From Candidatus Saccharimonadota bacterium (GTDB lineage: Bacteria; Patescibacteriota; Gracilibacteria; UBA1369; 2-02-FULL-48-14), in assembly GCA_016699145.1 (NCBI GenBank), contig CP064962.1, positions 990,001 through 1,022,000 of the forward strand: a DNA stretch of 32,000 nucleotides. The letters are read 5' to 3'. Of the stretch, positions 1-32,000 are shown piece by piece. Under the pieces are notes generated by a model. That model was not told where the DNA came from. It did not search any database and worked only from the letters and a program-made list of their open reading frames with translations. Numbering within the stretch: the first letter of the stretch is position 1; the number at the start of each line of letters is the position of its first letter. The position numbers were made by a program, and so were the translations under genes.

Positions 1-240
1 ATCCGGCCTGGCATCGTCCGCCGTGCCCAACCCTTCAGGGAGCAAAGTCACCAGCAACTGCTCCATCCCACTTTTCAAAAAAGGTTTCAAATCCAAGGCA
101 AACACATTGGCACTCGCCCCAAAACCCCCGGGCATGAAGCCGTATTTTTCAGCAAAACCCATCGTTTTTTGGCTGGCTGCAATGAAGGCATTTTTTGCCT
201 TATCCAGATCCACGTAATCGATACGGTCTACAGGATTCAT
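1..240 (-). CDS. 5' part of a CDS that runs off the left window edge; PurM/AIR-synthase-like N-terminus (tentative)
   Basis: Own translation of the minus strand from ATG at 240..238 gives [80 protein letters not shown], open to position 1. It is absent from the ORF track because it is edge-truncated. The Y-x-D-x-D, GGFG and EGLGT spacing resembles PurM-superfamily N-termini. ATGA start/stop overlap with the upstream gene. Confidence 0.45.
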
Positions 241-452
241 TTGATTTTAACCTGAAAAAAATCCGAAATCGCTTGGCGCGTTCCAAAAGATACGCGTTCA
301 CCCTTGCATACCGGGCACATGTATTCGTACTTGCTCTTGTGTTTGATCGGCTCATCCACAATTTGCTTGCAATCCTTGCAATAAAACACAATGGGAGCTG
401 GAGCGGGAGCCGCTGTTTCAGAAGAAGTGTCAGGAAGAATTTCGTCAGTCAT
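237..452 (-). CDS. Small zinc-ribbon protein (71 aa), function unknown
   Basis: ORF track 71 aa with two CxxC pairs (CKDC and CPVC) about 20 residues apart. Its start overlaps the upstream stop (TGATG, 450-454) and its stop overlaps the downstream start (ATGA, 237-240). Confidence 0.6.
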
Positions 453-1207
453 CAGTTGTTTTCTTGGTCAGAGGATGGAGTGCCGCCGTAAGGGTTGGCA
501 CTGTGACGTCCGCCCCAAAAATTGGAGTTGTTGCCATAGTGCATAGAAGCGCCACCGGCTTGGCGCATACGAGATTGCATGAGTCGATAACGGGTCGTTG
601 GGTCCAGAATGAGTGGATCCACAGGGCTGGCTGGCGTATTCACCGCTTGTGAAACGCGCTCTTGAGTGTAAGAAGGCCCCGCAAACGGTCGATCTTCTTG
701 AATTTCCACTTCTTCCACCGGCTCTTCAACACTCACTTCTTCCTCCACATCCGAATCTTTTCGACGAGCGAACCACCCTGCAATCATCATGAAACCTGTC
801 ATAAAAAAGGCGAAAGTCATGCCAAAACGAGTGGATTTGGTGCTCAAATTCACTCCAAAATCAGGATGAAAGAAAATAGAAGTGGCCACCACCATCAAAA
901 GTGCCGCTTGAAAACCCAAAAGCACACTCGCAATGCCGCCCTTTTTCTTCAAATTGAAAAAATTCTTTCCAAGCAGCGGCAAAAACATATTGAAAAAGCC
1001 AATGGCTCCCAGCCCCATCACCATGAATCCGATCAAGAAGAAAGGCCCCTGCACGCCCAAATAACTTTCTCCCACACCAAAACTGTTTCGCTCATCGTAC
1101 CAGGGCATCAACGGACTGATCATGAGCCCCGCACTGGCGAGCAAAACCACCTGTTTTCGCAGAGGGAGTCGAAGAAAGCCTTGTTTCATTCGCTGAGAGA
1201 GCGACAT
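452..1207 (-). CDS. Integral membrane protein with acidic, low-complexity C-terminal tail; function unknown
   Basis: The track ORF is 452..1480, but its 5' end overlaps the divergent GT4 gene. The internal ATG at 1207 (MSLSQRMKQGF...) leaves a 45-bp divergent gap. About four hydrophobic helices are followed by EEEVSVEEPVEEVE and a Gly/Asn/Ser-rich tail. Confidence 0.6.
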   Translation of the reverse strand: MSLSQRMKQGFLRLPLRKQVVLLASAGLMISPLMPWYDERNSFGVGESYLGVQGPFFLIGFMVMGLGAIGFFNMFLPLLGKNFFNLKKKGGIASVLLGFQAALLMVVATSIFFHPDFGVNLSTKSTRFGMTFAFFMTGFMMIAGWFARRKDSDVEEEVSVEEPVEEVEIQEDRPFAGPSYTQERVSQAVNTPASPVDPLILDPTTRYRLMQSRMRQAGGASMHYGNNSNFWGGRHSANPYGGTPSSDQENN

Positions 1208-1252
1208 AATGACGGGGAAAATCAATTTCAATCTATCAAAAAAAAGTCCTCC

Positions 1253-2334
1253 ATGGCAAACAAAAGCATCGGCATCGACATTCGTGAAGCCAGTGAAAAC
1301 GCAGCAGGCAAAGGCCGTTACACACTCAATTTGGTCAAAGCCCTCATTGCGCAAGCTCCCGAGCAGGACTTCATCCTCTTCACCAAAACCCCGAATCCTC
1401 ATTTTCGCACCACGCAGCACGTCAAACAAATCTGCATCAAAGGGCGCGGACCCTTCTGGCATTGGAACCTGCATCGCCACCTTTTAAAAGCGCCGGTCGA
1501 CTGCTTCATTGCACCCACCAGCACCATTTACCCCGCCTTTGCTCCTCGCAGTCAAAAAGTGGCCCTCGTGATTCACGACCTCATCACCTTTTTGCACGCC
1601 AAATCGCATCCGCTTTTCCCAACTCTTGTGGAGCGTCTCACCCTGCCTAGAGCCCTCAAAAAAGCCCACCTTCTTTGCCCGTCTCCGAAAACACTCTCCG
1701 CGATCTGCATAAACTTTTCCCTTTCACTCGCAAAAAGCCAGCTCTCATCGCTTCTCCTGCCGTGCCGGAAGACATTCATGCCGTGGACACGCAAAAACTC
1801 GACCTCCCCAAAAAATTCATCTTGGCCGTGGGCACGCTTCTTCCCCGCAAAAACATTGCATTACTCTTTAAAACCTTCGAATTGCTCCAAGAAAAACATC
1901 CCGATTTGCACCTGGTGGTGGTCGGATCTAAAACCAGCAAAAGCCAGAAAACCTTTGCAGCAGTTCAGGTCTTGCCCCCCCCCGTTCAAACCCGCATCCA
2001 TTTTCTGGGTTCCGTCACTGGCCCCCAGCTCTGCGAGCTGTACTCGCGAGCCTTGGTTTTCGCCTTCCCTTCGTTTTACGAAGGTTTTGGAATTCCTCCC
2101 CTCGAAGCCATGGCTTGCGGCTGTCCCGTCATTGCCAGCACGTCATCCTCCATTCCCGAAGTCGTCGGAGATGCCGCGTTGCTTGCCAGCCCTCACAAGC
2201 CCATCGACTGGGCCGAAGGCATTGAGCAGCTTTTAGACCCCCTTGTCGCAAGCCGCTACCAAAAAAAAGGCCTACTCCAGGTCCAAAAATTCTCATGGAG
2301 CAAAACCGCGCAAAGCCTTTTACAGGTTCTTTAA
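1253..2334 (+). pseudogene. GT4-family glycosyltransferase, split by a single frameshift near 1676-1681
   Basis: The N-terminal half (MANKSIGIDIREASENAAGKGRYTLNLVKAL...RALKKAHLLC) is in frame 2 from ATG 1253. The C-terminal half (PVSENTLRDLHKLF...FYEGFGIPPLEAMACGCPVIAS...) is in frame 1 (track ORF 1675..2334). Together they make a normal GT-B/GT4 protein of about 360 aa. The junction lies at the C-run tgCCCgtc (1678-1680); one extra C would restore LLCPVSENT. Confidence 0.75.
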
Positions 2335-2423
2335 ATAGAAACCCGGCCCTTACACGCTTGATACCTCTGCACTCTTGGCACAGGGGGCTTTAGAAGGCCT
2401 TATCCCCTTTTTCTCAAATTCTT

Positions 2424-2456
2424 CCAATTTGGACATTGTCTAAATTGGAGCTTTTT
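2424..2456 (+). terminator. Possible intrinsic terminator after the GT4 gene (alternatively a protein-binding palindrome)
   Basis: The near-perfect 25-bp palindrome CCAATTTGGACA-T-TGTCTAAATTGG (2424-2448; 11/12 arm matches, the mismatch being G-U compatible) is followed by AGCTTTTT (T-run 2452-2456), about 90 nt after the stop at 2334. The stem is AT-rich, so strength is uncertain. Confidence 0.4.
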
Positions 2457-2523
2457 AGCGCAATTAAATTGACGGAAACAAAAAAGAGGTTAAAGTTAAG
2501 GCTTACCCTTTTTTTCACCAGCC

Positions 2524-2994
2524 ATGTCCGCTGCCCCCTCCTGCTGTCCCAGCTGCCTCCCAAAGCCACCAGACAACCCTCACACCCTAGGGGAAGAAAT
2601 AGCGAAGATTGCCGAAAGTGAAAAAAAGCCCATTGAAGACATAAGAGCCGCAGTACTAGCTTTATTGGCAGCTCATGGGATTGAATCGGAAGGAGTAGAA
2701 AATGCCATTGGAACCCCAAAATCACAAGGTTTACCGTTGGAAGACGGTGCACGTTGCATAACTCTTGGCCCTGCTTGGGCAACACTCTATAAAATTGGGG
2801 ACGCTCCTAGAGATGGAATAACGAACGGCACACAAATCACAATTGTATGCAGCACCTACAACGGGAACTGTGGGCCAAAACCAACCACTGAAACCACAGC
2901 CCATACCGTGGATGGGAAGCAAATTTCAGTTGCCACACCCTACCAACTCAATGTCACCCTGCCAAATCAAGGCTTCTACTTCAGGGTGGCTTAG
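2524..2994 (+). CDS. Hypothetical protein (156 aa), paralog of the IS-disrupted gene downstream
   Basis: Track ORF. It shares ED-x12-H-x17/18-GLP spacing and a C-terminal GFYF motif with the reconstructed 3070..4566 product. No family recognised. Confidence 0.55.
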   Translation: MSAAPSCCPSCLPKPPDNPHTLGEEIAKIAESEKKPIEDIRAAVLALLAAHGIESEGVENAIGTPKSQGLPLEDGARCITLGPAWATLYKIGDAPRDGITNGTQITIVCSTYNGNCGPKPTTETTAHTVDGKQISVATPYQLNVTLPNQGFYFRVA

Positions 2995-3168
2995 GAGGGG
3001 GTATTGTCAGAAAGGACTAAACCGCTACAATAAGACCTTCCCTCTACTCTTCCCTTAGATTAAAAATATATGGCCAACTCGCAAAACCCAACCCTAGCAC
3101 AACATATTAAAGATCATTGCACACCAGCAAGCTGGAACAAGAGGGAGGATGTAGTGAGGATGGCCTTA

Positions 3169-3184
3169 GGAGCTGTTAACATAA
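3169..3184. repeat. IS terminal inverted repeat (left in window coordinates)
   Basis: GGAGCTGTTAACATAA is the exact reverse complement of 3994-4009. Confidence 0.9.
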
Positions 3185-3950
3185 GACTTTGAGTAAAAGT
3201 GCCACAAGGCAGAGGGAGATAAAGGAGGCATACATCAGGTCTAATTTGTCATAGCGAGTTGAAATTCTTCTGTAATTTTTCATTCGGTGAAATAGGCGTT
3301 CAATCTCGTTGCGGTAGGCATAAATGTTCTTGTTGTATTCCCACGGAAATTTCATTTTGCCTTTGGAGGAACGACTGGAGTTATGCCTTTTCTTTGCACA
3401 GCTCCAGAACTTTGTAGCATGAATAACCTTTGTCCATAGCCAAATGATCTACTGTTTTTGGAAACGAATAATCTCTCAAAATTTGTTTTCCAACTTTCAC
3501 ATCGCTCACTTCACCACCTGTTAAAACAAAGTGCATCCCATGATCTGGATCTCCAGCAATCATGTGAATTTTTGTAGTGTACCCACCTCTACTTCGGCCT
3601 AACGCTTGTGGCCCCTTTTTTTCATGGCTCCCGCTGCACTGTGGTGCGCTCTATTTGTTGTACTGTCCAGGAAAGCTATTCGCACTTGAAGTACATCTGC
3701 TACTTCAAGTGCTCTAAGCATTTGTCCAAAAGTCCAGATTCGCTCCACCGTTTGTATCTTGTATAAATCGTGTGCCAGTCATTCTCTTTTCTCTGTAATC
3801 GTAGGGCATTTGTCTCCATGCGCACCCTGTTTTAAGTACATAACAAATGGCATCCATGCAACGTTTCAGTGGAATCTTTTCAGGCTTTCTGGGCTTTGGA
3901 AAATAAGGCTGGATCAGTTTGAACTGTTCATCCGTTAGCATCTGGTACAT
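3176..3950 (-). pseudogene. IS5-family DDE transposase, fragmented over at least five reading-frame segments
   Basis: The minus strand reads MYQMLTDEQFKLIQPYFPKPRKPEKIPLKRCMDAICYVLKTGCAWRQMPYDY, then shifts to ENDWHTIYTRYKRWSESGLLDKCLEHLK(stop). It then shifts to VADVLQVRIAFLDSTTNRAHHSAAGAMKK, and at an A7 run (3616-3622) to KGPQALGRSRGGYTTKIHMIAGD...LELCKEK. Two further shifts give GITPVVPPKAK and then MKFPWEYNKNIYAYRNEIERLFHRMKNYRRISTRYDKLDLMYASFISLCLVALLLKVLC. At most one shift could be a programmed frameshift; the rest disrupt the gene. Confidence 0.8.
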
Positions 3951-3993
3951 GGCGTTAGGGTTAGAGTAACTTCACTCTACACCACTCCTCTAT

Positions 3994-4009
3994 TTATGTT
4001 AACAGCTCC
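3994..4009. repeat. IS terminal inverted repeat (right in window coordinates)
   Basis: TTATGTTAACAGCTCC is the exact reverse complement of 3169-3184. Confidence 0.9.
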
Positions 4010-4508
4010 TAGAAGCAATATGCGAACATTATCAAGTTGAGGTAGACGCAGTCTTGCAGACTGTTGGTCAACCTGCTCAAGAGGGATTGCCATCCCCTAG
4101 AGAGGAAGGCAATGTTTACATTCATCTAAACCACTCAAGAATAGACATTACAGAAATTGGCCCCCAATATGGAGTTGTGGGTAGTACTCCAACGACCATC
4201 AAGCAAGTTGACGGTAGAGAGCCTGCTATGAGCTTAAAACAAGTGCATGAAGTAAAGAGAGGAGGCGTGAGCTACCCGAGCCGATTGGAGGCCTTAAGAA
4301 TTGAAGAAGAAAAGCAGACAGGGAGAGCAGTTGAAGCCGAAATATCAATAGCTCAAGAGCCGTACTTTACTCATGATGGGACAACAGTGTTTTCAGAAAA
4401 GTTTAATTATGAACCATCCAGGTTGGCTGTCACATTAAAGCCGGGACACTTGTATGGCGATTCATTACGCAGGGAGCCTCATTCCTTCCTCAGAGCAGAG
4501 GGAGGGTT

Positions 4509-5678
4509 TTACTTCCTCATCGCCAATAACCCCTCAAACTCCCCCACCATGCTGTCCAAACGGTAATGGCTTTTCACAAAAGCCTGGCCATGTTTGCCCA
4601 AGGCCGCTCGCAGTACGGGGTCTTTTTGCAGTCGTTTGAAAGCCTTGTCCAGTTCGGCCACACGGGGCTCCACAATCCATGCGTCGCGGGAATGCACGAG
4701 GTCCGCCGCAATGCCACAAACGTTCGTCAAAAGCACCGGCGTTCCAAAGTGCATCGCCTCCGCCGCGACCATCCCAAACGGATCCATTTCCCGTGACGCT
4801 AGCACGAACAAATCACTGCGTTTATAAAGCTCCATCAGCTCCCCGCGAGGCAGCGAATTCACGAAGCGCACACGGCTCAAATCCGCCTTATTTTCGAGCG
4901 CTTTTTTCAGCGGTCCTTCACCGACCACCACCAGCCTCACTTCAGGTTTAGAATGGACAAGATGGACAAGCATGTCCACTCCTTTATCAGGTGTCAAACG
5001 CGCCACAGTAGACACCACGAACGGACTTGTCCACTCCGGCTGTTTCACCCCTCCTGCCCCCGACAAAAACTTCAGCAAATCTGGGCGCAATTCACTCGCC
5101 TTTTCCACCATCACCGCGCAAGAAATGGGGGCCAGTCGAGGGCTCACTCCGCGCTCCGAAATCAGCGGCCTCACATACCCCACCATGGCATTCGAAGTGA
5201 CCACCACTGTCGCCCAACGGGAGCACCAGCGATACACCCCGCGCCATGGATTTTTTGTGATCCAACGTCCGATGCGCGCATGTTCTATCCACAGCGTTCG
5301 CATTCCAAAAAAATGAGCCCACGGCGTCATCAAAAGTTTCTCACCCAGCGAGAGCATCAAAACCGCAGTCACTCCCCAGCGCCGCCGCGCACGCCACAAA
5401 AGCAGCCCCGCCTTCACGAAAAGCAGCGGACTCAGCATCGTAAACGCCAGCAGCCAAAACTTCGTCACAGGGGGCTTGCCCAGCCGCGCCCATTTCACAT
5501 CAAAATGAGCTTCTTTAAAGGCTTTGCCCAAAACAGGACAGGAACCCAAGTAAAAACTTGGAACGCCCTTTTTATCGAGTTCCTTGACCAAGGTGAGCGT
5601 GTGCAATTCCTCCCCGCCCCATTGACTTCGATAGGGAAAACGAGTGACAAGCAGTCGAGCTTTCGCTAGAGTTTTCAT
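4509..5678 (-). CDS. GT4-family glycosyltransferase
   Basis: Track ORF 4509..5711. I prefer the ATG at 5678 (MKTLAKARLLVTRFPY...), which avoids overlap with nadK. GT-B C-terminal signature: LVVVGEGPLKKALE...SDLFVLASREMDPFGMVAAEAMHFGTPVLLTNVCG. Confidence 0.8.
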   Translation of the reverse strand: MKTLAKARLLVTRFPYRSQWGGEELHTLTLVKELDKKGVPSFYLGSCPVLGKAFKEAHFDVKWARLGKPPVTKFWLLAFTMLSPLLFVKAGLLLWRARRRWGVTAVLMLSLGEKLLMTPWAHFFGMRTLWIEHARIGRWITKNPWRGVYRWCSRWATVVVTSNAMVGYVRPLISERGVSPRLAPISCAVMVEKASELRPDLLKFLSGAGGVKQPEWTSPFVVSTVARLTPDKGVDMLVHLVHSKPEVRLVVVGEGPLKKALENKADLSRVRFVNSLPRGELMELYKRSDLFVLASREMDPFGMVAAEAMHFGTPVLLTNVCGIAADLVHSRDAWIVEPRVAELDKAFKRLQKDPVLRAALGKHGQAFVKSHYRLDSMVGEFEGLLAMRK

Positions 5679-5690
5679 GTAACGGTACCC

Positions 5691-6605
5691 ATGAAAGCAA
5701 AAAAGCCTCAAAAATTCCAGGTCATTGGTCTCCTCGGAAAAAACAAAATAGAGGAACAGGCTATCTATCTTAAAGAATTAAAGACTTATTTTGACAAGAG
5801 AAACTGCACCCTGCTATGGGACGATTATTGCGGACCAGTGCTAGGAAAGGACCATCAATCCACTCGCGCTACCATCCTCAAAAAATGTGATTTGGTGCTC
5901 AGTCTTGGAGGGGATGGAACTTTGCTCAAACTCATTCGAGACCTGCCGCTGCGCAAGGACCTTTATGTGCTTGCCGTTAATCTGGGCACTTTGGGCTTCA
6001 ATACCGAAGTGTCTGAGCCCACAAAAGTGTTTCCGTTTCTGAACGAAATCTTTGCAGGTCAATATCACAGTGATGAACGACTTCTTCTCCGAGCCACTCT
6101 CTATCGCAAAGGCAAAAAAATCGCCACGCACTTGGCGCTCAACGAAGCCGTGATCAACCAGGGCAACTTCGCGCGACTCATTGGACTTTACTGCGAAATC
6201 GACCAACGCAAAATGATTGAATTCAAGGCGGATGGAATCATCGTGGCCACTCCAACAGGTTCCACAGGCCATTCTCTTTCGGCGGGCGGGCCCATCATCC
6301 ATCCACGGATTGAAGGTTTTGTTTTCACTCCCATTTGTCCCGCTGAACTCAGCGTTCGCCCGATTGTGATCCCCAGCAACCGACAACTCACCATTCGCGT
6401 CGACACCGAACGCCGTTACGCCGACAACAAAATCGGACTCACCATCGACGGCCAGATCATGGTTCCCGTTGAGTACGGAGACGTGGTTAAAATCCGTGCG
6501 TCCCACCGTCGCCTTCGTCTCATCCGTGCGGCAACCAAAGCCAGCGGCGGCGGCAACTATTACAAACTTTTGCGCGAAAAACTCCGTTGGGGCAAACGAG
6601 GGTGA
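5691..6605 (+). CDS. nadK: NAD(+) kinase
   Basis: 304 aa with the GGDGTLL motif (LSLGGDGTLLK), NEAVI, and ADGIIVATPTGSTGHSLSAGGPI, all canonical NAD kinase motifs. Confidence 0.92.
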   Translation: MKAKKPQKFQVIGLLGKNKIEEQAIYLKELKTYFDKRNCTLLWDDYCGPVLGKDHQSTRATILKKCDLVLSLGGDGTLLKLIRDLPLRKDLYVLAVNLGTLGFNTEVSEPTKVFPFLNEIFAGQYHSDERLLLRATLYRKGKKIATHLALNEAVINQGNFARLIGLYCEIDQRKMIEFKADGIIVATPTGSTGHSLSAGGPIIHPRIEGFVFTPICPAELSVRPIVIPSNRQLTIRVDTERRYADNKIGLTIDGQIMVPVEYGDVVKIRASHRRLRLIRAATKASGGGNYYKLLREKLRWGKRG

Positions 6606-6613
6606 CTAGGATT

Positions 6614-6949
6614 TTAAGTGAGTCCAATCAAACACACGCCGCCAAAACTTAGAAAAGAGATCATCACACCGAACAAAACAAGGAAAATCTTTTTCTTGTT
6701 TTTGAAAAACAAAAATCCAAAAAGCACAGCTGCTATTCCACTCAAAGTGAAAAGCCAACCATTGGGAAGAGTGATACCAAAGACGCCCACAAAAAGCTGC
6801 AGTAAGGGTATCATCAATAAGAGCTCCAAGCGTGGACCTATTTGAGAAGGAAAGACAAGAAAATCTCCCAAAAGAGTTCCTAAAAAAGTAGCAGATAAAT
6901 AGACAATAAACAATGCAGTCTTTTTCCCAGAAAAACGAGTATTAAGCAT
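6614..6949 (-). CDS. Small hydrophobic membrane protein (111 aa), unknown function
   Basis: Track ORF with three to four hydrophobic segments. It lies 9 nt downstream of ppdK on the same strand. Confidence 0.5.
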   Translation of the reverse strand: MLNTRFSGKKTALFIVYLSATFLGTLLGDFLVFPSQIGPRLELLLMIPLLQLFVGVFGITLPNGWLFTLSGIAAVLFGFLFFKNKKKIFLVLFGVMISFLSFGGVCLIGLT

Positions 6950-6958
6950 ACAATAGAC

Positions 6959-9547
6959 TTATAAAGCTGCCTGCGCCGCCGCGAGTCTCGCAACCGGTAC
7001 GCGATAAGGGCTGCAACTCACGTAGTCGAGGCCGATTTCATGGCAGAACATCACAGAGCGAGGTTCTCCCCCATGTTCGCCACAAATCCCGATTTCAAGG
7101 CCAGGCTTCGTGCCACGGCCAAGTTTAACCGCCATACGCATCAGTTGCCCAACCCCCTCTTGATCGATGGTTTCGGTGGGGTTTTCCTCCAAAATATGGT
7201 GTTCGGTGTAGAATGGCAAGAACGCACCGGCATCGTCACGGCTGAGCCCGAAGGTCATCTGGGTGAGGTCGTTGGTTCCAAAACTGAAGAAATCCGCGTG
7301 ATTCGCAATTTGATCGGCCACAATACAAGCACGAGGCAATTCAATCATGGTGCCCACCTTCCAATCGAAGTCCAAAGGTTGCATTTCAGCCGCCACTTTT
7401 TCGACGAGCGCGCGCAGTTTTTTGAGTTCATTCACATGTCCCACAAGAGGAATTTCAATCTCCACAATGGGCTTGATTCCATCGAGCACCACAGCCTTCG
7501 CAGCTTCAAAAATGGCGCGGACTTGCATCTCATAAATTTCAGGCATCGTGATGCCCAGACGACATCCGCGGTGCCCCAGCATTGGGTTGAATTCGTGCAA
7601 AGAATCCACCGTTTTCTTCAAAGCTTCAAAATCCACGCCCATCTCTTGAGCCACAGCTTTGATCTTTCCATCCGTGTTGGGCAAAAACTCGTGCAATGGG
7701 GGGTCCAGCAAACGCACGGTCACAGGGTAACCGTTCATCACACGGAAAATGCCTTTGAAATCTTCACGTTGCACAGGGAGTAGCTTGGCCAAAGGTTCCT
7801 TGCGAGCCTCGGCATCGCGAGACAAAATCATTTGTCGCACATACATAATGCGATCTTCATCAAAAAACATGTGCTCGGTACGGCAGAGTCCAATCCCTTC
7901 AGCGCCCAAACGGCGAGCCACCTCAGCATCGTGAGGTGTGTCGGCGTTGGTGCGAATTTTGAGGCGACGCACCTCATCGGCCCACTTCATAAGAGTGTCG
8001 AAGTCTTCGTCGAGAGAAGCTTCTACGGTAGGGGCCGCTCCTGCTAAAATTTCTCCCGTCGCTCCATCGAGCGTGATCACATCCCCTTCTCGAAAAAGAT
8101 TCACGCCAATCATCAGCGTCTTGGCCTTATCATCCACAATCGCATCCTTACAACCCGCAATACAAGGCTTACCCATTCCACGAGCCACCACCGCAGCGTG
8201 ACTGGTCATTCCTCCGGTTGAGGTCAAAATGCCCTGAGACGCATGCATGCCATGAATGTCTTCGGGGCTGGTCTCCTTGCGCACAAGTATCACTTTTTCG
8301 CCTTCTTCAGCCAGGCGGTAAGCTTCGTCAGCACTGAACACCACCTTCCCCACAGCCGCCCCCGGGGAGGCCGGCAAGCCACGGGCCAAAATCTCGCGTT
8401 TAAAAGCCGGATCTATGCTGGGGTGCAGCAAGGCATTCAATTGGTTAGGATCGATGCGTTTAAGGGCCTCTTTTTGCGTAATCAGCCCTTCGTTCACCAT
8501 TTCTACGGCAATACGAACCGCCGCACGAGCCGTGCGCTTACCATTGCGCGTTTGAAGCATGAAGAGTCGGCCCTTTTCAATGGTGAATTCAATGTCTTGC
8601 ATATCGCGATAATGGTTCTCAAGCAAACGTTGCACTTCGTTGAGTTGTTCAAACATGGCGGGCATTTGGTCACGCAGCGCTGAAAGTTTTTCAGGTGTAC
8701 GAATTCCGGCCACCACATCCTCTCCTTGCGCATTGCAAAGGAATTCTCCAAAAAATTCTTTTTCTCCAGTGGACGGGTTGCGGGTGAAGGCCACTCCGGT
8801 TCCACAGTCATCTCCCATGTTTCCAAACACCATGGATTGCACGTTCACGGCGCTTCCCATGTTGTGAGGCATGCCATGCAAGTTGCGATACGTGATCGCG
8901 CGCTTTCCATTCCAAGACTTGAACACCGCAATGATCGCGAGTTCCAATTGTTCACGAGGATCTTCAGGGAAAGGCCTTCCGCTGTGTTCTTGCACGATTT
9001 GCTTGAAAACGGCCACAAGACGCTTCCAGTCGGCCGCATCCATATCAGTGTCCAGTTCCACCCCCTTTTCTTTCTTAGCCGCTTCCAAGGCTGCTTCAAA
9101 ATGATCGTGCGCAATGTTTAAAACCACGTTTCCAAACATGGTCACAAAACGGCGATACGCGTCGTAAGAAAAGCGAGGATTGTCGGTTTGTTCAATCAGA
9201 GCCTCCACCGTTTGATCATTGAGTCCCAAGTTGAGAATCGTATCCATCATTCCGGGCATAGAAACCTTCGCCCCAGAGCGCACACTCACCAGCAGAGGAT
9301 TCTTGGTGTCCCCAAAACCCTTCCCCATTTTATGTTCGAGTTCGTCCATCTTTTCGTCCAGTTCGTCGTAGAAGCCTTGTGGGAAATCCCCTTTTTCCAA
9401 ATAGTAGTTGCACACCTCGGTCGTGATCGTGAATCCGAATGGAACCGGCAATCCAAGGGCGCTCATTTCAGCGAGCCCGGCGCCTTTCCCTCCAAGGAGG
9501 TCACGCATGTCTTTGTTGCCTTCGTTGAATGCATAAATGTGCTTCAT
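6959..9547 (-). CDS. ppdK: Pyruvate, phosphate dikinase
   Basis: 862 aa. The N-terminus LLGGKGAGLAEMSALGLPVPFGFTITTE, the phospho-His loop GGMTSHAAVVARGMGKPCIAG, and the PEP-utilising C-terminal barrel (GLCRTEHMF, FFSFGTNDLTQ, ICGEHGG) are all present. Confidence 0.95.
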   Translation of the reverse strand: MKHIYAFNEGNKDMRDLLGGKGAGLAEMSALGLPVPFGFTITTEVCNYYLEKGDFPQGFYDELDEKMDELEHKMGKGFGDTKNPLLVSVRSGAKVSMPGMMDTILNLGLNDQTVEALIEQTDNPRFSYDAYRRFVTMFGNVVLNIAHDHFEAALEAAKKEKGVELDTDMDAADWKRLVAVFKQIVQEHSGRPFPEDPREQLELAIIAVFKSWNGKRAITYRNLHGMPHNMGSAVNVQSMVFGNMGDDCGTGVAFTRNPSTGEKEFFGEFLCNAQGEDVVAGIRTPEKLSALRDQMPAMFEQLNEVQRLLENHYRDMQDIEFTIEKGRLFMLQTRNGKRTARAAVRIAVEMVNEGLITQKEALKRIDPNQLNALLHPSIDPAFKREILARGLPASPGAAVGKVVFSADEAYRLAEEGEKVILVRKETSPEDIHGMHASQGILTSTGGMTSHAAVVARGMGKPCIAGCKDAIVDDKAKTLMIGVNLFREGDVITLDGATGEILAGAAPTVEASLDEDFDTLMKWADEVRRLKIRTNADTPHDAEVARRLGAEGIGLCRTEHMFFDEDRIMYVRQMILSRDAEARKEPLAKLLPVQREDFKGIFRVMNGYPVTVRLLDPPLHEFLPNTDGKIKAVAQEMGVDFEALKKTVDSLHEFNPMLGHRGCRLGITMPEIYEMQVRAIFEAAKAVVLDGIKPIVEIEIPLVGHVNELKKLRALVEKVAAEMQPLDFDWKVGTMIELPRACIVADQIANHADFFSFGTNDLTQMTFGLSRDDAGAFLPFYTEHHILEENPTETIDQEGVGQLMRMAVKLGRGTKPGLEIGICGEHGGEPRSVMFCHEIGLDYVSCSPYRVPVARLAAAQAAL

Positions 9548-9623
9548 GGGTTGGGGAGTAAAAAGAGGTGATTTAAGGTTAGAATAGACAGCAGTCTAGA
9601 CAGCATGGACAGTCTTGTCCACT

Positions 9624-10871
9624 TTAAAGGGAACGGCGAGCTTTATAGGCCTCTTCAATACGACGCAGAGCAGAAATGAAAGCCGCTTCACGGAAAGTAG
9701 CATTGTACTTCTTCGCATTTGCAGAGATGTCCTGCCATGCACTGACCATAATGGGCTTGAGTTTTTCTTGAACCTCTTCGGCAGACCAGTAGTAATTGGC
9801 TTGGTTTTGCACGAGTTCAAAATAACTCACCGTCACTCCTCCGGCATTGGCCAAAATGTCCGGGATCACCGGCACTCCTTTACCTTTCAAAATCTCATCC
9901 GCTTCGGGGGTCACCGGTCCATTGGCAAGTTCCAAAATGACCTTGGCTTGGACAGCCGCTGCATTGTCTTTATGAACCTGGTTTTCAAGGGCAGACAAGA
10001 CAAGAATGTCGACATTCAAAGTGAGCAGTTGTTCATTCGTGATCACTTGGCTGTTCGCACCGGCTTCCAGGCAATCCGCCACAGAACCCTTAGACGCCTT
10101 GCCACTCATCACCATTGGAATATTGAGCCCCTCCGCTGCGTAAAGTCCACTCTTGGAGTCGGACACGGCCACGACTTTGAAGCCTTTCTCTGCCAAAAAT
10201 TTCGCCATGAAGGACCCGGCATTTCCAAAGCCCTGAATCGCCACCGTCAATCCCTCCGCTGCCTTGCCATTTTCACGCAAATATTCTTCCAAAATATAGA
10301 CTCCTCCTTGACTGGTTGCGGTGTCGCGTCCTTTGGAACCTCCGGCAGGCAAAAGTTTTCCCGTCACCACTCCAAGCACGTTGCGACCTTGAAGTTTGGA
10401 GTATTCATCGGCAATCCATCCCATGATTTGAGGAGTCGTATAAACATCCGGCGCAGGCACATCCACCTCGGGCCCAATAAAGGGAGCGATGGCACGGGTG
10501 TACTCACGAGTCATGGCTTCGAGTTCACGAGGGGAAAGTTTTTTAGGATCGACAACAATACCGCCCTTTCCTCCACCCAGAGGGATGCCCACCACAGCAC
10601 ACTTTAAGGTCATCCAAGCAGAAAGCGCCTTCACTTCCCCAAGATCCACATCGGGATGGAAACGGATCCCACCTTTGTAAGGGCCACGAATCGAATTGTG
10701 CTGGCAGCGGTAGCCTTGGAACACTCGCCAGGTGCCATTGTCCATTTGAACCGGCACAGACACTTCTAAAATGCGTTCGTGGCGACTGATGAGCTCACGA
10801 ACAGCGGGATGAAGCCCCATGAGATCAGAAGCCTTAGCAATCTGAGCCAGGGTGTTTTCGAAGAGCGACAT
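9624..10871 (-). CDS. gdhA: Glutamate dehydrogenase (Glu/Leu/Phe/Val dehydrogenase family)
   Basis: 415 aa with the catalytic region KGGIRFHP...LSAWMTLKCAVVGIPLGGGKGG and the Rossmann motif IQGFGNAG. Confidence 0.92.
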   Translation of the reverse strand: MSLFENTLAQIAKASDLMGLHPAVRELISRHERILEVSVPVQMDNGTWRVFQGYRCQHNSIRGPYKGGIRFHPDVDLGEVKALSAWMTLKCAVVGIPLGGGKGGIVVDPKKLSPRELEAMTREYTRAIAPFIGPEVDVPAPDVYTTPQIMGWIADEYSKLQGRNVLGVVTGKLLPAGGSKGRDTATSQGGVYILEEYLRENGKAAEGLTVAIQGFGNAGSFMAKFLAEKGFKVVAVSDSKSGLYAAEGLNIPMVMSGKASKGSVADCLEAGANSQVITNEQLLTLNVDILVLSALENQVHKDNAAAVQAKVILELANGPVTPEADEILKGKGVPVIPDILANAGGVTVSYFELVQNQANYYWSAEEVQEKLKPIMVSAWQDISANAKKYNATFREAAFISALRRIEEAYKARRSL

Positions 10872-10950
10872 GGAAAAAGGTTAAAGAAATCGCAAAAAGT
10901 CTAAGACTCGCTACCTCGCCCCGCAAGACGATTTTAGATTTTTAGTAAGC

Positions 10951-11460
10951 TCAATGCTTTTTTCGAAGGACAAATCGCATCCATCTCAAAGCTTTTTGAA
11001 TCCATTGAAAGGAGCTTTTTGGCCTTTGCCGTTCATGCTGAAGTTCGGCTTGCAGACGCTCCAAAATGGTGATGAGTATCAACTTTTCTTTATGAGCCAG
11101 TTGGACAAGTTCAAAGAGCTGTCGACTGGACACCGTTTCTTTGTCCAAAGCGGTGTCTAAGGGGTGGGGAAGGGGGGTGCTTTCCAACACATAATAATCA
11201 TTCTCCAAAAAGACCTCCGGTTTAGAGCTCACTTCCTGTAAAGGCGGATACCCAGGAATTTCCACCCGTTCGATTTGCTGAATCTGCAATCGGGGAAAGC
11301 GTAGGGCCATGGAAGCCTTCGACACCGCGTATTGAAAACCCTGAGGAGTTTGAACCTGTTTGGCGCTCAATTCACCTTTTTTAATCAAACGGCGCACCGT
11401 TTGCGTCGACTTTCCCAAAAGATCAGCCGCTTCCTGAAGTGTCAATAAGCCCTCATCCAT
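10951..11460 (-). CDS. Excisionase/MerR-type helix-turn-helix DNA-binding protein
   Basis: 169 aa. The N-terminal LLTLQEAADLLGKSTQTVRRLIKKGELSAKQV matches the excisionase-family HTH pattern, and the C-terminal part looks helical or coiled-coil (LERLQAELQHERQR). A palindrome array lies immediately upstream. Confidence 0.65.
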   Translation of the reverse strand: MDEGLLTLQEAADLLGKSTQTVRRLIKKGELSAKQVQTPQGFQYAVSKASMALRFPRLQIQQIERVEIPGYPPLQEVSSKPEVFLENDYYVLESTPLPHPLDTALDKETVSSRQLFELVQLAHKEKLILITILERLQAELQHERQRPKSSFQWIQKALRWMRFVLRKKH

Positions 11461-11466
11461 TCGACT

Positions 11467-11633
11467 CGATTAGTCAAGACTTTGTATAGGCGGTTTTTGG
11501 CTTAAAGTAAAGCTAAAACAGGATATGACTAGTCAACTCGTCAGTCTTTGACTAGTCAGGATGGTCAGCTGCTCAACACCTGTTGACTAATCAAAAGTTA
11601 ATTAATCAACATTCGACTAGTCAACTAATCAAC
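11467..11633. promoter_or_regulatory. Array of about 7 copies of the 12-bp palindrome TTGACTAGTCAA and close variants
   Basis: Sites are 11467-11478 (minus-strand TTGACTAATCGA), 11525-11536 ATGACTAGTCAA, 11548-11559 TTGACTAGTCAG and 11583-11594 TTGACTAATCAA. Further sites are 11598-11609 TTAATTAATCAA, 11613-11624 TCGACTAGTCAA and 11621-11632 TCAACTAATCAA. The array lies between the divergent HTH gene (start 11460) and the membrane-protein gene (start 11781). Confidence 0.6.
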
Positions 11634-11780
11634 ATAAAAATCAAACCTGAAATTGTGCAAAACTTCTTTCCAATCCACGGCCGCCGTCTTTTTTCCTAAA
11701 ATTTCAAAAAATCCCACGTCGCCCCCTTTTTTTCCAACGTTTTTCTTTGATTTTTTTTTCGAAGTGCTAAGATAAGGCCC

Positions 11781-12332
11781 ATGGAAAACATACGCCTTTC
11801 CTGGGATCTCTTCGTACTCGTCTTCTTCGGGGTTGTCATCGCCTACAGTTTCATCATTGGGCGCAATCAAACCATCAAAATCATCATTGCTTCTTACATG
11901 GCAATTTTGACCGCTGATGGCCTCGGCAACTTATTTGAAACTTATGTGCTCCCCACCGCTCCAAGCTTGCAAGGGGAGGCGGGCCTTCAGGTATTGGTCC
12001 TGCTCAAGATTTTCGTTTTCGTGCTGACCATTGTGCTTTTAGCCATTCGCGGAGGCTTCCGAGTGGATTTGGGCCTCGAAAATTCCGTAGTGACGCGCAT
12101 CTTGGCCAACTTGAGTTTTGGTTTTTTAAATGCAGGACTCATGGTGAGCACCCTGCTGGTATACCTGACGGGGGGGTCTTTTGTGATGGGCACCGTGCAA
12201 ACCGGCTTGTCCATAAACCTCTACGCCCAATCTGAGTTCATTCAGACTATTATCGATCATTATGATGTTTGGTTTGCTCTTCCAGCTTTGGCTATAGTGC
12301 TGGTGAGTTTTTTCCAGCCCCAGGAAGAATAA
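11781..12332 (+). CDS. Multi-pass membrane protein, possibly CvpA-like
   Basis: 183 aa with four to five hydrophobic helices. The N-terminal WDLFVLVFFGVVIAYSFIIGRNQTIKIIIASYMAIL resembles the CvpA-family architecture; the assignment is weak. Confidence 0.55.
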   Translation: MENIRLSWDLFVLVFFGVVIAYSFIIGRNQTIKIIIASYMAILTADGLGNLFETYVLPTAPSLQGEAGLQVLVLLKIFVFVLTIVLLAIRGGFRVDLGLENSVVTRILANLSFGFLNAGLMVSTLLVYLTGGSFVMGTVQTGLSINLYAQSEFIQTIIDHYDVWFALPALAIVLVSFFQPQEE

Positions 12333-12397
12333 TGGACTTGCATCCAAGGACCGAGCTCCCTAAAATACGCTGGCACAGGCTCATTTGCCTTGCATGG

Positions 12398-12473
12398 GGG
12401 ACAGTAGCTCAGTCGGTAGAGCAACAGCCTTTTAAGCTGATGGTCCTGGGTTCGATTCCCAGCTGTCCCACCA
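12398..12473 (+). tRNA. tRNA-Lys (anticodon UUU), CCA encoded
   Basis: Cloverleaf folded by hand. Acceptor stem GGGACAG/CTGTCCC, D stem GCTC/GAGC, anticodon loop CTTTTAA, 5-nt variable loop, T arm CTGGG-TTCGATT-CCCAG, discriminator A, then CCA. Confidence 0.93.
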
Positions 12474-12588
12474 GATTTTGTACACCCGTTTTCCACAATT
12501 CTCGTCACTGTCCAGTGGCGAAGTGGAAGCTTCCATTTTGACTAATCAAAGGCACTTTTTCAGGTTAAAACCACCTAGACAGCCCTTC

Positions 12589-12620
12589 AAAAAAGATCCG
12601 CTTAGTTTTCCACGGATCTT
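12589..12620 (-). terminator. Intrinsic terminator of dnaJ
   Basis: The minus strand reads AAGATCCG-(12-nt loop)-CGGATCTT followed directly by TTTTGAA, giving a T6 tract that includes the stem end. It lies about 50 nt after the dnaJ stop (12668-12670). Confidence 0.6.
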
Positions 12621-12667
12621 GCACAAAAGTCGTCACTGCCTCCGGCGAATTCGACGCAAATCCAAAG

Positions 12668-13792
12668 CTAAAAAAGCCCAAAACCTTTCGTCACTTCGGT
12701 TCCGCTTTCTTTAGCGAGTTCTTCATAAAGTTCTTTTTCACGACGCGTGAGTTTTTCGGGCACTTTCAAATGGATTCTCACTTTATGGTCACCCAATTTT
12801 TCGGAGCGTAGGGAAGGGGCTCCCTTGTCTTTCAAAGTGAATTCCGTAGCACTCTGAGTTCCAGCTGGAATTTTTAAACTCACTTTTCCATGCACCGTAT
12901 CCACTTTGATGTTGGCTCCTAGTACCCCTTGCAGCATCGGAATGCTTTCTTCCGAAAACACCGTCGCGCCGTCGCGAGAAAATTTAGGATGGGGACTCAC
13001 ACGGATGTGCAAAAACAAATCGCCATAAGTTCCGCCATAGAGCCCGGCAGCTCCGCGGCCTTTCAAACGAATGGTCGTGCCGTTTTCAATTCCCTTGGGA
13101 ATGGTAACGCTGATTTCATTTTTCTTTTTGAGGCGGGTTTGCCCTTTGCATTCGCGGCACACTTGTTCAGGAATTTCCCCGCGTCCTTCACAAACCGGGC
13201 ACACCTGTACACTGCTGATTTGTCCTAAAATCGTTTGTCGGGTCATTCTCACTTGGCCCTTTCCTCCACACTGTTCACATTTTTTCACAGCGGTGTTCGG
13301 CTCGTGGCCTTGACCCCCGCAATGTTCGCAGACTTCAGGCTTGGTGATTTCCAAATGTTTGGTGGTTCCAAAAACAGCCTCTTCAAATTTAATGTCCAAT
13401 TCCGTTTCAATGTCCTTTCCTCGGCTGGGACCTTTGACCTTGCTTTCCCTACCCGAAAACCCGCCCCCTCCGAATCCTCCTCCAAAGAAATTTTCAAAGA
13501 TGTCGGCAAAGCCGTTGAAATCATTGGGATTGAAGCCCTGCCCTCCAAAACCATTAAAACCCTGTCCGCCGAAACCGGCATCGGCGCTGCCAAATTGATC
13601 ATAGCGTTGGCGTTTTTGAGCGTCCGATAGCACTTCATAGGCTTCTTGAACTTCTTTGAACTGAGCCTCTGTCGCCGTATTGCCTGGATTTTTATCGGGA
13701 TGAAGTTCTTGAGCTTTTTTTCGATAGGCCTTTTTGAGTTCCGCTTCGCTCGCATTTTTGTTCACCCCTAAAATGTCGTAGAAATTTTTCAT
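12668..13792 (-). CDS. dnaJ: Molecular chaperone DnaJ (type I Hsp40)
   Basis: 374 aa with a J domain (NFYDILGV...HPDKNP), a G/F-rich linker, and four CxxCxGxG zinc-finger repeats ([31 protein letters not shown]). Confidence 0.95.
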
Positions 13793-13817
13793 CCCCCTTA
13801 CTTTAATTTAAACTCTG

Positions 13818-13837
13818 ATTTTAGCAAGTGCTAAAAT
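13818..13837. promoter_or_regulatory. Perfect 9-2-9 palindrome ATTTTAGCA-AG-TGCTAAAAT upstream of dnaJ (candidate operator)
   Basis: It lies 26-45 nt upstream of the dnaJ ATG (13792). The arms contain the TTAGCA/TGCTAA ends of the CIRCE consensus, but the spacer is 2 nt rather than 9. A 2-nt loop cannot form an RNA hairpin, which favours a DNA-binding site. Confidence 0.45.
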
Positions 13838-14059
13838 GCCATATTAAACAAAAAAGACAAGCCAATCTCTCCTTAAGAGGAACAGTGAATTCGCCTCAAT
13901 TTTAAGCCCAAAATGGCTTTTTTAGAGCAGTTTTGAACCTGTACAGAAGACAAATGCTTTTTTGAACCTGTTCTTTTAGAGTGGACAACTTTGTCCACCT
14001 TGTCCATTAAGCCTTGAAAGAGCCAAGAAGGATGTCTAAACTTTCCGCGTATCCCCTTG

Positions 14060-14135
14060 GGTCCCATCGTCTAGGGGTCTAGGACACAGGATTCTCATTC
14101 CTGGAACCGGGGTTCAAATCCCCGTGGGATCACCA
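14060..14135 (+). tRNA. tRNA-Glu (anticodon CUC), CCA encoded
   Basis: Acceptor stem GGTCCCA/TGGGATC (one G-T pair), a D arm CGTCTAGGGGTCTAGGAC like canonical tRNA-Glu, and anticodon stem-loop CAGGA-TTCTCAT-TCCTG. It also has a 4-nt variable loop, T arm CGGGG-TTCAAAT-CCCCG, discriminator A, then CCA. Confidence 0.9.
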
Positions 14136-14471
14136 GTCAAGTAGGGAATGACTATATTGTCCTGTCAAGCAATTAGCTGAAACACCCTGTCTACTTGCCC
14201 CGTTATTATAGACAGTCGCCAAACCAAAATAAAACTCTCGCTGAATCTACGAACATTCCACTTTCCGTTCCTTGAAAAATCGCGCAAGTTAAAAAATGAA
14301 AAAGAGTTGAAGAAAAATCCTTGTATCCTTTCCTTTATATACGAATCTGTGGCTTTAATGGTCGAAGCCGCGGATAACACAGTGCTTATTCTGTATAAGT
14401 CGCTTATTCTGACCACGTGCCTCAGGGCTTTGCTCTGAAGTGCGTTTTTTATTTCAATCTAATTTTTTACT

Positions 14472-17400
14472 ATGGATATCTCTTTCGTAACACGAAAGTT
14501 CCAACGTTCCATAGCTGGTCTTGGACTCGCAGCTCTTCTTGCGACCTCTGTTTTCACAGGGTCTGCATTGGCTGTAGTCTATCCTGATGTAGACAGCCAC
14601 AGTCCCTTCGCGGACCAAATCGGTGCTTTGTCTGATGCGGGAATCATGACCGGTTATGTAAACGGAAACTTCGGAGTCGGTGACACGCTTACACGTGAAC
14701 AGGCCGCTAAAATCCTCGTTCTAGCCTTTGCTACTGAAGTTGAGACCGATGCATCAGTTACTTGCCACGGCTCTTACTCCGCTTGGGCTGAGGATTACCT
14801 CGCTACAGCTAACCTTTACGGCATCCTCGAAGGTGACGGACAGGGAAACTGTAACGCTACCGCTTCTGTAACTCGTGCTGAATTCGCTAAAATGGCAGTG
14901 AGCGCCGCTGGCCTTTCCAATGATGGAACTATGGCTAGCGACTGGTTCTCTGACGTTCAAGACGGAGCTTGGTACGATTCTTACATGGGCACCGCTGTTG
15001 CATACAGCATCATGGGAGGTTATGAAAATGGCCGCATGGGCCCTGGTGACTCTATCACCCGTGGTCAAGCTGCTAAAATGACCTACAACGCCATGAACCC
15101 CGTCTACAATCCTCCGGTTGATCCTGGAGACGATGATGATGACGACGATGATGACGATGTACCTACCGAAGGCGGAGATCTTGAGGTGATTCTTTCTGAC
15201 GAAAGTTCTGAAGACTACACTTACTTCGCAGCAGGAACCAACGCTGAAGTTGCAGTATTCGAAGTTACGGCTTCTGACGAAGACGTACTCATTACTTCCT
15301 TCGCAGTGGAACTTGCTTCCGGAGACGCCGACTCTATCGTGGCTCTTGCTCTCTACAACGAAGAAGGAACTCGTATTTCTCGAGTGGACACTTCTATCGA
15401 CAGCGACGACATTGCTCGCATGACCATGCTTGAAGGAGGCTACACGGTTGAAGCTGGAACTTCTGAATTGTTCCGCCTCGTGAACACCTTCGACACCATT
15501 GTTGGGGGCGCCAATACCTCTACTCTCTACAGCTACGCTTTCGACTCTTCTATGATCGAATCCAATGCTGGAGCAGTAGAAGTTGAAAACGACCTCGTTA
15601 CGGGAATCTTCGGTCTTCTCGATGAGGACACTGGAGAACTTGCCGTAGACGACGGTGGAACTCTCTCTAGCATTCAAGTTGGAGAAACCAATGCAGTCAT
15701 CGCTTCCTTTGAATTGGAAGAGACCAGCAGCGACAAGGACGTATGGCTCTGGGGTATCAGTCTTGAGAACACCGGAACCGCTAACCTTGAAGATGCAGTG
15801 ACCGATCTCGCCCTTTACTGGGATGGAGACTGGGTGGCTGACGGTACTCAATATGGAGAATACATCTCTTTCCAAATGGATGAAGAGACGGCTCCAATGA
15901 TTGAAGCTGGAACCAACGAAGAATTCGAAATCCAAGCTAAGATCATCGGTGAATCCACCGAAGACGTGATTTTCAACGTTGAAGAAGCTCTCGATGTGCT
16001 CGCTAGCGACGAAGACGACAACAACGTTGCCGTTAACGTCAGCGCTTACGCAGGAACCACTGTTGAAATTGAAGCAGGTGCTGTATCCGTTGTTGGATAC
16101 GACGCCGTCTCCGACAAGTTCCGCCCTGATCGTCAGGATGTCGAACTTGGACGCTTCGAAGTCACTCCCGGAACCGATGGTCTCGAACTTGAAACCCTCA
16201 ACATTGACTTCGACATCACTTTAGGTTCCAACACTGGAACATGGTATGTTTCCGATCTCTTTGAGAACTTTGCTGTAGAGTTGAACGGAACCAACTATTC
16301 CATGGACCTCAATGGTGCTGAAGGAACGGGTGAAGAATACACCGTTGATTTGGACAGAACCCTCACTGAAGGAACTGTCTACGAATTCGTTGTAATGGCA
16401 GACACTTTCTCCACTACTGAAGCCGACGCCAATGGAGGAGTGATCGTGGATTACACGACCTTCACCATGGACATGGCTCTTGAAAACCTCGGAGATGGAC
16501 TTTCTACAGACGGTCTCGTTCTCAGCGAAGTTGCTGACAACAACCCCGTTACTGATGTGACGCCTTCTACCGTATCCTTCAGTCAACTTGAAGGAGAAAC
16601 GGCTGGAGTGGCCATCAACGTGGTATCCATCTCTTCTGCTCGTAGCGTTGTAGTAGGAACCGAAGACGTTCTTGCTATGGAATTCGAAGTAGAAGAAGAA
16701 GCAGACGTTTCTGACCTCATCTTCTCTCAAGTAGCTATCGAAGAAGCATCTGGAACAGGTACCTTTGACAACACTGAAGTGAGTCAAGTATCGCTTTACC
16801 AAGTGAACTCTGACGATTCAGAAATTTTGCTCGACGCTGTGTCTGGAAGCCAACTCGCTTCCAACACCGCTGACTTCGATGACTTCGAAGTGATCATTGC
16901 TTCTGGAACCACGGAAACCTTCCGTGTCTACATCGACTTCGTTGATGATGACGCCAATGCTGCTCTCACTTTCGTTGCTGCCATCACTACCTACGATGTA
17001 GAAGATGATGACAATAACCAAGTCTACGATGCAGACGACACCAGCGCTGATGGAGACTTCAACTCTGAAGGGGATCAACCCACTTCTGCTCGTACCATCA
17101 CTCTCGTAGCTTCTGGTATTCTCTACGTTGAAATGGATAACGAAGACAACACCTACGACACTGCGAACCGTCGTTGGATCCAAATGGGTGAAGATGACGA
17201 AGGTCTCGCCGCCCTCGCTCTTCGTGCTGATAACGAAGATGTGACTCTGGAAGAATGGAAATTGATTCTCAACAGCACTGCTTCAACTGCAGTTACTGGT
17301 GACGCCGACGTTACTGCGGCAACTGCACTTGCATTGCCCACTGCTGTCGCTGGACAGTTGAAGAAGACCGGTGCCGCTGGTACCGCCTTCATCCCTGGAA

Positions 17401-18818
17401 CCGACGGTGCTTACACCGACGTGGACAATGATGGAACCGTAACTGCAGGGGACATCCGTCTCGTTGCAGGAGGAACCATTGCCAACGGTTACGGTTACGC
17501 CAACGGAACCACCGTTGCTGCTGGAGACACTGATCTCACAACTGCACTTGCATTACCCACTTCTATCGTTGGTCAATTGCGCAAGACGGGTGCTGCTGGT
17601 ACTGCCTTCGTGGTTGGAACCGATGCTGCTTACCTCGACGTTAATAACGATGGAACCGTAACTGCAGGGGACATCCGTATTGTTGAAGGAAGCACGGCTG
17701 CAACTGGACTTGATAAGCTCGGAAACCTTTCCGATGTCTTCTCAGATATCAGTATCTACAACGAAGACGGAGTCCTCGTTGGGACGAAGAGCCTCTCGAA
17801 CCAAACCAACATGATTTTGTTCGACTCTACTTCAACGGAATTGTCCGCTATGGTAGACACCACCACCACGTACTACATCACTGGAGATCTCAACAACTAC
17901 GGTGAAAACTACGTTGGTAACCTCTACTCCACTCCGACAGTGGGGGTAGGTTCAGCTCTTAGTACTAACCTCTCAACCGTAACAGCAGGATTCCAGGCCA
18001 ACCTTGGATGGACCGTCACTGCCGTTGAGGCAACTGGAGACTCCTCCAATGCAGCCCTCGACGAAAATGGAAACGGAGACAGTACTGAAGCTGCTGGAGA
18101 AGTCGCTTACGGTTCTACCACTTCTGGTAGCCGTGCAGACGATGACGCTACACCTTTCACAAGCACTTCTGAACTCTTCGGTTACATTGCTTCTGAACTC
18201 ATCGAAGTTGAACTCTTAGAAGAAGCAGAAGGAGTAAGCGTCTCTTCCGATCTCGGTACCGGAACGATGAACCTTGGAATTGTGGCTATCACCAACAATT
18301 CTACAGAAAACATCGAAGCTGATGGAACCGATCTCAAGACTCAACTCGAAAGCATTGCTTTCCAAGTCAACAAAAACACCGACTTAGTTATTGATACCCT
18401 GACCATCGAGCGTATCGGTGGAGTTGGCTCCACTGTTGCCGGAAATGTTGTATTGAACTCGAACCAAGCTGCTGCTACCAGCGCAAGTGCCCTCTCCGCA
18501 GGCGAGACCAACACAACTGTGCTTAGATTCTTGGACCTTGACGGCAGCGCCGGTTTTGGCACGGACGATGAAATAGCTCCTGGTGAAACTGCTTACTACC
18601 TTGTACAAGGTAACGTAACCGCTTTGGGCGCCGGTGCTTCCGATGACTTCATTGAGCTTTCAATGGAAGATCTCATGGACACCTCAACTAGCCAAAATAG
18701 TGGAGATGGTAACGTACACTGGTACGACAGTTTGACCACTGGGGTTACTCAGCGCTCTGCTGTTTACATGGGAAGTACCACCGACATCGATGCCGTTCGT
18801 GTTGCTGAAATTGACTAA
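14472..18818 (+). CDS. Secreted, highly acidic SLH-domain surface (S-layer-like) protein, 1448 aa
   Basis: A signal peptide (ends GSALA/VVYPD) is followed by three S-layer-homology repeats (about nt 14577-15117), including FADQIGALSDAGIMTGYVNGNFGVGDTLTREQAAKIL, YLATANLYGILEG...VTRAEFAKMAV and YMGTAVAYSIMGGYENGRMGPGDSITRGQAAKM. A D10 linker (15129-15158) leads to about 1200 aa of D/E/T/S/G-rich repetitive modules. A strong terminator lies right after the stop. Confidence 0.85.
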   Translation: MDISFVTRKFQRSIAGLGLAALLATSVFTGSALAVVYPDVDSHSPFADQIGALSDAGIMTGYVNGNFGVGDTLTREQAAKILVLAFATEVETDASVTCHGSYSAWAEDYLATANLYGILEGDGQGNCNATASVTRAEFAKMAVSAAGLSNDGTMASDWFSDVQDGAWYDSYMGTAVAYSIMGGYENGRMGPGDSITRGQAAKMTYNAMNPVYNPPVDPGDDDDDDDDDDVPTEGGDLEVILSDESSEDYTYFAAGTNAEVAVFEVTASDEDVLITSFAVELASGDADSIVALALYNEEGTRISRVDTSIDSDDIARMTMLEGGYTVEAGTSELFRLVNTFDTIVGGANTSTLYSYAFDSSMIESNAGAVEVENDLVTGIFGLLDEDTGELAVDDGGTLSSIQVGETNAVIASFELEETSSDKDVWLWGISLENTGTANLEDAVTDLALYWDGDWVADGTQYGEYISFQMDEETAPMIEAGTNEEFEIQAKIIGESTEDVIFNVEEALDVLASDEDDNNVAVNVSAYAGTTVEIEAGAVSVVGYDAVSDKFRPDRQDVELGRFEVTPGTDGLELETLNIDFDITLGSNTGTWYVSDLFENFAVELNGTNYSMDLNGAEGTGEEYTVDLDRTLTEGTVYEFVVMADTFSTTEADANGGVIVDYTTFTMDMALENLGDGLSTDGLVLSEVADNNPVTDVTPSTVSFSQLEGETAGVAINVVSISSARSVVVGTEDVLAMEFEVEEEADVSDLIFSQVAIEEASGTGTFDNTEVSQVSLYQVNSDDSEILLDAVSGSQLASNTADFDDFEVIIASGTTETFRVYIDFVDDDANAALTFVAAITTYDVEDDDNNQVYDADDTSADGDFNSEGDQPTSARTITLVASGILYVEMDNEDNTYDTANRRWIQMGEDDEGLAALALRADNEDVTLEEWKLILNSTASTAVTGDADVTAATALALPTAVAGQLKKTGAAGTAFIPGTDGAYTDVDNDGTVTAGDIRLVAGGTIANGYGYANGTTVAAGDTDLTTALALPTSIVGQLRKTGAAGTAFVVGTDAAYLDVNNDGTVTAGDIRIVEGSTAATGLDKLGNLSDVFSDISIYNEDGVLVGTKSLSNQTNMILFDSTSTELSAMVDTTTTYYITGDLNNYGENYVGNLYSTPTVGVGSALSTNLSTVTAGFQANLGWTVTAVEATGDSSNAALDENGNGDSTEAAGEVAYGSTTSGSRADDDATPFTSTSELFGYIASELIEVELLEEAEGVSVSSDLGTGTMNLGIVAITNNSTENIEADGTDLKTQLESIAFQVNKNTDLVIDTLTIERIGGVGSTVAGNVVLNSNQAAATSASALSAGETNTTVLRFLDLDGSAGFGTDDEIAPGETAYYLVQGNVTALGAGASDDFIELSMEDLMDTSTSQNSGDGNVHWYDSLTTGVTQRSAVYMGSTTDIDAVRVAEID
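17298..17700 (+). repeat. Intragenic tandem duplication (219/225-nt units) encoding Ca-loop-like DxDNDGTVTAGD modules
   Basis: Unit 1 is GDADVTAATALALPTAVAGQLKKTGAAGTAFIPGTDGAYTDVDNDGTVTAGDIRLV. Unit 2 is GDTDLTTALALPTSIVGQLRKTGAAGTAFVVGTDAAYLDVNNDGTVTAGDIRIV. The 30-nt stretch gatggaaccgtaactgcaggggacatccgt is identical at 17430-17459 and 17649-17678. Confidence 0.85.
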
Positions 18819-18855
18819 TTTCACACACAACTAGCATTGCTCTAGGTTAAACATT

Positions 18856-18888
18856 GGCCCCCTCTCGAAAGAGAGGGGGCTTTTGTGT
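18856..18888 (+). terminator. Intrinsic terminator of the SLH-protein gene
   Basis: GCCCCCTCTC-GAAA-GAGAGGGGGC (perfect 10-bp GC-rich stem with a tetraloop) is followed by TTTTGTGTT, about 38 nt after the stop. Confidence 0.85.
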
Positions 18889-18934
18889 TGAGTCGAATTT
18901 GTTTATACTAAAAGTGAATCAAACATTTCAAACA

Positions 18935-19330
18935 ATGGATACACTCAAATGGGAACATAAAAAGGAGAACTACAAAAAAGCACTGGCTGCTCTGGAAGAA
19001 GCAGTTCTTGAGTATCAAAAAAATCCAGAAAATAAAACCATTCGAGCCGGCCTGATTCAGCATTTTGAATTTTGCATAGAACTGGCATGGAAACTACTTA
19101 AATTTCAATTGGAAGAAGGATTGAATCAGCAAAGCACTTCTCCAAAAGAAGTCGTTCGTGCAGCGTATGAAGCCAAGCTCATAAACAATGGGGAGCTTTG
19201 GCTTAAGATGCTCAGTGATAGGAATGACAGCTCCCACAATTACGATGAAGCCTTGGCTCAAAAGTTGTGCGAAGAAATCATAGGACCTTATGCCACTACT
19301 TTAAAAACCTTGCATGACAGTCTCCAATAA
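18935..19330 (+). CDS. HEPN-domain protein, HI0074-like (nucleotidyltransferase substrate-binding family); putative type VII toxin
   Basis: The track ORF starts at 18854 inside the terminator, so I prefer the ATG at 18935 (MDTLKWEHKKENYKKAL...). The Rx4HxY HEPN motif is intact (RNDSSHNY, nt 19220-19243), and the helical HFEFCIELAWKLLK pattern is typical of the family. Confidence 0.8.
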   Translation: MDTLKWEHKKENYKKALAALEEAVLEYQKNPENKTIRAGLIQHFEFCIELAWKLLKFQLEEGLNQQSTSPKEVVRAAYEAKLINNGELWLKMLSDRNDSSHNYDEALAQKLCEEIIGPYATTLKTLHDSLQ

Positions 19331-19640
19331 AAAAGACATCGGTCTCAAAGAAGAACAGCTCACCAGCATTCAGGCTTTAGCGAAAAAAGTGCCAGAGATT
19401 TCAAAAATCATCTTATTTGGCTCCCGTGCAAAAGGCACTCACAAAGAACGTTCGGATGTGGATCTATGTCTTGTTTTAGAAAATCCTGAAAGCTCCGACT
19501 CTCTCCATTTTAAACTGGATTTGGAAGAGGAAACCGTCATCCCTTATCAGTTCGACGTGGTTTATTTAGACGCCATAAAAGATCCTCGTTTTAAAGCGGA
19601 AATATTGAATCACGGTAAAATCATTTACACCAAAGCTTAA
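19314..19640 (+). CDS. Minimal nucleotidyltransferase (MNT) domain protein; putative cognate antitoxin
   Basis: 108 aa with the Pol-beta-type NTase motif ILFGSRAKGTHKERSDVDLCL (GS...DxD). It overlaps the HEPN gene by 17 nt. Confidence 0.8.
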   Translation: MTVSNKKDIGLKEEQLTSIQALAKKVPEISKIILFGSRAKGTHKERSDVDLCLVLENPESSDSLHFKLDLEEETVIPYQFDVVYLDAIKDPRFKAEILNHGKIIYTKA

Positions 19641-20896
19641 GTCCCCTCCTGCCATGAACGCAGGTAGTGCTTTTGCTTGGCCGTGAGCGTGTCGATGCGA
19701 AGGCCCAAGGCCTTGAGTTGCAAGGCTGCAATCCCCTGATCCACTTCGCTAGGTAAGGTGTAGACACGGGCCTCCAGCTTTTTGGCATTCTTCACCAAAT
19801 ATTCACACGCAAGGGCCTGCCCACAAAAACTCAAAGACATCACCTCGCTGGGGTGTCCCTCCGCCGCGGCCAAATTCACCAAACGTCCTTCGCCCAGCAC
19901 ATAAATCACCCTACCGCTCGGCAGCGTAAATTCCTGCATAGAAGGCCGTATGGCGCACACCGTCTTCGCAAAGGCACGAAGGCCCTTCATGTCGATTTCA
20001 CAGTCGAAATGCCCGCTATTCGCCAAAATGGCACCGCTCTTCATGGCCTTCACGTGAGCCACCGTGATCACATCAATATCCCCGGTCACCGTCACAAACA
20101 AATCTCCAAGGGGAGCCGCTTCCTTCATCGTCATCACGCGGTGTCCATCCATCGCAGCTTGCAAAGCCCTAAAAGGATCCACTTCAGTCACAATCACCTG
20201 AGTGCCCATGCCACGCAGGCGCAGAGCCACTCCTTTTCCACAAGAACCATAGCCAGCCACCACCGCCGTTTTGCCCGCAAACAAAGTGTTGCTGGCGCGC
20301 AAAATTCCATCCAAAGTGGACTGACCTGTGCCGTACAAATTGTCCATCAAATGTTTCGTTTGATTGTCGTTCACTGCAATCATGGGGAAGGGGAGCACCC
20401 CTTCTTTTTCCATGGCCTTGAGTCGCAAAACTCCCGTCGTTGTTTCTTCACAGCCGCCCAGCACTTGAGCGGCTTTTTTGCGTTCTCGCGTAGCCAAAGC
20501 CGTCACAAGATCACAACCGTCATCAATCACCAAATGCGGAGCAAAATCCAGCACTTTTTGCAAATAAGCATAATAGTCTTTGGTGCTTTCGCCTTTGTGC
20601 CCATAAGCCTCAATGTTTTTTTCAGTGTTCAAAGCCGCTGCAATGTCATCTTGCGTGGACAAAGGATTGCAACTGCACAGAGCCACCTTCGCTCCGCCAT
20701 CACGCAAAGTGCGCACTAAAACCGCTGTCTCTTTTGTGATGTGTAGCGCGAGCCCAATGCGAAGTCCCTTAAAGGGCTGCTCCTTTTTGAAACGAGCGCG
20801 GATCACCATGAGTGCCTGTATGTTTTTTTCGGCAAGTTCAATATTCAGCCGACCTTGGGTCGCAAGTTTGGAGGAAGTGGTTTTTTTCAAAGGCAT
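19637..20896 (-). CDS. ahcY: Adenosylhomocysteinase
   Basis: The track ORF is 19637..21046, but its first 50 codons overlap metK. The ATG at 20896 (MPLKKTTSSKLATQGRLNIELAEKNI...) sits 10 nt after the metK stop. Family hallmarks are present: LHITKETAVLVRTL, NPLSTQDD, DDGCDL, EETTTGV, AVNDNQTKH and the NAD motif VAGYGSCGKG. Confidence 0.92.
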   Translation of the reverse strand: MPLKKTTSSKLATQGRLNIELAEKNIQALMVIRARFKKEQPFKGLRIGLALHITKETAVLVRTLRDGGAKVALCSCNPLSTQDDIAAALNTEKNIEAYGHKGESTKDYYAYLQKVLDFAPHLVIDDGCDLVTALATRERKKAAQVLGGCEETTTGVLRLKAMEKEGVLPFPMIAVNDNQTKHLMDNLYGTGQSTLDGILRASNTLFAGKTAVVAGYGSCGKGVALRLRGMGTQVIVTEVDPFRALQAAMDGHRVMTMKEAAPLGDLFVTVTGDIDVITVAHVKAMKSGAILANSGHFDCEIDMKGLRAFAKTVCAIRPSMQEFTLPSGRVIYVLGEGRLVNLAAAEGHPSEVMSLSFCGQALACEYLVKNAKKLEARVYTLPSEVDQGIAALQLKALGLRIDTLTAKQKHYLRSWQEGT

Positions 20897-20906
20897 GGAA
20901 AAAGAG

Positions 20907-22040
20907 TTAAACAAGGCGAGCGGCGAGGGCAGCGGCACGATCGGTTTTCTCCCAAGAAAATTCAGGGAGTTCACGACCAAAGTGCCCATAAGCAGCCGTC
21001 TTTTTGTAAATGGGACGGCGCAAATCCAAAGTTTCAATAATTCCATTTGGAGTGAGATCGAATTCCTCCTTCACCCATTCGGCAAGCTGAGCATCCGAAA
21101 CCTTAGCTGTGCCAAAACTGTTCACATACACCGAAACCGGTTCCTTCACGCCAATGGCATAAGCAATTTGAATTTCCACTTTTTCAGCCAAGCCCGCCGC
21201 CACCAAATTTTTAGCAATGTAGCGGCCCATATAGGCCCCACTGCGATCCACTTTGCTGGGATCTTTTCCCGAAAAACATCCGCCTCCGTGGTGCCCCATG
21301 CCTCCATAAGTGTCCACAATGATTTTTCGCCCGGTGAGGCCACTGTCCCCTGGAGGGCCTCCAATAATGAAGCGTCCCGTGGGGTTCACATGAAGCATCG
21401 TCTTCTCATCTAAATAAGCCCCGCACACCGGACGAATCACTTCGCGCAAAACGTCTTCTTTGATTTGCTGCTGATCGACTTCGGGCCCATGCTGTGTGGA
21501 CAAAACCACCGTATGCACGCGTCGAGCTTTGCCATCGTCTCCATACTCCACCGTCACTTGGCTTTTCCCATCCGGGCGTAAATAGGGCAGCAGGCCGCTC
21601 TTCCGCACTTCAGCCAGGCGCGCCGTGAGCTGATGGGCCAGAGCAATAGGCAAGGGCATGAGCTCGGGTGTTTCACGACATGCATAACCGAACATCATTC
21701 CTTGATCCCCAGCGCCGCCCGTATCCACACCCAAAGCAATGTCCGGGCTTTGTTCATCAATGGCCGTCAAAACCGCACAAGCCTTGGAGTCGAAACCGTA
21801 AGAGGCATCGTTGTAACCCACTTCATCAATCACACTGCGAGCGATTTTAGGAATATCCACATAAGTCGTGGTGCTGATTTCACCCGCCAATAAAACAAGC
21901 CCCGTCGTCACCAAAGTTTCACATGCCACACGTCCATTGGGATCCGCCTTCAAAATGGCATCCAAAACCGCATCCGAAATCAGATCTGCAATTTTATCGG
22001 GATGACCCTCGGTGACGGATTCGGAAGTGAATAAAAACAT
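20907..22040 (-). CDS. metK: S-adenosylmethionine synthase
   Basis: 377 aa containing [65 protein letters not shown] and YAIGV, the canonical MetK motifs. Confidence 0.95.
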
Positions 22041-22053
22041 AAAAAAGACAAGC

Positions 22054-24015
22054 TTATATACTACAGGATTTACAAAACTCGCTCAAGGTCATGAACTCTA
22101 GGCCAAAGGTTTCCTTCAGCAGGCTGAGTTTTTTAGCCACTTCCGTGAACGAAGCGCCATCGCCAAATTCAAGACTGTTCCACTCAAAAATAATGAACGG
22201 CTTCACGCCATTTTGTTTTTGATAATTGCGAATACGATGCAGAGTTTCCAACCACTCTTTGTCTGAAAGACGGAGCAAAGTTTCCACATTCATGCGCACG
22301 ATTTTTCCAAAAGGAAGGCCATAACGCCACACAATCATAGGGTCGGGATCTTCCGTGATGGGCAAGCAGTCGAACCCCAATTCATGCGCCGCTTCCAAGT
22401 CCTCTTCATCTGGGGGAAGGGGAGCTTTGAAAAAACGCAGCGCATTCAAGCCCAGAGCCGTGACTGCATCACGAGCCTCTCGCAAAGCCTTCTTTTTAAG
22501 AGGCATGCTCAGCCATTCTTTTTGCAAAAAATATACGCCCATTTCATGCCCACTTTCGCTCAAACCGCTGAGTTCTTCGCCAAACGATTCCAATAAATCG
22601 GACGGCATAAAAAAAGTGCTGGGCATATTCCATTGAGCTGAAAATTCCGAATAGCGCTCCAAAAAAGGCAAGAGCAAAGAGTCTTCATGCGGCAGTCCGG
22701 AACTTTCTTGCAAGAGATCGACAGTCATACAAAATTGAAAAGGCACTTTTTGATTGGAATGCTTGCGATAGATGCGCGAACGCAGCAAGGCACAAGGCAA
22801 AGTAAAGGGGCTGAGTAAAGTGTCTTTTTGAGCCATTTTTCTCAGTGCTCGCTCTTGAATCACACGTTCATAAATGCGCAGCATTTTCTCCAAAATCAAA
22901 TCCCAATTGTATTCTTGCATCACCAATTCGTAACTGCCCTGGCCCAAGCGCTCCAATGAAGGATTGCTGGCAAAATGCTCCAAATAAAAAGCCATTTCAT
23001 TCACATCGTCCGGTTCCACCAAATGTCCGTTGAGTTTTTCTAAAACCAATTTTTTCAAATCCCCCACTTGAGTCGCCAAAATGGGCAAACGCGCGGCGCA
23101 GGCTTCCAGCACTGCAAAAGGGAGGGCTTCCAACCGAGAAGGCAAAACAAAAAGATCGGAGTTTTTATAAAGATGAATCAACGCTTCACCTTGCACCAAG
23201 CCATGAAACCGGATGTATTTTTGAATGCCCAATTTATCAGCCAAACCTTCGAGCATGGCCCGGTCGGGGCCCACGCCCGCCAAATGCAATTGAAAATCTT
23301 TGTGCGACTGAATGAATCCATTGCTCTCAATCACTTTTTGAGTGGCTCTAAAAAGCAGATCCAATCCCTTGGCAAGATCCAAACGCCCCACATAAAGCAC
23401 ATTGAATTTTTCAGGATCTTTTTCGGCTTCCACCGCATCAAAAGGAGCGGTGTCCACTCCATAAGGCACCACCATCACATTTTCATTCACGTTGTTGGCT
23501 TTCAAAAAGGCTTCTCCAATACTGAGCTGCTGACTGTATTTCGTTTCCAAAAACATCACGCGATGCACGATTTTTCTCAAAGTCCAACTGCGATCAAACA
23601 CATGGTTGGCATGCACGGTGAGCAAGGTGGGCACACCCGTAAACCAAGATGCGGCCTTCATTGCAAAAGCAGAAGTGGCGGTATGAGCATGGTAAAGGCG
23701 ATATTTTTTACCTGCAAAAACAAGCGCTAAAAACACGCGCAGCACATACCACAGTTGCATAAGATGGTTCCAAGGATGACTGGCAAAACCGATGCGTTTC
23801 ACACGAATGGCTTCCGCATCTTCCACGGCCCTTTCTTCAGTCGTCAGTTTTCCTTGAATGGCACGCGTAAAAATATCCACTTCATAGCCGTATTCACGGG
23901 CCAAGGCTTCTGAAAGTTTAGCCGCATACACTTGCTCGCCCGTGTGCACCGGGAACCAAGTATCGATGAGCATGGCGATGCGCGGCTTTTTACGGACAAT
24001 TTTTCGGATTTCCAT
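22054..24015 (-). CDS. Two-domain protein: N-terminal GT4 glycosyltransferase fused to a divergent polysaccharide-deacetylase-like (NodB/CE4-like) C-terminal domain
   Basis: 653 aa. Residues of about 1-390 are GT-B/GT4 ([18 protein letters not shown]..., [33 protein letters not shown]). Residues of about 420-650 have NodB-like landmarks in order ([30 protein letters not shown]), but the canonical DD and HxxxH metal ligands are not conserved. Confidence 0.7.
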
Positions 24016-24023
24016 AGATGAAA

Positions 24024-24956
24024 TTAAATCACGGGCACGGTGTGACCTTCCACTTCGAGCGAAGCTTTGAGAGAATGCAAAGCCACTTCCAATTGTTCAT
24101 CGTCCGGTTCACGAGTGGTGAGTCGCTGCAAAAAAAGACCCGGAGCCACAAAAACTTGCACCCATTTTTTATCTTGAAAACGAGCGCTGAGTTTGAGGGT
24201 TTCATAGCTCACGCCGGCCACCAAAGGAATCACGGCGACGCGCTGCCCCAGCATGCCCCAAAAGCCATCTACAGGAGGAATCAAAGTGTAGACAAAAACA
24301 CTCATCAAAATCACAATAAAAATAAAACTCGTGCCACAGCGCGGGTGAAAACGCGTTTGTTTCCGCGCATGTTCCACCGTAAGAGGAAGACCTTTTTCAT
24401 AAGTCCAAATGGATTTATGTTCAGCTCCATGATATTGAAACACGCGACGGATGTCTTTCAGCAGCGCAATCGAAGAAATATAGAGCAAAAACACAGAAAT
24501 TTTCGTCAGTCCATCGATGGAGTTGAAGAGTAGATAGTTGGCCTTCACGACGGGCCAAAATTCAGCCGCTTGCTCCGCCACCCAAAGGGGCAAAAATTTG
24601 AGCAAAAACAGTGTCACTCCCAACATGAAAAGGGTGTAAAACACCGTGAAAATCATCCACAAAACTCGTGCCACCGGGCCTCGAGCTTCTTCCTCATCTT
24701 CCCCTATAAACACGGCATTCGAAAAGTTGAGAGCCCCATAACCGATGCGCATGGATTCAAACAAATGCACCAAGCCCCGCAGCAGAGGGATGTTCAAAAA
24801 AGAATAGCGCTCTGTCCAGCTTTGAAAAGCGGCCTGTTTCACTTTCAATTTACCCTGCGGATCACGCACGCTCACCGTATAATAATGAGGGGAACGCATC
24901 ATCACGCCTTCAATCACGGCTTGACCTCCGACAGCGAAATCGATTTTTGCTTGCAT
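24024..24956 (-). CDS. DUF1385 (YqhQ-like) membrane protein
   Basis: The N-terminal VGGQAVIEGVMMRSP signature of DUF1385 is followed by several TM helices and YHGAEHK. The ATG at 24956 is preferred over the track start at 24980, which overlaps the upstream stop region. Confidence 0.72.
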   Translation of the reverse strand: MQAKIDFAVGGQAVIEGVMMRSPHYYTVSVRDPQGKLKVKQAAFQSWTERYSFLNIPLLRGLVHLFESMRIGYGALNFSNAVFIGEDEEEARGPVARVLWMIFTVFYTLFMLGVTLFLLKFLPLWVAEQAAEFWPVVKANYLLFNSIDGLTKISVFLLYISSIALLKDIRRVFQYHGAEHKSIWTYEKGLPLTVEHARKQTRFHPRCGTSFIFIVILMSVFVYTLIPPVDGFWGMLGQRVAVIPLVAGVSYETLKLSARFQDKKWVQVFVAPGLFLQRLTTREPDDEQLEVALHSLKASLEVEGHTVPVI

Positions 24957-24976
24957 ATGCCTGCAGTTTATCAGAA

Positions 24977-25615
24977 TCAAACCACAAGCTCAATAAAGCT
25001 TCCAAAGCGCATGACATCCGCATTCCGTCGCCACGAAAACCACTTCGAATGACAGGCGGTGCACTCTTTCATCCACTCCACTTGGTTCCTATCCACGCCA
25101 AAGTCCCGCAGTTGCCGCTCCAAAATCGCCCACAAATCCACCTGCCCATCCCGAATGGCCCAATGGTATTTTTCAGGAATTTCCTTAAAAGGCTCCGTAA
25201 ACCGTGCACATTCCACACCCAAAGAAGGGCCAATTCCAATCTGTAAACGTGCCATCTCCGCTCCTTCCACCGCCAGTCGCTCCAAGGTCTTAGGCACGAT
25301 TTCTGCCACAAGCCCTCGCCAGCCCGCATGCACACCGGCCACCAGCCCCGCCTCTGCATCGGCCAAAACCAAGGGGATGCAATCCGCACTTTTGATGAGC
25401 AATCTCACCCCAGGCACTCGAGTGAACAGGGCATCACCTTCCACTTCTGGCCCCACACTTTTCACCTCCACAATCTCGGTTCCATGCACCTGTTTCAGCA
25501 TTTGAACAGGGAAGGGCAATGAGGTCAAAACGTCCCCATTATAAACCCCCGCCAGCACGGATTTTGGGAACGACGAGAAAGGATAAATTTGGGCCATAAC
25601 TTGCACATTTTTCAT
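24977..25615 (-). CDS. pgeF: YfiH/PgeF-family (DUF152, Cu-oxidase_4) purine nucleoside phosphorylase / peptidoglycan editing factor
   Basis: 212 aa with the family landmarks QVHGTEIV, GDALFT, SADCIPLVLAD, GVHAGWRGL and the CTAC...FSWRR C-terminus. Confidence 0.85.
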   Translation of the reverse strand: MKNVQVMAQIYPFSSFPKSVLAGVYNGDVLTSLPFPVQMLKQVHGTEIVEVKSVGPEVEGDALFTRVPGVRLLIKSADCIPLVLADAEAGLVAGVHAGWRGLVAEIVPKTLERLAVEGAEMARLQIGIGPSLGVECARFTEPFKEIPEKYHWAIRDGQVDLWAILERQLRDFGVDRNQVEWMKECTACHSKWFSWRRNADVMRFGSFIELVV

Positions 25616-25648
25616 AGTATGCCATACTGTTCTTTGTAATCCACGCTT

Positions 25649-26608
25649 ATGTCACGAAACACCCCCATTCTTTGGGCTTTGGCCCTGCTTGTGCTCGTCG
25701 TACAAGTTGCTTTAGCCAGTCCGTCCTTGCCGCCCATTGTGAACGTCCATGAATCCATCGAAAAGATGGGAGACGTCGTGAATCTTCAAAACGTGATGGA
25801 TGAACTCAACATCCGCACCACAGTTTTACATGCCATTCCCGAAGATTTGCTTTATTTTTCAGGAGAGAAAGTTTCTTTGAGCAAAGTATTGGAAAGCAAC
25901 ACTTTGGTGGAACAAATCGCCAAACAAGCCGAAGAAAGTTTTGAATTTTTCTGCACTGTAGATCCCAACGATGTGAATCGTGTGCAAATGTTAAAAGACT
26001 GCTTACAAGAAGGAGCCGTGGGGCTCAAACTTTACAACGGATACACTTATTCGCATGTGCTGCCTCTGGATGATCCCAAACTCACCGAACTTTATGCCGT
26101 TTTGCAGGAAGAAAAGGCCCTGCTCATGCTGCCAGTGAACGCAGGGGAGTACAAAAATGAATTGGAAAATGTGCTCACGCTTTACCCCAATTTAGAGGTC
26201 ATTTGTCCGCATTACTGTCTTTCTTCCAAATCTTTGAATCGCTTGACTCAGCTCATGACCGAGTACCCAAATTTATATGTGGACACCAGTTTCGGCAGCA
26301 CCAATTTTGCCTTGGAGGGATTCCGCACCATCAGTGAAAACACAGAGGCTTACGCAGAGTTCTTCGAGAAATTTCAAGATCGCATTCTTTTTGCAACAGA
26401 CAACATCGTGACCAGTTATGAAGATAAAGACAAAGACTTTTTAAAAGATCTTTATAACGATTACATTTGGATTCTTTCTGCAGGAGAATTTGAATCCAGC
26501 CTCGATAAAACACCTGAAGACGGAAACACCCTTTATAAAGGTTTGGAACTGCCCTATACATCCCTGCAAAAAGTGTTTTGGAAAAACTGGGAAAGCTTGT
26601 TAGAATAG
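25649..26608 (+). CDS. Secreted amidohydrolase-2-like TIM-barrel protein (tentative)
   Basis: 319 aa with a signal peptide (LALLVLVVQVALASPS). The landmark order resembles PF04909-type amidohydrolases: VNVHES, GAVGLKLY, DDPKLTELYAVLQEEKALLMLPVN, LEVICPHY, PNLYVDTSF and DRILFATDN. Several usual His/Asp ligand positions look substituted. Confidence 0.5.
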   Translation: MSRNTPILWALALLVLVVQVALASPSLPPIVNVHESIEKMGDVVNLQNVMDELNIRTTVLHAIPEDLLYFSGEKVSLSKVLESNTLVEQIAKQAEESFEFFCTVDPNDVNRVQMLKDCLQEGAVGLKLYNGYTYSHVLPLDDPKLTELYAVLQEEKALLMLPVNAGEYKNELENVLTLYPNLEVICPHYCLSSKSLNRLTQLMTEYPNLYVDTSFGSTNFALEGFRTISENTEAYAEFFEKFQDRILFATDNIVTSYEDKDKDFLKDLYNDYIWILSAGEFESSLDKTPEDGNTLYKGLELPYTSLQKVFWKNWESLLE

Positions 26609-26628
26609 CATTGTCTTAAACTCAAACT

Positions 26629-27396
26629 ATGCCTGCTTACTTGCCCTTCCTCATTTTCCTTTTCGTTGTCATTATTTTGGTCAGCATTCGCCAAGTCAAT
26701 GAATATGAACGAGGTGTAAAATTCACTTTGGGTAGATTCAGCAGCATCATTAAACCTGGTTGGCGTTTGATTTTCCCTGTGATTCAATCCATGAAAAAAG
26801 TGGATCTACGTCTGCGCGCCGTAGAAGTGCCTCCTCAAGAATGTTTGACAAAAGACAATATTTCTGTGGGCGTGACCGCCGTTTTGTTCTTCAAAGTGAC
26901 GGATGCGAGCAAAGCCGTACTCAACGTAGAAAGCTTCTATTATGCCACCAGCCAATTGGCTCAAACCACCATGCGCAACGTGGTGGGTGAGGTGACTTTG
27001 GACGATTTGCTCTCCAAACGCGAAAGTCTTTCTGACAAAATCAAAAACATTGTGGATTCCACCATTCAAGAATGGGGTATCACGGTGGTTAATGTGGAAC
27101 TCAAAGACATTTTGATCCCCGACGACATGAAGCGCACCATCGGTAAACAAGCTGAAGCCGAGCGTGAACGCCGTGCCACCATCATTCGTTCTGAAGGAGA
27201 AGTCATCGCCGCTGCAAACATCGCCAAAGCCGCAAAAATGCTGGCCGAAACCCCCGGCGCTTTGCACCTGCGCACCCTCGACTCCATCAACGACATTTCT
27301 TCGGATGAGTCCAACACCACCATTTGGATGCTCCCCATTGAAGTGTTGAAAGCCGTCGAAGGCATCAATGATTTCATGTCTTTGAAAAAGAAATAA
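26629..27396 (+). CDS. SPFH/band-7 (stomatin/slipin-like) membrane protein
   Basis: 255 aa. An N-terminal TM helix is followed by VNEYERGVKFTLGRF...PGWRLIFPVIQSMKKVDLR...TKDNISVGVTAVLFFKV and the QAEAERERRA coiled region. Confidence 0.9.
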   Translation: MPAYLPFLIFLFVVIILVSIRQVNEYERGVKFTLGRFSSIIKPGWRLIFPVIQSMKKVDLRLRAVEVPPQECLTKDNISVGVTAVLFFKVTDASKAVLNVESFYYATSQLAQTTMRNVVGEVTLDDLLSKRESLSDKIKNIVDSTIQEWGITVVNVELKDILIPDDMKRTIGKQAEAERERRATIIRSEGEVIAAANIAKAAKMLAETPGALHLRTLDSINDISSDESNTTIWMLPIEVLKAVEGINDFMSLKKK

Positions 27397-28208
27397 TGAC
27401 CCAGCGTTATTTAATCATCGGTCATCCGCTGAGCTTTTGTTTGACAACCCCCGTGATCAACGGCGGCTTCAAAGAGCTGGGCATTGATGCGGAGTTCAAG
27501 ACCCTCGACGTGCTCCCTGAAGCGTTTCCAGAAGTCATGGAGCAACTGAAACGCGGTGAACTTGCGGGAGTGGTTGCGACCATGCCTTACAAAACACCTT
27601 CCATGGAATACTTGGACGAATCCACCGAAGAAGCTAAAGCGGTGAGTGCGGTCAATTTGATACTCCACCAGAATGGAAAACTCGTGGGTCACAACACCGA
27701 TTGGCTCGGAGCCATGGGAGCTTTGAAAACCGCCATGCCCAAGTTGGAAGGCAAACAAGCACTCATTTTGGGCGCCGGAGGGGCGGCTCGTGCCGCGGCT
27801 TACGGTCTACAAAAAGAAGGAGCTCGGGTCGCCATTTGGAATCGAACGCCCGAACGCGCCAAGGCTTTTGCCCAAAAAATGAACATTGAATGGGTGGAAA
27901 ATCTGGAGCATTGGAATGCACTACCCGACCTCATCATCAATGCGACTGCCTCCAGCAATCAGGATCGCCAAAGCACACTGGTGCCCTTCCCTTTATGGAA
28001 AAACGTCATGCTCGCTCTGGACGCCGTTTACGGACGCACCAGCCTCTTTTTAGAGGAGGCGAAAGCCATGCAAGTGCCTCACGTGATTTCGGGTGAAATT
28101 TGGTTTTTGAGTCAAGTTTTCACTATGTTCAAAATCATCACCGGCAAAGAAGGCCCCGCCGACCTGATGACGCGCCTCACTCACGAATCCAAAGTGATCA
28201 CAGCATAG
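27396..28208 (+). CDS. aroE: Shikimate 5-dehydrogenase
   Basis: 270 aa with IIGHPLSFCLTTPVINGGF, the catalytic-Lys region ATMPYK, GHNTDWLG and the NADP motif GAGGAARAAAYGL. The start overlaps the upstream stop (TAATG). Confidence 0.88.
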   Translation: MTQRYLIIGHPLSFCLTTPVINGGFKELGIDAEFKTLDVLPEAFPEVMEQLKRGELAGVVATMPYKTPSMEYLDESTEEAKAVSAVNLILHQNGKLVGHNTDWLGAMGALKTAMPKLEGKQALILGAGGAARAAAYGLQKEGARVAIWNRTPERAKAFAQKMNIEWVENLEHWNALPDLIINATASSNQDRQSTLVPFPLWKNVMLALDAVYGRTSLFLEEAKAMQVPHVISGEIWFLSQVFTMFKIITGKEGPADLMTRLTHESKVITA

Positions 28209-28339
28209 AGGCTACGCAACTCTCGCTTGACCCGTTTGACCCGCAAGCTCTTCTAGAATTGTATCATTTTGATACAACTGAAATGTTTTTTTGATACGAT
28301 TCGCCAGAGCAATTCGAGTTTTCTGCGAAGAACTATTTT

Positions 28340-28828
28340 TTATAATTCTTCGAGCGCTTCTTCCGAAATCAAAGTCTGCCACGCAAGAATGGCCACGCCC
28401 ATCACAATAAAAACGTCGGCTAAATTGAAAGTGGGCCACCAATAAACTTGGATGAAATCTATAACGTAGCCGTAATGCACGCGATCGATCAGGTTTCCAA
28501 TCGCGCCAGCAAAAATGAACGCCAGAGGCAAAAGATGACTTTTATGCTTCCATAAACAGTTTTGCACCACCACATAAAAACCGAGCATCAAAATACCAAG
28601 AGTTAAAAAATAGGTGCCCCAAAGTGGCATGTGAAAGCCAAAAACCAACCCTGAATTGTGAGAAAGATTGAATCCAAAGTCCACCCGTTCGCCAAGAGTG
28701 AGCTGTGTGTTGGCCCAGTTTTTACTCAGTTGATCCAAAACCAAGCACAGTAAAGTGATGGGAGCAAAAAACTTCCAAACTTGATCCAATTTCTTTGCCG
28801 TTTTTTGAGAGGAAGCGGAGTGTTTCAT
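28340..28828 (-). CDS. lspA: Lipoprotein signal peptidase (signal peptidase II)
   Basis: 162 aa with four TM segments and the conserved NSGLVFGF, GAIGNLIDR, VIDFI and FNLADVFIVMG motifs. Confidence 0.9.
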   Translation of the reverse strand: MKHSASSQKTAKKLDQVWKFFAPITLLCLVLDQLSKNWANTQLTLGERVDFGFNLSHNSGLVFGFHMPLWGTYFLTLGILMLGFYVVVQNCLWKHKSHLLPLAFIFAGAIGNLIDRVHYGYVIDFIQVYWWPTFNLADVFIVMGVAILAWQTLISEEALEEL

Positions 28829-28838
28829 GACATCCTTA

Positions 28839-28992
28839 TAGAGGCTATCTCAAAAAAAGACCAGAGTATTTAGGACGGCACTGATTTCGTGCCCGTCCAT
28901 CCACTCTTAAAGGCAAGAACTGGATTATTTTGCTTACAAAAGCTTAAAATCCTCTGCGTTCTTGCTCTTTCCTTTTTTTGAGATAGCCTCTA
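28839..28992. repeat. 154-bp element bounded by perfect 21-bp inverted repeats (MITE-like or long regulatory hairpin)
   Basis: TAGAGGCTATCTCAAAAAAAG (28839-28859) is the exact reverse complement of CTTTTTTTGAGATAGCCTCTA (28972-28992), with 112 bp between them. There is an inner imperfect hairpin GGACGGCAC...GTGCCCGTCC. If the outermost TA on each side is a target duplication, the repeats are 19 bp. Confidence 0.5.
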
Positions 28993-29045
28993 GTCAAAAG
29001 CCAAAACGCAGCCAACCCCAAAGTCCAAAAGCGCCATCAAATGTC

Positions 29046-29074
29046 TTGCTCAAACCTTAAAAAAGATGTATAAT
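29046..29074 (+). promoter_or_regulatory. Sigma-70-like promoter for the His-rich gene
   Basis: TTGCTC (29046-29051), a 17-nt spacer, then a perfect TATAAT (29069-29074), ending 20 nt before the ATG at 29095. Confidence 0.4.
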
Positions 29075-29094
29075 GTACAGACTTAAATAAAACC

Positions 29095-30003
29095 ATGTCA
29101 GCACCCGCACCCAGCCCGGCACCGGACCACCCTCCCGCACCTGAAAATGCTGGAGCCAATCCTCCCGAAGGAGCCCCTCATGCCCCCAAAGGACCGGTAA
29201 ACAAGATGACCAGCGACTTCAAACGACTGATTAAAGACGTGTGGGGTTTTGGTAAAGAGACTGAATCCAATGGAGAAGGATGGAGCACCCTTGGCAAAGT
29301 GGCCGCTGGAACAACAGCAGCTGTTGCAGGCGCAGGTTTACTTACCGCAGCGGGGCTCACTTACGCCACCGTAAAAGTGGCAGAAAAAGCACCTACAGTC
29401 GCCCAAAATCTGCTTGCAGGAGCTTCTGAAATGGTGGGCAGGCCGTTTGTAACGGCAGGGGCAGGATTTACTACTGGAACCAAGCTCTTAGAACCACCCG
29501 AATATCAAAAACTAGAAGGATGGACAGCTCCATGGAAGTTGCTCAAGAATACCCTGAAAGCAACTAAAGATTTAACACGTTTGGCTTCTGGACTGGTTGC
29601 CGGGACAGCAGGCCTTTTATATGGCGTGGCTGCTGGAATCGGAGATGGATTGCACAAGGCAGTGGGAGGAGGGGGTGGAAAATTCCCAACGCCCAAAGCC
29701 TTTGGCGGCAGTACGAAAGGAACCTCACATGGAACACAAGAACATCCAGCAGGCCATGATGATCACGACGGACATGGTCACGATGAAAACGGGCATGAGG
29801 CTCACGACGCTCACGCAACAGAAGGCCACGGAAGCCATGGACACACAGATGCCGCGCATCCAACTCCTGCTAATGACACTCATCACGATGCCCACGCTCC
29901 TGCTGAAGGCGGTCATGGGGAAACTCACGGACATGAGGAAAAGCACGGACACGATGCCCATGCCCCTGCTCATCGTAAGCCTGCTCACAGAAAAGCAGCC
30001 TAA
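29095..30003 (+). CDS. Hypothetical protein with Pro/Ala-rich N-terminus, two Gly/Ala-rich hydrophobic segments and a His-rich acidic C-terminal tail
   Basis: 302 aa. The tail (nt of about 29719-30000) has 24 His in about 94 residues (HDDHDGHGHDENGHEAHDAHATEGHGSHGHTD...GGHGETHGHEEKHGHDAHAPAH). Hydrophobic stretches are LGKVAAGTTAAVAGAGLLTAAGLTYATV and LASGLVAGTAGLLYGVAAGIG. Confidence 0.7.
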   Translation: MSAPAPSPAPDHPPAPENAGANPPEGAPHAPKGPVNKMTSDFKRLIKDVWGFGKETESNGEGWSTLGKVAAGTTAAVAGAGLLTAAGLTYATVKVAEKAPTVAQNLLAGASEMVGRPFVTAGAGFTTGTKLLEPPEYQKLEGWTAPWKLLKNTLKATKDLTRLASGLVAGTAGLLYGVAAGIGDGLHKAVGGGGGKFPTPKAFGGSTKGTSHGTQEHPAGHDDHDGHGHDENGHEAHDAHATEGHGSHGHTDAAHPTPANDTHHDAHAPAEGGHGETHGHEEKHGHDAHAPAHRKPAHRKAA

Positions 30004-30025
30004 TCCTTAAAAAGTTAAAATAAAT

Positions 30026-32000
30026 ATGGGACAAGCAGCACGAAAACTCGACGGCTCAAGAGAGGTGCCCGATGCAGTGCCTGGTTCAGATCGCAGGAAC
30101 CCTAGGCTTGATGAGATGAGAGGAGACCTTAAGAATCGTGTTCAAGATGTAATGGATAGAATGAAGCCCGCCAATGACGACGGTGCTTTTAGAGAAGAAG
30201 CATCTCCCGCAGCAGAGGCGGGTGGAGGACATGGACATGGAGCTGCTACCAAGAAAAGTAAAAAGCCTACAATTCCCGAGTTGGGAGATGAAACGATTGC
30301 TGATCTCATTGAAACAGGAACAACTGTCCGTGATTTTTACAGAAAATACAGAAAAGGAGAAGTCACTACTCCTGATATAGCTCGTCTTTTCAACGACGCT
30401 TTGGATACTCTTGGTTTGGATAAACTGAGAGCCGGAAGCAATGTATACGCTTGGCTCATTGGCCTGGCGTTAGGAATTCCAAACCATCCTCCGGAAAAAA
30501 TAACGCCAAACTATACCGATTTAACTGGACAAATTTTAGGTTTTCATCCAGATGAAGACAATCCACAATCGTACCACCACAGCGTAGAAGGTCTTATGGC
30601 GACAATAAATGAGATGGATTTACACAGACACTATAGTCTCTTCTTTCATCAGCCCAACTTTACTAAGGCCCTAAGCACTGCCAAAGGGCAAAAAAAAGCA
30701 AACGAACAGTTCTCAAAATTATTTGGACCGGATATCGAAACTCGAGCCCAGTTTTTAAATGAGTCTACGCAAGTCTTACTCAGACTGGGCTGTCACATCA
30801 CCCCTGGACCTAATGCCGCAGATCCAACAGTTGGAGAACATATACATATTCACGACCTTCGTAATGTTCACGCCAACCATAGCCTCCACACTGTTGTGCA
30901 AGCGATGCAAAATGCTCGTCAATGGGTTACTGAGGCCAACGTAGCTCAAATTGCAGAACCCGCTACTGAAGATGTGAAACTCAGTAAAGATATGCAAAAG
31001 TTTGGAGACACACTCATGGAGCATGTGAAAGGGAATACAGGTTTAGTCGTACAGTTCTTAGGCAACATAGAACCATTAGCTGCTTACGAAAAGGCCTTTC
31101 ATGCTCTTGCAAGCGATCAAGCTCTAGAAGAAGGAATGTATGAAGAGCCCGATGCAGTACGTGAACAAATTTGCCAGCTCTTTAACTTCTCGCCTAAAGA
31201 AAGAATCACCGCTGACGACCTCAACAGTTTCACTGAAGCACTGATAGGCCCCACACCTGCTCCAGCAACTGCTCCTTATCCTCTAGACCCAGACAACGGA
31301 GGAGCCTTAGGCCTATTAAGTGCAATCCCAGCAACGGATACTGTCACACGGGCAAAATGGGCTGCAATCAGGACTCGCATCAACGAAGCACGCGCTCGTT
31401 TATTAGCCACACCGACTGGGGCCACTCTTCCAGCTACCCGTTTGGGAGTGCTATTCCCACCAAAATCAGAGACCATCGACTACGCTAAATTTGGAAATCA
31501 ACTCGGAAAGGCAGTACGTGGCAAAACAGGGGTCAACCTTCGAAGAGCTCGTTCAGCCTTTTTACGTGGATGGGAACGAGATGAGTTCAGAGATCACTTT
31601 ATAAATCTTATGGATCCAACTCTCCTTACAGCCGTCTTGGATGGGACAAAGACCGATAAGGATGCACTCAAAACACAAATTGAAGAAGTGACAGGAGTAA
31701 AAGTCACTCGTATGACCCAGGCCTTATTTAGGAGTAGAATTCTAGCAAAAATGAATGAAATCGGAGATGGAACTCCAGGCAATGATGTAGATCCCGATGT
31801 AAGACTTAAACAAACGGCACTGAGAGCTATGTTATCACGACTCGCAAGAACAGTGCTTCCAAGCATTGACCCACTTTACCAAGAAGAAAGTTTGGAAAGA
31901 AACCTAGGAACCACCGTCAACGCAGCAACCCCCGCAAACCTTTCAGGAATTTTCGACAAACTCAATGCTGGCTTCTTTGTGCGCAATTACGGTTTACTCA
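30026..32000 (+). CDS. Large hypothetical protein, at least 658 aa, open at the right window edge; no recognised family
   Basis: It is absent from the supplied track because it is edge-truncated. I translated frame 2 from ATG 30026 (first start after the in-frame TAA at 30008) to 32000 and found no stop, with the frame checked at 31016-31024 and 31982-32000. It begins MGQAARKLDGSREVPDAVPGSDRRNPRLDEMRGDLKNRVQDVMDRMKP and starts 22 nt after the His-rich gene on the same strand. Confidence 0.75.
   Translation, partial: MGQAARKLDGSREVPDAVPGSDRRNPRLDEMRGDLKNRVQDVMDRMKPANDDGAFREEASPAAEAGGGHGHGAATKKSKKPTIPELGDETIADLIETGTTVRDFYRKYRKGEVTTPDIARLFNDALDTLGLDKLRAGSNVYAWLIGLALGIPNHPPEKITPNYTDLTGQILGFHPDEDNPQSYHHSVEGLMATINEMDLHRHYSLFFHQPNFTKALSTAKGQKKANEQFSKLFGPDIETRAQFLNESTQVLLRLGCHITPGPNAADPTVGEHIHIHDLRNVHANHSLHTVVQAMQNARQWVTEANVAQIAEPATEDVKLSKDMQKFGDTLMEHVKGNTGLVVQFLGNIEPLAAYEKAFHALASDQALEEGMYEEPDAVREQICQLFNFSPKERITADDLNSFTEALIGPTPAPATAPYPLDPDNGGALGLLSAIPATDTVTRAKWAAIRTRINEARARLLATPTGATLPATRLGVLFPPKSETIDYAKFGNQLGKAVRGKTGVNLRRARSAFLRGWERDEFRDHFINLMDPTLLTAVLDGTKTDKDALKTQIEEVTGVKVTRMTQALFRSRILAKMNEIGDGTPGNDVDPDVRLKQTALRAMLSRLARTVLPSIDPLYQEESLERNLGTTVNAATPANLSGIFDKLNAGFFVRNYGLL

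Follow-up and report, generated by a model that had tools for sequence, protein, structure and literature searches.

P2 Cox and Pukovnik Xis act cooperatively through several closely placed sites, and Cox also represses a promoter. Auxiliary operators are found inside coding sequences as well, as with lac O2 in lacZ, gal OI in galE and the operators of purR within its own gene, where PurR binds in the coding region downstream of its own start; multiple operators of this sort, including those within open reading frames, result in cooperative repression by looping or by a roadblock. BldC of Streptomyces, a MerR-like protein of 68 residues, is a chromosomal regulator that forms cooperative multimers, arranged head to tail, on variable numbers of adjacent direct repeats (PMC5859096). 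RacA, RicO and RocS are proteins of Firmicutes that anchor the chromosome. In RacA a divergent and disordered linker, 40-60 residues long, connects a winged helix-turn-helix (wHTH) to a coiled coil, and the ram site of RacA, TGACGCCGGCGTCA, is a clustered palindrome (PMC4914108). RicO and RocS carry a C-terminal membrane-binding amphipathic helix (bioRxiv 10.64898/2026.03.06.710092), and the sites of RacA and RicO are spread over 600-700 kb around oriC (PMC4914108; bioRxiv 10.64898/2026.03.06.710092).

The locus we describe here lies within a stretch of 32,000 nucleotides, referred to as the window (the whole stretch of DNA that was analysed), on a chromosomal contig of 1.34 Mb from a Candidatus Peribacteria (CPR) bacterium. 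It comprises an array of palindromes upstream of a gene for a small HTH protein:

10951 to 11460, minus strand: gene of the presumed binder, 169 aa, with an HTH_17 winged helix, a linker and a coiled coil

The original prediction took this product for an excisionase-type wHTH protein with a helical C terminus. The protein scores 35.8 bits against Pfam HTH_17 (PF12728; cut-off 27) and 29.5 bits against TIGR01764, "excisionase family DNA-binding protein" (cut-off 28.8), and an AlphaFold2 model places a winged helix at residues 1-63 (pLDDT above 90 at about residues 11-50), disorder at 64-103, a coiled-coil helix at 107-145 and a basic, aromatic C-terminal helix at 150-168. In Foldseek the N-terminal domain pairs with Pukovnik Xis (4j2n), P2 Cox (4lhf) and BldC (6ama, 6amk), each at probability 1.0. 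Xis and Cox are its best matches in both sequence and structure, with target TM-scores of 0.54-0.76 and sequence matches at E 4e-5 (4lhf) and E 0.003 (4j2n); with BldC it has the winged-helix fold in common (6ama, 6amk). The relatives of the protein were collected by a word-indexed search, which gave 30, and by an exhaustive profile search, which gave 39 cluster representatives at E <= 1e-30 and about 57 full-length ones. The putative DNA-contacting residues K17, S18, Q20, T21, R23, R24, T38, Q40, G41, F42 and Y44 are invariant in 30 homologues, and the family alignment shows an invariant N-terminal stretch of 45 residues (GKSTQTVRR...TPQGFQY), a linker variable in both length and sequence, and a conserved C-terminal helix (HKEKxMLITILERLQAEL). 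When the family profile was run against species-representative genomes it returned 15 loci, 13 of them in MAGs annotated as Candidatus Peribacteria and the others labelled Gracilibacteria and Oceanicoccus; in this analysis the family turned up in no organisms other than Candidatus Peribacteria and close relatives.

The full-length protein differs from each of these structural relatives. Cox and Xis are proteins of 56-91 aa that lack a linker and a coiled coil, bind directional repeats, have an integrase partner and belong to a mobile element, whereas the protein described here ends in a coiled coil, its presumed sites are palindromic, the context is chromosomal and housekeeping, and no recombinase was found among the window ORFs scanned. 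BldC also lacks a coiled coil, and the 169-aa protein has both a linker and a coiled coil, together with an inverted-repeat motif. Classical MerR activators belong to the same winged-helix superfamily and likewise combine a coiled-coil dimerisation helix with a palindromic operator. The MerR profile PF00376 gives the 169-aa protein 16.1 bits (E 0.0099), below its cut-off of 28.2, and, unlike MerR, the family has a disordered linker of 40-90 residues between the DNA-binding domain and the coil and has no effector domain. In its order of a MerR-type wHTH, a disordered variable region and a coiled coil, the protein resembles RacA, RicO and RocS. We note that this layout is also compatible with a role like that of these proteins, which are non-transcriptional DNA organisers, and to that extent it counts against a transcriptional role.

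The genes around the locus are those of a housekeeping neighbourhood. The window encodes ppdK, gdh, dnaJ, metK, ahcY, glycosyltransferases, NAD kinase and lspA, as well as a 1448-aa SLH-domain protein, tRNA-Lys and tRNA-Glu, and across the class the gene order SLH protein, tRNA-Glu, dnaJ, tRNA-Lys, membrane protein, HTH gene, gdh is kept. The membrane protein is encoded divergently from the HTH gene:

11781 to 12332, plus strand: gene of a conserved, polytopic membrane protein of 183 aa with no Pfam family

In the distant locus L016 this protein is 68% identical to that of the window, as against only about 30% for the HTH protein, and its gene is a possible second target or partner. The proximity of a tRNA gene bears on the idea that the palindromes are excisionase or RDF sites belonging to a mobile element, integrated or decayed, at tRNA-Lys, which lies 0.9 kb away and has one site just 3' of it. 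The matches to TIGR01764 and to PHROG excisionase families, and the fact that the nearest structures are Xis and Cox, would fit such an origin. We nevertheless regard it as very improbable, as no integrase or recombinase family was matched among the window ORFs scanned, the syntenic order of housekeeping genes is conserved across the class (17 loci), and the sites are palindromic, not the directional repeats typical of Xis, Cox and RDFs, for a protein that has a coiled coil in addition. The search for phage or defence context gave only weak matches, of the HTH part to excisionase PHROGs and to PADLOC mad1. A known RNA element was likewise considered and rejected, Rfam returning only the two tRNAs over 10900-14500, and so was a conserved hairpin, of the leader or terminator type, in the interval that separates the array from the membrane-protein gene, such a hairpin being strong in L002 and L005 and absent from the window and from L001.

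The array itself was predicted to hold seven copies or near-copies of one 12-letter palindrome, TTGACTAGTCAA (motif P1), in about 170 bp, with one copy beside the HTH start codon and two overlapping each other. We find five copies with at most 2 mismatches and two with 3, all within 11466-11632; a further site lies outside the array:

11466 to 11477: P1 site O1, TTGACTAATCGA on the gene strand, at -17 to -6 from the ATG at 11460; 2 mismatches
11525 to 11536: P1 site O2, ATGACTAGTCAA, at most 2 mismatches; no other site of the array is as widely conserved
11548 to 11559: P1 site O3, TTGACTAGTCAG, 23 bp from O2; at most 2 mismatches
11583 to 11594: P1 site O4, TTGACTAATCAA, 35 bp from O3; at most 2 mismatches; first of a tightly packed distal block
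11598 to 11609: degenerate P1-like site O5, TTAATTAATCAA, 15 bp from O4; 3 mismatches
11613 to 11624: P1 site O6, TCGACTAGTCAA, 15 bp from O5; at most 2 mismatches
11621 to 11632: degenerate P1-like site O7, TCAACTAATCAA, sharing 4 bp with O6; 3 mismatches
12538 to 12549: lone P1 site, TTGACTAATCAA, flanked by the 3' ends of tRNA-Lys and dnaJ and some 1.09 kb upstream from the HTH gene

Counted at up to 2 mismatches over the 32 kb, TTGACTAGTCAA has six matches (starts 11466, 11525, 11548, 11583, 11613 and 12538), five of them falling inside about 160 bp. The motif is enriched in the window, since 100 dinucleotide shuffles gave 1.29 +/- 1.27 matches and none reached six. Allowing 3 mismatches adds the two copies at 11598 and 11621 within the array; at that stringency the count over the whole window, 17 against 13.5 by chance, is not above chance, and we therefore accept these two sites only on their position and their conservation in orthologues. 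O5 falls within an 18-bp imperfect palindrome whose consensus in group A, one of the two groups of loci, is ATGTTGATTAATTAACAT, and O6 and O7 together amount to about one and a half sites, for which group A keeps the consensus TTGATTAGTTAACTAGTCGA. The distal block of the window has four sites (O4-O7) spaced by 8-15 bp, at about -112 to -150, and is kept in group A.

To ask how the array is conserved we examined about 10 kb on either side of the HTH gene in 17 loci, the window and 16 others. An array of the palindrome lies upstream of the HTH gene in 17 of 17, including loci in which the HTH protein is only 30-40% identical. At up to 1 mismatch there are 49 sites in four small zones round the gene (27.6 kb in total) and none in the other 253 kb; 25 of the 49 are within 300 bp upstream of the HTH gene, 11 inside it, five at -1.0 to -1.3 kb, among them the orthologue of the window site at 12538, and eight upstream of dnaJ, in distant loci only. 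Every site seen in these intervals is 3.5 kb or less from the HTH gene; a wider spread over the genome, beyond them, is conceivable and would count against a purely local role. Most group A loci, and some others, have a counterpart of the site at 12538, at -1.05 to -1.17 kb. The dnaJ-proximal arrays of distant loci raised the idea of an HspR-like heat-shock regulon, which was not retained. No palindrome site was found upstream of the window's own dnaJ. The palindrome differs from the HAIR element, and none of the fetched loci contains dnaK, groEL, clpB or grpE.

Across sites the consensus is t-TTGA(C/T)TA(G/A)TC(A/G)(A/G)-a, and positions 5 and 8 covary symmetrically, C5/G8 being exchanged for T5/A8 with the palindrome kept (odds ratio 4.8, p = 0.002, a value that overstates the independence of sites that are phylogenetically related). 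The outer TGAC/GTCA arms are also found in the ram site of RacA, TGACGCCGGCGTCA. The half-site centres of the 12-bp palindrome are closer together than in typical operators of HTH dimers, an observation that counts against an operator role. A literature search found the 12-mer in no relevant paper. When metagenomes were scanned for sites in pairs, TTGACTAGTCN{2,32}TTGACTAGTC, at least 120 loci were obtained; of the loci listed, none encodes a family member and none is Peribacteria-like. They are unrelated repeats, for example a repeat family of about 75 bp in sediment metagenomes and several tandem arrays, and are therefore uninformative on other targets.

In most relatives the palindrome is also found within the HTH gene, with one or two copies in the part that encodes the linker, 21 bp apart when there are two. 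These intragenic palindromes are always coded TTG-ACT-AGT/AAT-CAA (Leu-Thr-Ser/Asn-Gln), operator codons that codon usage predicts in only 0.8-4.7% of cases, and the only LTSQ or LISQ peptides found in other long ORFs use different codons. Linker tetrapeptides of this kind are present in 59 of 77 family members, often as two spaced by 7 residues (21 bp). In addition, S[PT]I[QH] peptides occur in 29 members, in most cases roughly 15-25 residues upstream; in the loci whose DNA was examined they are encoded by TCGCCTATACAA (Ser-Pro-Ile-Gln). The LT[SN]Q and SPIQ peptides are the only conserved islands in an otherwise drifting, disordered linker, and since the linker palindromes are invariably in operator codons, the DNA is selected as DNA. 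The window's own HTH gene is without intragenic palindromes and has lost these operators; it does have a degenerate copy of a second motif, P2 (CGCCTATACA):

11237 to 11246, minus strand: CGCCTTTACA, a degenerate P2 copy within the gene, where the linker is encoded, close to the position of TCGCCTATACAA in orthologues

The sites are, then, genuine, tightly local, co-conserved with the HTH gene and under selection at the DNA level. Intragenic operators are also features of the lac, gal and purR systems; compared with these, the intragenic operators here are family-wide and would dictate the only conserved peptides of the linker.

Between O1 and O2 is a block that is nearly invariant in the alignments and that would be the promoter of the HTH gene:

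11483 to 11513, minus strand: promoter-like block CCTTTACT-TTAAGCC-N-CGCCTATACA
11506 to 11511, minus strand: -35-like TTTACT, with a 17-nt spacer to the -10-like TATACA at 11483-11488
11483 to 11492, minus strand: motif P2, CGCCTATACA, within the promoter-like block

In the aligned loci the block reads CCTTTAC(T/A)nTAAGCCnnnnnTCGCCTATACA, that is, a -35-like TTTACW, a 17-nt spacer and a -10-like TATACA. A sigma-70 scan returned no promoter in the window's intergenic region, because TATACA is without the conserved final T. The locus alignments show that the register of the palindromes is fixed relative to this block. The end of O2 is 13 nt upstream of the -35-like hexamer and its centre is at about -54.5 from the predicted start, and the 13-nt gap between an O2-type site and the conserved CCTTTAC... 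is seen in most aligned loci, of both groups. Most aligned loci have this -35-adjacent site, a next site 22-23 bp further on (the commonest distance between neighbours across loci, with nine pairs) and another 34-35 bp beyond, a spacing that is also repeated across loci. O1 begins 5 nt downstream of the -10-like hexamer, lies over the predicted transcription start and ends 5 nt before the ATG; it has a counterpart in the closest orthologue, L001, and none at that position in more distant loci. Whereas MerR operators lie within a 19-20 bp spacer between the -35 and -10 elements, the spacer here contains no palindrome, and the sites are upstream of the -35 and downstream of the -10.

The original prediction offered as an alternative that there is no specific element and that the TTGACT cores are only -35-like hexamers, or chance, in an AT-rich divergent promoter. 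TTGACT matches five of the six positions of the -35 consensus, and in the two distant loci that were scanned for this, L012 and L016, the sigma-70 scan reports a canonical pair in which one half-site, TTGAYT, serves as a -35 with TACAAT as a -10 and a spacer of 16-17 nt, the TACAAT falling inside a CGCCTATACAAT element; a bound dimer would occlude this promoter pair. Hexamers alone would not, however, make a true palindrome with compensatory changes, at positions kept over deep divergence and with conservation at the level of codons inside an ORF, and none of the shuffles reaches the observed count. We consider this alternative barely conceivable.

Two further kinds of element are concentrated at the locus. 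The motif AATTCGCCTATACAA has 66 copies in the zones round the gene and nine weak ones elsewhere, which makes it as locus-specific as the palindrome, and in some loci it forms tandem arrays with a period of 11-12 bp. DnaA-box-like elements (TTWTNCACA) number 46 in the zones, about 7-fold more than the 6.7 +/- 2.7 expected from composition, with 16 in 230 kb outside; at orthologous positions they swap among TTATCCACA, TTTTCCACA and TTTTGCACA. Over the window alone their count is not significant. The window has the following:

11654 to 11662, minus strand: DnaA-box-like TTTTGCACA, within a conserved block GTTTTGCACAATTTCAGGTT, 22 bp beyond O7
12489 to 12497, plus strand: DnaA-box-like TTTTCCACA, 41 bp from the site at 12538

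The presence of a second locus-specific motif and of DnaA-box-like elements suggests that more than one factor or binding mode is at work at the locus, a point against the operator reading. The dense repeats, the DnaA-box-like elements (with the canonical TTATCCACA in four orthologues) and the divergent transcription might be taken to indicate a replication origin, an iteron cluster or a partition centromere, and a likeness to iterons or partition sites was indeed part of the original prediction. The evidence speaks against this in several ways. The locus is chromosomal and syntenic, no match to ParA/ParB, Rep or integrase families was obtained among the 24 larger window ORFs scanned, and dnaA, dnaN, rep and parAB are not found nearby among the scanned ORFs of the window. 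The repeats are inverted and not direct, and each sub-cluster has only 1-3 DnaA-box-like elements. The GC skew is negative throughout the window, and, read on the HTH strand, the skew does not change sign from one side of the locus to the other, either here or in 8 of 10 orthologous loci; an oriC or a terminus was rejected on these grounds. An origin, iteron cluster or centromere is thus highly improbable, and the iteron or partition likeness is not supported. The density of the sites does suggest cooperative multi-site assembly, by analogy with Pukovnik Xis, P2 Cox and BldC, all of which work in this way.

It is also conceivable that the palindromes are bound by a protein encoded elsewhere, such as a global regulator or a DnaA-associated factor, and that the HTH gene is its target. 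At least three distinct locus-specific motifs coexist, so that one is probably read by another factor. Nevertheless, gene and motif occur together in 17 of 17 loci, the motif lies within the gene's own coding sequence family-wide and is absent from 253 kb of other DNA, and no further DNA-binding protein was found among the conserved neighbours when the window and two orthologous loci were scanned. We consider such a binder quite unlikely. The adjacent HTH protein, which the original prediction called the obvious binder, appears to be the most plausible candidate, in view of its co-occurrence with the motif and the absence of the motif from the flanks, and the array most likely represents its docking sites.

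We think it probable that 11466-11632 is a multi-operator region whose predicted binder, the product of 10951-11460 on the minus strand, autoregulates its own promoter. Since the sites lie at fixed distances from a conserved promoter-like block, the plainest reading is that of an unusually elaborate autoregulatory operator region. It is the binding of the protein to the sites, the location of the promoter and the regulatory outcome that we infer. Two winged helices joined by the coiled coil would bind the 12-14 bp palindrome tTTGAYTARTCAAa, and the -35-adjacent site, its neighbour two helical turns away and the packed distal block would be occupied cooperatively, with the occupancy of the array setting the transcription of the HTH gene itself. 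The divergent membrane-protein gene may also be affected, and the array may be bridged to the lone site at 12538. Because O1 lies across the predicted transcription start, high levels of the protein would be expected to repress, and so shut, the promoter in this genome; in most relatives the intragenic pair of sites might contribute looping or a roadblock. The isolated site at 1.09 kb and the dnaJ-proximal arrays of distant relatives might reflect either a small local regulon or bridging between sites.

A different function is suggested by the likeness to RacA, RicO and RocS, namely that the palindromes join with the DnaA-box-like elements to make up a hub, centromere-like or DnaA-regulating, which would be compacted or anchored at the membrane, with effects on transcription secondary. 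Several features would fit: the layout is like RacA's wHTH, disordered linker and coiled coil, and the RacA site is also a clustered palindrome; the conserved membrane protein is always encoded divergently; the DnaA-box-like 9-mers are enriched at the locus to the extent given above; and the distal sites, 8-15 bp apart, are spaced as for a continuous protein coat. The family's C-terminal tails are amphipathic as well as basic and aromatic, and their peak hydrophobic moment has a median of 0.58 (the membrane-targeting sequences of MinD and FtsA have 0.38-0.78), as might be expected if they corresponded to the membrane-binding helix of RicO and RocS, although this argument is one of sequence composition only and what AlphaFold models with confidence is a helix. 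However, the family profile found no RacA chain in the PDB, with no RacA similarity at E <= 10, RacA is not among the best 50 Foldseek matches, and there is no switch of GC skew at the locus. Moreover, all sites seen here are close to the gene and keep a fixed register with a promoter-like block, whereas those of RacA and RicO extend over hundreds of kb. We regard an analogue of RacA, RicO or RocS as rather unlikely. The more specific version, in which the protein is the candidate-phyla counterpart of these organisers and covers, with its winged helices, a conserved hub some 3.5 kb in size that comprises the palindromes, CGCCTATACA and the DnaA-box-like sites round dnaJ, tRNA-Lys and its own gene and is tethered to the membrane through the C-terminal amphipathic helix or the divergent membrane protein, is unlikely. 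If it were true, the hub could modulate the availability of DnaA in the manner of datA or DARS, the operator-coding linker would be part of the hub itself, and the organiser would offer a first way into how chromosomes are organised in these minimal cells.

Gene regulation in CPR bacteria is almost unknown, and none of the Peribacteria has been cultivated. Judged by its sequence conservation, the array together with its probable regulator, acting as an autoregulatory system, would be a conserved and previously undescribed candidate regulator-operator pair of a CPR lineage, with the unusual feature that, in most relatives and not in the window, the regulator gene itself appears to encode its putative binding sites. 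With a sharp motif, an architecture that is class-wide and a small, expressible protein, the locus offers a regulator-operator pair that can be tested. It also provides an unusually clear case of selection at the DNA level shaping a protein, in that the linker peptides exist because the DNA carries the motifs of the promoter region.

Beside the palindrome array, the HTH locus carries further short elements, which in the window lie as follows:

11483-11492 and 11237-11246, the second motif, AATTCGCCTATACAA
11654-11662 (-) and 12489-12497 (+), DnaA-box-like 9-mers, TTWTNCACA
11644-11653, 12559-12567, 13931-13942 and 13960-13971, the motif ACAGGTT(A/C)AA (AACCTGT on the other strand)
12504-12536, two short palindromes, CACTGTCCAGTG and TGGAAGCTTCCA, just 3' of tRNA-Lys

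Across the loci, AATTCGCCTATACAA is found in 66 copies near the HTH gene as against 9 weak matches elsewhere; its locus specificity equals that of the palindrome. The motif overlaps a -10-like hexamer, and in the orthologous locus L010 (about 8505-8540) it forms tandem arrays with a period of 11-12 bp. Its intragenic copies correspond to Ser-Pro-Ile-Gln codons of the HTH ORF.

The TTWTNCACA 9-mers sit beside palindromes at positions that are conserved among the orthologues, are about 7-fold more frequent across the loci than composition would lead one to expect, and in four orthologues include the canonical TTATCCACA. Since GC skew indicates that the HTH locus is not oriC, these 9-mers could represent a non-origin cluster of DnaA boxes or, alternatively, be bound by a different factor. 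ACAGGTT(A/C)AA adjoins the DnaA-box-like element that lies upstream of the HTH gene; of the further copies of this motif, one lies beside the isolated palindrome site at 12538 and two lie upstream of dnaJ. The 12538 site is also immediately preceded by CACTGTCCAGTG and TGGAAGCTTCCA, and the closer orthologues keep this stretch.

Matches to paired palindrome sites on metagenome contigs include a repeat family of about 75 bp, in which TTGACTAGTCAA is followed by an A/T spacer and CTGACTAGTCAA, with TTGACTGGTCAA and TTGACCAGTCAA as variants among the matches listed. The repeats are carried by these contigs:

L027, L031-L034, L040, L051, L053, L060, L063, L072 and L075
further, L113, L115, L117, L122, L124, L126 and L137

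In sediment metagenomes they form arrays, at times adjoining a conserved non-coding segment, and among the matches listed no homologue of the HTH protein was found on the contigs that carry them. This family is unrelated to the palindrome array of the HTH gene.

Genes near the regulator have promoter-like elements of their own, and some relatives have hairpins at the locus:

11764-11783, promoter-like elements of the membrane-protein gene
12338-12366, promoter-like elements of tRNA-Lys
13793-13830, promoter-like elements of dnaJ
L002 4739-4766 (-) and L005 about 9500-9530 (-), orthologous loci, a strong 12-bp hairpin followed by a T run

The putative tRNA-Lys promoter is a textbook one (TTGCAT, 17 nt, TAAAAT). 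For the membrane-protein gene and dnaJ, the -10-like hexamers (TAAGAT and TAAAGT, respectively) lie exactly 7 nt upstream of the ATG, with no Shine-Dalgarno spacing, and this arrangement suggests that leaderless mRNAs may occur in the Peribacteria lineage. The hairpins of L002 and L005 are located in the stretch that separates the array from the divergent membrane-protein gene, and they are directed towards this gene; neither the window nor the orthologous locus L001 has such a hairpin with a T run.

Further features of the window concern the membrane protein itself and the SLH-protein gene:

11781-12332 (+), divergent membrane protein, 183 aa
14136-14471, region of conserved short motifs between tRNA-Glu and the SLH-protein gene
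14472-18818 (+), SLH protein, 1448 aa

The 183-aa protein, which has no Pfam family, is a lineage-specific membrane protein; its conservation far exceeds the regulator's (68% as against about 30% identity in the same orthologous locus), and it is probably important. The region upstream of the SLH-protein gene, together with its orthologous regions, contains TTGACAGGACAA, GTCTAC/GTAGAC inverted repeats and two copies of GCTTATTCTG, a set of motifs that differs from the set at the HTH gene and apparently forms a regulatory module of its own. Most loci have a large ORF at the position of the SLH-protein gene, with SLH domains recorded in L002. Three SLH domains lie at the N-terminus of the 1448-aa protein, which also contains an Asp run and a dockerin-like segment; in these CPR cells it is probably the S-layer or cell-surface protein.

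Follow-up and report, generated by a model that had tools for sequence, protein, structure and literature searches.

A conserved gene pair encoding a histidine-rich protein and a tandem-repeat protein, and its possible role as a two-part scaffold

The reading frame that starts at ATG 30026 of the 32,000-nucleotide stretch of DNA analysed here (the window) and the His-rich gene in front of it may constitute a conserved, strongly promoted bicistronic unit. It would encode an abundant two-part, non-enzymatic, probably membrane-associated scaffold, the parts of which are joined via His-rich, probably metal-bridged segments. Our confidence in this reading is low, at about 0.4, and what it says about function is drawn from architecture and genomic context. 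The novelty lies in the protein family and its predicted fold, as far as searchable. Bacteria of the candidate phyla radiation (CPR) have not been cultured, and a large share of their proteins lack a functional assignment. The features on which the description relies are the following, all on the forward strand.

29046-29074, +: sigma-70-like promoter of the two-gene unit as read from the sequence, TTGCTC (29046-29051), 17-nt spacer, TATAAT (29069-29074), 20 nt before the first ATG
29095-30003, +: gene of the partner, the candidate anchor (302 aa), an ORF with positional orthologues aligned (A2)
29287-29382, +: partner, hydrophobic Gly/Ala-rich segment 1 (aa 65-96), TLGKVAAGTTAAVAGAGLLTAAGLTYATVKVA; maximum Kyte-Doolittle hydropathy over 19 residues (KD19) 1.46, in homologues 1.53-1.95
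29572-29652, +: partner, hydrophobic Gly/Ala-rich segment 2 (aa 160-186); KD19 maximum 1.50, weaker or absent in loci L001, L004 and L010
29704-30000, +: partner, His-rich C-terminal tail by composition, 24 His in 99 aa, ending in AHRKPAHRKAA
30026-32000, +: repeat-protein gene, codons 1-658 of 749 (P0001), continuing past the window end
30221-30241, +: N-terminal tail motif GGGHGHG (aa 66-72); H69, G70, H71 and G72 invariant in alignment A1
30506-30751, +: repeat copy 1 (aa 161-242), the 'HH' variant with SYHHSVEGL; family HMM E 1e-15, without close relatives 2.7e-8
30836-30889, +: His cluster EHIHIHDLRNVHANHSLH of the copy 1-2 linker, the sole His-rich linker of the family
30986-31222, +: repeat copy 2 (aa 321-399); E 1e-16, without close relatives 2.5e-8; AlphaFold pLDDT about 90
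31475-31726, +: repeat copy 3 (aa 484-567); E 1e-19, without close relatives 7e-13; AlphaFold pLDDT about 90-97
31898-32000, +: start of repeat copy 4 (in full aa 625-694), cut by the window end; E 2e-9, without close relatives 2e-4

The repeat protein and its family

As the original prediction had it, no stop interrupts frame 2 in the 658 codons between ATG 30026 and base 32000. The ORF is indeed absent from the supplied ORF list, because that list omits reading frames that run off the window end. Its full-length product is P0001, a protein of 749 aa that is 100% identical across the window's 658 aa and is annotated at NCBI as 'hypothetical protein' of a Candidatus Peregrinibacteria bacterium. 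Five full-length homologues with 39-60% identity have a conserved start and end, and no frame disruption, which had been named as a possible weak point, occurs among them. By its sequence and conservation, the frame is a real protein-coding gene. At only 749 aa, the product is not the 'very large' protein that had been announced. It is not an orphan either, as illustrated by a profile search that finds 24 cluster representatives at E<=1e-3, some of them from records labelled Peregrinibacteria, Peribacteria or Gracilibacteria. This family size is based on a search of cluster representatives; a search seeded with alignment A3 gave only the 4 known close homologues, and one seeded with alignment A6 gave none.

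The statement that the protein lacks any recognisable motif or family holds for the domain databases: Pfam gave no match for P0001 at E<=1, nor for another 16 members of the family with cut-offs between E 0.01 and 1. NCBIfam gave none for P0001, and the 302-aa upstream protein matched nothing in either database. It does not hold for the internal organization, as four tandem 78-aa cores had been overlooked. All representatives contain 3-9 tandem copies of this core at a spacing of ~141 aa, and across 25 proteins 113 copies with a median period of 141 aa are found. The four copies in P0001 are all recovered as well by an HMM that was built without close relatives, and the best of 200 shuffles in a control for these copies reaches 3.5 bits. 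By this profile analysis, P0001 is a tandem array of four copies of an undescribed domain. No 19-residue window of P0001 reaches a Kyte-Doolittle value of 1.2 and no hydrophobic N-terminal stretch is present. This bears out, on hydropathy, that the protein has no long hydrophobic segment and no signal peptide, and it suggests a cytoplasmic location.

For structure prediction, an alignment of 37 two-repeat windows was used, as AlphaFold on the whole protein with a 4-sequence alignment gave an unusable model (pLDDT 42.5). With the two-repeat alignment a pLDDT of 87.4 and a pTM of 0.69 are obtained. The predicted unit of ~140 aa is a compact bundle of 8-9 short helices of 4-22 residues, and the units are predicted to be connected by a Pro-rich linker. 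In a Foldseek search with this repeat model, no match was found in PDB or BFVD (best E 0.29 among the top 50) and there was no spectrin or EzrA structure among the matches. Searches of PDB sequences likewise gave no confident match for the repeat family, apart from a borderline one to myosin light chains that is discussed below. Thus, the profile searches gave no confident family match for either protein of the pair and the structure search no fold match for the repeat protein, in line with the original prediction. A phage, plasmid or defence-system protein was considered and rejected: PHROGs gave only noise for the P0001 family (E 0.014), PADLOC matched nothing, tblastn against phages and plasmids found no match, and the location of the family is fixed in all loci.

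The upstream partner and its pairing with the repeat protein

The gene upstream of the repeat protein, the stop codon of which precedes ATG 30026 by 22 nt as originally noted, encodes a protein with a Pro/Ala-rich N-terminus, a Gly/Ala-rich hydrophobic module and a His-rich tail. The partner proteins of 799-1206 aa in relatives end in a hydrophobic Gly/Ala-rich module, and the window protein is homologous to this C-terminal module. An HMM made from just the 4 long partners of distant relatives matches aa 72-192 of the window protein with an E of 9e-13 in iteration 1, before its inclusion. Segment 1 of the module is a probable membrane helix as judged by hydropathy, and membrane insertion of the partner is uncertain, given that the window segments peak at KD 1.46-1.50. 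Segment 2 is missing in L001 and L004, so that the tail would flip across the membrane there if the segments are true spans. Partner tails with 12-31% His are found in the six remaining split loci, and the AAAHHRK..AA ending is kept among close relatives.

The pair appears to be transcribed from one good promoter, as had been predicted: the site is near-consensus, and its conservation ahead of the first gene extends to 7 loci. TTGnnn-17-TA(T/G)A(A/C)T is present at this position in L001, L010, L011, L013 and L014, and L008 has TGATATACT. A consensus promoter scan missed the window site (TTGCTC-17-TATAAT) because its -35 hexamer matches at 3/6 positions only. The leaders of the two-gene unit are A-rich, and an Rfam search of 28700-30100 found nothing. 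The region had also been described as AT-richer than its surroundings. This is correct in so far as its GC content is 0.44-0.465 versus a window mean of 0.484, but the upstream gene is GC-richer (0.54). The GC content at third codon positions (GC3) of the pair is 0.36-0.39, versus 0.47-0.59 in 11 other window genes, and it is the lowest or near-lowest in the window and in all 7 related loci. Recent horizontal transfer was rejected as the cause: the low GC3 is common to syntenic orthologues in 7 other genomes, so that the AT-richness is no sign of recent transfer, and no phage or plasmid match exists. Promoter and codon usage together hint at high expression of the pair. Alternatively, fast-evolving genes that are only weakly constrained could have reached a low GC3 through AT-biased mutation, in which case it would not point to high expression.

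The two genes are adjacent and co-directional in all seven loci that show both of them, with a gap of 9-28 nt. In two further loci the partner and the repeat protein form a single polypeptide (P0009 and P0026), so the fused state is represented by two examples only. Both fused genes begin right after lspA, and no separate partner gene is found there. An iterated HMM detects the partner module upstream of the repeats in P0009 and P0026 with E-values of 4.9e-5 and 2.7e-4 before inclusion, and for P0009 there is a further match, to the N-terminal region of the long partners (E 1e-4); the module E-values apply to a database of ~38 sequences and to compositionally biased Gly/Ala-rich segments. The iterated HMM was required for this detection, since BLAST, phmmer and hhalign comparisons of partner and fused proteins gave only low-complexity or weak matches (hhalign probability 10-25%). 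Altogether, the seven adjacent pairs, the two fused loci and the conserved promoter agree with the predicted two-gene functional module, and both genes always occur together in the related genomes examined. Beyond these, a contig scan for the family recovered only the L001 contig, and a metagenome scan with FtsW gave 80 loci, none with the repeat family, which served as outgroups only. The region from metK to alaS is collinear across related genomes. The slot between lspA and ftsW is empty in the more distant relative L016, and in L066 it is occupied by two small proteins that are unrelated.

The histidine segments are the part of the pair that changes between the split and the fused state. 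Both clusters that had been pointed out in the repeat protein are found where expected, the GGGHGHG motif in the N-terminal tail and the second one in the linker between copies 1 and 2. H69-G-H71-G, H274, H276, H282, H285 and H288 are invariant across 4 close homologues. Gly/His clusters equivalent to GGGHGHG occur in P0006, P0007, P0008, P0016 and P0019, and both clusters are found at the same two places in distant relatives, which makes them family-wide positional features. In most split-type members the linker between copies 1 and 2 contains 5-16 His, compared to 0-3 in all other linkers and to 1-3 in the same linker of the fused forms. The N-regions of the repeat proteins in split pairs contain 3-28 His, whereas the junction of the fused proteins is 0-1.2% His. 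The His-rich junction segments are thus present in split pairs and missing in fused proteins. We know of no described family in which the split state adds His-rich segments on both sides of the break.

Proposed function and alternative explanations

In the two-part scaffold that we favour, the 302-aa partner would be inserted in or associated with the membrane through its Gly/Ala-rich module, probably, and would end in the His-rich tail. The 749-aa protein would be a cytoplasmic string of four compact all-helical domains. Its first domain would act as a His-rich 'head', combining the GGHGHG tail and the HH in copy 1 with the HxHxH..HxxHxxH pattern of the linker that follows this copy. This head may dock on the His-rich tail of the partner, probably via bridging metal ions. 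The complex would be abundant and lie at the inner membrane face as a scaffold or spacer with a length set by the copy number of the domain, which is 3-9 in relatives. More speculatively, it might act on envelope growth or division in view of the neighbouring ftsW and murG genes. A bolder version of this scaffold, which we consider doubtful, holds that the pair is a previously unknown bacterial membrane skeleton, with a modular 'beads-on-a-string' protein of a new all-helical fold as a spacer or ruler of 3-9 domains, so far seen only in genomes labelled Peregrinibacteria, Peribacteria or Gracilibacteria. A His/metal 'zipper' would clip it reversibly to its membrane partner, making assembly metal- or pH-responsive, and in some lineages covalent fusion would have replaced the zipper.

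The gene neighbourhood invites a more specific explanation, namely a dedicated divisome or elongasome scaffold like EzrA or DivIVA that is tethered by its partner, co-transcribed with ftsW-murG, and organises septal or lateral peptidoglycan synthesis in a lineage without the usual accessory division proteins. In nine of ten loci ftsW-murG-GT1 comes directly after the pair and in the same direction, at a distance of 35-99 nt in the relatives (the window ends before ftsW), and a helical repeat array with a membrane anchor shares its general design with EzrA. However, the gap contains a conserved promoter-like motif that belongs to ftsW (TTGCCT-17-TACACT), and hairpins in L008 and L014, and in L010 two minus-strand genes separate it from the pair. 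The empty or differently occupied slot in L016 and L066 indicates that ftsW works without the pair in sister lineages, and as the whole neighbourhood is collinear, adjacency to ftsW carries little information. Moreover, neither protein nor any relative matches a division family in Pfam or NCBIfam, and the pair diverges far faster than FtsW (16-60% versus 66-95% identity). A dedicated role in division is thus unlikely, and the link to ftsW-murG is weak, being positional only. Metal handling, in which the His tail, head and linker are functional sites for storage, buffering or delivery of Ni, Zn or Co and the repeats a mere carrier, is in turn distinctly unlikely. The 24% His of the partner tail and the conserved His clusters at three positions of the repeat protein speak for it, as do Hpn and the tails of HypB, UreE and SlyD, which bind Ni or Zn. 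But urease, hydrogenase and metal-transporter genes were found neither in the window nor in 10 related loci. In the fused forms the His-rich segments are gone while all else is kept, so what is conserved at the core of the function is not the His tracts. These vary in length and location, while the array of 3-9 repeat copies is conserved.

CPR bacteria are frequently episymbionts (PMC9698310, PMC4736985), and one option is a fast-evolving surface or host-contact protein, exported non-classically for adhesion or symbiont-host interaction. The family diverges rapidly, varies in copy number, is confined to certain lineages and shows signs of strong expression, as is typical of surface proteins. 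Against this very unlikely option stand the lack of a signal peptide or hydrophobic N-terminus in any of 5 close homologues, the lack of SLH, sortase or other surface-anchoring domains in the family and the separate 1448-aa SLH protein encoded in the window. The borderline myosin match raises an array of degenerate, calmodulin- or myosin light-chain-like EF-hand domains binding calcium or a target helix: with the two-repeat profile, PDB sequences of myosin essential light chains are matched at E 1.4e-3 to 0.02, over a helix-loop-'I(D/N)Y..F' stretch that resembles the end of an EF-hand loop. This is extremely improbable, since hhalign against calmodulin gives a probability of 1.5% over a 10-residue match, and in Pfam one of 37 windows matches EF-hand_SWAP70_N (E 0.035) and none a canonical EF-hand model. 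Among the 50 best Foldseek matches there is no EF-hand protein either. The loop that precedes I-D-Y is not constant in length, and its Glu12 equivalent is mostly K or N (consensus IDYDNFG). EF-hand identity was rejected: the repeat shows neither the sequence profile, nor the 12-residue loop with Asp 1/3/5, Gly 6 and Glu 12, nor the four-helix pair fold, and the calcium-ligand positions are not conserved.

The analysis turns a 'hypothetical protein' into a defined family: its repeat unit is delimited and confidently modelled, with no known structural analogue, its partner is obligatory, and there are signs that it is highly expressed. The split and fused pattern points to the His-rich segments as a specific interaction surface. 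If true, metal-bridged docking would be a simple reversible assembly mode of a membrane scaffold, and the scaffold a lineage-specific structural element in organisms with an almost unknown cell biology. If the docking is not real, the family still merits a Pfam-type entry.

Comparison with known systems

EzrA, reportedly (Cleverley et al. 2014) a spectrin-like, membrane-anchored regulator of cytokinesis in Firmicutes, is the nearest working analogue of the pair, as it shares cytoplasmic, all-helical tandem repeats of ~100 aa or more that are held at the membrane and are lineage-specific. It has no sequence similarity to the repeat family, in which no Pfam EzrA match is found. EzrA and spectrin repeats are triple-helix bundles of three long helices and 100-110 aa, whereas the units of P0001 are predicted to consist of 8-9 short helices in ~140 aa. 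The EzrA anchor is N-terminal on the same chain; here, the candidate anchor belongs to the protein encoded upstream or, in the fused forms, lies within the chain. Furthermore, EzrA has no His-rich segments and is linked to FtsZ.

His-rich metal binders include Hpn and the HypB, UreE and SlyD tails, besides Zn-crosslinked Gly/His-rich structural proteins such as Nvjp-1 of the Nereis jaw. Tracts of the kind found in Ni/Zn-binding proteins are present in both chains, with 24 His among the 99 C-terminal residues of the partner, and GGHGHG and HIHIH..HANHSLH in the repeat protein. Zn or Ni binding would be expected of the Gly/His and Asp/His low-complexity tracts (GHGHD, GSHGH, GGHGHG), and they could crosslink the two chains. 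Compared to Hpn, HypB and UreE, to which there is no homology, the tracts here flank a conserved folded architecture and vanish on fusion. Pfam and NCBIfam searches with the two proteins found no HypB GTPase or UreE-type domain, and no Ni-enzyme maturation genes lie nearby. Lastly, split and fused gene pairs are a classical sign of physical interaction, and the pair resembles such Rosetta-stone pairs in being adjacent genes in some genomes and one gene in others. It differs from them in that, where the genes are split, additional His-rich segments flank the break on either side.

The large reading frame and its repeat family

Over 658 codons, from ATG 30026 to where the window ends, the frame has no stop; it was missing from the ORF lists only because ORFs running off an end go unlisted.

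Features of the pair in the window
29046-29074, +, promoter TTGCTC-17-TATAAT
29095-30003, +, gene of the His-rich partner protein, 302 aa
30026 to window end, +, repeat gene
30221-30241, +, first His cluster of the repeat gene
30836-30889, +, second His cluster of the repeat gene

As the original prediction held, this open frame is genuine: a search of 5.8 billion proteins returned a 749-aa product that is 100% identical to it, here called P0001 and titled 'hypothetical protein IPG41_05730 [Candidatus Peregrinibacteria bacterium]' at NCBI, where its contig measures 1.34 Mb. The same search gave three full-length homologues at 46-60% identity, and a profile search added a fifth full-length homologue (39%). 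In the four-sequence alignment of P0001 and its close homologues, start and end are kept and mean column identity is 68%, which shows that the gene is real. Both His clusters lie where they had been predicted, and all close homologues share them unchanged.

The large protein has no significant match in Pfam, NCBIfam, PHROGs, PADLOC or the PDB sequences. It is nevertheless not the featureless orphan first described: it has four domains and belongs to an undescribed repeat family restricted to one clade. The profile search, covering 1.84 billion cluster representatives, detected 24 relatives at E<=1e-3 (16 at <=1e-10) of 122-1564 aa, many aligning in several stretches; one is labelled Candidatus Gracilibacteria, and the contig of the closest relative is Candidatus Peribacteria. 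An iterated HMM seeded with aa 471-600 of P0001 converged on a 78-residue core, IDYDNFGDQILELVDDKALEAFLRGFNSAAFRRKFRYLLDPARLDAALKGDPEGREELKKQLANLFGLKGGTVTAAEL, of which 113 copies are found across 25 proteins (3-9 per protein; median spacing 141 aa, range 120-211). An HMM trained only on 94 copies from distant members detects all four copies in P0001, the top score among 200 shuffles of P0001 being 3.5 bits.

Repeat copies of P0001, with E-values from the HMM of distant members only
Copy 1, aa 161-242, E 2.7e-8
Copy 2, aa 321-399, E 2.5e-8
Copy 3, aa 484-567, E 7e-13
Copy 4, aa 625-694, E 2e-4

The whole-protein AlphaFold model, based on the four-sequence alignment, is unusable (pLDDT 42.5). 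Modelling of aa 268-596 with a family-wide alignment of 37 non-overlapping two-repeat windows gave a pLDDT of 87.4 and a pTM of 0.69; each repeat unit is predicted to fold into 8-9 short helices packed as a compact bundle, with a Pro-rich linker of low confidence joining the units in this protein. The longest family member, P0019/P0028 (L014:8001-12695), has nine repeats and, unlike other members, a C-terminal extension (aa about 1400-1564), which matches DUF4256 weakly (E 5e-4).

The His-rich partner and its fusion to the repeats

The His-rich gene predicted 22 nt upstream is indeed present, with 24 His in the last 99 residues of its product. Its positional counterparts (31-36% identity) all have a Pro/Ala-rich N-terminus, a Gly/Ala-rich hydrophobic helix 'GWST..KV.G', a 'GWTAPWK' motif and a His-rich tail ending in AAAHHRK..AA. 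In more distant relatives the same position encodes proteins of 799-1206 aa. An HMM of the C-terminal module built from only those four long proteins matches aa 72-192 of the window partner (E 9e-13, iteration 1), and this places the 302-aa protein, as a short form, in a larger partner family. Membrane association of the partner is likely from its sequence, since the first hydrophobic segment reaches a Kyte-Doolittle value of 1.46, against 1.53-1.95 in homologues; the second segment is weaker and is missing in two relatives (L001, L004). The long partners (L008:5288-7981, L010:5553-7991, L013:622-4242 and L014:5588-7987) additionally carry N-terminal helical repeats of their own, which recur about every 150 aa and are unrelated to the downstream 78-aa core; the first 60 HMM positions occur 3-4 times in each.

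The genomic context could be recovered for ten loci, whose family members share 16-60% identity with P0001. The gene order is constant: lspA (opposite strand), partner gene, repeat gene, ftsW, murG, a GT1 glycosyltransferase gene, two small genes, a MiaB-like radical-SAM gene and alaS, with 9-28 nt between partner and repeat gene. At the loci of P0026 (1422 aa) and P0009 (1354 aa) there is no separate partner gene and the long protein directly follows lspA. A partner module lies upstream of the repeats in P0009 (aa 343-486, E 4.9e-5) and P0026 (aa 574-720, E 2.7e-4), both scored before the protein itself had entered the HMM, and P0009 also aligns with the N-terminal region of the long partners (E 1e-4); these E-values were computed over a database with about 38 sequences and are subject to compositional bias. 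With hhalign, partner and fused proteins match at 10-25% probability only. The sequence evidence for fusion is thus moderate, and it is the positional evidence that makes the fusion convincing. The proposal that the large protein and its His-rich neighbour form a module is upheld: the repeat protein works with the hydrophobic protein upstream, sometimes as one chain.

Expression signals, codon usage and the ftsW neighbourhood

A TTGnnn-17 nt-TA(T/G)A(A/C)T promoter precedes the first gene by 20-30 nt, both in the window and in L001, L010, L011, L013 and L014; L008 has TGATATACT instead. The leaders of the pair are A-rich and devoid of a Shine-Dalgarno sequence (window 29080-29097 and 30004-30028, as well as L001, L003, L004, L011 and L013), those of relatives often reading ..AAAAACGT ATG. 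GC3 of the pair is 0.36-0.39 in the window versus 0.47-0.59 for other genes, and 0.31-0.46 versus 0.36-0.69 in seven related loci; it is lowest or near-lowest in the window and in 7/7 of these, also compared to ftsW and murG. Recent transfer is rejected as the cause, because the bias is common to syntenic orthologues and phages and plasmids have no match for the pair. Two readings are compatible with the low GC3: codon selection acting on an abundant protein, or drift towards AT in genes that evolve fast.

Between lspA and the His-rich gene lies a 154-nt element (28839-28992) with perfect 21-nt terminal inverted repeats (28 nt at 89%), TAGAGGCTATCTCAAAAAAAG; the intergenic region measures 266 nt here, while six related loci have 92-132 nt. 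In appearance the element is a MITE-like insertion or a structured RNA, with no Rfam match and no second copy within the window.

From position alone, a role of the pair in division is possible, as its adjacency to ftsW is constant. Several observations weaken this functional link. Collinearity across these genomes extends to the whole region, and in L010 two inserted genes separate the pair from ftsW. A TTGCCT-17-TACACT motif is conserved in the gap before ftsW in L001, L003, L004 and L007, TACACT also in L008 and L014, where the gap contains hairpins. FtsW is 66-95% identical among loci, whereas the repeat proteins are 16-60% identical. In the outgroups, the slot between lspA and ftsW holds two small unrelated proteins without repeats (L066:8533-9917; FtsW 57% identical) or nothing (L016:6848-7418; FtsW 48% identical). 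Altogether, these observations indicate that the pair is a clade-specific innovation, inserted beside ftsW with its own promoter.

In this gap (L001:12292-12345, L004:2807-2860, L007:2396-2467) the motif is promoter-like, and its -35-like hexamer overlaps the last codons of the repeat gene (..TLP stop); part of the C-terminal conservation may be due to this overlap. The two small L066 proteins begin MSG..H.., and their N-termini look, by eye, like those of distant family members.

Elsewhere in the window, 14472-18818 (+) encodes a 1448-aa protein, probably this organism's cell-surface (S-layer) protein, which has two S-layer-homology domains (E 2.8e-28) as well as a dockerin-like stretch, and 22054-24015 (-) a 653-aa GT4 glycosyltransferase with Pfam domains on aa 25-357 only, the C-terminal 300 aa or so being assigned to no family. 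Two relatives have a Fic-domain gene between aroE and lspA (L001:7487-8530, L010:3914-4990), which is absent from the window and the other loci covering that interval.

Histidine distribution and the favoured mechanism

Histidine content of split and fused forms
Partner tail: 12-31% His in split pairs (7 pairs); no separate tail in fused proteins
Repeat-protein N-region: 3-28 His in split pairs (7 pairs); no separate N-region in fused proteins
Junction segment of fused proteins: His at 0/148 and 2/172 residues
Copy 1-2 linker: 5-16 His in most split members; 3 and 1 in fused proteins

All other linkers have 0-3 His, and copy 1 contains a conserved HH (SYHH / LDHH). Hence, His-rich elements are concentrated on the first domain and to either side of the break point, and covalent joining of the chains makes these elements dispensable. 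From this pattern at nine loci we infer that the His-rich segments would form a docking interface between the two proteins, probably bridged by metal ions.

In the best-supported mechanism, to which we give a probability of roughly 0.4, the two proteins make up an abundant membrane-associated scaffold whose two parts these segments would clip to each other. A metal-handling pair is less supported, as are a dedicated divisome scaffold, with the position beside ftsW in its favour and the weakened link against it, and a surface protein. The same holds for an EF-hand array: myosin essential light chains give a borderline profile match (E 1.4e-3) that traces to a helix-loop-'I(D/N)Y..F' segment, and EF-hand membership is unsupported by hhalign against calmodulin (1.5% probability), by Pfam scans of 37/37 windows and by Foldseek. 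Compared to known proteins, the repeat protein stands outside everything searchable, both as a family and as a fold.
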